Source: an uncultured Bacteroidales bacterium
Lineage (GTDB): Bacteria > Bacteroidota > Bacteroidia > Bacteroidales > FEN-979
Reading direction: 5' to 3'
Length of the DNA: 64,000 bases
Assembly: GCA_903915465.1 (NCBI GenBank)
Contig: CAIWTA010000120.1
Coordinates: 591-64,590, forward strand
The position numbers and the translations under genes are program-made. This document shows positions 1 to 64,000 of the stretch, in pieces. The first letter of the stretch is position 1; every line of letters begins with the position of its first letter. The notes beneath the pieces were generated by a model. It saw nothing but the letters and a program-made list of their open reading frames with translations, had not been told where the DNA came from and ran no database searches.

Positions 1-1
1 C

Positions 2-274
2 TTCGGGGATGAACCCTATTCAAAAGAGGAATTGGTCGCTGAGCTCTGTTCATCCCACCTTGCCGAGATCGCTCATCTGGAACTGAATATCCGAAACTCT
101 GCCGCTTATATCGCAGGTTGGGCATCAAAGCTCAGGGATAACCAGAAATGGATCCTCTGGGCGGCATCCAGGGCAGAGAAAGCCGCTGATCACATCCTGG
201 GAATCGTTTCCGAGGAACCCATTCCGTCTGATTCTTCAGAAGTTGAAACCCTTGAGCCTGCAATGGCTGGATAA
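2..274 (+). CDS. C-terminal part of an ArdC-like antirestriction / zincin-like metallopeptidase protein (5' end outside window)
   Basis: The frame is open from the window edge. FGDEPYSKEELVAELCSSHLAE...NSAAYIAGWASKLRDNQKWILWAASRAEKAADHIL resembles the conserved ArdC C-terminal block (EELVAEL..., SAAYI.sWl..Lk.d....f.AAs.AqkAAD). Confidence 0.6.
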   Translation, partial: FGDEPYSKEELVAELCSSHLAEIAHLELNIRNSAAYIAGWASKLRDNQKWILWAASRAEKAADHILGIVSEEPIPSDSSEVETLEPAMAG

Positions 275-297
275 CAAATCTTTCTTCAAACCGGCGT

Positions 298-326
298 GCC
301 AGATGCCAATATAAGTCTCAAGGGCA
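298..326 (+). promoter_or_regulatory. Conserved leader box, copy 1 (gccagatgccaaTataagtcTCAagggca), ending 14 nt before the ATG at 340
   Basis: A near-identical 29-mer lies at 887-915 with identical spacing to the next start codon. Confidence 0.45.
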
Positions 327-339
327 TGAGCATTCTATA

Positions 340-555
340 ATGTCACATACACATTACTCAGGAGATCCAAGACAGATCACAGCCCGTTTCCCATCAACCT
401 GTCACACCTGCAGCAAACCGATCAAAAAGGGTGAAACCATTATCTACTGGCCAAACGGCAAAAAGGCCGGCCATTACGACTGCGATATCCAGGATTACCG
501 CCAGTCAATAGCTTCCTTCGAAGACGAAGATCGCTATAATAATGTTTATCACTGA
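340..555 (+). CDS. Small hypothetical protein with CxxC...HxxC (zinc-ribbon-like), ICE-associated
   Basis: 71-aa ORF preceded by the leader box and followed by the hairpin+T terminator at 563-597. Cys/His pairs are STCHTC and GHYDCD. Confidence 0.5.
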   Translation: MSHTHYSGDPRQITARFPSTCHTCSKPIKKGETIIYWPNGKKAGHYDCDIQDYRQSIASFEDEDRYNNVYH

Positions 556-562
556 TTCACCT

Positions 563-597
563 GGAGAGCCTCTTTGATGAAGGTTCTCCCTTTTTTA
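563..597 (+). terminator. Rho-independent terminator
   Basis: ggagagcct (563-571) pairs with aggttctcc (581-589) with one G-U pair, followed by cttttttt. Confidence 0.55.
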
Positions 598-886
598 ATG
601 CTTTTTTTCTTTGATAGTCCGGGACAAAGAAAAACCGCCAGGGAAAAAAGAAATCCAATGTTCCGGGGAACTTTTTGTGAAAAAGTACCAAAAACCCCAC
701 CCACAGTTACTCAAAATTTGTCGCAAAGTTAAACTCATGAAAATATCGTGTCACTAAACGCTGCCTCCTGACAGAACCGCAGCCCGTTGGGTTCATTCAT
801 TCCGTTGCACGGAAGTGACCTGAACGTTTGTTCCAGAATTTTCATTCCGTTTGTTGTCAGGGCATAAATTTTTTTAACCCTGGCGA

Positions 887-915
887 GCCAGATGCCAAAA
901 TAAGTCCGCAGGGCA
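887..915 (+). promoter_or_regulatory. Conserved leader box, copy 2 (gccagatgccaaAataagtcCGCagggca), ending 14 nt before the ATG at 929
   Basis: See copy 1. 25 of 29 positions are identical and the spacing to the ATG is the same. Confidence 0.45.
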
Positions 916-928
916 GCGGCGATCTGAA

Positions 929-1366
929 ATGACAAAAGTAACGAACACCGCACTGAAACCGGGTAACGGAAAACCCAATGCCGAAGAAATGGCAATCGTG
1001 AAGACCATCCTCAATCCGGCAGAAAACAAAACCGAAGAGAAAAAGCCGGTTTTCCAGATTGAACCCGAAAAGCCGGTCATTCCCGCTCCTGAGCCAAAGA
1101 AGGAAATGACCATGATTGAGAAGATCCTCAAGATCGAAAACCTCCAGCTCGTCATTGAAAAGAGAGCCAAGCTGGTGCAGACTCGCTCCGAACTGGATCG
1201 CTTCCAGATCTCATCCAATGACTTTAACTGCACGATGCGGCTGAACGATTCAGACGGAAATGTCTTCACCACCAGCTTCACCCCGGGCATCAAGAAAGTC
1301 ATCGAGTTTCTCAAGACCTCATTCGATTCAAGCATCACGGAAGCTGAAAACAAGATTACCTTCTGA
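929..1366 (+). CDS. Hypothetical protein (ICE-associated; Lys/Glu/Pro-rich N-terminus, helical C-terminus)
   Basis: 145-aa ORF with the leader box upstream and a strong terminator downstream. Preferred over the antisense ORF 874-1353. Confidence 0.55.
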   Translation: MTKVTNTALKPGNGKPNAEEMAIVKTILNPAENKTEEKKPVFQIEPEKPVIPAPEPKKEMTMIEKILKIENLQLVIEKRAKLVQTRSELDRFQISSNDFNCTMRLNDSDGNVFTTSFTPGIKKVIEFLKTSFDSSITEAENKITF

Positions 1367-1392
1367 ATCTTTTCCTTGCGTCAAGATTCCGG

Positions 1393-1425
1393 CGTTCCGG
1401 CTAAGGCCGGAACGTCTATTTTTTG
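1393..1425 (+). terminator. Rho-independent terminator
   Basis: cgttccggc (1393-1401), loop taag, gccggaacg (1406-1414), then tctatttttt. Confidence 0.65.
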
Positions 1426-1643
1426 GTCGTAAAGTGATTCAATGAATTAAGGACAAGCCATCACTATTGATCATCTTATTGAATCACTGGTTTTTGATTT
1501 CTCGGTTTTTTACGCTAATCAGAAATGATAAAAATAGGAAAAATGGATTATTCAATTAAGGAAAGAAAGAATATGTTTACGTAAATTCGCAATGTTATGA
1601 AAGATGGTTTTTCATTGAATTTGATAACTTAAGTGTACTTCAT

Positions 1644-2276
1644 ATGTCAGCAACTAACTATGAATACGATGTTTTTATCAGTTATAGAAGAACTGATACT
1701 GGGACTTTTTGGGTCAAGGAGTATTTTAAACCACGATTAGAGGAAGAAATACAACAAGCTTATGGAGGACCTGTTAAAATATTTTTCGATTCAGCTGATA
1801 TCCCAGTCGGTGCAAATTGGCCTAATACAATAAAAACAGCGTTGGCTACTTCACGTTGCATTGTCCCTGTGTTTTGTGGATTGTATTTTCAATCAGAGTG
1901 GTGTGTACGTGAGTTTGCGGTGTTTCATAATCGTCAGGAGATATTAAATCAGGGGAGAGTCATTAATCCTTATGAAATAATTCTCCCTGTTCTGGTAAGA
2001 GATGGCAATCACCTTCCACAGTCAGTCAATAGAATATTTAAATCTGTATTGAAAGATTATTTTACCGGTTGTGTTTCGTTTCGAACTTGCCCAGATTATA
2101 GAGATTTTGAAAGGGAGATTGTCAAACTTGCAGATGAAATTAGCAATGCGTTGAAAACGAAAACCCCAGTATGGGACAAGAGGTGGCTTTTAAATGAATG
2201 GTTAGATGAAGTCCCCATTAATCATTTTTTAAATCAAAGACCAGTTGTACTCCAAGAAAATCCTACATTAAAATGA
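1644..2276 (+). CDS. Stand-alone TIR domain protein
   Basis: YDVFISYRRTD start motif and SEWCVREF helix with a candidate catalytic Glu (codon 90, nt 1911-1913). The stop overlaps the next start (ATGA at 2273-2276). Confidence 0.85.
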   Translation: MSATNYEYDVFISYRRTDTGTFWVKEYFKPRLEEEIQQAYGGPVKIFFDSADIPVGANWPNTIKTALATSRCIVPVFCGLYFQSEWCVREFAVFHNRQEILNQGRVINPYEIILPVLVRDGNHLPQSVNRIFKSVLKDYFTGCVSFRTCPDYRDFEREIVKLADEISNALKTKTPVWDKRWLLNEWLDEVPINHFLNQRPVVLQENPTLK

Positions 2277-5149
2277 GCAATATAATTACTTTCTATTCAT
2301 ACAAAGGAGGCGTTGGAAGATCAATGGTTCTTGCCAACGTTGCAACGATGTTATCCAAATGGGGATTCAAAACCTTGATTGTCGATTTTGATTTGGAAGC
2401 CCCCGGTCTCCATTATTTTTTTAATTCTCAAATCAGAAATTTCAATGATCTTGGAAAAAGAAAGGGCATGTTGAATTTCTTAAATCAGGATCATAAGAAC
2501 CCTCGATTAAAATGGCAAGACCTTGTTGTTCCCATAATTATTCAACCAACTAGCAAGGAAAAAAACATCAATCCCAGTACAATTGATTTAATTCTTGCTG
2601 GTAACAAAGGTGAATCAAGTTATACCAATGAATTAAAGAAGTTTAATGCAAGAAATTTCTATAAGAACCATAATGGTAGTATGGTTATCGAAAAATTACG
2701 TGATGATTGGAAAAATAGCTATGATTTTATCCTTATTGATTCAAGAACTGGAGTCACAGATATTGGTGGAATATGCACTATTCAATTACCGGATATTCTC
2801 GCTACTTTGTTTACCGCAAATGAACAGGGTTGGATAGGAATAAAAGACATTACTGTTAAAGCAATAAAAAATCACAATGACATTCCTTTTGAAAGGGAAA
2901 GGTTAAAAGTTTTTCCCATTCCGACACGTATTGATAATACTGAAAAATTACTTACTGAAGAATGGCTTAAAAGATTTTCTGAAGAGGTAAAGTCAATTAT
3001 AGGCAATTGGATACATACTGAAATAAACATTAGGCAATTTATTGATAAAATTTATGTGCCTTATATCCCTTATTATAGCTTTGGTGAAAGACTTTCTGTT
3101 CTTGATGGTACATCAGATCCTAAGGGTATTGGCTATGCTTTAACAACAATAGCTTCATTACTTGCAAATAGATTAGTGGATAGCAAGCTGTTTTTTGATT
3201 CTCGTGATGAGTATATTCGGAAGATTGAAAATTCAATCAAAGAGAGACAGTCAGCAGAAATAATGAATGATAGTAGATTAAATACAGTTAAACTATCTGT
3301 TATTGGAGAATCCGCCTCAGGAAAATCCACATTAATAGACGCCTTGTTTTTCAATAATATTCAATCATATGATTTGGAGTCAACACATGGTTTAGAGACA
3401 ACAAAATATATTTTTAAATCAAAAAATGAAAATTACCGCATTAATATATGGGATTTTGGAGGGCAGGAAATTTATTCGGGCATCTATCAATTTTTCCTCA
3501 CAAAAGGATCGATAATATTGTTAGTGCTAGATTCTAGAAACATAGAACTCTCTTTACAAATCGAAAACTGGTTGGCAACCATAAATTTGTTAACAGAATC
3601 TAGTCAAATTTTTATATTCCTTAATGACAAAATAAAATCATCCAGACCCACTGGTTTCGATTCATTAATGTTTCAAAAAAATTATCCAAACGTTAAAGTG
3701 TTTACAGGAAGTATTCGTGAAACCGAGACAACTGAATTATTAAGAGATGAAATAGAAAAGGTTGTCACATCTTTTCCTTCTGTTATTATACCAAGGTCTT
3801 GGAGAAACATTCTAGACAAAATTGATAATATTGTTGATTCCTGCTCATATATTTCCCTCGCTGAATTTTCAAATATATGTAAAGAGTTTGGTGGAATTAA
3901 TGATAGTGATCAAGTGTTAGAAATAACTTCCTTATTTCATAGTAATGGTACTATAATTCATTATCAGGATGATTCTTATCTGAAAGATTATATTTTTATT
4001 CGTATAGGTTTAATAATAAAAGCTGTTTATAAAATATTTGAAGATAGTAATTTGATTAACGTTTCTAAAGGGTATTTTGATCAAAAGGACCTTGAAAAAA
4101 TTTTGAATGATGAGGAATTTAAGGACCTTCATTATGCAATTTTAAAATTAATGTTAAAATTTGAACTTGCTTATACATTTAATAATCAACAATTAGAGAA
4201 ATATCTTATTCCACAATTATTATCGCCAATACAACCCGATTATAATTGGGAATCGTTTAACACGTTGCACTTTATTTACCAATATGAAGTTGTTCCCAAG
4301 GGGCTACTAAATAAACTAATTATCAGGTTGCAGCATTTGATTACTGATTCTAAACTATTATGGAGAAATGGTTTTGTTGTAACATATGAAGAGAGCAAGG
4401 GTGAGGTTATTGAAGATTTTTCCAAAAGAAAAATTATGGTAAAAACTAATGGCATAAATAGTAAAAGCTTATTAATTAATATTTCAAATGAAATTGATAC
4501 GATTAACAATGAATACGCTTTGCTTAAATGTGAAAAATTGATACCATGTAATTGCAAAGAATGTCAATCAATAGAAAATCCATTCTATTTTAGTTATGCT
4601 ACTCTGAATAGTTATTTGCAGCACAAAATGCATGAGGTACCTTGTCCGAACTCATCTTTAATGATATCAATTCGAGATCTCATTGAACCATTTTCAAAAT
4701 TTGAAGTAGGTAAAAACAGAAAGAAATCACCAGTGAATATTTTCATATCATATGCTCATGAAGACCTTGATATGAAGAATAGTATTGAAAAATATTTATG
4801 GCCTCTTAAAAAAGATCAAAATGTTTCTATTTGGTTCGACCAGATGATTGAACCTGGAACAAATTGGAAAAATGAAATTCAACAAAAAATGTCAGATTCA
4901 GATATAATAATTTGCATTGTAAGTGCTGATTATTTAAGTAAAGATTATATTTGGGAATTGGAATTAAAAGATGCCTATGCGCGAAACAAAAAGATAATTC
5001 CAGTAATCTTAAGGCCTTGCCTTTGGGAGGATACCATTTTAAACAATTTTAGTGCGTTGCCTAATCAAGGAAAGCCGATTTCAAAATTTGAAGATAAAGA
5101 TGAAGCCTTCAATGAAATTGCGAAAAACCTAAAAATATTAATTGAATAG
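2273..5149 (+). CDS. Multidomain protein: KGGVGR-type ParA/MinD-like ATPase - Roc GTPase - COR - Cys cluster - TIR
   Basis: aa 1-300: SYKGGVGRS, VDFDLEAPGL, FILIDSRTG. aa 338-500: GESASGKST, WDFGGQE, LNDK. aa 505-755: COR-like (LFHSNGTIIHYQDD, LIPQLL, LWRNGFVV). aa 753-791: CxxxxxCxCxxC...C. aa 820-958: TIR (VNIFISYAHED, DYIWELEL). Confidence 0.85.
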   Translation: MSNIITFYSYKGGVGRSMVLANVATMLSKWGFKTLIVDFDLEAPGLHYFFNSQIRNFNDLGKRKGMLNFLNQDHKNPRLKWQDLVVPIIIQPTSKEKNINPSTIDLILAGNKGESSYTNELKKFNARNFYKNHNGSMVIEKLRDDWKNSYDFILIDSRTGVTDIGGICTIQLPDILATLFTANEQGWIGIKDITVKAIKNHNDIPFERERLKVFPIPTRIDNTEKLLTEEWLKRFSEEVKSIIGNWIHTEINIRQFIDKIYVPYIPYYSFGERLSVLDGTSDPKGIGYALTTIASLLANRLVDSKLFFDSRDEYIRKIENSIKERQSAEIMNDSRLNTVKLSVIGESASGKSTLIDALFFNNIQSYDLESTHGLETTKYIFKSKNENYRINIWDFGGQEIYSGIYQFFLTKGSIILLVLDSRNIELSLQIENWLATINLLTESSQIFIFLNDKIKSSRPTGFDSLMFQKNYPNVKVFTGSIRETETTELLRDEIEKVVTSFPSVIIPRSWRNILDKIDNIVDSCSYISLAEFSNICKEFGGINDSDQVLEITSLFHSNGTIIHYQDDSYLKDYIFIRIGLIIKAVYKIFEDSNLINVSKGYFDQKDLEKILNDEEFKDLHYAILKLMLKFELAYTFNNQQLEKYLIPQLLSPIQPDYNWESFNTLHFIYQYEVVPKGLLNKLIIRLQHLITDSKLLWRNGFVVTYEESKGEVIEDFSKRKIMVKTNGINSKSLLINISNEIDTINNEYALLKCEKLIPCNCKECQSIENPFYFSYATLNSYLQHKMHEVPCPNSSLMISIRDLIEPFSKFEVGKNRKKSPVNIFISYAHEDLDMKNSIEKYLWPLKKDQNVSIWFDQMIEPGTNWKNEIQQKMSDSDIIICIVSADYLSKDYIWELELKDAYARNKKIIPVILRPCLWEDTILNNFSALPNQGKPISKFEDKDEAFNEIAKNLKILIE

Positions 5150-5194
5150 TTATATATATTTCGATTAATCACCCTGAGAAACAATAATAAAATT

Positions 5195-5863
5195 ATGAAT
5201 TTTCTAATTGTTATGAGTATGACAAATAGCTATTATTTTTTTTTTAGCGATCAACAAGCTGAAACAAAATATTCAATTGAGCCACTTTGGTGGTTGTTAA
5301 TAATTGTAGCTGCTATTATCTTGGTTGGGGGTCTATATTGTTTTTTTAGTAGAAAGAAGTATCGGATTGTGAATATGGGCTTCGAGGTATCTGGAAGCCC
5401 CAAATTTACTTTTAATGTTGAAAGGAATACCCAAAATTTATATATAGCGAATCGCATCTATATGGAGTTAATTACTCGTAAAGCCGCACTTGAATTTGAA
5501 GAGGACAAAGATGTTATTATAGAAGTATATAATTCATGGTATAAACTATTTAACATTATTAGAGAAGAAATCAAAAATGTGCCTGGCGATTATTTAATAA
5601 ATCATGATTCATCAAAAGCTCTTATAGGTTTAACTGAAAAAATTTTAAACCTAGGCCTACGACCTCATTTAACAGCCTATCAGGTAAAATTTAGAAAATG
5701 GTATACTTCGGAAACAAAAAAGCTTACAAACATGAACCTTACTCCACAAGAAATTCAAAAAACGTATCCCTATTATGCTGATCTTGTTGTTGATTTGAAA
5801 AAAGTAAATAAAGTATTAATTGATTATTCAAAAGATTTATTAACTCTTATTCAGAAAAATTAG
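5195..5863 (+). CDS. Membrane-anchored protein of unknown function (one TM helix, helical C-terminal domain)
   Basis: 222-aa ORF 45 nt after the ROCO-TIR gene, with the same strand and AT-rich composition. TM helix LWWLLIIVAAIILVGGLYCFF is followed by SRKKYR. The start could be an internal Met. Confidence 0.6.
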   Translation: MNFLIVMSMTNSYYFFFSDQQAETKYSIEPLWWLLIIVAAIILVGGLYCFFSRKKYRIVNMGFEVSGSPKFTFNVERNTQNLYIANRIYMELITRKAALEFEEDKDVIIEVYNSWYKLFNIIREEIKNVPGDYLINHDSSKALIGLTEKILNLGLRPHLTAYQVKFRKWYTSETKKLTNMNLTPQEIQKTYPYYADLVVDLKKVNKVLIDYSKDLLTLIQKN

Positions 5864-6027
5864 TAGTATTGTAGTCTTTTTTTAATTATCTTCCTATAGA
5901 AATGTTTTCCATCGATTTGATTCAACGAGAATTTAGTTGTTTCATGCTTTTATGGATTTTAACTGATAGAAACTAGTCAATTATCTTTTCACGATTGAAA
6001 AATCACCTATTGCACTCTAATGTTATT

Positions 6028-6963
6028 TTACAAAATAGATGTATTAAAAATTATATTATCAAACAGTATCTTATTTCCAAATTTAGCGTAAAGTATTTTA
6101 TTTTCAGTTTCATCTAAATAGGTTCGACCAAGATCATCTTTTGCAATGCTTACTTGAATGCCTGAACTTTCTAATATCAAGACGTCTGGATTTATTAAAT
6201 AAGCTGCAGCAAGTGGATCCCATGCAAAATATAAATTATCATATATCCAATTCTCAACATTTTTAAGAATTGAGTATGTTATTTTGTTTTTTCTATTCTT
6301 CCATTTACTAAATACTAAATAGCTCTTATCAATTTTAATGGAATTAGACGCATCTAAAGGAACCAAAATAATATTTTTTAAATAGCTTAGACAAATCTTA
6401 GCTGCCAAAGGATCACAATAAAAGTTCCATTCTGAAAACCTGTTTTTTGTTTCATTAATTTCATTGTCGAAAAGATTTCCTTCAACACTAATTGCTCCAC
6501 CCATTATGATTGTGGTAATGGATCTGAGCTTTCCCATCCTATCATTAACAATAAGATTTTCAATATTTGTCAACGGTCCTAAAGTCAGTAGAAACTGATT
6601 ATTCGCTTTGAAAGAATTTAAAATATTTATAGCATCAAATTCTAGAATTCGTTTATTTCCTGAATTAATATTTAATACTTTATATCCTACTTCAGTTGAT
6701 TGCTGCTTCCAACTTTTAGGAAAGAAATTAGTCTTACCTAGTGAATCACTTTTGCCTATATAAATAGGGGTATTTATATGCCCATAATAATCTAGAAGTC
6801 TTCGAATTATTTGAGCACCATCCTTAGGTTCAGTCAACCCATGAACACATGACACACCTATAATTTCAATATTTCTTGAATTTAATAATAGATCTATGGC
6901 GATTAGATCATCAGTTCCACAATCGGTATCTATAAAGACATGTTTTACTTCAACTGAGCACAT
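6028..6963 (-). CDS. Inosine-uridine-preferring nucleoside hydrolase (IUNH) family protein
   Basis: N-terminal VFIDTDCGTDDLIAIDLLL matches the DxDxxxDD fingerprint of IUNH-family ribohydrolases. Length is 311 aa. Confidence 0.8.
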   Translation of the reverse strand: MCSVEVKHVFIDTDCGTDDLIAIDLLLNSRNIEIIGVSCVHGLTEPKDGAQIIRRLLDYYGHINTPIYIGKSDSLGKTNFFPKSWKQQSTEVGYKVLNINSGNKRILEFDAINILNSFKANNQFLLTLGPLTNIENLIVNDRMGKLRSITTIIMGGAISVEGNLFDNEINETKNRFSEWNFYCDPLAAKICLSYLKNIILVPLDASNSIKIDKSYLVFSKWKNRKNKITYSILKNVENWIYDNLYFAWDPLAAAYLINPDVLILESSGIQVSIAKDDLGRTYLDETENKILYAKFGNKILFDNIIFNTSIL

Positions 6964-7058
6964 AAATGGGTAGATAATTATGATTTTATATATTTAGAAG
7001 AATATTCTAAATTCGAGAGTAACATGAATTGTTATATTAAGTTGTAAAAATCAGTGAA

Positions 7059-8480
7059 TTAATCGAGTCTCCAGATTTTATTAATTTGCTGGAATTGCGT
7101 TATGATATAATCAAATGGTAAATTCTTTCCGATTTTTGCAATTTCAATATTTAGCACATTTGATGGGACAAGTAAGTCAGGATGACCCCATGGTCTTTCG
7201 ACTTCTTGTCTTGGACTAAAAATCCAAATTGTTTTAAGACCAAGATTTTTTGCAGGTATAATATCTTTTTCTAATGAGTCACTTATAATAGCTATTTCAT
7301 CAGGAGGGAAATTGAATTCTTCAATTACCTTAAGCAGCAATTCTATCTTTAGTCCTGTTTCATCTGTACTATCACCAGACACAATTAAATCAAATAGATC
7401 TGGTTTTAAATCAAGCAATTGCATTCTTAAATCGAGGGTAGAAGGGGAAGCGTTAGTAGCTATGGCTGTTTTAATTCCTTTTATTTTCGCTTTGAAAAGA
7501 TATTCCTGAACCCCAGGGAATAAATGGATATAGCGTGAATTTTCATAATGAACCCTTTTAAAATCTTTAAATGAAAGACCAAGGGTCAAGCAATGTTGGA
7601 GATAGTCGTACCATAACCTATCCTTTTTATCAAAAAGATCTTTTAGCCATTTGTGATATTCTTTAGCCTCTTCTTTATTTCTGGGTATACTAACGCACAA
7701 GGCATCATCAAATGAATCTTCTTCGACCAATGTTTTACGCCAATCGAAGATTATTAGTTTTGGCAAGGTTGGTGGTGTAAGATAAATATCGTGGTTATTG
7801 AGGTTAAAATTTGGTGAATATGTTACAATTTGCCAAATCCTTTCTTTAGATATTTGAGTATATGATGAAATTGCCTCAATACTAAAACGATTTTCACATA
7901 CTATTGCAAATTGTATTGCTGCCTCTTCAGGAAAAAGAAATGCTCTATTTTCCAAAGTAATTATTCCCAAATGAGCATCAGATTTAACATCAAAGAAGAG
8001 TTTTGGAGGGATTACTATTTTATTTAGTTTATCTATTCTGTCACTACGAAGAAATTGCTTTAGTAAATCAAACCTATTTATTGTAACCGTTGGTTTACCT
8101 TTAAGTTGCTGTACGAGTTTTTCCAAATTCAGCGAATAGTCATCACCAAATATGTCAAAACACTTTCTATGGGAAAGAATTGGAGGTAGGGGCACAAAAT
8201 CCAGTCTTGCAGGAATAACCTTTATTGTGGAATTGAGGTGTTCTTTCATTAAGGCAGTTGCCCATTCCTCTTGTATCCAATTATTTTTCTCAGTATTTTT
8301 TGAGAAAAAAACAAGTAAATATTTAGCATTATTTATAGCCTTCGAAATTGACAAAGGAATTGAATCTCCGAACAAAATCTCATCTTCATCAAGCCAAAAA
8401 TCAATATCATATAAACGTAAGTCCTTTGCGATTTTCCTTATTGCGTTTATGTCAGCTGATGCATGTGAGATAAATATCAT
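7059..8480 (-). CDS. TIR domain - linker - HAD-superfamily hydrolase-like fusion protein
   Basis: N-terminus MIFISHASAD...NNWIQEEW (TIR). C-terminus has LIIFDWRKT (HAD motif I with Arg at D+2), IATNAS (motif II) and ISDSLEKD (motif IV). Confidence 0.8.
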   Translation of the reverse strand: MIFISHASADINAIRKIAKDLRLYDIDFWLDEDEILFGDSIPLSISKAINNAKYLLVFFSKNTEKNNWIQEEWATALMKEHLNSTIKVIPARLDFVPLPPILSHRKCFDIFGDDYSLNLEKLVQQLKGKPTVTINRFDLLKQFLRSDRIDKLNKIVIPPKLFFDVKSDAHLGIITLENRAFLFPEEAAIQFAIVCENRFSIEAISSYTQISKERIWQIVTYSPNFNLNNHDIYLTPPTLPKLIIFDWRKTLVEEDSFDDALCVSIPRNKEEAKEYHKWLKDLFDKKDRLWYDYLQHCLTLGLSFKDFKRVHYENSRYIHLFPGVQEYLFKAKIKGIKTAIATNASPSTLDLRMQLLDLKPDLFDLIVSGDSTDETGLKIELLLKVIEEFNFPPDEIAIISDSLEKDIIPAKNLGLKTIWIFSPRQEVERPWGHPDLLVPSNVLNIEIAKIGKNLPFDYIITQFQQINKIWRLD

Positions 8481-8698
8481 ATGGGATTTTTTATCAATAT
8501 TATTGTTTTATAACATTTTACATGGTAAATTTATAGAAATTTTATTGTGAATATCCAAATTCTTTATAACTATTTATATAGACCTATTAGCATAATCCTT
8601 GTATTAACCTGATTAATATATTTAAGGAATTTTGCCCTTCTTAATTCTCGAATTACACTTACACTTCGACTTCACTTTGTAAAAGGAAATTATATATT

Positions 8699-8722
8699 TT
8701 TGGATACCCATTTGGATACCCA
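8699..8722. repeat. Tandem 12-mer tttggataccca x2
   Basis: Exact tandem duplication immediately distal to the tRNA-Leu terminator, at the island edge. Confidence 0.8.
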
Positions 8723-8754
8723 AAAAAGAAAAACCCACGATTGACGTGGGTTTT
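8721..8754 (-). terminator. Rho-independent terminator of tRNA-Leu
   Basis: On the minus strand: AAACCCACG, loop TCAAT, CGTGGGTTT, then TTCTTTTTT. Confidence 0.65.
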
Positions 8755-8767
8755 AGTGGTGTTTTCG

Positions 8768-8851
8768 TACCCGGAGCCGGAATCGAACCGGCACGAGATT
8801 ACTCTCATTGGTTTTTGAGACCAACGCGTCTACCTATTCCGCCATCCGGGC
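8768..8851 (-). tRNA. tRNA-Leu (anticodon CAA), type II with long variable arm, no encoded CCA
   Basis: Reverse complement is GCCCGGATGGCGGAATAGGTAGACGCGTTGGTCTCAAAACCAATGAGAGTAATCTCGTGCCGGTTCGATTCCGGCTCCGGGTA. It has an acceptor stem, D loop, anticodon stem TTGGT/ACCAA with loop CTCAAAA, and T arm GGTTCGATTCC. Confidence 0.9.
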
Positions 8852-8960
8852 GAAGTGAGTGTGTGTTTGAGTGTGATGGAAGTATTGGTGTGGAATGTGT
8901 GAGAAGTGCATATGGGTGAAGTAAGTGTATGTTTAGGTGTGTTTTAGCTTCCGTCCGTGG

Positions 8961-8984
8961 CCCCTCCCCCAATTGGGGGAGGGG
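8961..8984. repeat. Perfect G/C palindrome cccctcccccAATTgggggagggg
   Basis: 10-bp stem with a 4-nt loop. A related copy lies at 23142-23179. Confidence 0.7.
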
Positions 8985-9119
8985 AACGGGGTGGAGGCAG
9001 GGCTGCAAAAGTAAACAAATTTTCTTTTCAAACACAAACCTTACTACATTGGCATAGTTTAATTTGCAGGATTTCAAAGAATAGCTTAATTTCGCGCCCG
9101 GATTTAAACCTCCTTTGGC

Positions 9120-10058
9120 ATGCCAAATCAAGTTAAAATTTTCTCTGGCCGGGCCATGAACTTCCTGGCACAAAAGATCGCAAAAAATTACGGTACCGAC
9201 CTTGGAACTGTTGTTGTCACGGATTTTTGTGACGGTGAATTCCAACCATCATTCGAAGAAAATATCAGGGGAAACGACATTTTTATTGTGCAGTCTACTT
9301 TCTCACCAGCCAGCAACCTGTTAGAACTACTCATGCTGATTGATGCAGCCAGAAGAGCCTCGGCGAGAAATATCATTGCCGTGATTCCCTATTTCGGATA
9401 TGCCCGCCAGGACCGCAAAGATAAACCCCGTGTTTCTATAGCTGCCAAATTGGTGGCAAATCTGCTTTCTACTGCCGGCGTTCAGCGTATCATCACCATC
9501 GACCTGCATGCCGACCAGATCCAGGGGTTCTTTGACGTCCCCGTCGACCACCTTTATGCTTCATCCATCTTTTTGCCTTATCTCCGCAACCTTAACCTGC
9601 CCAAGCTTACAATGGCTTCTCCTGACACAGGTGGAACACGAAGGGTGGCTGCATATGCAAAGTTCCTGAATACCGACTTTGTAATCTGTTACAAACAACG
9701 ATCTAAACCGAATGAAGTAGATAAAATGGCGTTGGTGGGTGAAGTCGAAGGACGTGATGTGATCCTTGTCGACGACATCGTTGATACTGCCGGTACATTG
9801 ACCAAATCAGCAGAAATCATCATGGCCAATGGCGCCAATAGCGTCCGGGCAATCTGTACGCACCCCATACTATCAAATAATGCGGTCGAAACAATCGAGA
9901 AGTCAGTTTTATCTGAACTCGTGGTCACAGATACTATTCCTCTGCAAAAAGAATGCAAAAAAATCAAAGTCCTTACTACCGCCAGCCTCTTCGCCGAAGT
10001 CATTAAACGCGTGGAAAGCCATGAGTCTATTAGCTCTTTGTTCAAATTTGGAGAATAA
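9120..10058 (+). CDS. prs: Ribose-phosphate pyrophosphokinase
   Basis: Full-length match to the Prs pattern (IFSG..., VIPYFGYARQDRK, DLHADQIQGFF, ILVDDIVDTAGT). Confidence 0.95.
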   Translation: MPNQVKIFSGRAMNFLAQKIAKNYGTDLGTVVVTDFCDGEFQPSFEENIRGNDIFIVQSTFSPASNLLELLMLIDAARRASARNIIAVIPYFGYARQDRKDKPRVSIAAKLVANLLSTAGVQRIITIDLHADQIQGFFDVPVDHLYASSIFLPYLRNLNLPKLTMASPDTGGTRRVAAYAKFLNTDFVICYKQRSKPNEVDKMALVGEVEGRDVILVDDIVDTAGTLTKSAEIIMANGANSVRAICTHPILSNNAVETIEKSVLSELVVTDTIPLQKECKKIKVLTTASLFAEVIKRVESHESISSLFKFGE

Positions 10059-10145
10059 AAATAAACGATATTCGAAAATCGACTAATCGTAAATCATAAT
10101 CACAATTATTACTTTTATACAATCATTAATTAATTTATTTAAACC

Positions 10146-10787
10146 ATGAAAACAGTATCATTGAGCGGTTCTCTAAGGGAGAACGTAGGGAAAAAAGATG
10201 CTAAAAAACACCGGAAAAATGGGGATTTCCCATGTGCAATTTACGGTGGAAAGGAACAGGTACATTTTGTTGTTAATGAAAAAGCCTTCAAAAAGATCTT
10301 CAATGTTCCGGCAGTGTTTATTATTAAACTTAATATCAACGGAAATGAATACGATTCAATTGTTCAGGATGTACAGTACCACCCTGTAACAGACCGGATT
10401 CTTCATGCCGACTTCCTTGAAGTAATGCCTGACAAACCAGTCGTAATTGCTGTTCCGGTAAAACCGGAAGGCGTTCCAACAGGAGTTCTTAAGGGTGGCA
10501 AGTTCATCGTAAAGTTGCGGAAAGTTAAAGTGAAAGCTTTCCCTAAAGACCTACCTGACTTTATCGTGGTAAAAACAGATGATCTGGATATTGGTGACTC
10601 CATAAAAGTTATGGATATCAAGTATGAAAATATCACATTTCTGGATCCTCCCAGCACTGTTCTCGTTGGCGTAAGAACTGCACGGGCTGTTGTGGAAGAA
10701 GTTCCTGGCGCACCCGGAGCAGCTGAAGAAGGAGCTGCCGTACCAGAAGCTGGTAAGGAGAAAGAGGGAGAAAAAGAGAAGAAGTAA
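10146..10787 (+). CDS. rplY: 50S ribosomal protein L25 / general stress protein Ctc
   Basis: Typical L25/Ctc N-terminus with an acidic/Lys-rich tail, in the conserved prs-ctc-pth order. Confidence 0.9.
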   Translation: MKTVSLSGSLRENVGKKDAKKHRKNGDFPCAIYGGKEQVHFVVNEKAFKKIFNVPAVFIIKLNINGNEYDSIVQDVQYHPVTDRILHADFLEVMPDKPVVIAVPVKPEGVPTGVLKGGKFIVKLRKVKVKAFPKDLPDFIVVKTDDLDIGDSIKVMDIKYENITFLDPPSTVLVGVRTARAVVEEVPGAPGAAEEGAAVPEAGKEKEGEKEKK

Positions 10788-10981
10788 CACTTCTCTTATT
10801 ATCAATTTCTTCTTGGGTGTTGGGGTTGTCGTATTCCAACTTATTAAGAAAAAACAGTCACTACATAAGCAGCCTTGGCTTCTTCTGTTCCTACGAAACC
10901 GGAAATCGAACGTAGTGAGATAGAAGAAGGCGGGGCTGTGGTATGGTGACGAAGCCAGCCCGGCCTATGGGCAACTGCAAT

Positions 10982-11545
10982 ATGAAATACCTCATCGTTG
11001 GTCTGGGAAATATTGGCGAAGAGTACGCAAATACCCGCCACAACATCGGATTTATTATAGCCGATGCTTTCGTTCAGAACATGAAGTCGACTTTTTCTAC
11101 CGGGCGTCTGGCATCCGTCGCAAAAGTGGCTATTAAAGGGCGTACTTTCATTGTTATTAAGCCCTCCACATTCATGAATCTAAGCGGAAAAGCAATCCTC
11201 TACTGGATGAATAAAGAGAAGATTCTTCCGGAAAATATCCTCATTATTGCCGATGACCTTGCCCTTCCCCTTGGATCTCTCCGCCTTCGGAAAAAAGGTT
11301 CCGATGGTGGACACAATGGCCTGATTAGTGTTATAGAAAGCCTGGGAACCGCAGAATTCCCAAGATTACGGGTAGGAATTGGATCCGAATTTCCTAAAGG
11401 ATACCAGGTTGATTATGTGTTGAGCCCTTGGACCAAGGGGGAAGAAAAAATCTTAACCCCAAGGATAGAACTGGCAGTTGAAATAATTAAAAACATTGGA
11501 CTCGTCGGGGTTGATAAAACAATGAACCTGTTCAACAATAAGTGA
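10982..11545 (+). CDS. pth: Peptidyl-tRNA hydrolase
   Basis: MKYLIVGLGNIGEEYANTRHNIGF... is the canonical Pth start. The listed ORF start at 10943 is probably an upstream extension. Confidence 0.9.
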   Translation: MKYLIVGLGNIGEEYANTRHNIGFIIADAFVQNMKSTFSTGRLASVAKVAIKGRTFIVIKPSTFMNLSGKAILYWMNKEKILPENILIIADDLALPLGSLRLRKKGSDGGHNGLISVIESLGTAEFPRLRVGIGSEFPKGYQVDYVLSPWTKGEEKILTPRIELAVEIIKNIGLVGVDKTMNLFNNK

Positions 11546-11626
11546 TGCAGCCATGTCAAGGCATTCGCAAAAATCATCAGACACATTTTAGAATATCAGA
11601 ACAACTGACCTCATTTACTATCAGAA

Positions 11627-11660
11627 TTCTGAATTCCTGCATTCTGAATTCCTGCATTCT
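11627..11660. repeat. Tandem 15-mer ttctgaattcctgca x2.3
   Basis: Exact tandem copies. The same 19-mer recurs at 61772-61790. Confidence 0.8.
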
Positions 11661-11789
11661 CATGGAATAAATGCGCAGCAAGCTACGGGAAATTGACCCA
11701 TAAAAAGATTAAATCCAAAAGAATTTGGTTTTGTGACTACACTCAGCTTCCTGTGTCATCCCTTTTTTTTTATCCTTTCTATTTTTGTC

Positions 11790-11797
11790 TATATTTG
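11790..11797 (+). promoter_or_regulatory. Bacteroidota -7 promoter box TATATTTG
   Basis: Matches TAnnTTTG, 27 nt upstream of the ATG at 11824. Confidence 0.4.
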
Positions 11798-11823
11798 CAG
11801 CATAACAGTAAATTCCCTGCATT

Positions 11824-12717
11824 ATGGAGGAACAGTCACCTTATCGTAAATATAAGATTATCATTGGCGTATTAGCTGCCGTGCTTTTAATTCTCTTTAT
11901 CTGGTTAATTACCCAAAGAACACAATTGACGAAGCTCGTCAAAGAAAAAGAAACAGAAAAAACCGAGCTTCAGAAGGAGCTGGATTCTGTGATCCAGGAG
12001 CATAACAAGACAAAAGCCGCGTATGGTCAACTCGCAGATTCTTTAAAGGTGAAGGACAGCCTGATTCAGGCTAATGCCATTGAGATCCGCAAATTACTCG
12101 ACTCGCAGTGGGAATTTAATAAGGTCCGGAAAAAACTGGCCAGATTACAGACTATCGCCCAGGGCTATGTCCGGCAAATGGATTCGCTTTATGTTGTAAA
12201 CCGTGAACTACAGTCGGAAAATGAAAAAATCCGTCAGGATTTTCATAACGAACAAACAAAAGCTAAGGCGCTGGTGAAGGATAAAGAAGCCCTGACCGAA
12301 AAAGTCAACCAGGCTGCCATTCTCAGGGCTTATGGAATCACCGTTACTCCGCTCAAAGTCAAAGTCGGCGACAGGGAGCAGCCAACTGATAAAGCCAACC
12401 GCACAGACCGACTCAGGATATGCTTTACAATCGGGGAAAATCCATTGGTTAAAGCCGGAGACCGGATCATTTATGTGCGGGTAACCCGTCCCGATAATGT
12501 TGTTGTTATCAAAAGTAAATACGATACATTTACGTTTAACGGGCAAACCATCGCTTATTCTCTCCGCCAGGATATCACATACCAGGGAAAAGCGATGAAT
12601 ATCTGTGTGAATTGGACGAAAAAGGAATCTGACAAACCCTCAATGAAGGGAAAATACGCTGTTTCCGTGTTTACGGAGGATAAAGAGATAGGTACTGGTT
12701 CCTTTGAATTGAAATAG
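11824..12717 (+). CDS. Membrane-anchored coiled-coil protein, function unknown
   Basis: N-terminal TM helix IIIGVLAAVLLILFIWLI, a long Glu/Lys/Gln-rich coiled coil, and a beta-rich C-terminus. Confidence 0.6.
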   Translation: MEEQSPYRKYKIIIGVLAAVLLILFIWLITQRTQLTKLVKEKETEKTELQKELDSVIQEHNKTKAAYGQLADSLKVKDSLIQANAIEIRKLLDSQWEFNKVRKKLARLQTIAQGYVRQMDSLYVVNRELQSENEKIRQDFHNEQTKAKALVKDKEALTEKVNQAAILRAYGITVTPLKVKVGDREQPTDKANRTDRLRICFTIGENPLVKAGDRIIYVRVTRPDNVVVIKSKYDTFTFNGQTIAYSLRQDITYQGKAMNICVNWTKKESDKPSMKGKYAVSVFTEDKEIGTGSFELK

Positions 12718-12719
12718 CG

Positions 12720-13757
12720 ATGAATGAAAACAAGATGCGGATTGGGATACTGACCGCAGGGGGAGATTGTCCGGGGATCAATGCAGCCATCAGGGGAGTT
12801 GGTAAGACTGCCATTCTCGAGTATGGTATGGAAGTGATTGGCATTTCATCAGGCTTTCTGGGCCTCATCAACCAGGAATATTCGATACTCGATGAAAACC
12901 AGCTCTCTGGAATCCTCACACTGGGGGGAACAATTCTTGGTACTTCAAGGGAGAATCCATTTAAAAAAGGACCGGCATTTAATACTATCGACAAGCCTAA
13001 GCTGATCAAAAAGCATTATAAAGAGCTGGGGCTTGATGCACTTGTGTGTATCGGTGGAAACGGGACTCAACGGACAGCAAGTTTATTATTTGAAGAAGGT
13101 TTGAACGTTATTGGTATTCCCAAAACTATCGACAATGATGTTTGGGGAACGGATGTTTCTTTTGGATTTGATTCGGCCCTCAACATTTCGGTTGAAGCCA
13201 TTGATAGACTCCATACAACGGCGAACAGCCATAAACGCATTATGGTGATTGAAGTGATGGGGCATCATGCAGGATGGCTTGCTTTATATTCGGGCATTGC
13301 AGGAGGAGGAGATGTAATCCTGATTCCTGAAATTGATTACGACATTTCCATCGTTTCCAAATACCTGAAAAAAAGGGTAATGAACAAAAAGCCTTATTCC
13401 ATCGTGGTAGTAGCGGAAGGAATAGCATGTCCAAAGGGTCAGGAACCTGCTCATTACATATCAAATTCTATTTCCGAACAGACCGGGCTGGAGACCAGAG
13501 AAACCATTCTTGGATATATTCAACGCGGAGGGAGTCCTTCGCCAATGGACCGGGTACTTGCCACAAGGTATGGCGCCCATGCCGTTGAACTTATTGCCAA
13601 AGAACATTTCGGGGTGATGGTTGCCTTAAGGAATGATGAGATAATTTCTGTTCCGCTGAAAGAAGTGGGGGGAAAATTACGCACGGTTCCTTTGGATCAT
13701 CCGTTGATTGAAAAAGCTATAAGAATGGGCGTCTGCGTAGGAAATTGCAAGGGTTAA
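12720..13757 (+). CDS. pfkA: 6-phosphofructokinase
   Basis: RIGILTAGGDCPGINAAIRGV, IGGNGT, PKTIDND, MGHHAGWLA. Confidence 0.9.
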   Translation: MNENKMRIGILTAGGDCPGINAAIRGVGKTAILEYGMEVIGISSGFLGLINQEYSILDENQLSGILTLGGTILGTSRENPFKKGPAFNTIDKPKLIKKHYKELGLDALVCIGGNGTQRTASLLFEEGLNVIGIPKTIDNDVWGTDVSFGFDSALNISVEAIDRLHTTANSHKRIMVIEVMGHHAGWLALYSGIAGGGDVILIPEIDYDISIVSKYLKKRVMNKKPYSIVVVAEGIACPKGQEPAHYISNSISEQTGLETRETILGYIQRGGSPSPMDRVLATRYGAHAVELIAKEHFGVMVALRNDEIISVPLKEVGGKLRTVPLDHPLIEKAIRMGVCVGNCKG

Positions 13758-15499
13758 TCTCCAAATTTGATGTCTTTCACATTCAGTTGCAAGCTGACGG
13801 ACCCGTTCCATTCGTTTTCCTCAACATGGTAGCAGATATTGAAAGGAATTCCCTTTTCGATTTTCGATAACAGTTCCCCTTGCTGAAAAGCAATGGCAGA
13901 AAATGGTCCACCGGAAATTTCCGGATGAACCACAAAAAGTTTCAAATGATTTTTCCCCACAATCCTTGAGCCGCCGGCATCAATAATGCCATCTGTTTTG
14001 AACAATGGTGATAAATTTCCTGGACCAAACGGTGCAAATTGTCTCAGGACACTATAAAACCTTGAATGAATGGCATTGAGTGGAAGTTCAGCATCGATTT
14101 CAATTTCTGGGACCAGGTCTCTGCCTTCCAGTTTTTCGATGACAACACTTTCAAATCGGTCAATAAAAGCAATAAGATTTTCTGGTTTCAGGGATAAACC
14201 TGCGGCATATTTATGCCCTCCAAAATGCTCCAGCAGATCACTGCATGAATCAATGGCATCATAAATGTCGAAATCTTTGATCGAACGTGCAGAACCTGTG
14301 ATAAGCTCGCCGGAAAGTGTTAGTACCACTGTTGGCCGGTAATAATGTTCGGTTAAGCGTGAAGCGACAATCCCGATCACACCTTTATGCCAATCAGGAT
14401 CATAAATAATTGTGCTTTTTGCTTTTTGCAGCCGCTCATCCATACTGATCATGTGAAGTGCCTGCTGCGTTGCGAATGTATCGAGTTCCTTACGTTCCGT
14501 ATTATTATCATTGATCTTTGTACCTAATTCCAGCGCTTCTTCACGTGTTTCACAGACCAGCAGCTTTACGGAATTACGCCCGCTTTCAATTCTTCCGGCA
14601 GCATTGATCCTTGGCCCGACAAGGAAAACGAGATCGCTTATGGTAAGTTCCTTTCCAAAGTATTTGGTTACGGTGCTCAAAAGGTTTTTCTGGACGTTGC
14701 TGTACTTTAGGATCGCTTCGAGCCCTGGTCGCGGCTGGCTATTGATCAGCTCCAGTCCGTAAAAAGCCAGGATCCGGTTCTCTCCTGTAATATCAACAAT
14801 GTCTGATGCAATACTCACAACCACCAGGTCGAGGTACAGTTTCAGATCCTCGAAAGGAAGATTTCTTCTTTTGTGGAAGGCCTGAATGAGTTTAAAACCA
14901 ATGCCACATCCCGACAATTCTTTATAAGGATAATTGCAGTCATGGCGTTTCGGGTCTAATACAGCAGATGCAGCAGGCAACTCACTTCCGGGCCGATGAT
15001 GATCGCAGATGATGAAATCAACCCCCTTGGCTGTAGCATATTCAATCTTTTCAACTGCTTTAATGCCACAATCAAGGGCAATAATCAACGAAAAGTTATT
15101 CTCGGCAGCAAAATCAATTCCCTTGAAAGAGATCCCATACCCTTCGGTATATCGATCAGGAATATAAAAATCAATTGGATTGTAAATCTTATGAAAGTAT
15201 GTGTAGACAAGTGCAACCGCAGTGGTTCCATCAACATCATAATCTCCGTAAACAAGAATTTTTTCATTCTTGAGAAAGGCCGTCTCAATCCTTTCCATGG
15301 CTTTTTCCATGTCTTTCATCAGGAAAGGATCAAAAAGATCTTCCAGCTTAGGGCGAAAGAACACGCGGGCATCTTCGAAGGTTGTGATCCCTCGCTGAAC
15401 AAGCAGACTGGCAAGGTTTTTGTCAATGTTAAGCGCCTGTGCGAGTCTCTCCACACAATTCTTCTCACCTTTTTCTTTAAGCACCCAGCGCTTTTCCAT
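13754..15499 (-). CDS. recJ: Single-stranded-DNA-specific exonuclease RecJ
   Basis: DHH motifs (GDYDVDGTTA, DCG, DHH) and a DHHA1 region (GGHKYAAG). Confidence 0.9.
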   Translation of the reverse strand: MEKRWVLKEKGEKNCVERLAQALNIDKNLASLLVQRGITTFEDARVFFRPKLEDLFDPFLMKDMEKAMERIETAFLKNEKILVYGDYDVDGTTAVALVYTYFHKIYNPIDFYIPDRYTEGYGISFKGIDFAAENNFSLIIALDCGIKAVEKIEYATAKGVDFIICDHHRPGSELPAASAVLDPKRHDCNYPYKELSGCGIGFKLIQAFHKRRNLPFEDLKLYLDLVVVSIASDIVDITGENRILAFYGLELINSQPRPGLEAILKYSNVQKNLLSTVTKYFGKELTISDLVFLVGPRINAAGRIESGRNSVKLLVCETREEALELGTKINDNNTERKELDTFATQQALHMISMDERLQKAKSTIIYDPDWHKGVIGIVASRLTEHYYRPTVVLTLSGELITGSARSIKDFDIYDAIDSCSDLLEHFGGHKYAAGLSLKPENLIAFIDRFESVVIEKLEGRDLVPEIEIDAELPLNAIHSRFYSVLRQFAPFGPGNLSPLFKTDGIIDAGGSRIVGKNHLKLFVVHPEISGGPFSAIAFQQGELLSKIEKGIPFNICYHVEENEWNGSVSLQLNVKDIKFGD

Positions 15500-15750
15500 A
15501 ATTCCTAAATCCTTTGTAAAAGTAAAAAAAATCCCTTTGCCTTATCAGATTTAAAAAATGATTTAAAAACAAGGATTACTGATTCTTGATTTGCGAGGTC
15601 CACATTGTCGCTTTGAATTGTTTTTCTGTGCAGTTTCAACACTATTTACGAAACAAGGAACCCATTCCTTAATCGCAGAAAATGGAAAAGGTAATATGAA
15701 AGCGGAAAAAAAAACAAATGCCAAATAACCCTTTTTACGAAAGGATCATC

Positions 15751-17148
15751 TTAGAATTCTGCATTCTTTGGTGTTCGTGGAAACGGAATCACATCACGGA
15801 TATTCGCCATTCCGGTCACAAATAGAATCAGCCTTTCAAATCCAAGGCCGAAACCGCTGTGTGGTGCTGTACCGAATTTGCGGGTTTCCAGGTACCACCA
15901 GATGTCTTTTTCAGGGATATTCAATTCACGGATTCTGCTTAAAAGACTGTCATAATTCTCTTCCCGTTGTGAGCCGCCGATAATTTCACCGATCTTCGGG
16001 AAAAGTACATCCATGGCACGGACAGTCTTGCCATCACTGTTTTGTTTCATGTAGAAGGCCTTGATTTCCTTCGGATAATCTGTCAGGATGACGGGTTTCC
16101 CGAAATGTTTTTCAACCAGATACCTTTCATGTTCCGATTGCAGATCCGTGCCCCAGTCTACCGGAAATTCCCATGTCTGGCCCGAAGACTTAAGAATGGT
16201 GATGGCTTCAGTATAAGTCAGCCGGATAAATTTATTTTCGACAATTTGCCTGAGACGGTCAATCAATTCATTATCATACATCTTGTTCAGGAATTCCAGG
16301 TCGTCCAAACAATTATCAAGCGCATATTTAACGAGATACTTCACAAAGTCCTCGGCCAGGTCCATGTTGTCATTGATATCAAAAAAGGCCATTTCCGGTT
16401 CGATCATCCAAAACTCAGCCAGGTGTCTTGGTGTATTTGAATTCTCTGCCCTGAAAGTAGGTCCAAAAGTATAAACCAGCGATAAAGCCAGGGCTGCGAG
16501 TTCAGCTTCCAACTGACCTGATACTGTAAGGTTGGTTTCCTTGCCAAAAAAATCTTCGGCAAAATCAACCGTTCCGTCTGGTTTTAGCGGCGGCTTGGAG
16601 GCGTCGAGTGTGGTCACTCGGAACATGGCTCCGGCACCTTCTGCATCCGAACCGGTAATAATTGGTGCATGAATATAGTAAAAACCGTTATCGTTGAAAT
16701 ATTGATGAACCGCAAATGCCATTGCATGGCGGATCCTCAGTACTGCGCCAAAAGTATTTGTCCGTGGCCGAAGATGGGCAATTTCACGCAAAAATTCCAG
16801 TGAATGGCCTTTTTTCTGCAACGGGTAAGTTTCAGGTTCAGCAGATCCATAAACATGAATCTCTTTTGCCTGCAACTCCACAGGCTGCCCAGCTGCAGGA
16901 GATTCCACAAGGATGCCTTTCACCATGATGCAGGCGCCGGTATTAACCAGTTTCAGTGTTTCCTCAGGAAAATTGGCAACTTCTGCGACTACCTGGATAT
17001 TATGTATAATAGATCCATCATTGAGTGCAATGAAATTTATATTCTTATTCCCACGGCGGGTTCTCACCCATCCCTTCACCATAAATTCTTTTCCGGTCTC
17101 TTTAGATTTGAGCAATTCCCGAACTTTTATCTGTTGCATTGTTCCCAT
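15751..17148 (-). CDS. asnS: Asparagine--tRNA ligase
   Basis: OB-fold N-terminus [21 protein letters not shown] and class II motifs ([13 protein letters not shown]). Confidence 0.95.
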
Positions 17149-17322
17149 TTAAAATTGTTTATATAACCTGCAAAATTACTCGAATTGCTGATTTCTACCA
17201 ACAGGAAAATAATTCTATCTTTACACACGATAATCACATCAGTAAGAATATCATTTTCAGTACGCACAGCGTTTTTATCTGACATCCGATGAATTAAAAT
17301 CGGAAGCCTTGATCTGCATTTC

Positions 17323-18438
17323 ATGGGATCACCACTTGATATTATTCCTTTAGACCATTGGTTACCGTTGAATTCATCTCCGCTGATCGTGGCTGGTCCA
17401 TGTAGTGCTGAGTCGGAAGAACAGGTGCTTGATACGGCCCGTGAATTGGCGAAAATACCGCAGGTTACTGTGTTCCGTTCAGGCATCTGGAAACCACGTA
17501 CTCGTCCCAGCGGTTTCGAAGGAGTAGGAAATGCAGGGTTGGTATGGTTGCAGAAAGTCAGGCAGCAAACCCGGTTGCTTACTACTGTGGAGGTGGCGAA
17601 TCCCGATCATGTCAAGGTTGCTTTGAAATATGACGTTGATATTCTTTGGATCGGAGCACGGACTGTTGTGAATCCATTTTCTGTCCAGGAAATCAGTGAA
17701 GTTTTAAAAGGGGTTGACATTCCGGTAATGGTAAAAAACCCATTAAATCCAGATATCAAGATCTGGATCGGGGCACTGGAACGGCTGAACCATGTAGGTA
17801 TAAAGAAACTCATCGCAGTACACCGGGGTTTTTCATTTTTCAAACGTACACCTTACCGCAACTCTCCTATGTGGGAGATCCCTATCGAGCTGAAACAATG
17901 GTGTCCTGAATTGCCCATACTTGTTGACCCAAGCCACATCTGCGGAGAAACGGGATTGCTTCTGTCTGTTTCTCAGAAAGCCCTGGACCTGGAAATGAAT
18001 GGCCTGATGGTCGAATCACACATTCACCCTCATGAAGCACTGACAGATAAAGAACAGCAGATCACTCCGGAACATCTGAAAATACTGCTATCCCATCTTA
18101 TCATCCGAAAAAAATCCGGGACAATAGATTTCGAGAACAAACTCGAAGAACTTCGTTCAGAGATAGACAAACTCGATGAAGAATTGATTGATATTCTTGC
18201 GAGAAGAATGGACATTGCAGAAGAGATCGGGAAATATAAAAAGGAGAACAACATCACAATCCTGCAATTGAAGCGTTGGAGCCAGGTTATCCGGGAACGC
18301 GTGTTGGCCGGCGAAAAAATGGGTCTGTCCCGGGAATTTCTATTGAAGTTGCTGGAAGCCGTTCATGAGGAATCGATCCAGCGGCAGACAGAAGTTATGA
18401 ACCGCGAAAACAACGCTACATCCACTTCCTCTTCTTGA
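17323..18438 (+). CDS. Bifunctional 3-deoxy-7-phosphoheptulonate synthase / chorismate mutase type II
   Basis: IVAGPCSAESEEQ and DPSH (type I-beta DAHPS), plus a C-terminal LDEELIDILARRMDIAEEIGKYK chorismate mutase helix. Confidence 0.85.
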   Translation: MGSPLDIIPLDHWLPLNSSPLIVAGPCSAESEEQVLDTARELAKIPQVTVFRSGIWKPRTRPSGFEGVGNAGLVWLQKVRQQTRLLTTVEVANPDHVKVALKYDVDILWIGARTVVNPFSVQEISEVLKGVDIPVMVKNPLNPDIKIWIGALERLNHVGIKKLIAVHRGFSFFKRTPYRNSPMWEIPIELKQWCPELPILVDPSHICGETGLLLSVSQKALDLEMNGLMVESHIHPHEALTDKEQQITPEHLKILLSHLIIRKKSGTIDFENKLEELRSEIDKLDEELIDILARRMDIAEEIGKYKKENNITILQLKRWSQVIRERVLAGEKMGLSREFLLKLLEAVHEESIQRQTEVMNRENNATSTSSS

Positions 18439-19327
18439 AATAAATCACCATCGTTACAGCAATCAGTATCATTGCGGAGGAAAGGATCAGAAAGGATTCC
18501 GATTGATCCTGGCCAGGGAGTTTGATGTTCATGCCATACAGGCTGGCAATGAATGTAAGAGGTAACAATACCGAAGAGATGAGTGTAAGGATCTTCATCA
18601 CCTCATTGGTTTTGTTGACCTGCAGAGAATCAAATGTTTTTGAATATCCGCTTATCAGCTCACCATCATCTTCCACAATATCCCACACACGCTGGTAAAC
18701 ATCCATGATATTTCCCCAGTAATCCTCCATCTTTTCCGAAAAACCTTTGATTGACCCGCTTTGAAGCTGATTGAAAAGAACCAGTTGCGGCTTAAACATC
18801 GTGTTGAGGAGGATCACATTTTTCCTGGTGATGGAAATCTTTTCAATGATCTTTTCAGCATGCCGGCCAAAAAGCAATTTGCCACAATCATCAACATCTT
18901 TATTTACCCGGTCAACCAGTTTCTTCGTATCTTCCATTAAATGCTCCACGATGCGGTAAAAAAGATCATCACTGGTAACGACATCAAGATTCACTCTATC
19001 CTCTTTCCTGGTCTTTTCGGCATTAAACAAATCTTTCACCAGCCAATGAGATTTTCCAATTGTTATCAGAAAATCCTTTCCCCAGAAAATTTTAAACTCC
19101 TTCGTCTCCACAAATGTGTTTGTTTCATTAAAACATGGGAAATGAAGAATCAGAAATAGATAATCATCATAGATATCAACCTTGGGACGTAAGTTTTCCA
19201 AGGTCCGGCAATCTTCAATATCCAATGGATGGAAATTATAATGCGATTGCAATGCTTTAAGATCTTCTTCGGAAGGTCTTATCAGGTGCGACCAATGAAG
19301 ATTCCCGATTGTAACAGTTTCGATCAA
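18416..19327 (-). CDS. corA: CorA-family magnesium/cobalt transporter
   Basis: YGMN motif (LYGMNIKLPG) followed by the C-terminal TM pair. Confidence 0.85.
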   Translation of the reverse strand: MIETVTIGNLHWSHLIRPSEEDLKALQSHYNFHPLDIEDCRTLENLRPKVDIYDDYLFLILHFPCFNETNTFVETKEFKIFWGKDFLITIGKSHWLVKDLFNAEKTRKEDRVNLDVVTSDDLFYRIVEHLMEDTKKLVDRVNKDVDDCGKLLFGRHAEKIIEKISITRKNVILLNTMFKPQLVLFNQLQSGSIKGFSEKMEDYWGNIMDVYQRVWDIVEDDGELISGYSKTFDSLQVNKTNEVMKILTLISSVLLPLTFIASLYGMNIKLPGQDQSESFLILSSAMILIAVTMVIYFKKRKWM

Positions 19328-19345
19328 AGAAAGTAGTGTTAAGAA

Positions 19346-21742
19346 TTAGCGCATTATGATAAGTTTCTTTACTTCTGAAGTACCAAAAGATCCCTGCATT
19401 CTGTAGAAATAGATTCCGGAAGGGTAGTTTTCAGTAGAAAAATCAACTATTCCAGAATTATTATTAACCACAAACTTTTGGAGTGTGATTCCTCTGGAAT
19501 CCATGAGGTCAAGTTCTGCAGGTAAATTACCAGGAATCCGATATCTGACCTGAACGTTCACGGAGGCAGGATTCGGAAAAGGGCCGGAAAGATAAACCGG
19601 TGATTTCTTTATATCTTCCAATCCTACACCGGTCATATCAATAACAGAAACCGAGATATCATCGAAATAGTAACCATCGGCAGTGGATGAAGCATCGCTT
19701 CTCAGAGTAAACCGTATTTTGATATCCTTATTGGCATAACCATCTAAAACGACTTCTTCATTCACCCATGTTCTTTGTTTCCCGTCATATACTGGTTTCC
19801 CGTCATCTTCATTAGCTGAGCCGATCTTTGTATAACGTCCTTTTTGTGGAATGAAATGTATTCCATTGTCACTGGAAACCAGTACCTGCACATAATCAAA
19901 TCCTCTTTCAACGTCCCATTTACTCCAATAGTTGATAATTGCAACAGGAGAATCCTTGAGATCAATGTTATTCCAAGTTGTGACCGAAACATCCGTATTG
20001 TTGCTGTAGTTCCCGGTGGGAGAATCGGTGATGGAGCCTGTGGGTGTATAGAAGGAAGTGTTGGAAATATTCCATTTCGGGGAGGTCCATTTTGTAAACT
20101 GGTTGCAGCTGTCCTGGAAAACAACTAGTTTCGGTCCGAAGTATTTGGTTACTGTGTCTCTGAAAATATAGGGTCCGTTACTCAGTTTAAGGATGTATTT
20201 AAATTCACTTCCGGTCGTGACATTTGCGGATAGTGTGTAGGCGATAGAATCTGTATAGACCTGAAATTGCGCCGGATTCATGAAAAACTTTGGGGTTCCA
20301 ACGTGGGTGATCTGGTTTGTATCCATTGGAGCGATTGATACAGTATAATTGGCTGGCGATTCAATCCCGTAACGTTCAAATTCAAACTTGAAATATCCCT
20401 GCCGGTCAGAAACAATCGATTGTTGAATATCCTTAGTTTCCGCATATTTTAATGCAAGATGTGCCATCATGAGATTCTGGTACATATTTTCCTGGCAGAT
20501 AGGAATAATCCTGTCGGGAAAAGGCCAGAATCCATCGTTGTCGTTTCCGGTTTCCGGTGTATATCCAAAGAGCTTGGGTTTTGCAGTTTGTTCTCCGTAT
20601 AACCAATCGTTAATATCCCCGTTTGTAGTGTACAGCAGTTCTCCTGCAACCCCGGTAGAATACCGGTTTTGCCGTGTCATGATATCCGAAAAGTTCATGA
20701 ACAAAGCACTATCAGCCGTATATTGAATAACGTAACTCCAGGGAAAAAGAAACAGATTACCATACGTATGGTAATTCAAGGCCTCCCTAAAATGAATCTG
20801 ATTGCAGAAATCCCTGACAATCTGCGTTTCCGGTTCGGAGAATGCACTGGCACCACGGTAAGTTTCGTCGGCAGGATAAGGAGAAGATCCTATATCATCG
20901 TAACCCCAGCTGTATCCCCAGTTGCGGTTCAGGTCAACGCCATATTCGCCGCTTCCGTTATTCCTGCGGTTTTTCCGCCAAGCACCACCACCGATGGGGA
21001 AAGTCGAATGATTGTACTCGTACCCGTCAGGATTCATCACAGGTATGAAATACATTTCCAGGTTGTCAACAAGATATTTGACTTCGGGATCTGTTGCATA
21101 ATTTTCCAGCAGGTACCACATAAAAAAAATGAGTTGCTGCATTCCTGCCGGTTCACGGGCATGGGTAAGCGCATTATACAAAATCTTGGGTTCCGCTTCG
21201 GTCGTATTGGGGTTTTTGGAAATTTTCACATAGTAAATTAGCCTTCCTTCAATGGAAGTTTGGGAGGAAACTTCCATTTTGGCTGTTATCAGTGCAGGAT
21301 ATAACAACACCATGCTGTCAAGTTCATTCATCACCTCCTGTAAAGTGAAGAAACCACCCATTGATCCAAAATCAAAGTGATCCGGAACTTTATACCCACT
21401 GACTGAAGGATTATCTGGTTGTCGCGATTTATTATTCCTGACATCTTTATTCTTTTTGATCCACTCGGCATTCCGGGTTTCAATGTACTTTGAATAATCT
21501 TCCTTCAGGATATCTACATGGAATCCGGCATCGATGACTTTTTGCAGATCCTTTTCAGACAAAATAGTTTGCCAGTAACCCTCTTTATGGAACGCACCAT
21601 TATCAAAAGGTATACCAAGTTTTGCAAGATTAATCAGCTCTTCCCGCTGGGTATGGATCTTCACTTCAGAAAACATTGGTGTCTGGCAAAAGCCGTTGAG
21701 ATAAAAGGAGATCAGAAAGAGTAAGAGAATACTTTTTTTCAT
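19346..21742 (-). CDS. M14-family zinc carboxypeptidase with T9SS C-terminal sorting domain
   Basis: HAREPAG zinc-site motif. The signal peptide starts at MKKSILLLF. The C-terminal FPNPA...YFYRM...KLIIMR is a T9SS CTD. Confidence 0.8.
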   Translation of the reverse strand: MKKSILLLFLISFYLNGFCQTPMFSEVKIHTQREELINLAKLGIPFDNGAFHKEGYWQTILSEKDLQKVIDAGFHVDILKEDYSKYIETRNAEWIKKNKDVRNNKSRQPDNPSVSGYKVPDHFDFGSMGGFFTLQEVMNELDSMVLLYPALITAKMEVSSQTSIEGRLIYYVKISKNPNTTEAEPKILYNALTHAREPAGMQQLIFFMWYLLENYATDPEVKYLVDNLEMYFIPVMNPDGYEYNHSTFPIGGGAWRKNRRNNGSGEYGVDLNRNWGYSWGYDDIGSSPYPADETYRGASAFSEPETQIVRDFCNQIHFREALNYHTYGNLFLFPWSYVIQYTADSALFMNFSDIMTRQNRYSTGVAGELLYTTNGDINDWLYGEQTAKPKLFGYTPETGNDNDGFWPFPDRIIPICQENMYQNLMMAHLALKYAETKDIQQSIVSDRQGYFKFEFERYGIESPANYTVSIAPMDTNQITHVGTPKFFMNPAQFQVYTDSIAYTLSANVTTGSEFKYILKLSNGPYIFRDTVTKYFGPKLVVFQDSCNQFTKWTSPKWNISNTSFYTPTGSITDSPTGNYSNNTDVSVTTWNNIDLKDSPVAIINYWSKWDVERGFDYVQVLVSSDNGIHFIPQKGRYTKIGSANEDDGKPVYDGKQRTWVNEEVVLDGYANKDIKIRFTLRSDASSTADGYYFDDISVSVIDMTGVGLEDIKKSPVYLSGPFPNPASVNVQVRYRIPGNLPAELDLMDSRGITLQKFVVNNNSGIVDFSTENYPSGIYFYRMQGSFGTSEVKKLIIMR

Positions 21743-21900
21743 GTGTATATGGATTGAATAACAGGATTGGAAGGCTAACATTCAACAGAAGAACGAAAAG
21801 CTATCCTTTCTCATTGATAATCAGTATTAACGAAGGTTCAATCAGATATGTGGTTTGGAATAATACCCTGTTATACCGAGTGTGCAAAGTTCAGCAAAAT

Positions 21901-22503
21901 TTATTTGGCAGAAGGCATTTTTGCCATTTTTTTCCAGCGAAAAGTGCTGATCATTTTCTCAATATCCTTCTTCAGAAAATCGATCACCGGGGAAAGGGAA
22001 TCATTATTTGGTGCAAGGTTAAAATAGAGTGCGCCCCTCACGAAGTTGGAAACGCTGTCGGTCAGGTAAAACTGGCAAACTGAGGCTGCGTCAGAGCCCC
22101 TGATGTCGTAAACCAATCCATAGACTTTTTCACTTTCATTGATGAACTCCCGCTGATTGATCGAATTCGCTTTTGGAATATGTTTATTTACGAGTGTCCG
22201 AGCGTCTTCCAGGAAAACATTCAAGTTGTTTTTTATTGGTTTATAGCTGATATGCAACTGAGCATGAAATGGAAGGTACAGAATGTTGATCCAGTAAGGT
22301 TCTGCAAGTTTGGATGGATCCGGTAAGATTTTTCCGTAAACCGGATACATAAAAGTATATGGGAAATTTGTATCAAGTGAACGGTATTCTTTGGCAGGAA
22401 AATCAATCCTGTAATAACCCTGTGGTTTAGGGACATAGTTACTCTGACAGGAGATTACGATAAAAACCAGTATCGCTAAAGTTACAATAGGGAAAAGCTT
22501 CAT
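21901..22503 (-). CDS. gldD: Gliding motility lipoprotein GldD
   Basis: Lipobox VISC, and PKPQGYYRIDFP...YTFMYPVYG... is typical of GldD. Start chosen at MKLFPIV. Confidence 0.7.
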   Translation of the reverse strand: MKLFPIVTLAILVFIVISCQSNYVPKPQGYYRIDFPAKEYRSLDTNFPYTFMYPVYGKILPDPSKLAEPYWINILYLPFHAQLHISYKPIKNNLNVFLEDARTLVNKHIPKANSINQREFINESEKVYGLVYDIRGSDAASVCQFYLTDSVSNFVRGALYFNLAPNNDSLSPVIDFLKKDIEKMISTFRWKKMAKMPSAK

Positions 22504-22581
22504 TGCTACATGCAAATGATTAATCGCTGACAGATTGGCGAGTTGCTGAGTAATTGACTCACCAACTCGCCAGATCGCCAA

Positions 22582-23016
22582 CTAAAACGGAAGGTCATCC
22601 TCCGGCTGGGATACTTCACCGTTACTTTCGGTTGTTTCAGGCTTGGTTGAAGCAGCATATTCTTCTCCGCCTCCTTCGCGGCGAGGACCGCCAAGCATGG
22701 TCAGATTATCTCCCTGAATGTCGGTTATATAACGCTTCACACCGTCCTTGTCTTCATAATCGCGTTTCCTGATTTTTCCTTCAATATAAACCGAATTACC
22801 TTTTTTCAGGTAGTTTTCAGCAACTTCAGCCAGTCCGCGCCAAAGTACGATGTTGTGCCATTCAGTATGATCGACCTTTTGACCTTCTTTGTTTTTATAA
22901 GTTTCTGTAGTAGCAAGTGAAAATGTTGCTTTCTTCACACCACTTTCTAAACGCTGAATTTCGGGATCCTTTCCCAGATTTCCAATCAAAATTACTTTGT
23001 TAATTCCATTTGCCAT
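22582..23016 (-). CDS. ssb: Single-stranded DNA-binding protein
   Basis: MANGINKVILIGNLGKDPE OB fold, a Gly/Glu-rich tail, and the terminal DDLPF. Confidence 0.95.
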   Translation of the reverse strand: MANGINKVILIGNLGKDPEIQRLESGVKKATFSLATTETYKNKEGQKVDHTEWHNIVLWRGLAEVAENYLKKGNSVYIEGKIRKRDYEDKDGVKRYITDIQGDNLTMLGGPRREGGGEEYAASTKPETTESNGEVSQPEDDLPF

Positions 23017-23141
23017 AATGCTTCAGATTTGTTTAATACTCCGTGAACAAAAGTACAAAATAATGACCGGCCGGTTAATTATTTTCCCCTTAATCGGTTT
23101 AAAACAAAAAGGTAGTACAATTGTATTCGGGTTTTTTATTC

Positions 23142-23179
23142 GCCCCACCCCTTAGTCCCCTCCCCCAAGGGGGTGGGGC
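23142..23179. repeat. G/C-rich hairpin gccccacccc...ggggtggggc (related to 8961-8984); probable terminator of the transporter operon
   Basis: 10-bp stem containing cccctcccccaaggggg, located 6 nt beyond the stop of the gene ending at 23185. Confidence 0.55.
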
Positions 23180-23184
23180 CAAGA

Positions 23185-24438
23185 TTACAGCGCTCTCACC
23201 AATGGCAGCAGCAGCAAGGTCATGGAAAGCGCAACAAGGATCGCTACAGCAGCCCAGCCAATGATATTCTGAATGGGCTTGTTCACATATTTCCCCATGA
23301 TCTTTTTATTGTTCACCAGCAGGATCATGCAAATCAGAACAACGGGAAGCAGGATGCCGTTGATGATCTGCGACCAGAGTGATATCGCTATCAACGGAGC
23401 GTTGGGGATCAATATTATAATGGCCCCAAATACGATAATCCCGGTATAAAGAATATAAAATTCAGGCGCTTCTTTCCATTTTTTATCAATTCCGGCTTCA
23501 AAACCAAAAGCTTCGCACACGTAGAAAGCCGTAGCTAACGGGAGAATTGTAGCAGAGAAGATGGAGGCAATAAAAAGTCCGAATGAAAATGCCTGGGAAG
23601 AGAGTGCACCTGCCAAGGGTTTTAAAGCCATTGCAGCATCTTTCGCTTCGTTGATCACCACGTTATTGACATGTAATGTTGATGCACAGGCAACCATGAT
23701 AAAGAAGGCAACAACAACAGTTGCCAGGCATCCGATTATGATATCGAGCAGAATAAACTTATACTGTCTTATTTTTAATCCTTTTTCGATCACGGAAGAC
23801 TGCATATAAAACTGCATCCAGGGAGCTATTGTAGTTCCAATGATCCCGATGACCATCTCCAGCGATCTTACATTTACATCCATTTGCGGGTGGGTGATTG
23901 ACTTCCCGATCTCCGGCCAATTTGGCTTACCCATTAAAGCAGAAATGACGTACATCAGCAGGGAAACACTGAAAATAAGAAATATCCTTTCGGCTATTTT
24001 ATAATTTCCTTTCACTACCAGGATCCAAATCATAAATGCCACAATGGGTACAGAAATGTATTTGCTGACCCCAAAAACCTCCATACTTCCGGCAACCCCG
24101 GCAAATTCAGTGGTAGTGTTCCCAATATCAGCGACAAGCAACCCGATAAAAATAAAGAAAGTGATTTTGACTCCTGCATTTTCCCGGATGAGATCAGCTA
24201 ATCCTTTTCCGGTGACAATACCCATCCGGGCATTCATTTCCTGGATGACAAGGAGCACAATAAATGAAGGAATCAGTGTCCAGATAAGTTTATAGCCATA
24301 AATTGCTCCTGCCACAGAATAGGTAGTGATTCCACCGGCATCATTATCGACACTCCCGGTAATTATCCCCGGACCCAGGATTGCAAGAAATAAAACGATG
24401 TTTCGCCAGATTGATCGTCTTCTCATTCTGTATGCCAT
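23185..24438 (-). CDS. Nramp (SLC11)-related divalent cation transporter, NRMT-like site variant
   Basis: GPGIITGSVDNDAGGITTYS (DAGG in place of DPGN) and GTTIAPWMQFY (T..AP in place of A..MPH), with about 11 TM helices. Confidence 0.8.
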   Translation of the reverse strand: MAYRMRRRSIWRNIVLFLAILGPGIITGSVDNDAGGITTYSVAGAIYGYKLIWTLIPSFIVLLVIQEMNARMGIVTGKGLADLIRENAGVKITFFIFIGLLVADIGNTTTEFAGVAGSMEVFGVSKYISVPIVAFMIWILVVKGNYKIAERIFLIFSVSLLMYVISALMGKPNWPEIGKSITHPQMDVNVRSLEMVIGIIGTTIAPWMQFYMQSSVIEKGLKIRQYKFILLDIIIGCLATVVVAFFIMVACASTLHVNNVVINEAKDAAMALKPLAGALSSQAFSFGLFIASIFSATILPLATAFYVCEAFGFEAGIDKKWKEAPEFYILYTGIIVFGAIIILIPNAPLIAISLWSQIINGILLPVVLICMILLVNNKKIMGKYVNKPIQNIIGWAAVAILVALSMTLLLLPLVRAL

Positions 24439-24456
24439 GATCAGGTTATCAGTAAA

Positions 24457-25737
24457 TTACTTGGTTTTCCTTCGGTTCAATAAGTCCTCCACAATATCTT
24501 CAACCACAACGACTCCTTCCAGTTGATTGTTCTTGTTGATCACAGGAATAGAAAGCAGGTTGTAACTGGAGAAGAGTTCTGCGAGAGAATCGACTTTGTC
24601 ATTGTCAAATACTACTACCGGGTTCTTCTTCATGAATTGCTTGAGTTGCAAATCAGGATCGGTAATCACGAGCTCCATCAATGAAATTGCAGAAATCAGG
24701 CGATTGTTCGGATCTGTCACAAAGATGGAGTAGATGTTTGAAGGCTCTGGTTGTAATTTTCGGATTTCGGCAAGGGTTCCTGCCACGGTCATCTCTTCAT
24801 TAAACGTATGAAAATCGGTTGTCATAATAGAACCTACAGCTTTATCCGGGTATTCAAGCAATTCGCGGACTTCTTCTGAAGATTCTTTCTCCATTTCATC
24901 CAACAGCTTGATGGCTTTTTCTTCTTCAAGGTTATCAAGTATATCCGCAACTTCATCTGCCGGCATTTTTTCAAGGAGATCAGCCATCTTTTCTATCGGC
25001 AGACTTTCTACCATATCAACCTGGGCTTTAGGTTCAAGTTCTTCAAGGACATCTGCGGCCTTTTCGTCATCGAGTGATGCAAAAAGAGAAGCTCTTGCTG
25101 TTTTGTCCATATCTTCAATGATATCGGCAAGGTCAGAAGGATGAAGCGTGTGTAATTTTGAAAACGATTTCGACAATTTGATCTTGGTACTCGCATCCGA
25201 AAAATCCACTGCCTGGATATCGTCCCAAAGGATCAGCTTTCCGGGAATGCTGATATTCAATGGATCCAGGGCAGTCTGGAGCGGCCGGTCGATCCCGATC
25301 CTCCGGAGAAGTCCTTCGATCCCGACATCCACAGCGATGGCATAGGTTCCTGATGGAATCATCACCATCCGCACATCATTGACCCGCACTAACTTTCTTC
25401 CATTGATATCCACGATTTGCTTGTCGAGAATATTCTGCCCAAGCCAAAGACAGGTAGATAAATTATCATATGAAATTTCTTTTACTTCGTGACAGATGAC
25501 ATGAATCTTTCTTTTAAATTTTTTAATCTCGAAGGAAGCGAAATCGAAGATTTTCAAGTCTTTCCCTTTTTTCATTTTTACGGCAATGACCCTTGGCCGC
25601 ACAGGTTCAGGTTCATTCTCCGACAAAGTTGCCTGATCAATCAAAAAATCCATCAACTTCCCCAACATCATTCCCTGGGGAGAAAAACATTTTTTCCCAA
25701 TGATTTGGCTAAGATAAAATGTAGTTTGTAATGTCAT
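24457..25737 (-). CDS. Soluble PRC-barrel / MgtE N-domain / CBS-pair protein (no membrane domain)
   Basis: The acidic helical MgtE_N block (LHPSDLADIIEDMD...AADVLEELEP...VADILDNLEEEKAIKLLDEM) is followed by tandem CBS. It lies 18 nt upstream of the transporter gene. Confidence 0.8.
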   Translation of the reverse strand: MTLQTTFYLSQIIGKKCFSPQGMMLGKLMDFLIDQATLSENEPEPVRPRVIAVKMKKGKDLKIFDFASFEIKKFKRKIHVICHEVKEISYDNLSTCLWLGQNILDKQIVDINGRKLVRVNDVRMVMIPSGTYAIAVDVGIEGLLRRIGIDRPLQTALDPLNISIPGKLILWDDIQAVDFSDASTKIKLSKSFSKLHTLHPSDLADIIEDMDKTARASLFASLDDEKAADVLEELEPKAQVDMVESLPIEKMADLLEKMPADEVADILDNLEEEKAIKLLDEMEKESSEEVRELLEYPDKAVGSIMTTDFHTFNEEMTVAGTLAEIRKLQPEPSNIYSIFVTDPNNRLISAISLMELVITDPDLQLKQFMKKNPVVVFDNDKVDSLAELFSSYNLLSIPVINKNNQLEGVVVVEDIVEDLLNRRKTK

Positions 25738-25896
25738 GGTCGCCTCCTTTCAAAAAGATAAATACTAACTGAAAGTTGGCAACGTGCTGTTAGAGCACGC
25801 CGATCGTCCTTTCAGCAGAGGGATACTTCAGCAGTTTAATATGCGCCGGTCCGTCGTCCATTTTGGGTAAAAACTTTAAATTCGGCGGCAAAGGTA
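25738..25896 (-). promoter_or_regulatory. Promoter (-7 box TACCTTTG, plus-strand 25889-25896) and about 145-nt structured 5' leader of the CBS/Nramp operon
   Basis: TAnnTTTG match, nested hairpins, the competing CTTTCA/TGAAAG pairings described in findings, and an unusual AGGAGG before the ATG. Confidence 0.35.
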
Positions 25897-25976
25897 AATA
25901 AATTAAGATTTATACCCAAAAGCTATTTTGAGGTTTATAAAATTTCAGTAAATGGAAACAGTATTTGAGAAAGGTT

Positions 25977-26084
25977 TCTCGCAGATTTCCGTGGATTTTA
26001 TCATAATTTTCGCAGAGAACAGACGCCGTAAAACAACAATGAATCTGCGTAAATCTGTGTTGTCATCTGCGATGATCTGCGAGA
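25977..26084. repeat. 108-nt element bounded by 10-bp inverted repeats (tctcgcagat / atctgcgaga) and filled with ATCTGCG-type heptamers
   Basis: Exact terminal inverted repeats. Internal heptamers lie at 26043, 26053, 26065 and 26075, and inverted copies at 25977 and 26009. Confidence 0.55.
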
Positions 26085-27154
26085 ACATTTGGACCATTTG
26101 CAGCAGCATCGGAAAGGAATTTTTCAATCAGTCGCGGAACAGGAAATTTATCAAGGTTTTTCAAAACTGCGGGGGTAAACTCATTCACTGGTTTTTTTCC
26201 CAAATGAACAACATAAAACCGGGCAAAAATCAATTGGTGCGTTAGTCTATGCTGATAAACTTTCGATCGCTTCCGGATCACGGCCTTTTTTGTTTTTACC
26301 AGATTTCTCCATTCGGCAGTTTGTATCAGTTTTGACTGCGACACAGGCCCGGATGATTCTATCAGGGGGAAGTCGTAAAGATTTTTCCAGATATCGTTTT
26401 CTTTCCGTTTCCGGAGATAAATTATTTCACCATTTTCAGGATCCTTGTAAATGAGAACCAGGAAATTAAAATATCGTTTCCTTGGTTGAATCGCTTTGGA
26501 TTTAACAGGCAGGTCAACAACTTTTTCATGGGTAAACGCGAAACAGTTTTCCCGGAAAGGGCAAGCATGACAGTCCGGGGATCCGGTTTTGCACTGCAAT
26601 GACCCGAATTCCATTATGGCCTGGTTGAACTTCCCGGGGTTTGCCAAATCCATTTTCCCCCGGGCAAGCAGAAGAACCGCCTTTTTACCGGAAGCTTTAT
26701 CGACAGATTCAAAAATCCCAAAATACCTGGAGAAGAAGCGCAACACATTTCCATCGACAACAGGATAAGGCATGTCATACGCCATGGATGCAATTGCGGC
26801 CGCGGTATAATCGCCAATTCCTTTAAGATTCCGTATTTCAGCATAAGTTGAGGGGAATAGCCCTTGATTCATTTTTACGATTTCCTTTGCTGAATGAAGA
26901 AGATTCCGTGCCCGTGAATAATATCCCAGTCCCTGCCAGAGTTTCAGTACGTCATGTTCATCAGCTGCAGCAAGATCAGAAATAGTGCTGAAACGATCCA
27001 TGAACCGATGATAATAGTTTAGCCCCTGTTCTATCCTAGTTTGTTGAAGAATGATTTCGGAAATCCAGATTTTATAAGGATCCTTCGTTCTCCTCCAGGG
27101 AAGATCACGTTGGTGAAGGTCGTACCAGGAAAAAAGAAGCTTCGTAAAATTCAT
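26063..27154 (-). CDS. mutY: A/G-specific adenine DNA glycosylase MutY
   Basis: LPWRRTKDPYKIWISEIILQQT, HhH-GPD, the 4Fe-4S Cys cluster CxxxxxxCxxCxxxxxC, and a NUDIX-like C-terminus. The last few codons run into the repeat at 25977-26084. Confidence 0.85.
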   Translation of the reverse strand: MNFTKLLFSWYDLHQRDLPWRRTKDPYKIWISEIILQQTRIEQGLNYYHRFMDRFSTISDLAAADEHDVLKLWQGLGYYSRARNLLHSAKEIVKMNQGLFPSTYAEIRNLKGIGDYTAAAIASMAYDMPYPVVDGNVLRFFSRYFGIFESVDKASGKKAVLLLARGKMDLANPGKFNQAIMEFGSLQCKTGSPDCHACPFRENCFAFTHEKVVDLPVKSKAIQPRKRYFNFLVLIYKDPENGEIIYLRKRKENDIWKNLYDFPLIESSGPVSQSKLIQTAEWRNLVKTKKAVIRKRSKVYQHRLTHQLIFARFYVVHLGKKPVNEFTPAVLKNLDKFPVPRLIEKFLSDAAANGPNVLADHRR

Positions 27155-27311
27155 TGCAGAAATTTCCAGGTCAAGTCTATCGACAGGATTTTACCGATAA
27201 ACCGGTAAAATTAAGCAAATGTACGATGTGGAAAGAATGATGAAGTATCGTCTGATGAGATTAGAATTTCAAGAAAATTACGATTTATTTCCTTGTGTTT
27301 GAAATTTATTC

Positions 27312-27319
27312 TATATTTG
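27312..27319 (+). promoter_or_regulatory. Bacteroidota -7 promoter box TATATTTG
   Basis: TAnnTTTG match 63 nt upstream of the HU start. Confidence 0.4.
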
Positions 27320-27381
27320 CAGCCCCGTTTTGAACAGGAAATACATTCATAATTAAAATATTATAACTAATCTGAAGCAAG

Positions 27382-27672
27382 ATGACAAAAGCAGAAATTG
27401 TAGCAGACATTGCCATTAAAACAGGAATTGAAAAGGTAGCCGTTCAGGCTGCTGTTGAAGCCTTCATGGAGACCTTGAAAAACTCTCTGGTACATGGAGA
27501 AAATGTTTATTTAAGAGGTTTTGGTAGTTTTATTATCAAGAAAAGAGCGGAAAAAACAGGAAGAAACATTTCAAAAAACACCACGATCATCATCCCGGCG
27601 CATAACATTCCCGCGTTTAAACCAGCCAAAACCTTTGTAACTAAGGTAAAATCAACAGTAAAAGCGAAATAA
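27382..27672 (+). CDS. hup: HU-family DNA-binding protein
   Basis: MTKAEIVADIA...VYLRGFGSF...RNISKNTTIIIPAHNIPAFKP. Confidence 0.9.
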   Translation: MTKAEIVADIAIKTGIEKVAVQAAVEAFMETLKNSLVHGENVYLRGFGSFIIKKRAEKTGRNISKNTTIIIPAHNIPAFKPAKTFVTKVKSTVKAK

Positions 27673-27692
27673 CCCTTTAAGCGGAATTAATT

Positions 27693-27782
27693 ATGCCAAG
27701 CGGAAAAAAGAGAAAAAGACACAAGATGTCGACCCATAAACGCAAAAAACGTTTACGGAAGAACAGACATAAGAAAAAATAA
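27693..27782 (+). CDS. 29-aa Lys/Arg-rich mini-protein, bS22 (AURKAIP1/COX24-like) ribosomal protein candidate
   Basis: Not in the ORF track (under 60 aa). ATG at 27693 gives MPSGKKRKRHKMSTHKRKKRLRKNRHKKK then stop. It sits between HU and rng. Confidence 0.6.
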   Translation: MPSGKKRKRHKMSTHKRKKRLRKNRHKKK

Positions 27783-27931
27783 ATTGACATGACCACTCGT
27801 CACACTTTTCTTCTGAGTGTGAAGATTCCCGGTCTTCAATTTTGTCCCACACGTATTGCCTGCTACAATTCCTTAAGTCATTGACATCATTGATCCTGTA
27901 TCGATGGATAGGGGAATTAAAAAAATAAATA

Positions 27932-29482
27932 GTGAATAAGGAATTAATTATCAATTCAACTTCATCCGAGGTTGAAATTGCTTTGCTCGAGGATAAACTT
28001 CTCGTTGAACTAAACAAGGAAAAATCGAACAATGAGTTTGCTGTTGGTGATATTTACCTGGGAAAGATCAAAAAGATCATGCCCGGGTTAAATGCTGCTT
28101 TCGTGGATGTGGGTTATGGCAAAGATGCTTTCTTGCATTACCTTGACCTCGGTCCACAGATAAATTCGTTGCTTACTTATGTAAAAATTGGACTTTCGGG
28201 AACCAATATTCCTCTTTCCATTGCCGATTTTAAACTTGAAGAGGATATTCAGAAATCCGGAAGGATCAACAGTGTTCTGAAACCTAATCAGCAGATCATC
28301 ATCCAGGTAGCAAAGGAACCGATCTCAACCAAAGGGCCTCGGGTGACTTCCGAACTTTCGTTTGCCGGAAGGTATGTGGTAATGATCCCCTTTTCTGATA
28401 AAATTTCGGTTTCCCAAAAGATCAAAAGTCCTGAAGAACGAAATCGTCTTAAGCGGCTTATCGCAAGCATCAAACCCAAAAATTGCGGTGTCATCATCCG
28501 TACAGTTGCCGAGAATAAACTGGTGGCTGATCTCGATGCAGACCTCCGTTCATTATACAAGAAGTGGGAGATCATCACACAAAAAATACCCACTGCCAAA
28601 GCTCCGCAGAAGATCATTGGAGAAATGGACCGTACATCGGCTATTCTCCGGGACATGCTGAACGCTGATTTCAACAATGTTATTGTCAACGACATAGCAG
28701 TATTTGAAGAGATAAAAAGCTACATCCTGAAAATTGCCCCGGAAAAACTGGGTATTGTCAAGCTTCATTCAGGGAAGGCACACATTTTTGAACAATACGG
28801 AGTTGATAAGCAGATTAAAGGTTCATTTGGGAAAACAGTCACAATAAAGAGCGGAACTTACCTGATCATCGAACACACGGAAGCATTACACGTAATTGAT
28901 ATCAACAGTGGCCACCGGGTAAACTCAGAACAGAACCAGGAAGCCAATGTCCTGGAAGTGAATCTTGAAGCGGCTACAGAAGTAGCACGCCAGTTACGTC
29001 TTCGCGATATGGGCGGGATTATCGTTGTGGATTTCATTGATATGAACCAGGGCGCAAACCGCAGGAAATTATATGAAAAACTGAAGACAGAAATGACCCG
29101 CGACCGGGCCAAACATTCCATCCTTCCTCCAAGCAAATTCGGGCTGGTTCAGATCACCCGCCAACGGGTAAGACCGGAAATGAATGTCCAGATCCTTGAA
29201 AAATGCCCGTCATGTGAAGGTACCGGTGAAATCAGGCCATCTGTTTTGCTGACTGATGATATTGAAAACAACATCAGTTACCTCATCCGCGAGCAAAATG
29301 AGAAATATTTGTCTCTTTTTGTTCATCCATATATTTATGCTTTCCTGACCAAAGGTTTTTTTAGTGTGAAATGGGACTGGCGTTACCGGTACAAAAGATG
29401 GATTCATCTGAAACCACAATCATCATATCACTTCCTGGAATATCATTTCTTTAATAAGAACGCGGACGAGATAAAAATGTAA
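27932..29482 (+). CDS. rng: Ribonuclease E/G family (Rng/CafA-like)
   Basis: S1 domain (VGDIYLGKIKKIMPGLNAAFVDVG), catalytic core (IDINSG, GGIIVVDFIDM) and a Zn-link CPxCxG. Apparent GTG start. Confidence 0.85.
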   Translation: MNKELIINSTSSEVEIALLEDKLLVELNKEKSNNEFAVGDIYLGKIKKIMPGLNAAFVDVGYGKDAFLHYLDLGPQINSLLTYVKIGLSGTNIPLSIADFKLEEDIQKSGRINSVLKPNQQIIIQVAKEPISTKGPRVTSELSFAGRYVVMIPFSDKISVSQKIKSPEERNRLKRLIASIKPKNCGVIIRTVAENKLVADLDADLRSLYKKWEIITQKIPTAKAPQKIIGEMDRTSAILRDMLNADFNNVIVNDIAVFEEIKSYILKIAPEKLGIVKLHSGKAHIFEQYGVDKQIKGSFGKTVTIKSGTYLIIEHTEALHVIDINSGHRVNSEQNQEANVLEVNLEAATEVARQLRLRDMGGIIVVDFIDMNQGANRRKLYEKLKTEMTRDRAKHSILPPSKFGLVQITRQRVRPEMNVQILEKCPSCEGTGEIRPSVLLTDDIENNISYLIREQNEKYLSLFVHPYIYAFLTKGFFSVKWDWRYRYKRWIHLKPQSSYHFLEYHFFNKNADEIKM

Positions 29483-29510
29483 CTGGTAGCATTTTTTAGG
29501 AAATCCCAAT

Positions 29511-29538
29511 AATTCATAATTCATAATTCATAATTCAT
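29511..29538. repeat. Tandem heptamer aattcat x4 abutting the trpS start codon
   Basis: Exact copies. The ATG at 29540 follows directly. Confidence 0.85.
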
Positions 29539-29539
29539 A

Positions 29540-30535
29540 ATGAGCATTGTTGTCAGCGGCATCCGGCCCACAGGGAACCTCCACCTGGGAAACTATTTCG
29601 GGGCCATTAAAAGCTTTGTAAGAATGCAGCAGGAAGACCAGTGCTTCTTCTTTATCGCCGATTATCATTCCCTGACTACTCATCCAACACCAGGAGATCT
29701 TCATGGCAATGTAAAAAATGTGCTCGTTGAATTCCTGGCAAGTGGCTTAGATCCTGAAAAAGCAACTTTGTACATACAGAGCGATGTTCCGGAAGTAGCT
29801 GAACTCTACCTGATGCTCAACATGAACGCATATATTGGCGAACTGGAACGTTGTACTTCATTCAAGGAAAAGATACGCACGCAGCCTCAGAATATCAATG
29901 CAGGCCTGCTTACTTACCCCACGCTGATGGCTTCTGATATCATCATTCATAAAGCGCATAAAGTTCCTGTTGGAAAAGACCAGGAACAACATCTTGAAAT
30001 GACCCGCACGTTTGCCAACCGCTTTAACCGCCTTTACAATATTGACTATTTCCCCGAACCGGTAGCCTATTCGTTTGAGCAAAACCTGGTAAAAATTCCC
30101 GGTCTCGATGGTAGCCTGAAAATGTCTAAATCTGACAACGAGAACAGTGCGATCTTTCTTGCAGACACCGCGGAAGTAATACGTAAAAAGGTGATGCGTG
30201 CGGTTACTGATACCGGTCCTGCCGAAATAAACCAGCCTAAAACGCAGGCTATTGAGAACCTTTTCAGTTTGATGAATGTATTGTCTTCAACTGAGACATA
30301 CGATCATTTCAATGAACTTTATAATACCTGCCAGATTCGCTATGGCGATATGAAAAAGCAGTTATCAGAAGATGTGGTGCGTTTTGTTGAACCTTTCTCC
30401 GAAAAAATCAAAGAACTTCATTCAAACGGGGATTACCTGAGAAAGGTCATTGAAATGGGGGCAGAAAAAGCCCGCATCAGCGCACGCAAGACCATCTCAG
30501 AAGTGCGTGAGATCATTGGATTTAAGAGTTTCTAG
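29540..30535 (+). CDS. trpS: Tryptophan--tRNA ligase
   Basis: GIRPTGNLHLGNYFG (HIGH-type) and KMSKS. Confidence 0.95.
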   Translation: MSIVVSGIRPTGNLHLGNYFGAIKSFVRMQQEDQCFFFIADYHSLTTHPTPGDLHGNVKNVLVEFLASGLDPEKATLYIQSDVPEVAELYLMLNMNAYIGELERCTSFKEKIRTQPQNINAGLLTYPTLMASDIIIHKAHKVPVGKDQEQHLEMTRTFANRFNRLYNIDYFPEPVAYSFEQNLVKIPGLDGSLKMSKSDNENSAIFLADTAEVIRKKVMRAVTDTGPAEINQPKTQAIENLFSLMNVLSSTETYDHFNELYNTCQIRYGDMKKQLSEDVVRFVEPFSEKIKELHSNGDYLRKVIEMGAEKARISARKTISEVREIIGFKSF

Positions 30536-30538
30536 AGG

Positions 30539-31717
30539 ATGTTCAATACTGCTCCGACCAAAGAAACTGCCGTCCTGATCGGCCTCGCTACCAGAAACCA
30601 GAGCCTTGAAAGAATCACGGAATACCTTGAAGAACTTTCCTTTCTTGTAGATACTGCGGGCGGAGTTGCCGTTAAGACGTTTATTCAGAAACTTGATCTC
30701 CCCGATTCAAGAACATATGTTGGAAAAGGGAAAATGGAAGAGATTGCAGCATATATCGAAGAACACCAGGTTGATATGGCTGTTTTTGACGATGAACTTT
30801 CCCCCAGCCAGATCAGGAATATCGAAAGAATCCTCAACTGTAAGATCCTTGACCGGAATAATCTGATTCTCGACATTTTTGCACGGAGGGCAGCCACTTC
30901 TCATGCCCGGACGCAGGTTGAGCTTGCACAATGTGAGTACCTGCTTCCGCGATTGACAAGAATGTGGACTCACCTTGAGAAGCAGCGCGGCGGCATCGGG
31001 CTCAGAGGGCCTGGAGAGCAGGAAATCGAAACAGACCGGCGGATCCTTCGTTACCGGATCTCTTTGTTAAAGGAAAAACTTGAAGATATAGACAAACAGC
31101 AAGCGACACAGCGTAAAAACCGGCGGGATATGGTTCGTGTGGCACTAGTTGGCTATACCAATGTCGGTAAATCTACCCTGATGAATCTTTTGAGTAAATC
31201 CGACATTTTTGCTGAGAATAAGCTTTTTGCAACCCTCGATACCACTGTCCGGAAAATGGTCATTCATGACCTTCCTTTTCTCCTCTCCGATACAGTCGGG
31301 TTTATCCGGAAACTGCCCCACACCCTCATCGAATCTTTCAAATCTACGCTGGATGAAGTCCGTGAATCAGACCTGATGATCCATGTCGTTGACATCTCTC
31401 ACCATGATTTTGAAGAACAGATCAGTGTCGTCAAACAGACACTGACCGAAATCGGCGCATCCGACAAACCGGTCATCATGCTTTTCAACAAGATCGACAA
31501 CTATACTCATATCGTGAAGGAAGAAGATGATCTTACACCGGTTCAAAAAGAAAACATGACGCTTGAAGAGCTCGAAAAGACTTGGATGGCGAAGGATAAC
31601 CTGCCCTGCTTGTTTGTATCCGCAACTGAGAAACTGAATATTGATGAACTGAAGGAGTTGATCTATTCTGAGGTGAAGAAACTGCGTGAGCTGAGATACC
31701 CTCCGATACAGGGATGA
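30539..31717 (+). CDS. hflX: GTPase HflX
   Basis: HflX N-domain, LALVGYTNVGKSTL, DTVGF, NKID. Confidence 0.9.
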   Translation: MFNTAPTKETAVLIGLATRNQSLERITEYLEELSFLVDTAGGVAVKTFIQKLDLPDSRTYVGKGKMEEIAAYIEEHQVDMAVFDDELSPSQIRNIERILNCKILDRNNLILDIFARRAATSHARTQVELAQCEYLLPRLTRMWTHLEKQRGGIGLRGPGEQEIETDRRILRYRISLLKEKLEDIDKQQATQRKNRRDMVRVALVGYTNVGKSTLMNLLSKSDIFAENKLFATLDTTVRKMVIHDLPFLLSDTVGFIRKLPHTLIESFKSTLDEVRESDLMIHVVDISHHDFEEQISVVKQTLTEIGASDKPVIMLFNKIDNYTHIVKEEDDLTPVQKENMTLEELEKTWMAKDNLPCLFVSATEKLNIDELKELIYSEVKKLRELRYPPIQG

Positions 31718-31758
31718 TTTGATTTCTGTTCCATCATCAATAAAAGATGGACATATAG

Positions 31759-32664
31759 CTAACGAAATTTCACCAGTTTTTTATTTGTCGTATTGTTGTC
31801 TTTGTCAATAAATGTCAGGATGTATGTTCCGCTTTGCAAATTGTCAATAGTAATTTTTGTCAGGTTGCTGGTTTGTTGCTGAAAAATGATTTTCCCAAAC
31901 AAGTCTGAAAGCCGTATTTCCTGAACACTTATTGATTTGTCAAATTCAACTGTGAATGAACTGTTCGAAGGATTCGGATAAACTCTTACCGGATCAATTT
32001 TTTTCCCTATTGATTCTGTTGACGTAATAAGATCGCAATTGACTGATGTGCCGGGATATAGTGTATTTCCATTTTGACTGAAGCAGGTAGTAGAAATGTC
32101 GGCCCAATCCACAACTCCGCCGGGGGAATCCTCTATCAGCCCATAGGTCGAACCTACTCCTTCAATGAAATAAATGTTATAACCGGAATTGATTTCCCAC
32201 CTTTTACGGTAATCAGCACCCACCAGAACCGAATCAATAGACACGACAACATCTTTTGTGGTAAGGTTGGTTTCAATATATCCTCGTACCGTATCTCCAA
32301 CCTGCATGGCAAAATCGTACAGCAGTTGTTCGGTGTTAGCATCAGGAGGAATAATGTAAACTTTCCTGTTCAGAACGTCCTGCCGGATCGCCCCACGATA
32401 ACCAGCAGAAGTTAATGTTGTTGTCGATTTTACTGAAGACACGACATAAGGAATAAACAACTGATGATAAGGGAGCCCATTAATAAGTGTATCTCCCGGT
32501 ATGATGATTGAATAAAATTCCATAAGCGCAGGGCCCGGGTAGCCCATGAGTGTCAGCTGCATATTCCATTGGGCGTTACTTTCAGGGAATGGATAGTAAA
32601 CTGATTTCTGCGCCACTGATGAGAGAGTAATTAATACCGTGATAAAAAGTAAAAGTTTTTTCAT
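31759..32664 (-). CDS. Secreted protein with T9SS C-terminal sorting domain, function unknown
   Basis: Signal peptide MKKLLLFITVLITLSSVAQ and CTD VYPNPSNSSFTVEF...GTYILTF...KLVKFR. Confidence 0.7.
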   Translation of the reverse strand: MKKLLLFITVLITLSSVAQKSVYYPFPESNAQWNMQLTLMGYPGPALMEFYSIIIPGDTLINGLPYHQLFIPYVVSSVKSTTTLTSAGYRGAIRQDVLNRKVYIIPPDANTEQLLYDFAMQVGDTVRGYIETNLTTKDVVVSIDSVLVGADYRKRWEINSGYNIYFIEGVGSTYGLIEDSPGGVVDWADISTTCFSQNGNTLYPGTSVNCDLITSTESIGKKIDPVRVYPNPSNSSFTVEFDKSISVQEIRLSDLFGKIIFQQQTSNLTKITIDNLQSGTYILTFIDKDNNTTNKKLVKFR

Positions 32665-32833
32665 AGCTGGTGGTTTTGATAAGTTGCTTAACAATATTTT
32701 GTGCGTTACTATATTTTACCGAAATTACCACACCCTTCCTGGCCATTTTCGAATTTGATCTGAAAAAAATATACCCCTGATGGTAAATCAGAAACGTCAA
32801 TTATGCAGCCAGCTTAGCATTGACGGAGTAAAA

Positions 32834-33337
32834 TTATTTCTGTTTTTGATGTTTATCTAATATCAGCTTTATTCTATTACAAATTGTATTTGAAATATCA
32901 TCTTTCCTTTTCTTATCAAAATAGGTCAGTGAGAATGTCGTAAGCACATACACTCTCGTAGAATCCGGGAAGGTCTTATAATAAATCCCGGCGAGCGTAG
33001 GAATGGTGCCTTTTGACACGCCATACCATATTTCTGTACCTTTCTTAACGTTCCGGAACTTCTGCTCATAATTCAACGAAAGCATTGTGAATTTGATACA
33101 TTCAGACAATAAACTATCACGAACCAGGGAAAAGCTTATCAGATCCTGGTAAGTTGTTTTTTTATCCGGGATGGAGTCTTTAAATGAAACGAATGGTTTT
33201 GGTAAGGTAAAAGAAATCAGATTGTTTGATTTTGGGAAATCATTGATGGAATAATATTTTTCATAAGGAATTGAGATTTGGGCAACTGAAGGAAGGTGGC
33301 AACCGATGATACAAAAAAACAGGATATATCTATTCAT
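32834..33337 (-). CDS. Secreted hypothetical protein
   Basis: 167-aa ORF with signal peptide ...HLPSVAQ. Confidence 0.5.
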   Translation of the reverse strand: MNRYILFFCIIGCHLPSVAQISIPYEKYYSINDFPKSNNLISFTLPKPFVSFKDSIPDKKTTYQDLISFSLVRDSLLSECIKFTMLSLNYEQKFRNVKKGTEIWYGVSKGTIPTLAGIYYKTFPDSTRVYVLTTFSLTYFDKKRKDDISNTICNRIKLILDKHQKQK

Positions 33338-33422
33338 CTCTCAAAATTCTTTGATGTGCCAGGCGCCTTGATATCTGCAAAATGCTTCAGCGAAACTCAG
33401 CGGGAAAAATCGGAGAGATGGT

Positions 33423-34718
33423 TCAGTTATTCTGTGCATTCTCTGATTTCGGAACAAAGGTGTAAGGAATCGTGAAATAAAAAGTAGATCCCTGGCCCTC
33501 TTCACTTTCTACCCTGATGTGCCCGCCAAGTATATCGATGTAGGCTTTTGAAATAGACAATCCCAATCCTGCTCCCTGTCTTAACATTTTGTCGACAAGA
33601 TCCACCTGTACAAACCGGTCAAATATCGTGTTGATTTTATCTTTGGGGATTCCGATCCCGGTATCTTGAATGTAGAATTCAAGATGTCCGCCCTTTTTCT
33701 CATATCCCAGTTCTACAGAACCTTCGTCAGTGTATTTAATGGCATTTTTAACGAGATTCATCAGAATTGCATAGATCTTTTCACGATCTGTCAGGATGAT
33801 GGTTTCTTCTGCCTGTAATAAGCATTTATAAGAAAAGTCAATTCCTTTCTCTTCCGCCTCGGGTTGAAAGAAGGCCCCGATATATCCGATCTGCTCATTA
33901 ATGTTTGTCTCGGTAATGCTAACAGTCATTAACCCCGATTCAATTTTGGAGATATCAATGATATCATTCAAAATATTGAGCATCCGGATCCCGCTTTTCT
34001 CTATTATGCTGATATACTCCTTCTGTAACTCCCCGGTTAAATTTGGTCTTTTAAGAAGTCCCGCAAATCCCAGGATCCCATTCATGGGAGTCCTGATCTC
34101 ATGACTCATGTTCGCAAGGAAAGCAGATTTAAGTTTATCGGCGAGCTTGACTTTTTCATTTTGGCGGAAGTAAAACGACATGGCAACCTGCAGCAAGAGG
34201 ATCGTAAGGGATAAGTATATCAACGCCCCGAAGTAAAGATCCCAAAGCCGGGCAGAGTTTTCCGAATAATGCCCGATGAGTGCCGGATGCCGGTATTCAA
34301 TGAAAAATAAGATGGAGATATTGACAATAACAACGAGTGTGAAAATGAACTTTTCCCTTTTTTCAAATAAAAGGATGATGAATGATTCAATGATCACGAA
34401 GAGATAAATGATCGGCCCGGTTGATCCATAGTTGATGAACCATTGAACATTCAGGATAGCCAGGGAAAGTATTATCATGATATATTTGGAAATGGTAAAT
34501 TTTTGCCTGATTCTGCACAATAGATAAATGATGGTAAAAACAAGAGTGACGACAACAGTTGTAAGAGTAGTAAACCAGCTTAGCCGGAGGGTAAGGTTAA
34601 TGATAACACCCAAAAGCCCCAAAATGGCAGAAAGTAAAGAAAGCCCGAGAATCAGGTAGTTGTCGAAGCCGATTTCATCGGGTTCTCTGATCAGGAAATG
34701 AATTGCTTTTTTTAACAT
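33423..34718 (-). CDS. Membrane sensor histidine kinase (orphan)
   Basis: About 6 N-terminal TM helices, H-box FLANMSHEIRTPMNGILGF, and HATPase N/G boxes (LVKNAIKYT, DTGIGIP, GLGLSI). Confidence 0.85.
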   Translation of the reverse strand: MLKKAIHFLIREPDEIGFDNYLILGLSLLSAILGLLGVIINLTLRLSWFTTLTTVVVTLVFTIIYLLCRIRQKFTISKYIMIILSLAILNVQWFINYGSTGPIIYLFVIIESFIILLFEKREKFIFTLVVIVNISILFFIEYRHPALIGHYSENSARLWDLYFGALIYLSLTILLLQVAMSFYFRQNEKVKLADKLKSAFLANMSHEIRTPMNGILGFAGLLKRPNLTGELQKEYISIIEKSGIRMLNILNDIIDISKIESGLMTVSITETNINEQIGYIGAFFQPEAEEKGIDFSYKCLLQAEETIILTDREKIYAILMNLVKNAIKYTDEGSVELGYEKKGGHLEFYIQDTGIGIPKDKINTIFDRFVQVDLVDKMLRQGAGLGLSISKAYIDILGGHIRVESEEGQGSTFYFTIPYTFVPKSENAQNN

Positions 34719-35172
34719 GGAGTTACAAGAATAACACTCTCTTTTAGATATTTCTCATTCAAATGTAATCTAATTTATACAAAGGCACACAAAGCCATTA
34801 ATTCTTTTTCTTCATGAAAAATTCAATCCCTGATTTACATGACCTTATTATCATCTGTTTCAGAAAGATCTTTCAGCTTATTCAAAGCCAGTGGGAATTT
34901 CTTTGTCATAAAGTCATACATGTTTACTTCTTTGTCTAACTTCAATATAGCAGGAAAATACTCTTTATTAATCAGGAATTATTTCTCATTTTTGTAGGAA
35001 GTAATAAGGGAAGAACAGAAAAAGTTTCTCTTGCATTTAAAAGAATGTGAATTTTGCTTTACCTTTAGAAATGAATCTATTTACAAAATGTTTATGAAAA
35101 ATCTTTGAATTGACCTTCTTAACTAGTCATGAGCCAAAAAATTTAATAAACGAATATTAAGCTTTGAAATTT

Positions 35173-36393
35173 ATGAAAAAACATGTCTGTTTATCAGTAA
35201 TTTTTGCTTGCATTTTTTGCTCTGTTAATGCTCAATGGCAACCATTATCTGGATATTCATCAACGGAAGGTGCATCTTCCCTGATTGTCCTGGGCGATAC
35301 TATGATTGCATCAAGTACTGGTAATTCCTACGATATGACTCCGGGCTTTCTCATTTCATCAGATCATGGGAATACATGGACGGTTAAGAATAACAGTTTG
35401 GGAATTGGAGCTTACCCTTTGTTTGCGGATGGAGAATATCTGTATGCTGGCACAAACGGACAAGGCGTCAATTTATCAACAGATAAAACTGCCACCTGGA
35501 CAACTAAGAACAACGGATTGCCATCTAATTTCCAGGTACTTGATTTACTGGTAAATAATTCCGACTTCTATGTTTGTGGTTCAGGCGGTATTTTTCATTC
35601 TGCAGATAGTGCAAAAACGTGGGAAAACATTAGTTTACCGGGTACAGTTCAGGCTGCTTCTGTAATTGTCGTCGGAGATACTATTATATCAAGTTTTGTT
35701 TTTAATTCTTCTGAGGGTGTTTATAAATCCACCAATAATGGCATCAGTTGGTTACTTATAGATAGTACCACTGGCTTATCCGATACACGGATCCGTAAAT
35801 TCACAGTGTTTCACCATACCCTTTTTGCTGCATCGAATGGGGATCTGGGCTCAGGAAATGTATACATTTCAAGCGATAACGGAATCAGCTGGACAGCATC
35901 CAATGGCTTATTTGATCATGGACACAATGTACCTTTTAATTTTATCACATATTACAACACTATTTTCCTTGCAACGACCAATGGTATCTATCAATCCAAT
36001 GATTATGGATTAAACTGGACCTCTACTGGATGTGCCAACACTTTATCACTGGCAATTGTCGGAGATACTTTGTATACGGGCACAGGCTGGCATGGCATTT
36101 GGAAACGAGGGTTATCTGAATTGATCGGTGGGGTTGAAGGAATTACCGATTTCAGGAAAATGATCGTTTATCCAAATCCCTCATCTGACATGATAAATAT
36201 TGAATTGAAACAAGCTTCTTCTTTAAAAACCGCAATAGTTTCAATATACGATATCCAGGGTCAGCTACTTCTTCAGGAACATATACATAAAGAAAAAACG
36301 GAGATCAATATACGCGGTCTTGAAAAAGGTATTTACATGGTAAAACTGACGAGCAGCACCAGAACTGAAGTAATAAAATTCGTGAAGGAGTAA
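35173..36393 (+). CDS. BNR/Asp-box repeat beta-propeller protein with T9SS C-terminal domain
   Basis: Six SxDxGxTW-like boxes (SSDHGNTW, STDKTATW, SADSAKTW, STNNGISW, SSDNGISW, SNDYGLNW) and CTD VYPNPSSDMINIEL...GIYMVKL. Confidence 0.75.
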   Translation: MKKHVCLSVIFACIFCSVNAQWQPLSGYSSTEGASSLIVLGDTMIASSTGNSYDMTPGFLISSDHGNTWTVKNNSLGIGAYPLFADGEYLYAGTNGQGVNLSTDKTATWTTKNNGLPSNFQVLDLLVNNSDFYVCGSGGIFHSADSAKTWENISLPGTVQAASVIVVGDTIISSFVFNSSEGVYKSTNNGISWLLIDSTTGLSDTRIRKFTVFHHTLFAASNGDLGSGNVYISSDNGISWTASNGLFDHGHNVPFNFITYYNTIFLATTNGIYQSNDYGLNWTSTGCANTLSLAIVGDTLYTGTGWHGIWKRGLSELIGGVEGITDFRKMIVYPNPSSDMINIELKQASSLKTAIVSIYDIQGQLLLQEHIHKEKTEINIRGLEKGIYMVKLTSSTRTEVIKFVKE

Positions 36394-36451
36394 ATCCGGA
36401 AAAGATTCTTGTTTCAACAAGTAACATGTACCGCCATCTCTGCGTTGGGAA

Positions 36452-37285
36452 TTATTCTTTAATAAATTCCCTTATTTGAATTCTGGTTTCATTTCTTAAT
36501 TTGACAATATAAACTCCCGCCGGCAGATTGCTTATATCAAGTTGCGTTTTGCACCCAGTGATTTGATAATTTTTAAGTTCCTGTCCGTTTAAGTTAAGCA
36601 AGGTCAAGTCCGTTTTGCCTGGTAAGGCTGATGACTCGATGGTCAACATAGTGGATGACAGATTGGGATAAATATTAAATTGAGTTTCATTATGCTCTTT
36701 CATCCCCACACCGCAAGCCATCTCTATTTCCTGCACGCTGTTACAACCCGGTGCATTGTATTCAATCCAGGCAGTACCGGAACCGGCTAAATAATTGCAA
36801 ATACTTTGTACTGAACAATCGCACAAATTATCGTTTTCTTTAATTGAAAACAATCCCGGCAATGAAGTTACATTATCAATTCCTTTGAGGCTGGTAAGCG
36901 ACTGATTGTATTCAATTACAACCATTCCTCCGATTGAAGTAAGGTTTTCAAATCCCTCCAGATTGATAAGAGAATCATTGTAAGATAAATAGAGGCCTTC
37001 TCCGATAGATGTCAGGTTATTCAACCCCTCCAGGCTCTTCAGGGAGTTGAGATAAATCGAAACGGTTCCCCCAACAGAAGTCACGGCACTTAACCCATCC
37101 AGGTTAGTAATGTTGCTTCCATTGAATGTGACATTACCCTCAATTTGTGTGCAGTTAGGATAGTCATTTTGAAAATTGTCGATTTGTGTTTGTGTTGTAA
37201 ATGTAATTCCATCATGTAAACATGATTGTGCGTTTGCAACATTGAACACAACAATCGTAATCAGAAGCAGGTAAATCTTTTTCAT
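36452..37285 (-). CDS. Leucine-rich-repeat-like surface protein with T9SS C-terminal domain
   Basis: About 22-aa repeats (L.GL.NLTSIGG.L.I..N.SL.SL) and CTD IYPNLSSTMLTIES...GVYIVKL. Confidence 0.7.
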   Translation of the reverse strand: MKKIYLLLITIVVFNVANAQSCLHDGITFTTQTQIDNFQNDYPNCTQIEGNVTFNGSNITNLDGLSAVTSVGGTVSIYLNSLKSLEGLNNLTSIGEGLYLSYNDSLINLEGFENLTSIGGMVVIEYNQSLTSLKGIDNVTSLPGLFSIKENDNLCDCSVQSICNYLAGSGTAWIEYNAPGCNSVQEIEMACGVGMKEHNETQFNIYPNLSSTMLTIESSALPGKTDLTLLNLNGQELKNYQITGCKTQLDISNLPAGVYIVKLRNETRIQIREFIKE

Positions 37286-37606
37286 AGCTTTTCCTTCTTT
37301 AAAAAAGTTATTATTGGTTAAGCACACGAATGTTTGTATAGCGAAATTGACATACCGAAAAACCTGGATTATCTATATACTTCTTCAAAGATAATATTTT
37401 AATTATTTGGCATTCATAAGGAATTTTTCTCTGCGGATATCAGTGATTTCTCTGTGTAATTTTGTTTGACAGTAATGCTTTTGTGTCTTGGCGCCTTTGT
37501 GGCAGAAAACATTCATCGCCGCTAAGACGCAAAGTCGCTAATTGTACTGAATTCACTTCATAACGAAAATAAGGTCAACCTTTCATTCTGACTTCCAAAA
37601 AACCGC

Positions 37607-37614
37607 TACATTTG
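37607..37614 (+). promoter_or_regulatory. Bacteroidota -7 promoter box TACATTTG
   Basis: TAnnTTTG match 35 nt upstream of the lnt ATG. Confidence 0.4.
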
Positions 37615-37648
37615 TTTCCGTTTTGCAGGTAAAAGCAGTTTATCCAAT

Positions 37649-39295
37649 ATGAAAAAAAAACACCTGATCCTCCTTTCAATATTATCCGGTTTAATTCTGA
37701 CATTTGCCTGGCCCGAACGAGGTTTCCCGGGATTGCTGTTCTTCGGGCTCATTCCCCTTCTGATTATCGAAAACCAGATCTTCAACAACCCGAAGAATTT
37801 CCGACGGTTGAGCGTGTTGTACTTTTCTTATCCTGCTTTTTTCATCTGGAACGGACTAACAACCTGGTGGATATACAATTCCACCGGTATTGGCGCGATC
37901 CTGGCTATTGTTCTTAATTCATTGTTCATGGCCATCATCTTTAACCTTTTTCATTTTTCACGAAAAAAGCTGAAGAACGATTTTGCAGCTTATGCCAGTC
38001 TCATTTTTTATTGGATCGCCTTTGAATACCTGCATCTCAACTGGGACCTTAACTGGCCATGGCTTAACCTGGGAAACGGTTTCGGGGCCTGGTACAAATG
38101 GGTGCAGTGGTATGAATATACCGGTGCGCTGGGAGGAACTTTGTGGGTAATTGTTGCCAACATCCTGATTTTTTTCAGTATCCGGTCATTTCTTTGTAAA
38201 GATGCCAAAATCACTCTACAATACAGGAATAGCCTGGTTGTTCTTGCCTTCTTATGGCTGTTGCTACCTATCATGGTTTCTTATATCCTCTATTCAAATT
38301 ACAAGGAAGAAATCCATCCTGTTAAGATTGTTGTTGTGCAACCCAATATTGATCCCTTTAGCGAACTATACGTTGTTCCGCCCAAACAGGTAGTCGGAAA
38401 GATCATGGACCTGGCCAGGCCTTTTCTTGACAGTACAACAAATTTTCTTGTTGCCCCGGAATCTGCCATTCAGGAGGAGATGTGGGAAAACGAAATGAAC
38501 ACTTTTATGAGTATCCGTTTGCTTCAAGCCATTTTGCTGGAATACCCTGATATCAACATTCTCATTGGAGGTTCTACATTCCGTTATTATAGCAAAGGCG
38601 AAGAGGTTTCATCTACTGCCCGCCAGTTCACGGATACAAAAACTTACTACGATGCTTTTAATACTGCGATCTTGTTCAACATTCACGACAAACTTCAGCT
38701 GTATCACAAATCCAAACTTACTCCTGGTGTAGAGGTCCTGCCATCCTTCCGTAATTTCAAATGGATTGAAAAATTTGCAATTAACCTTGGCGGAACCGTT
38801 GGCAGCCTTGGAACGGATAAGCTCAGGAAAGTATATTCTACAGTGAAAACCGTTCAAGTTTCTCCTGCAATCTGTTACGAATCGATTTTTGGGGAGTTTT
38901 TTGCAAAATTTGTAAGGAATGGTGCCCAGGTGATGTTTATCATTACCAATGATGGCTGGTGGGGAAATACTGCTGGACACCGGCAACATTTTGTCTTTTC
39001 CTCGTTACGGGCCATTGAGACGCGCAGAAGTATTGCGAGGTCTGCCAATACGGGCATTTCTGCTTTCATCAACCAAAGAGGTGACATCCTGAATCCAACA
39101 TCCTATTGGCAACCGGCAGTGATCAAAGGCATCCTGAATGCAAACTCACGGCTTACATTTTATGTTCTGCATGGTGATTATATTGCCAGGGCGGCGGTAT
39201 TCCTGGGAGGGCTTCTTTTCTTTCTGAGCATTCTCTTTCATTTTGTTGCAAGAAAAGAAAAATGCTTGAAAAAGATATCAATGATTGGTTTATGA
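37649..39295 (+). CDS. lnt: Apolipoprotein N-acyltransferase
   Basis: Multi-TM N-terminus plus a CN-hydrolase domain (APE, KSKLTPG, ICYESIF). Confidence 0.85.
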   Translation: MKKKHLILLSILSGLILTFAWPERGFPGLLFFGLIPLLIIENQIFNNPKNFRRLSVLYFSYPAFFIWNGLTTWWIYNSTGIGAILAIVLNSLFMAIIFNLFHFSRKKLKNDFAAYASLIFYWIAFEYLHLNWDLNWPWLNLGNGFGAWYKWVQWYEYTGALGGTLWVIVANILIFFSIRSFLCKDAKITLQYRNSLVVLAFLWLLLPIMVSYILYSNYKEEIHPVKIVVVQPNIDPFSELYVVPPKQVVGKIMDLARPFLDSTTNFLVAPESAIQEEMWENEMNTFMSIRLLQAILLEYPDINILIGGSTFRYYSKGEEVSSTARQFTDTKTYYDAFNTAILFNIHDKLQLYHKSKLTPGVEVLPSFRNFKWIEKFAINLGGTVGSLGTDKLRKVYSTVKTVQVSPAICYESIFGEFFAKFVRNGAQVMFIITNDGWWGNTAGHRQHFVFSSLRAIETRRSIARSANTGISAFINQRGDILNPTSYWQPAVIKGILNANSRLTFYVLHGDYIARAAVFLGGLLFFLSILFHFVARKEKCLKKISMIGL

Positions 39296-39416
39296 GTTTA
39301 TAAGTTGATGCGTTGATAGGTTTATAGGTTGGATTAACTTCAATATTTGAAAAAAATATCAACAATCGCCACTCTGAAGGGCAATATCACACTTATTTAA
39401 ACACAAACATCAAACA

Positions 39417-40427
39417 ATGAAAACCTGCGCCACAATAATCACCCGGAGTTCCATTTTCATTTTTCTTTTAATTATCATTGCCTGCAACAATACCAATCAG
39501 CCTTCGGAGAAAACCAATGAGGAGAAAAAAGCGAAAATTCCTGTTCCATCATTTAATGCCGACTCTGCCTATACATTTGTCAAACAGCAGGTAGATTTCG
39601 GTCCCCGGGTATGCAACACCCCAGCACATGAGAAATGTGCCGGATTCCTGGCGGAGAAATTGCGCTCATACGGTGCTAAAGTTGCGGTTCAGGAAGGGCT
39701 AGTTGCAGCATATAACGGAACCCAACTCAGGATAAAAAACATTATTGCCTCCTATAAACCAAGCGCCATGAGTCGTGTTCTTATACTCTCCCATTGGGAT
39801 TCGAGGCCTTATGCAGATCACGATCCGGATCCGAAAAACCACGATAAACCAATTGATGGCGCCAATGATGGTGCCAGCGGAGTCGGTGTAATCCTTGAAA
39901 TTGCCAGACAAGTAAGCATTTCATCTCCGACTATTGGCGTTGACCTTCTGCTTGTTGATGCTGAGGATTACGGCCCGCCGCAGGATCAGATGAAAAATGA
40001 AGATACCAGCGACTGGTGGGGGCTTGGCACGCAATATTGGGCCAAACAACAACATGCAGCAGGTTATTCTGCCCGATATGGAATTTTGCTGGATATGGTG
40101 GGAGCGCCCAACGCCACATTTCTTATGGAAGCCGTTTCTATGAATTTTGCACCGTCAGTAGTGAAGAATATCTGGTCAGCAGGCAATAATATTGGCTACT
40201 CGGATTATTTCATTTTCGAACAAGGTGGGGCTATTACAGACGATCACCTTTTTATCAATAAAATACTGAACCTGCCGACGATTGATATCATTCATCTCGA
40301 CAGAACCAGTCAGACCGGGTTCTACCCGTATTGGCATACCGTGAAAGACGATATTCAATCCATTGATAAAAATACCCTGAAGGCAGTTGGGCAAACTTTG
40401 CTGACGGTAATTTACAGGGAACAATAA
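39417..40427 (+). CDS. M28-family peptidase / glutaminyl-peptide cyclotransferase-like lipoprotein
   Basis: Lipobox IIAC, SHWDSRPYADHD, GANDGASGVGVILEIAR, LLLVDAEDYG. Confidence 0.75.
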   Translation: MKTCATIITRSSIFIFLLIIIACNNTNQPSEKTNEEKKAKIPVPSFNADSAYTFVKQQVDFGPRVCNTPAHEKCAGFLAEKLRSYGAKVAVQEGLVAAYNGTQLRIKNIIASYKPSAMSRVLILSHWDSRPYADHDPDPKNHDKPIDGANDGASGVGVILEIARQVSISSPTIGVDLLLVDAEDYGPPQDQMKNEDTSDWWGLGTQYWAKQQHAAGYSARYGILLDMVGAPNATFLMEAVSMNFAPSVVKNIWSAGNNIGYSDYFIFEQGGAITDDHLFINKILNLPTIDIIHLDRTSQTGFYPYWHTVKDDIQSIDKNTLKAVGQTLLTVIYREQ

Positions 40428-40588
40428 CTTCAGTTGCCGATTTCGAATCCCTTTCCTGGCAAGCTGCACATAGGCTTATCCGACCATTCAGGTTTGGCAT
40501 TGAGGCAACAAAAACTTCTCAAAATATCGGAGTAGTATCTGGAAACAGAATTATCTAAAATGAGAGAAACAAAGAGCTCCAAAGTCTT

Positions 40589-41035
40589 TTAAACTTTCTT
40601 CACCCGGACGGCGTTCATACCTTTAAAACCGCGCTCGAGCTCAAAGGTAACCATATCGTTTTCCTTGATTTCTTCAGTCACGCCATTGACATGTACAAAA
40701 TATTTCTCCTGCGTATCGAGTTCCTTGATAAAACCAAAGCCTTTTGAAGTGTTGAAGAACTCAACCTTTCCCTTTCTTATTGAGGCAGCCTCTACTGCTT
40801 CCCTTTTTTGAACGCCAATCTCTATGCTTCCGGCATCGATCTTCTTTCTGTTTGCCGGATCGGGTGGTGTATCTGTGATATGACCATTTTCATCAACATA
40901 GGCAATCATATTCTCAGGCCCTCCGCCTTGGGAGTTTGCCTTACGTTCTGCAAGTTTTTGTTGCTTGTCCAATCGTTTCTTTAATCGTTTTTTCTCTTTA
41001 TCTCTCTTGTTATAGGTCTCTTGTGAACTCGCCAT
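40589..41035 (-). CDS. Cold-shock-domain protein with Lys/Arg-rich N-terminal extension
   Basis: GKVEFFNTSKGFGFIKE...YFVHVNG (RNP1/RNP2-type CSD). Confidence 0.85.
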   Translation of the reverse strand: MASSQETYNKRDKEKKRLKKRLDKQQKLAERKANSQGGGPENMIAYVDENGHITDTPPDPANRKKIDAGSIEIGVQKREAVEAASIRKGKVEFFNTSKGFGFIKELDTQEKYFVHVNGVTEEIKENDMVTFELERGFKGMNAVRVKKV

Positions 41036-41103
41036 TTAATATTTGATTTAGAATGATTTCAAGACTCTTCTGCCTGAACAGTATTTATATCGCTATGGAT
41101 ATG

Positions 41104-41111
41104 CAAAGATA
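41104..41111 (-). promoter_or_regulatory. Bacteroidota -7 promoter box TATCTTTG (minus strand)
   Basis: TAnnTTTG match about 70 nt upstream of the csp-like ATG. A long leader is typical of csp genes. Confidence 0.4.
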
Positions 41112-41486
41112 AGATAAAAAATCAGATCGTCGTTTTCGTTACAGCACATCAAATAACGAAATGAATTGCCTTCGGCACTTCAAAAAACGATACTGCCAAC
41201 TTTTGTGGAATTCAGCATTTTCCTGAAGGCAGCAAGGAGTGTTTACTGAGGAAAGTGAAGGATTACAGGATTTATCCATGTTGTTCTATATATCAACCTG
41301 ACAGATAGTTGATGTGAAACATCCTTTACTCAATGACCAGTATTCTCTATTTCATGAATCTTTTCATTTTCTTTTCCAGTACCCGGTGCAGCAATGTCAG
41401 GGATGCGGCAAGTACTACATTCACCAGGAGGCGGAAAACAGGTTCCGCCCCAACATGATGTTCCATCAATGATACGTGAAGGATTT

Positions 41487-41915
41487 TTAAGCAAAATATC
41501 CTAAAGCCATAAACGGGTCGTGGGCTAAATAATACGTTCCCAGAAAGTAATTGGCTTCTGCTTCTCCTTTCTGATACTCAGTTTTTTGAGACATCTTCAA
41601 TGCTTTCTGCGCATTTTCCAGGCATTTCTGTTTATTATAGAAGGAATAAACCAGTGCCATCCTGTTGAATGCATCAATTTCTCCATTGAAATACTTTATG
41701 CCTTTTGAGACCACGAGAGCGGTTTCTGCATATTTCTGGTAGCTATCCGGTTTATCATCTATGTAGAAATTGGGAATCAGGGAGTTGATCAGATTAACTT
41801 TCTCAATTCCTGAAGAATAAAGTATTTTCCTCCGCAAACTATCAACTTCATTTGCAAAAACAGGCAATGTGATGCAAAGACAGGAAAGGAAAATCAACGC
41901 TTTGAATCTTGACAT
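41487..41915 (-). CDS. Short TPR-like secreted protein, possibly a truncated remnant
   Basis: Signal peptide followed by about two TPR-like units. A 47-codon out-of-frame ORF with a TM-like helix follows (see findings). Confidence 0.45.
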   Translation of the reverse strand: MSRFKALIFLSCLCITLPVFANEVDSLRRKILYSSGIEKVNLINSLIPNFYIDDKPDSYQKYAETALVVSKGIKYFNGEIDAFNRMALVYSFYNKQKCLENAQKALKMSQKTEYQKGEAEANYFLGTYYLAHDPFMALGYFA

Positions 41916-42056
41916 AACAGTATCTTTTATTTTCTTTGCAATATTCCGGTTCGTTAATTGGATTTCTCAATTTAAAATAAAAGATGAGTTGATTCCAAAA
42001 ATTTTCTTTTGGCCGGATGACAAATTTAAACGAAAAAAAATGCTGACACTATTTTG

Positions 42057-43958
42057 CTATTTACTCTCCTGCTTCATTTCCCCTAAAAAATCACGTTTCT
42101 TCTGTGATTCACGGCAACGATTAATCTGTTCCCGAGCGCTGTCTGGTTGCCCCGTCAGGAAGTATATAGCACCGAGGTTGAATCGTGCATCGTCAAAAAA
42201 CGGATCAATGGATAGTGTCTCCTTCAGCGTTTTAATGGCCTCTTGCGGTTTGCCTTGATTAAACAAGACTGCGCTGTAATCGTTGCTTACCCTGACCTCG
42301 TAAGGTGTCATTTTCAGAGCCCGTAGAAAACATTTCTCTGCAATTCTATTTTCACCGAGTCGGTAGTGGGCAACTCCTTCGAACCAGCAAATCGGAAGGG
42401 TGTTGGGTGTGATGTGATAGAAAGGATTTTCAGCCATGCGGCAGTAAGTGATCACAAGAGCATCATTTTTACGCTCATTACGGAACATCAATACGGTGTA
42501 ATACTCTCCACGGAAGCGGGCAGCCGCGACCAAAACCGTAAACATACACAAGCACAGAAAGATAACAGAGAGCCATCTGGCAGGTAATTTGTGGAAAAAG
42601 CCAAACCGCATTGGAGGCAGCGGGACTTTGTTAAGCATAAAGGCGAAGACAGACCAGAGTAAGATATTATGTTCAACACGTCGCAGCGGAAAATCAAACG
42701 CAGCAAAAATGTAGAACCCGGTAATGAAAGCGGCATAAAAAAGAGTCTCCAACGGTGGTTTCGTCCGGGGAAAGAGGATCTGGTACAAAACGAAACCTGG
42801 TGGGAGGAAAAAAACGAAAAGTGCAAGGATGAATCCTGTGATTCCAAATTCTGATATGATACGCAACCATTCATTGTGCGGTTCGCTGTAAGTGAAGTTA
42901 CCGATGGTGTGTTCGGGATTGGGAGGATCCTTAATCGAAGGGATGGCCAAACGCCAGTTCCCGGCGCCGACACCGGAAAGCGGCCGGGCGGCTATCAATC
43001 CGAGCGATTTTTGCCAGAAGATCATACGCAGGTTGGCGTTTGAATAATAGTCCTCTGAATAATCGAATGCTGCCATTTTTGTGTGATCTTCCAGGTTGGC
43101 TTGCTGAAGTTTCCTGATGTTCCTGGCTTGCAATTCATCATATGATCTGAAGTAATTCCATATCATGATTTTTTGAAGAAAGTATTGCCTGCGCGTGTTG
43201 TCGAGCATTTGCGTAAAAACAACGATCCCGGTTGCCAGAAGGATCACGGAAAGAAACCCTGTGATGATATTCCGTTTTGAAAAAGCTTCCGGGTAACAGA
43301 TCTTCATCAGAACAAAGGAGATCACAAATGCAGTTATTGTGCCAAGGTATGCCGCCCTGCTTTGTATAATAATGATGAAAAACAGGGCAAGAATCCCTAC
43401 TGCTACAGAAATGTATTTCCATCCCCGTTTTAAGAGGATATAACCTGAAAAGACTAAGGGTAACGATAGGATAAGAAAACCAGAGTAGAGGTTGTTATTG
43501 GCTGAAACCGAAATGATTTTATAGGGATCGTAATAAGCCAGGAATGACATTTTGTAAAAGGCAAGTCCAAACGAAAACAGCAGTACGAGGAGATGGGTTT
43601 TAATAAAGAGGTTTTCGAATCCGGGATATTTCCCGACCAGTGCAGAAATCACAAAGAAGAGAGCCAATGATAAAAAAACCAGTTGCGACAGCAGGATCGT
43701 TTCAGATGGTTCGATCGACCAGAACGCGCTGAGCATGCTCCAGGCATAAAACAGAACAAATGCGGTTTCAAAAAGGTTATTCCTGATGCGGATCATGCGC
43801 CTCACACCAGCTATCCAGGCGATCAGCATTAAAAAGGAAAGCAATGCGAACCTTGGTATGAACGACCGATCAACCAGAATTCCGGAACGAATTGTACAAG
43901 TAAGGAACAGGAGGCAAATGCAAAAGATAGTCAGCCCTATTTTTGCACTTCTGTGCAT
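42057..43958 (-). CDS. O-antigen ligase (Wzy_C) family membrane protein with C-terminal TPR domain
   Basis: About 12 TM helices, the loop YSEPHNEWLRIISEFGITG, and C-terminal TPR units. Confidence 0.75.
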   Translation of the reverse strand: MHRSAKIGLTIFCICLLFLTCTIRSGILVDRSFIPRFALLSFLMLIAWIAGVRRMIRIRNNLFETAFVLFYAWSMLSAFWSIEPSETILLSQLVFLSLALFFVISALVGKYPGFENLFIKTHLLVLLFSFGLAFYKMSFLAYYDPYKIISVSANNNLYSGFLILSLPLVFSGYILLKRGWKYISVAVGILALFFIIIIQSRAAYLGTITAFVISFVLMKICYPEAFSKRNIITGFLSVILLATGIVVFTQMLDNTRRQYFLQKIMIWNYFRSYDELQARNIRKLQQANLEDHTKMAAFDYSEDYYSNANLRMIFWQKSLGLIAARPLSGVGAGNWRLAIPSIKDPPNPEHTIGNFTYSEPHNEWLRIISEFGITGFILALFVFFLPPGFVLYQILFPRTKPPLETLFYAAFITGFYIFAAFDFPLRRVEHNILLWSVFAFMLNKVPLPPMRFGFFHKLPARWLSVIFLCLCMFTVLVAAARFRGEYYTVLMFRNERKNDALVITYCRMAENPFYHITPNTLPICWFEGVAHYRLGENRIAEKCFLRALKMTPYEVRVSNDYSAVLFNQGKPQEAIKTLKETLSIDPFFDDARFNLGAIYFLTGQPDSAREQINRCRESQKKRDFLGEMKQESK

Positions 43959-43985
43959 GATCAGATTAATGGAATCGTTGCCCGG

Positions 43986-45089
43986 TTATTCAAAGAAAGT
44001 GATGATGGTGCATCCGCCTTCGCCGGAAGTTGGTGGGATACTTGAAGAATAGGTCGAAACAGAGCCGCCTTTCCCGGGTTTTGAGGTCAGCACCCTGTCG
44101 CCGATGTAGGAGCGTTCAATCCCCTGCCAAACATCAAGAATGTTAGAATTAGATACTCCTGCATAACTGGTCACCGGACCAATGTTTGCTGTACCGGCAT
44201 TCCCGTGAATAGTATAGAGGTCATAGCTTCCTTTATAGCCCCCTTTTCCACCGGCTGCTTTCAGTGAGCCGAACCAGGAATCGCCACCGTTGCTGCCATC
44301 GGTATCTCCGTACCACCAGTAGCCTGAATAGTAAGCATTATAACCAGAATATCCACCCGTCCCGATCACTACATTAAATTGCTGGTTCTGTGTAACATCC
44401 ATAATCTGTTCCGAGAAACCACCGCTGCCACCATCACCACCATTGTTTAAAATATAGGAGTAGGAATAGGAATAAGCGCCGCCACCACCGCCACCACCCG
44501 AAGCGCCCCATAGCTCCACCTTAATTTTAGAAACAGAGGCTGGAACTGTCCAGGTTTGGGAAGAAGTTAAAACCACTTTAGTGTTTTGGGGATTGCCAGT
44601 GTTACTGATCACGTAAGGAGTAGTCGTAGTACCAGTTCCCGATACTACCATATTTGTACCTGCAACAATTTTTGTTTCGGAACCATCCACGTTGGCCTTT
44701 TCGGAATAGAGTGCATAAGGTACACTCAGCAATTGGCTGACCCCCGAAATAGAGTAGTTCGTACCACCGGCCGGGTCGGTCTCACTCTTCAGGAAATAAG
44801 GTCCCTGTGCCCAGTTTATCGTTTCGAAGCTTCCTGTTGTAGTGCCAGTACCAACAGCTACCGATACAAGGCCGTTCAAATTGGTAGCAGCGGTGTGTGT
44901 TTCGCTATAAACTACAAGCCCTGTTGCAGAACCTTGAAGGACACTGAACCGGATCCCGACATTCGCGTTCTGGACTAATTTACCCTGGTCATTTCTTACA
45001 ACGGCCTGATAGCTTAGTTTTTGAGGAGATTGTGCAACGACAATGATGGCAAAGAGGAATGTTGCCACAAGAGATAAAAGTTTTTTCAT
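43986..45089 (-). CDS. Secreted glycine-rich-domain protein (tail-fibre-like N-domain)
   Basis: Signal peptide, SYQAVVRNDQGKL...LLSVPYALYSEKA module, then GASGGGGGGGAY / GGDGGSGG / GGKGG tracts. Confidence 0.65.
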   Translation of the reverse strand: MKKLLSLVATFLFAIIVVAQSPQKLSYQAVVRNDQGKLVQNANVGIRFSVLQGSATGLVVYSETHTAATNLNGLVSVAVGTGTTTGSFETINWAQGPYFLKSETDPAGGTNYSISGVSQLLSVPYALYSEKANVDGSETKIVAGTNMVVSGTGTTTTPYVISNTGNPQNTKVVLTSSQTWTVPASVSKIKVELWGASGGGGGGGAYSYSYSYILNNGGDGGSGGFSEQIMDVTQNQQFNVVIGTGGYSGYNAYYSGYWWYGDTDGSNGGDSWFGSLKAAGGKGGYKGSYDLYTIHGNAGTANIGPVTSYAGVSNSNILDVWQGIERSYIGDRVLTSKPGKGGSVSTYSSSIPPTSGEGGCTIITFFE

Positions 45090-45571
45090 TTTTTAATGAT
45101 TTTATAGGTCTTGACTGGCCGATCATTTTCAAGGATAACCAGAAAATAAGTAGCGGGCTTAAGGTCATCCATCGGGATGGAGATCTCTTCAGAGTCGACT
45201 GCAATCTCACGCAGCCGTGCGCCTTCTAAATCGAAAATGCAGGAGGACAAGTTTTTCAGGTTATGATTCAAAAATTTCAGGATGATTTTTCCGGTTGTCG
45301 GATTAGGGAAAACAGTACATTCGGTACTTGATTCAAATTCTTCGAGGCCTGATATAATAAAGAACTCATAAGGTTGCTGAACCCCTTCAGTCACTGTGCC
45401 GGTGGTGCTGCTCCATGCAGAATAGTCTACCAATCCGATACTCCAGGAAACGGTACCACCGTTGCCGGTGGCATTACAATTAGCCGAAAGAATATCCTGC
45501 TGGGCAAACAACGCTCCTATCGGAAATTCCGCAAGTATCAATATGAAAAATAATTTCAGAATAATTTTCAC
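45086..45571 (-). CDS. Small secreted protein with T9SS C-terminal domain
   Basis: Signal peptide and CTD VFPNPTTGKIILKF...ATYFLVI...YKIIKK. The stop overlaps the next start (ATGA). Confidence 0.65.
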   Translation of the reverse strand: MKIILKLFFILILAEFPIGALFAQQDILSANCNATGNGGTVSWSIGLVDYSAWSSTTGTVTEGVQQPYEFFIISGLEEFESSTECTVFPNPTTGKIILKFLNHNLKNLSSCIFDLEGARLREIAVDSEEISIPMDDLKPATYFLVILENDRPVKTYKIIKK

Positions 45572-45727
45572 AGGTCAGGATTTATTTTTTGATTCCAACA
45601 GAATAAAAATAATGCGCAAATTTACAATTAAAATCGAAAAAACGGACAACAATGCACGCGGAAAAAGTAAGAATAATAGATCCAAGGCCGAAAAGTAAAG
45701 AAAGAATACCCGTTCCGATTTTCGCAA

Positions 45728-46252
45728 TCAAGCTCCTGTAAATGTATAGTCATTAATCCGGTTAATCCATCCATTCCGGAATCTTGCCTGGGAAGGATCT
45801 CTGGTGATCAGGTCTTCTACGAATTTCTTTCTTGCGTCTACGATCATTTGATGAAATTTCTGTTGATTTGCTGAATTTACTGCAGTAATTGTGAGATTCC
45901 CTACGATTCCATCGGGTTTCAAATTCAATATACGTTGAGGGTTAACGATTCCCCATTTCCCCGAGGCCCATACCCAATCCACCAGAATATCTGCTACTGT
46001 TTGATTATTGATCAGGTCGGCCTTCCAACGATCCCAGTAAAATTTCTTCAATACAACAGTAGCATCCTTTCTTGTCAGAAGCCGGATGTCATCAACATCA
46101 ATGTCACCATCACCATCCTTATCATAGCCAACCTGCCTCCAGGTTGATAAAGTTACGCCCAGGTTAGTTGCGCCGCCATGATCCACAGGATCATTCACAA
46201 AACCGCCTTCCCATTTGAATATTTTGGGGGCTAAAAGATTTACATCTGCCAT
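45728..46252 (-). CDS. Glycoside hydrolase family 108 lysozyme-like protein with PG-binding C-terminus
   Basis: [22 protein letters not shown] (GH108 catalytic EGG block). It contains the EF-hand-like loop [12 protein letters not shown]. Confidence 0.8.
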
Positions 46253-46446
46253 AGCTTTTGATTTTAAATGATAGTACTCAACAATACCGGATATGATATT
46301 GTAAAAATAAATAAAATTCGCTATTTCATGATAAAATTCCTTGTTGGATTATTTGCAGATCCATGGTGTTCTGCCGCAGGTTCCGGTACAATCATAATCG
46401 CATGCATTGGTATCGGCAGAGTTAAAGGATTTGCTAAAATCACTTT

Positions 46447-47454
46447 TCAAAAACCTTTCTCAATTACCACGACGAGCGCATCAAGCTGGCAATACATTTT
46501 CTGGAAGAACTGGAAACGATGCTTCTCGGCAACCCCGCTGATCAGGTTGGCCTGTTTGATCAGGTTATTCATCCAATTTTCTGTCAGTGTACAGAATCCG
46601 GGATTCGTGGTGTACATTTTATTAAAAGTGTGGAAACTGTTATACAGTACTTTTATTTCCCCGATATTAACCAGGATAAAATTATTTCCAATTTCAATAT
46701 CGCTGTGATAAAGCTGGTAATTTCTGGCAAAATTATTTGTCTGCCCGTTGGCCAGGATTTTCATGTTCATTTCCGATTCACGCTGCACCTTTTCCAGTGT
46801 TTTTCTGACGGCGTTGATCAGGCTGATTGCCTCTTCCTTGCTGTAAAACACTCCTGATTGCCAGTAATAAATTATTTGTTTGAGAATGCTGTTCAGAATA
46901 CTGTCGGACCAGATTTCAGTGGATGGGATCATGGCATAAAGATCTGCCAGTTGCATGCACAGACTGATCACTTCCTGATTCACATCTGCGACCCGGTATT
47001 TCTTTACCATAAAATCAGGGTCTGTTGAAACGGAACGAAGCCAATAGAACATCTTAAAGTAAAGGTATTCCGGGAAATTGAAATAGTGGAATATCGGCAT
47101 ATCCACGGCTGCATAGATGATCTGTTTGTCTGGCGCACGGCTGATCCGAACCATCTCATCTTTAATATCAGTAAGGTAGCGGATAAAATCTGTGAACGTA
47201 TTTACCTCATGGTAACTAAAGTTTACAAAACCTGACTGAGATGATGCCAGGGCATCGAATGAAATCTGAAAGTGCCCGCAGATAGTTATTATCTCGTCGA
47301 TGGTCAAGGCTGTTTCTCCCCGAATCCTGCGATAAGCGCTATCGGAGCTGACATGCAGAAGGTCTGCCAGTTCGTCTGCAAGGGATATATTTCCCGGCAG
47401 AGTGCTTTTTATTTTATTGATCAGCAATCCCTGAACCTCCTGGTGACTTTTCAT
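46447..47454 (-). CDS. Helix-turn-helix transcriptional regulator, family unclear
   Basis: N-terminal HTH LADELADLLHVSSDSAYRRIRGE with a large uncharacterised C-terminal domain. Confidence 0.6.
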   Translation of the reverse strand: MKSHQEVQGLLINKIKSTLPGNISLADELADLLHVSSDSAYRRIRGETALTIDEIITICGHFQISFDALASSQSGFVNFSYHEVNTFTDFIRYLTDIKDEMVRISRAPDKQIIYAAVDMPIFHYFNFPEYLYFKMFYWLRSVSTDPDFMVKKYRVADVNQEVISLCMQLADLYAMIPSTEIWSDSILNSILKQIIYYWQSGVFYSKEEAISLINAVRKTLEKVQRESEMNMKILANGQTNNFARNYQLYHSDIEIGNNFILVNIGEIKVLYNSFHTFNKMYTTNPGFCTLTENWMNNLIKQANLISGVAEKHRFQFFQKMYCQLDALVVVIEKGF

Positions 47455-47729
47455 AATTATGTAGTTATGATCCGTTCTTTTCTTTGTAAAAATAAGTATA
47501 AAAGACTAAAATCCATGTTTAAATTGCAATATTTGAACTTGCAACAGCTTTCCTCAGGTCGATTTATTAATGGCAATTGATTTTTGCCAGAAATCTGTTT
47601 CCCCCAGCAGTTTCCCGTTTTTCTAATGTCAGATCCGGTTCTAATTTTGGATCATAAAATTAATTGCCGATGTAATAATACAGAGCAGCAGGTATAAACG
47701 AATCAAGTAAAAACTCAAAACCCAACATC

Positions 47730-48665
47730 ATGGAAACAAAAATTTTAAAAGGGGAATCGGTCAAAGGGCGGATTCTGACAGAAACCAAAACAGAGATAGA
47801 AGAACTCAAAATCACGTATGGTAAGGTTCCCGGGATTGCATTCATTGGATTTGAAGGAGTTTCGCTTGCAAAATACACGATCCCGCTCCATGTTCACTTA
47901 GCTGAAGAGCTTGGATTTAGGGTGTGTATTGAAATAATGCCGGAAAGTGTGACGGAAAAGGAATTGTTCAAACTTACCCGGGAATTGAATGATAATATTG
48001 ATATTCATGCTGTTGTAATTCTCCAACCAGTACCACCGCACCTTAATGCGATGCGAATCTCAAACAGCATTAACGCTAAGAAAGAGGTGGAAGGTTTTCA
48101 TCCCATGAATATGCTGGGAACCATGCTCCCAGAGGTCATGCCAAACAATTATCCAATGTGTTTGCCGGCTGCACTTGAAGAGATCTTTAAAGATGCCGGC
48201 ATTCGACCCGGTAAGGATCAGGAGTGGGTTTTTTTGGTGGATGAGGAATTTTTGGTCAATCCATTAACTAAGATGATCATTCATACGGCTGCTTTAAAAG
48301 TTGTACCGAATGATTGCCCGGTCACATTTCTGACGCGGAATTCCTCGTTGCTTGTTGAACATTGCAAAAGAGCGGATTACCTGGTAATCGTAACAAAGCA
48401 CCCTGAATATGTGCAACCCGGATGGTTGAAACCCGGGGTTTGTATCATGGATATCTACTCAAATCTGGTAAAGGAAATTCCCGATAGAAATAACTCTTCG
48501 AAGCTGATACCGGTCATTCGCGGAGGCATCACTGCAGAATCTGTTAAAAGTATTGCCGGCGCCATCCTGCCGATCCCGGGTGGATTGATGACTACTGTGC
48601 TTGCTATCCTATTTCATAATGCCATGCTCGCATTTAAAGATAGAATGATATTAGAGACAGTTTAA
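47730..48665 (+). CDS. Divergent FolD-like (methylene-THF dehydrogenase/cyclohydrolase fold) protein
   Basis: ILQPVPPHL, VEGFHPMN and PIPGGLMTTVLAILFHN align to FolD blocks, but the catalytic Lys region and the GxSxxxG loop are not conserved. Confidence 0.6.
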   Translation: METKILKGESVKGRILTETKTEIEELKITYGKVPGIAFIGFEGVSLAKYTIPLHVHLAEELGFRVCIEIMPESVTEKELFKLTRELNDNIDIHAVVILQPVPPHLNAMRISNSINAKKEVEGFHPMNMLGTMLPEVMPNNYPMCLPAALEEIFKDAGIRPGKDQEWVFLVDEEFLVNPLTKMIIHTAALKVVPNDCPVTFLTRNSSLLVEHCKRADYLVIVTKHPEYVQPGWLKPGVCIMDIYSNLVKEIPDRNNSSKLIPVIRGGITAESVKSIAGAILPIPGGLMTTVLAILFHNAMLAFKDRMILETV

Positions 48666-48691
48666 TTCTACTTTGGTAGGATGACCAAATA

Positions 48692-49834
48692 TCAGAAATG
48701 AATATTATCGAAAACTTCTATTTCCCGTTCGATAACTTCACAAATAATCAGATCGGGTTTTTCAATATCTATCAAACTCCTGTCATAGGAAGACCAGATA
48801 AAAACTGATTCCCCGAATGATTCCTTGAAAAAAGGTATCATGGCTGTGAAGAATGAATCGCGGAAGATCAACACTTTAAGTGGGCGGTGGTCATTGATAA
48901 ACCTGATTTCATAATCATTTGAATTCCTGGTGTAATAATCCGGAACGGGTAATTTATTTTTTTCCGGTTTAGCATGACTTATAAATTTTGGCTCCATGAT
49001 CACGGAATCTTCAGGAAGTTTCAGGGATAGCATCCCTGTCAGGTCGTTTGTTTCTGAAGTCATGGTGTCAAGTTTGAAATCATTCATTGAAAATACTTTG
49101 AGCCCCGGAAAATCCCGGACAATAAAATCCATCAGGGTACGGTATCCAAGGAAGCCACCAAAGGAGTTCCAATGGGTACCATGAAGGTAAAACAACCTTT
49201 TGTCACAGTGACCGGGGAAATCTCTTTTCAGATCAATAATATTGAGTTGATGATGATTCATTCTGATTAATAACTGATCAAGTTTGGTAGGGTGTTTTGA
49301 TTTGGTAATTGGCAGATACTGTCCATATACCGTAAGTTTATTTGGTGCAATTGCAACGTATACCTTTATCCCTCTTTGTTTGCAGTCCTCGCCGATGGTT
49401 TTGATATTGTTTTCGATAATTCCGAGTTGTGATTCTGAAAACCAGGTGATTCCTTTTGATTCTTTGATTACGTCGCTAAAGGAATTACCAAGAAAATACC
49501 AATTGTTGGTGCCCAGTACTACCTTTTCAGGAAAGGGGTTGACAGAAAATAATGATGTTTTACAGAACCGGAAAATTGTCAATAATTCACTCCTGAATCC
49601 CAAATGATCAGAATAATAAGCATTGATTTCTGGTAAAAGCTTAACGATAGTTCCAAAGGGATTTGATTGATCCCGGGTGTCGAATTTGGGAAAAGAAACG
49701 CTTTTTCTGTTTTCCCCGGGAAGTACTTCTGCTTTTTTATTATCAAATAGCATTTTGCCAGTTGGAAGACAAAGGAAAAGCACAAAGCCAAAGACCAGAA
49801 CCTTATGTTGCCATTCTTGTTTCATGGGAATCAA
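48692..49834 (-). CDS. AlgJ/AlgX-like SGNH-type O-acyltransferase accessory protein
   Basis: N-terminal TM anchor, a GTHWN block like the DxHW(N) motif of AlgJ/AlgX, and ATGA overlap with the upstream MBOAT gene. Confidence 0.6.
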   Translation of the reverse strand: MIPMKQEWQHKVLVFGFVLFLCLPTGKMLFDNKKAEVLPGENRKSVSFPKFDTRDQSNPFGTIVKLLPEINAYYSDHLGFRSELLTIFRFCKTSLFSVNPFPEKVVLGTNNWYFLGNSFSDVIKESKGITWFSESQLGIIENNIKTIGEDCKQRGIKVYVAIAPNKLTVYGQYLPITKSKHPTKLDQLLIRMNHHQLNIIDLKRDFPGHCDKRLFYLHGTHWNSFGGFLGYRTLMDFIVRDFPGLKVFSMNDFKLDTMTSETNDLTGMLSLKLPEDSVIMEPKFISHAKPEKNKLPVPDYYTRNSNDYEIRFINDHRPLKVLIFRDSFFTAMIPFFKESFGESVFIWSSYDRSLIDIEKPDLIICEVIEREIEVFDNIHF

Positions 49835-51309
49835 AACCTGAAATAAATAAATGGATTATAAGTTTGAGCGGTGATATATGAGAGTGAGATCAAAAGCAAT
49901 AAAAACAGAAAGCTGAGGCGTAGGAGGCTACAAGTTAGCCTGATCCCTTTATTGGTCACTGATACAACCATCAGCTTAGCTTTTAAGACAGACATGAAAG
50001 GTGTTGAGAGAATTATTGCGCCAATCAGAATCAGGAAGGTCTCCCAGTTAATGGTGAAAAAACAGAGATAACTGTTTAAGGGAACAGATCCGTTTGAATA
50101 AACAAATAGTTTATGATAGAAATGCATGGCCTGATCAAGGTCTGCCGTGCGAAACAAAACCCACCCTCCCATTATGACAAGAAGGGTATATAGATGTTGT
50201 ATGGGGAACCACAGTTTATGAAGGGTGCGTTTCAGGACAACCTGCTCCACAATCATGAAGCTGGCGTAGTAAATGCCCCAGATCACGAAGGAAAGAGACG
50301 GACCATGCCAACAACCACAAATTATAAAGGTGATCATCGTGGCCACTATATAGAGGAGGTTATCTGTCCTGATCATTGCGTATATATCTTTTTTCCATTT
50401 TTTTGAAAGGTAGTAGGCCACGGGTAAGAAGATATAGTCGCGCAACCATGAGGAAAGAGTCATATGCCACCTCCTCCAGAATTCACGGATATTTTTTGAT
50501 AGATACGGGTAGTTGAAATTTTCAGGGAAGGTGAAGCCAAGGATCATCCCAATCCCAATGGCCATATCGGTATAACCAGCAAAATCGAAGAAAATCTGCA
50601 TCGTATAGGAAACCAGTCCAAGCCAAGCCATAGAAGTAGAAATTTCCCTGACTGGCGCTGAAAAAATCTGGTCAGCTACAGCCCCAAGGGTGTTTGCAAT
50701 CAATACCTTCCGGGCAAGACCGATGATGAATCTTTCTGTGCCGCATGCTATCTTCTGAAAAGATGGTTTCCTGTCATGAAGATCACTTTTCAGTTCAATA
50801 TATCTGGCAATAGGCCCGGCGATCAATAATGGAAAAAACGCCAGCCAGGTTGCAAAATCAATGAATTTTTGTTCAGGTTCTGTCTTTTTTCTGTAAACAT
50901 CCACAAGGTAGGAGATGACCCTGAAAGTATAGAAACTGATCCCGACTGGAAGAACCAGCGATGAAAGATTATGAAGTTGTGGCACAAACCAGGAATTACT
51001 ATCCGCAACTCCAAGCAGGATGTTTGTCAGAAAGAGATGATATTTAAAAACTGAGAGAAGTGCAACATTCAAGATAATTCCCAGTGCTAAAATCCAAACT
51101 TGTTCATTTTTTTTGAGGAGAAGTCCGAAATAAAAATTAAGGCAAATTGAAAAGAGCAGTACAATCGCACTTATATTGTCGAACGTCACAACCAGGACAA
51201 GGCTGAAAATCAAAATTGCGATATTCTTAAACCTGGAGGGAATGACATGATATATGATCAGGAACAGAGGCAGGAAAAGAAAAAGGAATTTAATGCTGGT
51301 AAATGCCAT
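49831..51309 (-). CDS. MBOAT-family O-acyltransferase (AlgI/DltB-like)
   Basis: Multi-TM protein with FWRRWHMTLSSWLRDYIF and the conserved His region (CGCWHG). Confidence 0.85.
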   Translation of the reverse strand: MAFTSIKFLFLFLPLFLIIYHVIPSRFKNIAILIFSLVLVVTFDNISAIVLLFSICLNFYFGLLLKKNEQVWILALGIILNVALLSVFKYHLFLTNILLGVADSNSWFVPQLHNLSSLVLPVGISFYTFRVISYLVDVYRKKTEPEQKFIDFATWLAFFPLLIAGPIARYIELKSDLHDRKPSFQKIACGTERFIIGLARKVLIANTLGAVADQIFSAPVREISTSMAWLGLVSYTMQIFFDFAGYTDMAIGIGMILGFTFPENFNYPYLSKNIREFWRRWHMTLSSWLRDYIFLPVAYYLSKKWKKDIYAMIRTDNLLYIVATMITFIICGCWHGPSLSFVIWGIYYASFMIVEQVVLKRTLHKLWFPIQHLYTLLVIMGGWVLFRTADLDQAMHFYHKLFVYSNGSVPLNSYLCFFTINWETFLILIGAIILSTPFMSVLKAKLMVVSVTNKGIRLTCSLLRLSFLFLLLLISLSYITAQTYNPFIYFRF

Positions 51310-51402
51310 AGGTTCTTTTTACACCAAAAGTTTGCCGTCAGCCCATAATTAGAACTTCCTGATAGATAAGATATTCGAGAATGTTTTCACATTTAACTTG
51401 TG

Positions 51403-51410
51403 CAAATATA
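51403..51410 (-). promoter_or_regulatory. Bacteroidota -7 promoter box TATATTTG (minus strand)
   Basis: TAnnTTTG match 94 nt upstream of the MBOAT ATG. Confidence 0.35.
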
Positions 51411-51557
51411 CCGAAAGTTCTCAGGTATCAAAAAGGAGGCCTGAAGTGGCATTATCTTTTTTGAGGTTCTGGCCTCTGAAATTATGGACACATTTAACCA
51501 AAGTAGAATTAGAGACTGTGTAAAAATTTCAATATTTTTCTATCTAATATTGCCCTC

Positions 51558-51667
51558 AGGCCGGGCGGCCTCGTCGCCACAACGCAGCTGCGCCTTCATC
51601 TATCTCACTTCGTGAGATTTCCGGCTTCGCCGGAACCGAAGACGTCGAAGGCTGCTTATGTGGCGAC
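51558..51667. other. GC-rich multi-hairpin element (candidate structured RNA or REP-like element)
   Basis: Closing stem gtcgccaca (51573-81)/tgtggcgac (51659-67) plus gcagc/gctgc. Two internal hairpins both have a cttcg loop. Flanks are AT-rich. Confidence 0.3.
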
Positions 51668-51877
51668 TGTTATTCAATTGATTGTTGTCTTTTCCATAGC
51701 TTATCGAGTGAATTATCAAGGATTTTAAAAGACCCGTCTTTTGAGATTCATGTAAAGAAAATCGAGGAATGAGCGTCAAAAACTGCGTACTGTTTGAGAG
51801 CGCAGCGACGAGTTTCCGCAGTTTAGCGAAAGACGAAGATTTTTAGTGAATTTCATACAGCGGTGACTTTTACTTTG

Positions 51878-51910
51878 GTACTTTCTTTTGGTGGAAGCAA
51901 AAGAAAGTAC
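51878..51910. repeat. Perfect 13-bp hairpin gtactttcttttg / caaaagaaagtac
   Basis: 7-nt loop gtggaag, about 100 nt upstream of the polysaccharide locus. Confidence 0.6.
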
Positions 51911-51984
51911 AGTAAAGGAAGGTAATTTTATTTAAGAATTGAAATTGTAGTAATGAAATTTCTAAACAGTCTCTTAGTTCCCTG

Positions 51985-51992
51985 TATCTTTG
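51985..51992 (+). promoter_or_regulatory. Bacteroidota -7 promoter box TATCTTTG
   Basis: TAnnTTTG match 17 nt upstream of the ATG at 52009. Confidence 0.4.
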
Positions 51993-52008
51993 CGTTAACA
52001 AACATTTC

Positions 52009-52704
52009 ATGAAAAATGAAACCATGAATGGTGAAACACTGAAAATATTTGAACAATACGAGAGAAGGAAGAATAATGAAAGAGTAAAAAGAGATGCTGC
52101 GAATTTCTATTTTAATCATTTTGCTCAATCAGAACGGGAGTTATTATACACAGAAATTATTCGAAAGCGTTTTGGTTCACCTGACTCAGTAAAACTTTTA
52201 GAAATTGGCGCAGGTACAGGAGGTAATTTATTTCTTTTCAAACGGATAGGTCTAAAATGGGAGAATATATTTGCAAATGAATTACTACCTGACAGGCTTG
52301 AGGATTTAAGGAATTCATTTCCAAAAATAAAGACGTTTAAAGGAGATGCCTGCGACATGGAAATCAACAAAGAGCTCTCGTTTGATATTGTATTTCAATC
52401 TACTGTATTTACCTCCATTTTGGATTTTGATTTTAAGATTAAATTAGCTGATAAAATGTGGTCATTATTAAATCCAGGAGGAATAATTTTATGGTATGAT
52501 TTTTCATTTGATAATCCCCGTAACAAAGATGTTAAAGGAATAAAGAAAAAAGAGATTGCTAAACTATTTAGTAAATCAGATAGAATTACTTTTCATAAGA
52601 CAACATTAGCTCCCCCGATTGGCAGGAAAGTAAAGAAACTTTATCCGTTTTTTAATGTATTTCCATTTTTAAGGACACATCTGATTGCAGAAATTGAAAA
52701 ATAA
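52009..52704 (+). CDS. Class I SAM-dependent methyltransferase
   Basis: Motif I LLEIGAGTGGNL and post-I/II spacing typical of the family. Confidence 0.8.
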   Translation: MKNETMNGETLKIFEQYERRKNNERVKRDAANFYFNHFAQSERELLYTEIIRKRFGSPDSVKLLEIGAGTGGNLFLFKRIGLKWENIFANELLPDRLEDLRNSFPKIKTFKGDACDMEINKELSFDIVFQSTVFTSILDFDFKIKLADKMWSLLNPGGIILWYDFSFDNPRNKDVKGIKKKEIAKLFSKSDRITFHKTTLAPPIGRKVKKLYPFFNVFPFLRTHLIAEIEK

Positions 52705-52779
52705 ATTATCTGAAGTGTTCATTTTTTCTCCTCCGAAATTGTCCGGCTTCGCTTTATTAAATGACACCCTTCCGATGTA

Positions 52780-54021
52780 ATGAAAAAAGATGTTCTGATA
52801 TATTTTGCGGGAAAAATCATCCCCGCCGGTGTCAACCTGGCTATTATCATTCTTGCTGTCAGGTTCCTGGGCAAAGCAGAATATGGTAAATATTCTCTGG
52901 TCTTTTATGCCACCATGCTGCTCAGCACATTTACCTTCGGGTGGATACAGCAGAGCATAATTCGATTTCTGAGCGCTTATCCGAAAGATCAGGTTCTTGT
53001 TATCAACCGTTTCTTTTTCCTGACCATAATGAGTACCCTGTCGGCTGTCATCATCGGGTTTTTCCTGTGCATTTTCTACTTTCATCTTCGATGGCCAGAG
53101 ACTGCTGTAGTCATGGTCTATATTTTTGTGTATAACATTTTTCTATTTCTCCTGACACTGAATCAAACAAACAGAAAATCATTACGTTACGCTATTCTTG
53201 AAGGAACCTACAGCCTGATTTATATTTTCTTATTCCTCCTTTTGGTATTGATTTTTAATCAACATTTATTTATTGTGCTTTTTGTAGCCATGGTTTTCGG
53301 GCTCCTGTTCACCGAATTTTTTTGGGTTACGGTTCTCTCTGAAGGAAAAGTCGTGTTTGATACTTCCCGCATATATTTTCATACCGGTTTTAGTAAGCAA
53401 GTATTCAATTTTGGATTCCCTATAACCATTTGGCTCTTCCTTTCCTATCTATTAAACATCTCTGACCGTTTTATAATTAAAGAGTACACTAGTTATGAAA
53501 ATGTAGGCACTTATTCGGCTATAAAAGATTTTATTATCAAGATCGCTACGTTCGCAACGGTCCCTATCCTTCTGGCCTACTATCCGATGATTGTCGAGAA
53601 ATGGAACGGGAACCGGAAACAGGAGGCAATAACACTGATCCGCGAAGGGTTGAAATATTGTTTTCTGATTGCCATTGCTGTTTTTGTGTTTTTTATGGTT
53701 TTTCAAAATATCTTTTACACAAGGATATTGCATTTGCAGGTAATGCACCAGTTACTTGTATCGGCAGCATTGATCGGTTCTGCTTTCTTATGGCAGGCTG
53801 CCCTTTTGATGCATAAACCACTCGAATTATTATTGAAGCCCCGCCTGATGCTGGTAGCCATTCTTGCTGCCCTCGCCGTTAATGCGCTGGCAAACCTGGT
53901 TTTTGTACCCATTTATGGGTATCCGGCATCTGCTGTCATATCGCTTGCTTCTGTAATCACTTATATTATCGTTATTTTTGTGTTTTTATTCCGGTTCCGT
54001 AAACAGGGATTACTTAAGTAG
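52780..54021 (+). CDS. wzx: Oligosaccharide flippase (Wzx / polysaccharide biosynthesis protein family)
   Basis: 413 aa with about 12 TM helices, positioned inside a glycosyltransferase cluster. Confidence 0.7.
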   Translation: MKKDVLIYFAGKIIPAGVNLAIIILAVRFLGKAEYGKYSLVFYATMLLSTFTFGWIQQSIIRFLSAYPKDQVLVINRFFFLTIMSTLSAVIIGFFLCIFYFHLRWPETAVVMVYIFVYNIFLFLLTLNQTNRKSLRYAILEGTYSLIYIFLFLLLVLIFNQHLFIVLFVAMVFGLLFTEFFWVTVLSEGKVVFDTSRIYFHTGFSKQVFNFGFPITIWLFLSYLLNISDRFIIKEYTSYENVGTYSAIKDFIIKIATFATVPILLAYYPMIVEKWNGNRKQEAITLIREGLKYCFLIAIAVFVFFMVFQNIFYTRILHLQVMHQLLVSAALIGSAFLWQAALLMHKPLELLLKPRLMLVAILAALAVNALANLVFVPIYGYPASAVISLASVITYIIVIFVFLFRFRKQGLLK

Positions 54022-54026
54022 ATAAA

Positions 54027-55301
54027 ATGAACAGGATAGAGTCGTTCATTTACCACGTGGTAAAACACAATCCAAGGGTCAAGGACCTGACCCGGGATGT
54101 CTATCAGGCACTTTTTTCCTTGATTCCGGTTCCACGTGAACAATCGATATACCCTGTCACTGTCAGGGAAGGATTTTTCTTCGGATTCCATGATAAAATA
54201 CCCTGGTCATCCGATAATTTATATCTTCTGGCCCACGGCTATCAGGGGCTTTCCAATAATACACCAAAGCCCGGAGATCAGATAGACATTGGGGTTTTTA
54301 CAGGCGACAATTTTCTCTTGTTTCAAAAAATCACCTCTACCTCTTGTTACAACTGGCAACAGGGAAGCATGTTGCAATGGCTGGGCCAGACCAATAAATT
54401 TATTTTTAATGATGTTGGCGGAGCAGACAATGTTGCTAAAATTTTCGATACAGACGGACATGCTGTTGGTTTTTTATCGAAAGCAATAGCAGCAGTTGAT
54501 CCCAATGGTACAAAGGCTTTATCGTACAATTTCGCGCGACTTCAACGACATTTCCCCGGTTATGGGTATGTTTACGGCAGCGATACTGAAATTGAAGAAC
54601 AAGCACCTTCATCTCATGGGTTAAGCATCATCAATATAGAGAATGACCTTGTTACTAAATTATTCTCGGCGAAGGATATTGCTTCAATACATCCCGAAAA
54701 AAACATGGACGGCGCCTGTCATTTTCTCACGCATTGTTTGTTCTCTCCTTCAGGCCAACGGTTTCTTTTTCTTCACCGCTGGATCAAACATGGAAATTTC
54801 ACCTATACGCGCATGTTTTCCTGCGATGTTAATGGACAGCATCTCCATTTATTTCCAGCGCATGAAATGGTTTCACACATTGCATGGCAGGATGAATCGC
54901 ATGTTCTTGCCTATAGTCGCTCGCCAGAAAATAAAGATGCATACATCCTTTTCCAGGATATGAGCGAATCCTATAAACTGATCGGAACGAATGTTTTTAC
55001 TTCCGACGGACATCCGTCGTTCCCGGAGCTAATTCCGGAATGGTATATTACAGACACATATCCTGACCGTTTACACCGTAGTTATCTTATTCTGTATAAT
55101 ATTTTAAAAAGGAAAAGATTTGATTTGGGATATTTCCGCCAGCCTTACAGCTACAGGGATGAAGTCAGGTGTGACCTGCATCCACGATGGAACCACGGTG
55201 GGACAATGATTTGTTTTGATTCAGCCCACAGCGGGAAAAGATCGCTGTGTACCATGAATATCGGAGATTTACTATTAACCGGCAATATCAATCCCCGCTG
55301 A
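54027..55301 (+). CDS. Hypothetical protein within the polysaccharide locus
   Basis: 424-aa ORF tightly packed between wzx and a GT2 gene. I recognise no motif. Confidence 0.5.
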   Translation: MNRIESFIYHVVKHNPRVKDLTRDVYQALFSLIPVPREQSIYPVTVREGFFFGFHDKIPWSSDNLYLLAHGYQGLSNNTPKPGDQIDIGVFTGDNFLLFQKITSTSCYNWQQGSMLQWLGQTNKFIFNDVGGADNVAKIFDTDGHAVGFLSKAIAAVDPNGTKALSYNFARLQRHFPGYGYVYGSDTEIEEQAPSSHGLSIINIENDLVTKLFSAKDIASIHPEKNMDGACHFLTHCLFSPSGQRFLFLHRWIKHGNFTYTRMFSCDVNGQHLHLFPAHEMVSHIAWQDESHVLAYSRSPENKDAYILFQDMSESYKLIGTNVFTSDGHPSFPELIPEWYITDTYPDRLHRSYLILYNILKRKRFDLGYFRQPYSYRDEVRCDLHPRWNHGGTMICFDSAHSGKRSLCTMNIGDLLLTGNINPR

Positions 55302-55304
55302 AAT

Positions 55305-56150
55305 ATGAATCAAGCCGACATATTGATCATTGGCGTAATTTACAATACATATCAGGAAACACTGCGGTATCTGAATAGTCTTGCACTTGTAACAGCCGAA
55401 AATATCGTCCTTATTCTGACAGATAACAGTGATATAGTGCAACCCCCGGACTTCCTGAGCAAAATCAAAGACTACCCGTTTCTTCATTACCTGAAACCGG
55501 GGAAAAATCTTGGGTATTTTCGTGGCGCTCAGGAGGGTTTGAACTACTATTTGCAGAAACATCCAAGCTATCCCGGATGGATCCTTGTTACCAATGTGGA
55601 TATTGTTTTTACTCCTCAGTTCTTTCAGAGGTTAACCCAATTAAACCATCAACAGAATCTTGGCATTGTTGCTCCATCCATCATTTCCCAAAAATGGAAT
55701 ACAGATTACAATCCGAAAATTTTAATGCGGTATTCCAAACGGAAGCTCCTGTTTTTCAGACTACTGTATTCTTGTTTTCTTTTTCATAATTTGTACCTTC
55801 TTGCTGGTTATTCTAAAAAATGGGGACGTGGTTTGCGGAGGAGGGAAAAAAGTGTAGCTGAATATCCTGTGCTTAAGGGAAGAAAAATCTATGCTCCTCA
55901 TGGCTCCTGCCTCGTTTTTAAGAATAACTATTTTACTTTAGGGGGGACACTGGGACTTCCCAATTTTCTTTTTGGAGAAGAGATCTTTGTGGCTGAGACC
56001 GCTGTGCGGCTGGGACTTGATGTGATCTATGACCCAGGAATGGTAATCCATGATTATGAACATGCCTCCATCGGATTTTTTGTAACCCCGGTAATCAATA
56101 AGCATTACAGGGAGTCTATCAATGCTATTCTTGAACGGTACTACCAATAA
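55305..56150 (+). CDS. Glycosyltransferase family 2-like
   Basis: ILIIGVIYNTYQETLRYL...LTDNS resembles a GT-A fold N-terminus (rhamnosyltransferase-like). Confidence 0.6.
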   Translation: MNQADILIIGVIYNTYQETLRYLNSLALVTAENIVLILTDNSDIVQPPDFLSKIKDYPFLHYLKPGKNLGYFRGAQEGLNYYLQKHPSYPGWILVTNVDIVFTPQFFQRLTQLNHQQNLGIVAPSIISQKWNTDYNPKILMRYSKRKLLFFRLLYSCFLFHNLYLLAGYSKKWGRGLRRREKSVAEYPVLKGRKIYAPHGSCLVFKNNYFTLGGTLGLPNFLFGEEIFVAETAVRLGLDVIYDPGMVIHDYEHASIGFFVTPVINKHYRESINAILERYYQ

Positions 56151-56205
56151 GATGAGACAACAGGATTGTGTTTGAAATTTTTCTATAATACAAACAAATA
56201 TTGAA

Positions 56206-56997
56206 ATGGATCTATTACGTCGTGCCATTCGCAGCATTATTAACCCTGATTCGAGTTTATACAAAGGTGGAGCCACTGTTATGGATTTCCTTACAACTAT
56301 GATGACAGATGGTTACAAAACCTGGTCTGTGCTTCAAGAGCTTGCAGAGGGAAAACAGAGCGATCCCCCGCGACCTGTTATCTTACGAAATCTGACACAT
56401 CCAATCCTTGTGCGACCAGGAACGCAAGATGCACATACAATAATAAACAATGTTGTTAGAAAAGAGTATGACCAGATGAAGCTAAGCACGCCTCCAAAAT
56501 GGATGATTGACGCAGGCGCTTACATTGGTGATACATCTGCCTATTTCCTTTCCAGGTTCCCTGATCTCAAAATTATCGCACTTGAACCAAATCCTTCAGC
56601 ACATGAGATAGCAAAGCAAAATCTCAAACCCTATGGCGACCGTGCAATCCTGTTGCAAAAAGGTCTGTATATATCCGATGGGACCGCTCTATTTTCGGGT
56701 GAAAGCACAGGCGCTTCGATTGCTGAAACGGGCTTTAAAATTGATTGCACGAATGTTTCATCTCTTCTAGAGCGCTATTCGATTCCGTTCGTAGATATTC
56801 TAAAAATGGATATTGAGGGCGCAGAAGAGGCTATCTTTAGTTCGAATCCAGAGATTTGGCTCAGTCGCATAAATATGTTGATTATTGAAATCCATAGCTC
56901 TCATGCCAAACCGCTGATTACTGGTGTTTTAACTGACAACGGCTTTTCCATGAAGCGATATAGATCAATCTGGTATTGTCAATCAGGCACAAAATAG
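56206..56997 (+). CDS. FkbM-family methyltransferase
   Basis: IDAGAYIGD...ALEPNP...ILKMDIEGAEE is typical of FkbM. Confidence 0.75.
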   Translation: MDLLRRAIRSIINPDSSLYKGGATVMDFLTTMMTDGYKTWSVLQELAEGKQSDPPRPVILRNLTHPILVRPGTQDAHTIINNVVRKEYDQMKLSTPPKWMIDAGAYIGDTSAYFLSRFPDLKIIALEPNPSAHEIAKQNLKPYGDRAILLQKGLYISDGTALFSGESTGASIAETGFKIDCTNVSSLLERYSIPFVDILKMDIEGAEEAIFSSNPEIWLSRINMLIIEIHSSHAKPLITGVLTDNGFSMKRYRSIWYCQSGTK

Positions 56998-57002
56998 CAT
57001 TT

Positions 57003-58028
57003 ATGGATCCTTTCGTCACAGTAATAATCCCCAGTTTCAACGAGGAAAAGCACATAACCTCCCTGCTTGAAAACATCCTCCACCAGGATTATCCAAGGGC
57101 GAAGCTTGAAGTTTTCATCATAGATGCTTTGAGTAACGACCGGACCAGGGAGATAATCGAAGAATATCATAATCGGAACCCATATATTCAAATGTTACTG
57201 AACGAAAAGCGGTTTGTTCCTTTTGCTCTTAATGCAGGTATCAAAAAGTCGCATGGAGATGTAATCGTAAGGATGGATGCCCATTCTGAGTATCCTGCGA
57301 ATTATATCAGCTTACTTGTTAAGAACCTTTTTGAACTCGACGCGGATAATGTTGGGGGCTTTTGGATAACGAAACCCGTTAACGATACTCCAAAAGCCAA
57401 TTCAATTGCCATTGCCTTAACATCTGTTTTTGGCGTGGGAGATGCACAATACCGGTTGGGGGTTAAAAAGGTGTGTAAAGTAGATACAGTTCCCTACGGG
57501 TGTTTCCGAAAATCGTTGTTTGACAGGATCGGATTGTTTGATGAAGAACTTCTGCGCAACCAAGACGATGAGTTTAACGCACGAATAATCGAAAATGGTG
57601 GTTCTATTTACCTGATTCCGGATATTGCTATTACCTATTTTGCACGTTCTGATATTTCATCGTTGGTCAAAATGTTTTTTCAATATGCGTTTTTTAAACC
57701 CTTAGTTAACAGGAAATTAAAAAAACCGGCCACCGTAAGGCAATTTATCCCCCTGCTTTTTGTACTGTTTTTACTTTTGGGGTGGTTGGGCACTTTCATT
57801 TTACCAGCCCTTTTCGCGGTTTATATCTTTGGTGCAGGATTGTATCTCCTTTTCAATATTTTTTTTACTATTAAAAGCACGGTGGATCATGGGAAAGGAT
57901 ATCTTCTTTTTTACTTGCCATGGATATTCTTTTTACAGCATCTGGCCTATGGGTTTGGGTATCTCGCCGGGATCATTAACTTTGTTCTTCTTAAAAAGTC
58001 GCCAACAACAATCAGCACTTCACGTTAA
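57003..58028 (+). CDS. Glycosyltransferase family 2 with C-terminal TM segments
   Basis: VTVIIPSFNEEKHI, DALSNDRT, RMDAH, QDDEFN. Start moved to MDPF (57003) to avoid overlap with the FkbM gene. Confidence 0.8.
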   Translation: MDPFVTVIIPSFNEEKHITSLLENILHQDYPRAKLEVFIIDALSNDRTREIIEEYHNRNPYIQMLLNEKRFVPFALNAGIKKSHGDVIVRMDAHSEYPANYISLLVKNLFELDADNVGGFWITKPVNDTPKANSIAIALTSVFGVGDAQYRLGVKKVCKVDTVPYGCFRKSLFDRIGLFDEELLRNQDDEFNARIIENGGSIYLIPDIAITYFARSDISSLVKMFFQYAFFKPLVNRKLKKPATVRQFIPLLFVLFLLLGWLGTFILPALFAVYIFGAGLYLLFNIFFTIKSTVDHGKGYLLFYLPWIFFLQHLAYGFGYLAGIINFVLLKKSPTTISTSR

Positions 58029-58041
58029 TTTTTTTAACCAA

Positions 58042-59280
58042 ATGCGACACAACGTACACCGTAAAATATTTTTTATTTCCTCCCTTTTTCTGACTTTTTG
58101 TCTCCCGCTTTTTCAAAAGGTTATCCCGGCCATTATTGTTGTTATGATGGCTAATTGGTTGATTAGTGGAATATACCTGACAACGATACCGAAATTACTT
58201 AAAGACAAGTGGCGAATCCTGACATTATCTTTCGCTTCGCTCTACCTGCTCTATCTGTCAGGGATGTTGTATTCAACTAATTACATCTATGGTTTGTCTG
58301 ATCTTGGGGTAAAATTCTCACTTTTTATCTTCCCGGTTATTTTTGCCACCTCCTATTTTCCTTTATTCAGTAAAAAAGAAACAGGGATTATTCTACGGGT
58401 TTTTGCCGCCGGGTGTATTGCAGGCAGCCTAATGTTGATCGGACGAGCTTTTTATCATAGTATCTTTCTTCACCAACCGGGTGTATTTTACTATGACAGT
58501 CTCTCCTGGATCTTTCATCCGGGGTATTATTCCATGTACATCGCTTTTGCCATGTCGAACATTCTTTATTTTCTCCTTATCCGGCAAAGCGTGAAAGGAT
58601 TCCTTAAAGTGGCAGGACATATTCTGATCCTTCTGTTTTTTACCCTGATGATTGTTCTGCTAAGTTCAAAAGCCGGTCTTCTGATATGGATTTCCGTCAT
58701 CTGTTTTTATGCGATTCTTCTTTTGGTCAAATACAAAAGATGGCTTACAAGCGTGACATTCGTTGCAGTAGCTTTTACGGCTTTTATTCTTTTTCTCCTG
58801 ACCTTCCCAAAAGCTGCAAGTAGGGTTTCGCAGGCAAAACAGGATATAGCATCAGCAGATTCCATAGCAAAATCCGGGCGGAGTACAGGCGACCGCGTTT
58901 TGATCTGGCAATCTTCCAAAGAAATTGTTAAACAGAATTTTCTTTTTGGCGTTGGAACCGGAGATGTCAGGGATAAACTGATGGAAGAATACAAGAGAAA
59001 AGATGTTTTAACTGTATTGAAACATTATCTCAATGCCCATAATCAGTACCTTCAGACTTTGATTGCTCTTGGAATATCCGGGCTACTTCTTCTGATGGCC
59101 ATGATTTTAATGCCTGCAATTTTTTCCGTCAAACGAGAAAATTATATCTACTTCGCCTTTTTGTTCATTGTTGGGATCAGTATGTTTTTTGAATCGATGC
59201 TTGAAAGGCAACAAGGAGTTGTGTTTTATGTATTTTTTAATACCTTTCTTTTTGCTGGGGCTGTTGTTGATACGGGTTAA
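58042..59280 (+). CDS. O-antigen polymerase/ligase (Wzy_C) family membrane protein
   Basis: Multi-TM protein with NAHNQYLQTLIALGISG. The listed ORF start 57760 lies inside the preceding gene in another frame, so the ATG at 58042 was chosen. Confidence 0.7.
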   Translation: MRHNVHRKIFFISSLFLTFCLPLFQKVIPAIIVVMMANWLISGIYLTTIPKLLKDKWRILTLSFASLYLLYLSGMLYSTNYIYGLSDLGVKFSLFIFPVIFATSYFPLFSKKETGIILRVFAAGCIAGSLMLIGRAFYHSIFLHQPGVFYYDSLSWIFHPGYYSMYIAFAMSNILYFLLIRQSVKGFLKVAGHILILLFFTLMIVLLSSKAGLLIWISVICFYAILLLVKYKRWLTSVTFVAVAFTAFILFLLTFPKAASRVSQAKQDIASADSIAKSGRSTGDRVLIWQSSKEIVKQNFLFGVGTGDVRDKLMEEYKRKDVLTVLKHYLNAHNQYLQTLIALGISGLLLLMAMILMPAIFSVKRENYIYFAFLFIVGISMFFESMLERQQGVVFYVFFNTFLFAGAVVDTG

Positions 59281-59460
59281 TATTTCTTCCCGGCACAATG
59301 GCGGAAACCTATTGCTAAATTAATCTGATATTTGCAAAAGATATTCAACTTGATGATCATAAAATTTTTAGCAGATTCGTCAAATCAGCATAATTATAAA
59401 TATTAAATATCGATATCCGAAAGATCGGGAATCCGGTAGCAATCAGCATCGAACATAAAA

Positions 59461-60231
59461 ATGACAAAACTCTCAGTCGTCATTATCACTTTTAACGAGG
59501 ATCGGAATATTGGCCGTTGCCTCGAGTCGGTGCAGGATATAGCAGATGAGATTGTGGTTGTTGATTCATATTCCACCGACAAAACCAAGGCAATTTGTAA
59601 AAAGTATGGTGTAAACTTTGTTGAGCATGATTTTGAAGGATATATCCGGCAGAAAAATTATGCTGTCAGCCAGGCCACTTTCCCTCATCAGCTATCATTG
59701 GATGCCGATGAGGCCTTGTCGGATGAATTGAAAACCGAGATAAAAAAGATAAAAGTAAATTGGCATTGCGATGGCTACCGTATGAACCGGCTGGCCAACT
59801 ATTGCGAAAAATGGATCAGGCACAGCGGTTGGTACCCTGATACCAAACTCAGGCTGTACGATTCGACAAAAGGAAAGTGGCAAGGTATTGACCCTCACGA
59901 TAAATTTGAGATGATTCCTGGCTCATCGGTGGGATTTTTACGAGGCAACATTTTGCATTACACTTATTCCACTAGCGAAGAGTACATCCGGCAGGCTGAT
60001 AAATTCAGCACCATTGCAGCCATGGAGTTGGTGGCACATGGAAAGCCTGTTTATTTTTTCATGATCGTACTCAATCCGATTGCAAAGTTTATCCGGAATT
60101 ATGTGCTTCGGCTCGGTTTTTTAGATGGATATTACGGTTACCGTATTTGCCGGATCGCTGCCGGCGAAACTTTCCAGAAATACAGAAAAGCATTGCGGTT
60201 AAAGCGATTAGAAGGGAAAAAAAGCTTTTAG
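59461..60231 (+). CDS. Glycosyltransferase family 2 (LPS-core type)
   Basis: LSVVIITFNEDRNIGRCLESV...VVVDSYSTDKT...DADE. Confidence 0.8.
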   Translation: MTKLSVVIITFNEDRNIGRCLESVQDIADEIVVVDSYSTDKTKAICKKYGVNFVEHDFEGYIRQKNYAVSQATFPHQLSLDADEALSDELKTEIKKIKVNWHCDGYRMNRLANYCEKWIRHSGWYPDTKLRLYDSTKGKWQGIDPHDKFEMIPGSSVGFLRGNILHYTYSTSEEYIRQADKFSTIAAMELVAHGKPVYFFMIVLNPIAKFIRNYVLRLGFLDGYYGYRICRIAAGETFQKYRKALRLKRLEGKKSF

Positions 60232-61101
60232 CCGGTCGCGAAGCAACCTCAGCTTAAAATCAGTGTTCTTTTCCGGCTCTTTTAGATAACCTGTAAACGG
60301 TTCTCCCATGTGAAGGTAATATCTTCGGAACGTAGAATTGCTTATCCCCCACTTTTTCAAAAATTGCTTCCTTCCTTCGTTTTTTTTAACGCGCTGCACA
60401 CTTCTGGAAATAAAATGATAGCTCCGGCTTTTGCTTACCCCTTTGAAATAACGAACTCCAGCCTGCCACAACTTCATCATAAAATCTGGGTCAGAATACA
60501 TCCCCGGAGTGAATTCAACGCTTAGTCCACCAACAATATTCCAAAGGTTTCTGTGAACGGCTAAAGGGTACCAACTGCTGCCGTTCCAGTCGGCAAATGG
60601 AATTTGTGCGAATACTTCGAGCAACTCATTTTCATTAAATTCTTCAGGAGAGGCACCAAAACTCAAGGGCGCGATCACGCAATTGTTCAAAGTAACGCGC
60701 GGCTCAATCTTGGTACCGGAAACAGCGAAATATCCATGCCCGATTTTTTGGATTTCTTCCCACAGATATAAATCCCAGTCAGGCAACAGGTAATTATCGT
60801 CATCTATCAGCAGGAGAAAATCGGATTTAGCCAGCGTGGCTGCAGCATTAAAAGCGTAACAAACGCCCACATTTGATTGGGAATAGCTATGATCGAGTGC
60901 CTGGTTTTTCACCCATTCGCTGGTTCCGTCGCTTCCTTCATTGACGTGAACAATGATCTGATGGTTAAACCGGCTGTTTTTTCGTATGCTCCCGATACAA
61001 AGTTTTAGATATTGCAAGCTGTTCCACGTAGGAATGAGGATAGAGAATATTGCCTTTCCCTCATGTCCGCCCGGAGTAAATGTAATTTCCTCAATTTTCA
61101 T
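60208..61101 (-). CDS. Glycosyltransferase family 2-like
   Basis: FSILIPTWNSLQYLKLCIGSI...LLLIDDDNY. Confidence 0.7.
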   Translation of the reverse strand: MKIEEITFTPGGHEGKAIFSILIPTWNSLQYLKLCIGSIRKNSRFNHQIIVHVNEGSDGTSEWVKNQALDHSYSQSNVGVCYAFNAAATLAKSDFLLLIDDDNYLLPDWDLYLWEEIQKIGHGYFAVSGTKIEPRVTLNNCVIAPLSFGASPEEFNENELLEVFAQIPFADWNGSSWYPLAVHRNLWNIVGGLSVEFTPGMYSDPDFMMKLWQAGVRYFKGVSKSRSYHFISRSVQRVKKNEGRKQFLKKWGISNSTFRRYYLHMGEPFTGYLKEPEKNTDFKLRLLRDRLKAFFPF

Positions 61102-61270
61102 TTGTTCGCTAACTGATTTTCACATTTTCAAATAGTAAATGCACCTACATATATTTCAGGCATATTTTAACCTTACCATAAAAAAACCAAGGACTCAAAC
61201 AAAAGTAATGAAATAGTTGGCATCTTCCGATTTCGTTTGGTATGGAATTGCAATGTTAAACGGTCTTTTA

Positions 61271-61313
61271 AAAGGAAAGAGGTTGTCAGTGACCCTGGCA
61301 ACCTCTTTCCTTT
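61271..61313. terminator. Perfect 15-bp hairpin terminator (aaaggaaagaggttg / caacctctttccttt)
   Basis: Immediately downstream of the minus-strand ORF ending at 61330, with T/A runs on both sides. Confidence 0.6.
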
Positions 61314-61329
61314 ATGAATCAGAAAGCAA

Positions 61330-61554
61330 CTATTTATCTTTTTTTGGAGTTCCTTTATGCTTCTTGGAATGGGAAGCAGAAGTTGGTTCTTTTTTAGCCG
61401 GTGCAGGAGTTGCGGCAGTTTTTTCAGCAGGTTTTACCTGTTCGGTTTTTGGAGCTGGTTTTTTCTGATCCTGTTTTGCAGCAGCAGGTTTATCCTGGCC
61501 AAATGCTACAGTCGTAAAAAATACGATACCCAATAAGAATGCTAACTTTTTCAT
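61330..61554 (-). CDS. Small secreted Lys/Pro/Ala-rich protein
   Basis: Signal peptide MKKLAFLLGIVFFTTVAFG|Q, a low-complexity KPA-rich mature part, and a strong hairpin downstream. Confidence 0.55.
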   Translation of the reverse strand: MKKLAFLLGIVFFTTVAFGQDKPAAAKQDQKKPAPKTEQVKPAEKTAATPAPAKKEPTSASHSKKHKGTPKKDK

Positions 61555-61771
61555 TTGTTTATTTAATTTTTATGAGATGAATAATTATTGTTGTGCAAAT
61601 TAAAAGATAGATTCTGAATATTTTCTGTACTTCATTTATGGGATGATATAATCAGCACCCTGCGATCTTCAGCAAAAGCCCTATGCTGGAAAGACAATTA
61701 ATGAACTACCCCGCAGCAAACAACGGGGTATCAGAATTCAGATTTCAGAAAGAAGAAAAAACAATATATAA

Positions 61772-61790
61772 TTCTGAATTCCTGCATTCT
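61772..61790. repeat. Dispersed copy of ttctgaattcctgcattct
   Basis: 19 of 19 identical to 11627-11645 and 11642-11660. tatcagaattc also precedes both loci. Confidence 0.7.
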
Positions 61791-62140
61791 AAATTTTCTC
61801 ATCAACAGAAGTGAGTACCTGATCCGAAAATCGCACAGCAATCCGGATGCATCAAAAAGCAGCGGCTAATGCGATGAAAGTTCATTTCGACACCTTATTT
61901 CCGCGTACTTCCGCACATTTGTGCGTTAATAAAGCATATTTTTTCCACAAACTATGTTGAGAAATTCCTTCTGCAAAAAAAAAATCCCCTTAGTGTCTCA
62001 TATCCGGCGACTTACATGATCATAACCATTATTGTTTGATTTTCAGATATTTCTGGCATATCCTTTGCTTATCCTAATTCTTTTCATTCTTGCACCCAGC
62101 AACGGAAGACTTGTTTTTACTGAATAAAAAAACTAAAATA

Positions 62141-64000
62141 ATGACCATGGAAACACCACATGCTAGATCTGTAACATTATTCTCGACAGCACTTTTAATA
62201 CTAATCCTGATCATTGGGCTTTCGTCCTGCCGGAAAAAGGACGTCACTTACGATCCGGTTAACCCCAACCCACCAAATCCGGAAGAGCCGGCTGTTTTTC
62301 CAAATAAACCGCTCAATATGCTTACAGCCAGCGAAAGGGCACATGGGAAGGAATTCTCTGGATATATTTCTCATTGCCTTGGAAAAGGATTGGGAAGAAC
62401 CGGGGTTGGAGGAGAAGGTTTTCCTTATGAAAAAATTGGTGATTTACTCATGGAAATTCATAAAGACAAAGTAGCGGCAGAAGAATACACTACGATAACA
62501 ACTGACCTGAATAATATTTCTGCACAGCTTGTTCAGTTGGATGCCGAAGTTCAACAACTTTCGCAACAGTTACAAATGGGTCTTGTGAAAATTTCGGATC
62601 AGCTTGATAATATGCAATTACAGCCTTATGTAACATTCCTTACAAGTCGTTTTAAAACATTTGATAACTCGGGGTTACTCTATTATGCAACAAATGCCGC
62701 CACTTACAAACAGAATAATGACAGTGCCCACATGCAACAGCTGGATACCTATGCCCTTGCTTTTGCGAATACCTATTATAATTCATCTACACCCATCGAT
62801 ACGTATATTCAGGGAATACACGATATCATGTGCCCGGGTACCTTCAGTGCAAACCCGTTAAAAAAATTCACCGACCTGCTGGTTGTAAAACCTGTAAATG
62901 TGCAGGATACTGCGGATGCCATGAATGCCTATAAAATGCTGGAAAACTATTTCCTCTACCTTGTTAATGTCCAGTTCCAGGGTGCGACCGTCCTGTGTAA
63001 TATTGATACATTAGTTGGCATGCCGGGAGAGTTTAATGGTTATTTCACACATACTTTCAGGGGATTTATACAAGACGAAATATCTGTTTTCCTTCAAACT
63101 GTTGACTACATGACCGTTAACCTGTCTGATTACCGGACACAGGATCGGTTTACTCAGGATGTGTGTAATTTTGGCCGCGGAGGTATGGCTCCTGACAGGA
63201 TTTTCTACAACGTTGTTGCGCGTTCAAGATTTCTCGCCAATTTGCTCTACGCAGCAATTGGCCTACCCTATTATGGTGTTACAGGAGTGATCGTAACTCC
63301 TCAAAATTACCAGAATGGAATAAATGCGCCAATAACATCCTTAGCAATCCAATTATCGGGGCCTGATGCTTTCATGATGAATTCTGATACCAACAAGGTC
63401 TATCTTAGTATCTACCCGAATACCTCATGGAGTGTTAATGCTTCATCTAAAACCGGGACCTGCACAGCGAGCCCGAATTGGAGTGTTTTCAATTTCAGGA
63501 ACGCTGCCACAAATACTCAGGGCGGAAAATACACGATTGCTTCAGCCGACAATACCACCCAGGGCGATTTTCCCTGGCCTCATGTATCGATCCCTATTAA
63601 AAGTAACAGTTCTGTAACTGTACTATACTATAATCCACAACACCCCGATCCCGGAACTGCCACAACCGGACCAACTGCCACAAATACAATGCCATTCGGA
63701 AGTTTTTCCGGAGCCTGGTACTGGGGATATTTATATCTGAGTGAAACCGAATTAAGCAACTTCTGGCATCTCAATCCATTCGACTATATTGAGGTGGATC
63801 CCAACGGTTTTACAGGTCCTGATATTCCGACACCAATAAATGCTACAACTGATAAGGATGATAATTTGTGGCCGCATGGAACAGGAGGTTTCCTCTATCC
63901 TGAAAATAATGTCGGCAACATGCAATGGAACGGTCCTTCAATAATGACAGATAACTGGGCATTTATTGCAGATGCAATGCATACAACCGTGGAAATTTCC
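62141..64000 (+). CDS. Large lipoprotein of unknown function (3' end outside window)
   Basis: Not in the ORF track because no stop is reached. ATG at 62141, lipobox LIIGLSSC, and I read 620 codons to the window end with no in-frame stop. Confidence 0.65.
   Translation, partial: MTMETPHARSVTLFSTALLILILIIGLSSCRKKDVTYDPVNPNPPNPEEPAVFPNKPLNMLTASERAHGKEFSGYISHCLGKGLGRTGVGGEGFPYEKIGDLLMEIHKDKVAAEEYTTITTDLNNISAQLVQLDAEVQQLSQQLQMGLVKISDQLDNMQLQPYVTFLTSRFKTFDNSGLLYYATNAATYKQNNDSAHMQQLDTYALAFANTYYNSSTPIDTYIQGIHDIMCPGTFSANPLKKFTDLLVVKPVNVQDTADAMNAYKMLENYFLYLVNVQFQGATVLCNIDTLVGMPGEFNGYFTHTFRGFIQDEISVFLQTVDYMTVNLSDYRTQDRFTQDVCNFGRGGMAPDRIFYNVVARSRFLANLLYAAIGLPYYGVTGVIVTPQNYQNGINAPITSLAIQLSGPDAFMMNSDTNKVYLSIYPNTSWSVNASSKTGTCTASPNWSVFNFRNAATNTQGGKYTIASADNTTQGDFPWPHVSIPIKSNSSVTVLYYNPQHPDPGTATTGPTATNTMPFGSFSGAWYWGYLYLSETELSNFWHLNPFDYIEVDPNGFTGPDIPTPINATTDKDDNLWPHGTGGFLYPENNVGNMQWNGPSIMTDNWAFIADAMHTTVEIS

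Follow-up and report, generated by a model that had tools for sequence, protein, structure and literature searches.

In the effectors of type III-A retrons (Retron-Eco11), a PRTase domain is followed by a C-terminal winged HTH, and the effector depletes PRPP. ShosT, the toxin of ShosTA, joins a HAD-type pyrophosphatase to a PRTase, and the substrate of this hydrolase is a phosphoanhydride (PPi), not a monoester. Among TIR proteins, AbTir (catalytic Glu E208) and BtTir (catalytic Glu E230) are producers of 2'cADPR, and XopQ, which has the IUNH fold (PF01156), is a 2'cADPR O-glycosidase that turns 2'cADPR into ADPR and switches off type VI Thoeris. Among Thoeris systems, type VIII (CMP hydrolase) and type XI (HIT hydrolase) are examples of nucleotide hydrolases acting as TIR-linked effectors. 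The accessible part of a systematic survey of TIR systems published in 2025 has no HAD, PF00702, PF13419 or PF01156 entry, and HAD and IUNH are both absent from the effector list given there, in agreement with the original prediction for the locus described below, according to which no HAD or IUNH partners are known in named TIR systems.

That prediction concerned a 64,000-nt stretch of DNA from an uncultured Bacteroidales bacterium (contig CAIWTA010000120.1; hereafter the window), in which a TIR–HAD fusion and an IUNH-family nucleoside hydrolase were proposed to form one NAD/nucleotide-processing module. The domains, the candidate catalytic residues and the defence-island setting hold, but the single module is without comparative support. 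The reading that we favour, with a probability of about one half, is that the two are neighbouring cargo genes, that the fusion would be a self-contained NAD+-consuming effector and the hydrolase a purine nucleosidase, and that their pairing is peculiar to this island and a matter of juxtaposition.

Organization of the locus

The features considered here are the following, numbered from the first nucleotide of the window.

32–274, plus strand: 3'-terminal part of an ArdC-like anti-restriction gene of the mobile-element backbone, GC 0.52 (phrog_7245, 8.6e-10)
1644–5863, plus strand: neighbouring three-gene operon in the same low-GC block, encoding a TIR protein of 210 aa, a 958-aa protein and a 222-aa protein
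5864–6027: spacer of 164 nt across which the plus-strand operon and the minus-strand pair converge with their 3' ends
6028–6963, minus strand: gene for an IUNH-family, IAG-NH-like nucleoside hydrolase of 311 aa, no signal peptide (Pfam PF01156, PDB relatives, A3 alignment)
6964–7058, minus strand: AT-rich intergenic spacer of 95 nt, GC 0.21
7059–8480, minus strand: fusion gene TIR–linker–winged-helix-like–HAD, 473 aa (ORF, Pfam, AF2)
7062–7760, minus strand: HAD subfamily-IA-like domain, residues 241–473 (A1 invariants, family profile against PH1655, Foldseek)
7776–7973, minus strand: small winged-helix-like domain, residues about 170–235 (AF2)
7974–8099, minus strand: low-confidence linker, probably disordered, residues about 128–169 (AF2)
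8100–8480, minus strand: TIR domain, residues 1–127, with W68 and the catalytic-type Glu E72 (codon 8265–8267) (Pfam, PDB alignment, A5)
8767–8851, minus strand: tRNA-Leu(CAA), right edge of the island (ARAGORN, Rfam)

Both open reading frames are confirmed at these coordinates, and ORFs and Pfam agree with the predicted arrangement of a 473-aa TIR–HAD protein and an IUNH gene on the minus strand with a 95-nt gap between them. The arrangement had also been called convergent, which applies to the pair relative to the plus-strand operon, but not to the two genes themselves, which are co-directional and in tandem. They share the GC content of the cassette, and no intrinsic terminator is predicted between them, a layout that fits one transcription unit. 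A sigma-70 promoter scan gave nothing above shuffled expectation, the Bacteroidota TAnnTTTG promoter motif has no clear instance in the 95-nt gap, and a remnant of a signal peptide is found neither in the gap nor in another frame.

The five cassette genes have GC contents of 0.29–0.36, below the 0.41 of the host and the 0.46–0.52 of the backbone, and in a relative (L186) an identical tRNA-Leu/prs junction occurs without the island. Because of the low cassette GC, the tRNA-Leu at the edge, the ArdC-like gene on the left and the empty junction in L186, we conclude that the five-gene block is mobile-element cargo adjoining tRNA-Leu, and tRNA-Leu(CAA) is the likely integration site of the island. 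The ArdC-like gene is full length (ArdcN+MPTase-PolyVal) on the ENA contig beyond the window. No att-type direct repeat of the tRNA end is found inside the window, since the left end of the element falls outside it. In the favoured reading, the fusion and IUNH genes would be adjacent pieces of cargo in this TIR-rich cassette.

In the plus-strand operon, the 958-aa protein has the architecture KGGVGR-ATPase/Roc/COR-A/COR-B/TIR, and the 222-aa protein has a hydrophobic N-terminal stretch. A genome scan for the 958-aa protein returned no close relative, a plasmid tblastn search gave partial matches only, at loci without HAD or IUNH, and a literature search found no paper on KGGVGR or on PRTase-CE. 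We treat the operon as context for the TIR–HAD/IUNH pair, not as a demonstrated part of it. Unlike type III-A retrons, which consist of an RT, an msr/msd ncRNA and a PRTase, the island has no RT domain among its proteins (Pfam) and no retron ncRNA, the Rfam scan giving tRNA only. The island likewise contains no ShosA/DprA antitoxin, no PRTase and no PADLOC ShosT match.

The TIR domain

Pfam TIR_2 spans residues 2–123 of the fusion over the full model (1–122; E 3.5e-22). The Pfam matches of both proteins (TIR_2, HAD_2/Hydrolase and IU_nuc_hydro) lie so far above the curated cut-offs that they are not due to chance. The AF2 model of the 473-aa fusion has a mean pLDDT of 88, and residues 1–130 adopt a TIR fold with pLDDT 84–96 (10-residue block means). 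The best solved relatives of this half are BtTir (7UXR) and AbTir (7UWG, 8G83). Within the segment NNWIQEEW (residues 66–73), W68 and E72 align with Trp204 and Glu208 of the AbTir W-x-x-x-E motif, E72 is likewise aligned with the Glu of this motif in BtTir, and both residues are invariant in an alignment of the closest TIR relatives (A5). E72 is thus found where it had been predicted, as are D246 and DTDCGTDD, discussed below. The domain also matches the retron-TIR and Thoeris TIR models. To judge from its sequence, the TIR half is of the NADase type with an intact catalytic Glu, and its NAD+ chemistry is inferred from homology. The position of the domain differs from that in AbTir and BtTir, where a coiled coil precedes a C-terminal TIR; the window protein instead starts with its TIR, and a winged-helix-like and a HAD domain come after it.

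The nucleoside hydrolase

IU_nuc_hydro (PF01156) is the only domain of the 311-aa protein and covers residues 9–288 (E 8.6e-39). The fingerprint DTDCGTDD occupies residues 12–19 (6907–6930), and its D12/D14/D18/D19 cluster, the DxDxxxDD motif that in this family provides the Ca2+ site and the general base, is invariant in the clade alignment (A3); W85, N163, E178, N180 and W248-D249 are further conserved residues. The best solved relatives are trypanosomal IAG-NH structures (4I71, 1HOZ; clade profile E 2.5e-35), with which the window protein shares the Asp cluster, Asn163, Glu178/Asn180 and both Trp residues, W85 falling on the FPTEW motif of 4I71 and W248-D249 on its AWD motif. We take W85 and W248 to be the aromatic pair of the IAG-NH type, and the Asn and Glu residues to be ribose binding. 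In contrast to the trypanosomal enzyme, to which its identity is low, the window protein is bacterial and belongs to a clade that otherwise carries lipoprotein-type signal peptides. These comparisons identify it as a probable cytoplasmic copy of an IAG-NH-like, purine-type nucleosidase, which would most likely hydrolyse purine ribosides.

The seven closest relatives all have lipoprotein-type signal peptides, look exported and lie in ordinary chromosomal contexts of housekeeping type, and the window protein is the only member of its 47–55% clade without a signal peptide. This loss could reflect adaptation to a partner in the cytoplasm. In the wider family, where 119 proteins including the window copy were screened, 28 N-termini are short and 58 signal-like. 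The catalytic and purine-stacking residues that were checked are the same in the window copy and in the exported-looking relatives (the first Trp is missing only in P0008), and active-site remodelling is therefore not visible in the window protein.

With XopQ on 2'cADPR as a model, the IUNH protein might instead hydrolyse the ribosyl bond in a cyclic ADPR-type signal, made by the TIR of the fusion or by the TIRs of the neighbouring operon, and so set a threshold or reset the system. XopQ and HopQ1 belong to the same Pfam family as the window protein, the nearest solved TIRs make 2'cADPR, three TIR-domain proteins are encoded within 7 kb of the IUNH gene, and the protein is cytoplasmic, unlike the rest of its clade. 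However, XopQ is a secreted plant-pathogen effector, and the window protein, with no evident remodelling of its active site, remains close to IAG-NH: at E ≤ 0.01, the clade profile retrieved IAG-NH, IU-NH and RihA/B chains from the PDB and none named XopQ or HopQ1. The product type of the TIR cannot be read at about 30–35% identity, and the linkage tests described below, which include relatives of the KGGVGR system, speak against signal clearing as well; we judge it the least probable of the readings considered here.

As in Thoeris (types I–XI), the window has a TIR protein beside a hydrolase directed at small molecules or nucleotides. In Thoeris, however, the conserved pair consists of a TIR and an effector with a signal-sensing domain, whereas the window genes form no pair that is conserved in the loci described below, and the window IUNH is a single-domain protein. 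A role of the IUNH as a signal-activated Thoeris-like effector was rejected because the protein has no sensor.

The winged-helix-like and HAD domains

The original description of the fusion as TIR plus HAD is correct for both domains but incomplete, since a linker and a winged-helix-like domain lie between them. The linker has AF2 pLDDT below 50 at residues 130–149 and 159–168. It is followed by a beta-hairpin/three-helix/beta-hairpin domain, with strands at residues 171–176 and 179–184, helices at 185–196, 201–208 and 212–221, and strands at 225–228 and 231–234. This AF2 topology is winged-helix-like, and the design would then resemble that of type III-A retron effectors, in which a winged helix follows the effector head, but the head is a TIR and an extra HAD domain is present. 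The winged-helix-like region is common to relatives in the HAD-tail family, for which HMMER matches begin at query residues 96–200. It has no direct sequence match to retron models, and the link is a transitive one through the relative P0122, the middle region being covered by PDLC02933.

Pfam matches to HAD are found at residues 241–420 (HAD_2, 8.5e-15; Hydrolase, 1.9e-14), and the top Foldseek matches of the domain are 4YGQ, 2HOQ and dehalogenases. Motif I reads F-D246-W-R248-K-T250 (FDWRKT from residue 245), with D246 as the nucleophile. The nucleophile Asp is conserved in the A1 alignment, where T342 (motif II) and K378 (motif III) are invariant. The Lys-Asp of motif IV is invariant in the A2 alignment and sits within S400-D401-S-L-E-K-D406, and the domain contains the cap motif W290-Y-D292-Y293. 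The Asp+2 general acid/base is absent, its place being taken by R248 in the window protein and by Ser, Thr or Ala in the relatives; when the family profile 'ifdWsdtlvd' is aligned to 'FFDLDDTLVD' of PH1655, DWS stands against DLD. Because Asp+2 is missing, phosphatase activity of the tail cannot be assumed, which weakens the earlier assignment of the HAD domain as a phosphatase. The family-wide loss sets a HAD subgroup apart.

ShosT resembles the fusion in that a HAD-superfamily hydrolase is joined to an effector of ribosyl-transfer type, but its domain order is reversed, it has no winged helix, and the partner is a PRTase. This defence toxin lends some support to the stepwise scheme of the original prediction, in which the three activities encoded by the pair would act in series. 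The TIR would cleave NAD(P)+ to nicotinamide and ADPR-type products, the HAD domain would dephosphorylate mononucleotides (NMN/NaMN or AMP) or remove the 2'-phosphate from NADP-derived products, and the IUNH would split ribosides into base and ribose, such that NAD+ is drained and salvage is blocked, for example against phages that rebuild NAD+. A HAD enzyme followed by an IUNH enzyme is also the order of the yeast route from NMN via NR to nicotinamide, which uses the HAD nucleotidases Isn1/Sdt1 and then the IUNH-family Urh1. The adjacency of the two genes on one strand, the 95-nt gap without a predicted terminator, their common low GC and the lack of a signal peptide, by which the IUNH and the fusion come to share a compartment, are all consistent with such a scheme. 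On the other hand, the HAD domain lacks the acid/base used by phosphomonoesterases and 5'-nucleotidases, and its occurrence behind PRTase, GT2 and HTH heads argues that it is not tailored to TIR products. Furthermore, the features of the IUNH are not those of pyrimidine- or NR-type enzymes, its Trp pair being the purine-stacking one of IAG-NH. ADPR itself contains no phosphomonoester, a Nudix step is not encoded, and the three families never co-occur elsewhere in the loci examined. Stepwise demolition of NAD+ is thus unlikely, although it merits more weight than signal clearing.

A tail family with exchanged heads

The closest relatives of the tail match query residues about 170–470, and their heads are PF24390 PRTase-CE, HTH_3/HTH_31 or GT2 domains, or none that is recognised. 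The PRTase-CE–winged-helix–HAD proteins (e.g., P0122, P0125, P0129 and P0132; loci L016–L018) share with the window protein a tail of ~30% identity over query residues about 96/170–470, a motif I of the form F-D-W-S/T/A-x-T without Asp+2, the WYDY cap, and the invariant residues C262, T342, R352, K378, W419 and G432. They differ from it in having a PRTase (PF24390) head and not a TIR, and in having no IUNH or TIR neighbour. These heads hit the PADLOC models for PRTase_III-A with values of 1e-46 to 1e-53. Among the best 150 matches from 1.84 billion representative proteins, the window protein is the sole TIR-headed version, and no second protein matches both the TIR and the HAD halves. Word-index searches with the full fusion and with the module alignment, which were dominated by generic HAD and TIR words, found only the query and two family members. 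A locus search with the tight A2 alignment gave 1 good genomic and 5 metagenomic loci, and in a search of viral contigs neither the IUNH clade nor the HAD module had a relative.

Based on these relatives, the window fusion can be described as a head swap, with a TIR in place of the PRTase head on a rare tail family whose members mostly carry PRTase heads of the retron III-A type. In the favoured reading, this would be a one-off event in which an AbTir/BtTir-like TIR was acquired, and the resulting protein would most likely consume NAD+ as a self-contained effector. Because the heads are chemically unrelated and Asp+2 is missing, the HAD tail would more likely be a regulatory or ligand-handling module, or a hydrolase of phosphoanhydrides or activated phosphates, than a classical phosphomonoesterase trimming the TIR product; for the regulatory role, the argument is one from architecture. 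The exchange of a rare winged-helix and HAD tail between two effector heads used by retrons, PRTase and TIR, points to a portable module with a regulatory or processing role in effectors that deplete metabolites.

Members of the tail family without an effector head, or with an HTH head only, have unremarkable surroundings (glycosyltransferases, GGDEF, rhamnosidase) and match nothing in PADLOC. Together with the housekeeping-type relatives of the IUNH and the presence of both cytoplasmic-like and exported-like forms in its wider family, they give some support to a locus without a role in defence, where the IUNH would be a metabolic passenger that serves purine or ribose salvage and whose export signal was lost through drift, and the TIR–HAD protein a non-immune enzyme or regulator. 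We consider this quite improbable, as the TIR retains its catalytic Glu and has active NADases and the retron and Thoeris TIR models as its nearest matches, the sister architecture bears a bona fide retron effector head, and the genes lie in a foreign low-GC block with two more TIR proteins, on a mobile element with an anti-restriction gene.

Linkage in other genomes

Linkage of TIR–HAD and IUNH genes in other genomes, as a common module would have it, was sought in family-level co-occurrence tests in which the positive controls worked. No HAD module and a single, distant TIR were present at the 87 IUNH loci, neither IUNH nor TIR at the 7 HAD-module loci, and neither IUNH nor HAD at the 80 TIR-relative loci; an IUNH is likewise missing from the relatives of the KGGVGR system next door. 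Locus L038, where a TIR lies ~4 kb from an IUNH gene on the opposite strand, was rejected as support for TIR/IUNH linkage. No linkage is thus seen at any of the loci covered, and the pairing would be peculiar to this island lineage, a juxtaposition and not a module that is conserved. As the fusion itself is a singleton and the combination exists in one lineage, however, the missing linkage weighs little against a TIR–HAD/IUNH module.

The tandem layout with its 95-nt gap, the loss of the signal peptide, and the activity of XopQ on the TIR product 2'cADPR count against mere juxtaposition. A new two-gene TIR system may be envisaged, consisting of the TIR–wHTH–HAD protein and a re-targeted, cytoplasmic IAG-NH-type nucleosidase, in which the AbTir-like TIR would generate an ADPR-type product such as 2'cADPR from NAD(P)+, and the atypical HAD and the IUNH would process it. 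The outcome would be either the destruction of NAD-derived and purine ribosides, so that an infected cell does not rebuild its pools, or a built-in off-switch similar to XopQ; taken as one reading with both outcomes, this is doubtful, ranking slightly below stepwise demolition and above a locus without a defence role. In such a system, a bacterial TIR would for the first time have a host-encoded IUNH as its partner, and a TIR would for the first time be fused to a HAD. If the pair cooperates, HAD and IUNH would join the enzyme classes downstream of bacterial TIR domains, and XopQ, an effector of pathogens, would have a counterpart on the host side. At present the finding is a single-lineage curiosity and not a demonstrated system. 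In the favoured reading of juxtaposed cargo genes, any cooperation between fusion and IUNH would be local to this island; the pair is seen on four contigs, all of which carry the same island with the same gene order.

Gene pair and linkage

A TIR–HAD fusion gene and a nucleoside hydrolase (IUNH) gene had been placed on the minus strand by the original prediction, in exact agreement with the ORF coordinates. Facing the pair in convergent orientation is a plus-strand operon, and together they form a block of five low-GC genes.

Features of the block and its flanks
32–274, plus strand: leftmost ORF, coding for the C-terminal part of an ArdC-like anti-restriction protein (phrog_7245 match)
1644–5863, plus strand: three-gene operon for a TIR protein (210 aa), a KGGVGR-ATPase/Roc/COR/TIR protein (958 aa) and a further protein (222 aa)
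6028–6963, minus strand: IUNH gene, 311 aa (ORF; Pfam IU_nuc_hydro)
7059–8480, minus strand: TIR–HAD gene, 473 aa (ORF; Pfam TIR_2 and HAD_2/Hydrolase)
Right edge of the block: tRNA-Leu(CAA)

The best explanation, with a probability of about 50%, is that the two genes lie side by side in a foreign cassette rich in TIR proteins. A head swap would have made the fusion, a singleton variant of an NAD+-consuming effector; the IUNH would be a nucleosidase of purine type in a cytoplasmic copy, and the pairing would be specific to one lineage, the only one in which the pair was found. Every enzymatic statement on the two proteins is drawn from homology.

Linkage was evaluated with local HMMs for TIR, IUNH, generic HAD and the HAD module (the winged-helix-like and HAD tail of the fusion), scanned against six-frame ORFs of every fetched locus; in positive controls, all expected genes were recovered. 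Very divergent HADs could escape the generic HAD model, which is narrow.

Genes detected within about 10 kb of relatives
IUNH relatives (87 loci, most only 25–35% identical to the query): no HAD module; one TIR, about 4 kb off on the opposite strand
HAD-module relatives (7 loci): no IUNH, no TIR; varied neighbours
Closest TIR relatives (80 loci, 1.16 Mb): no IUNH, no HAD, no TIR+HAD fusion
Background prs loci (80 loci, 1.33 Mb): no TIR, no IUNH, one generic HAD

The linkage expected from the original prediction, which joined the pair in an NAD- or nucleotide-processing module, was thus not found in these 87, 7 and 80 relative loci. The accessible portion of a survey from 2025, which covered TIR signalling systems of bacteria systematically, describes CMP-hydrolase and HIT-hydrolase effectors, and contains no occurrence of HAD, PF00702, PF13419 or PF01156. 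Co-orientation, the 95-nt spacer without a predicted terminator, shared composition and a lost signal peptide are suggestive, but only suggestive, of coupling between the two genes, and it is unlikely that they would form a module for stepwise demolition of NAD and nucleotides.

The fusion protein and its relatives

Pfam assigns TIR_2 to residues 2–123 (E 3.5e-22) and HAD_2/Hydrolase to residues 241–420 (E about 1e-14). In an AlphaFold2 model (mean pLDDT 88), the TIR domain (residues 1–127) is followed by a low-confidence linker (about 130–168), a small hairpin/three-helix/hairpin domain of winged-helix topology (about 170–235), and the HAD domain (241–473). The TIR domain is closest to BtTir (7UXR) and AbTir (7UWG, 8G83), both of which make 2'cADPR. 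Trp68 and Glu72 align with Trp204 and Glu208 of AbTir, and since the latter is the catalytic glutamate, Glu72, proposed earlier, is the right candidate.

In fold, the HAD half resembles subfamily-IA HADs (4YGQ, 2HOQ and dehalogenases). Asp246, named as an active-site residue in the original prediction, is the motif-I nucleophile, and Thr342, Lys378 and an acidic motif IV are present. HAD phosphatases use the Asp two residues past the nucleophile as general acid/base. This position is Arg248 in the fusion and Ser, Thr or Ala in all relatives, where the family DWS aligns with DLD of PH1655. Because this Asp is replaced, taking the domain for a phosphatase on account of its HAD family is unsafe.

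Among the best 150 matches from an exhaustive HMMER search (1.84 billion representative proteins), no other protein covered both halves. The best matches (85–126 bits, about 30% identity) cover only the winged-helix-like region and HAD domain (residues about 96/170–470), and form a rare family with the signatures F-D-W-S-x-T, a WYDY cap motif, and invariant Cys262, Arg352, Lys378, Trp419 and Gly432. Their N-termini carry PRTase-CE (PF24390) in five cases, HTH_3/HTH_31 in two and a GT2 glycosyltransferase in one, the remainder having no recognised domain there. The PRTase heads match PADLOC PRTase_III-A (E 1e-46 to 1e-53), a type III-A retron effector with a PRTase and a winged HTH, whose activation depletes PRPP. 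The defence toxin ShosT is a HAD-type pyrophosphatase fused to a PRTase, and the TIR in the window also matches retron-TIR models. The family is most simply read in terms of a head swap, with TIR in place of PRTase on a common winged-helix and HAD tail. Because this tail is common to chemically unrelated heads and lacks the Asp+2 residue, its architecture makes a role in regulation or ligand handling, or in the hydrolysis of activated phosphates or anhydrides, more likely than phosphomonoesterase trimming of TIR products.

The closest HAD-module relative (P0121) has Gly for the nucleophile Asp (LGWKNTL) and a divergent C-terminus; the protein is inactive, or else the gene call is damaged. At the HAD-module locus L008 (6350–13191), two ORFs on the same strand appear to be parts of one aldehyde dehydrogenase, separated by a segment of roughly 5 kb with PIN, CHAP, HAD-module and class-B acid phosphatase genes; this segment may have been inserted, bringing the HAD-module gene with it.

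The nucleoside hydrolase

IU_nuc_hydro spans residues 9–288 of the IUNH (E 8.6e-39), which by sequence groups with the purine-specific trypanosome IAG-NH enzymes (77 bits alone, E 2.5e-35 by clade profile). It has the Asp cluster (Asp12, Asp14, Asp18, Asp19), Asn163, Glu178/Asn180, and the Trp positions Trp85 and Trp248-Asp249; these are invariant in its clade except for Trp85, missing from one relative (P0008). A XopQ-like role in clearing a TIR signal is made somewhat more attractive by the 2'cADPR product of the nearest solved TIRs, since XopQ cleaves this molecule; the clade profile search gave no XopQ/HopQ1-named chain at E ≤ 0.01, and we regard this role as decidedly unlikely. A phage protein family of unknown function (PHROGs phrog_8702) matches the IUNH (E 1.9e-18), and in view of the XopQ result IUNH homologues from phages might be considered as enzymes that cleave TIR signals; in viral contigs, close relatives of the clade were not found.

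The clade is small (47–55% identity), followed by a gap to about 35%. All seven relatives begin with a hydrophobic lipoprotein-like signal sequence, and the window IUNH is the sole member without one: it begins at the lipobox Cys position, no upstream extension is possible, and the upstream gap holds no signal-peptide remnant. Among 119 proteins screened from the wider match list, window copy included, 58 have signal-like and 28 short N-termini; since both kinds occur, the switch is not unique to the window. Clade relatives with readable contexts adjoin efflux pumps, PBP1, a peptide-release-factor-family gene and methyltransferases, with no TIR or HAD gene nearby. That the pair has no defence role at all is quite unlikely.

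The adjoining operon and the island

The 210-aa TIR protein is FxsC_Nterm-like (4e-16), and its gene overlaps the next by 4 nt. The 958-aa product combines a KGGVGR-motif ATPase, a Roc GTPase, COR-A/COR-B and a C-terminal TIR (PADLOC ThsB1, 4e-31), a ROCO–TIR architecture that looks unusual; the third protein has a hydrophobic N-terminal stretch and no family match. No close relative turned up in species-representative genomes. Relatives of the ATPase lie in one five-TIR locus and one caspase locus, neither with HAD or IUNH, and multi-TIR loci seem typical of the family. In the former, on Sinorhizobium chiapasense plasmid pSchITTGS70c (L104, 32865–47785), five TIR-domain genes surround the gene of a KGGVGR-ATPase/TIR protein that shares 40% identity with the N-terminus of the 958-aa protein. 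In a metagenome copy of the island (L102, 2746–5568), the gene call for the 958-aa protein gives 940 aa, and 36 nt separate it from the TIR gene upstream, in place of the 4-nt overlap; a start-site or frameshift difference between copies may account for this.

GC content is 0.29–0.36 in the five-gene block, compared with 0.46–0.52 in the left-hand genes and 0.41 in the rest of the window. The window opens within the ArdC-like gene, present in full on the ENA contig (304 aa, ArdcN+MPTase-PolyVal), so that its first base already belongs to a conjugative or mobilisable element, the left end of which lies off-window. Prs has its best match, only about 72% identical, in an uncultured Bacteroidales. 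At one relative locus (L186), tRNA-Leu joins prs in the same way, and the sequence upstream has no low-GC block and no TIR, IUNH or HAD-module genes. Based on the low GC, the tRNA-Leu edge, the ArdC-like gene and this island-free junction, the block is mobile-element cargo integrated at or next to tRNA-Leu. Three further metagenome contigs carry the same island with gene order kept; these are copies of one lineage and not independent evidence.

Two copies of a 65-nt direct repeat (72% identity; 281–345 and 870–934), in the part of the element backbone with higher GC, lie directly upstream of two small ORFs, 340–555 (zinc-finger-like, 71 aa) and 929–1366 (145 aa), and may be a duplicated regulatory region. 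Close below tRNA-Leu, between it and the TIR–HAD promoter region, two terminator-like hairpins, one of them bidirectional, stand back to back at 8697–8754 (minus strand).
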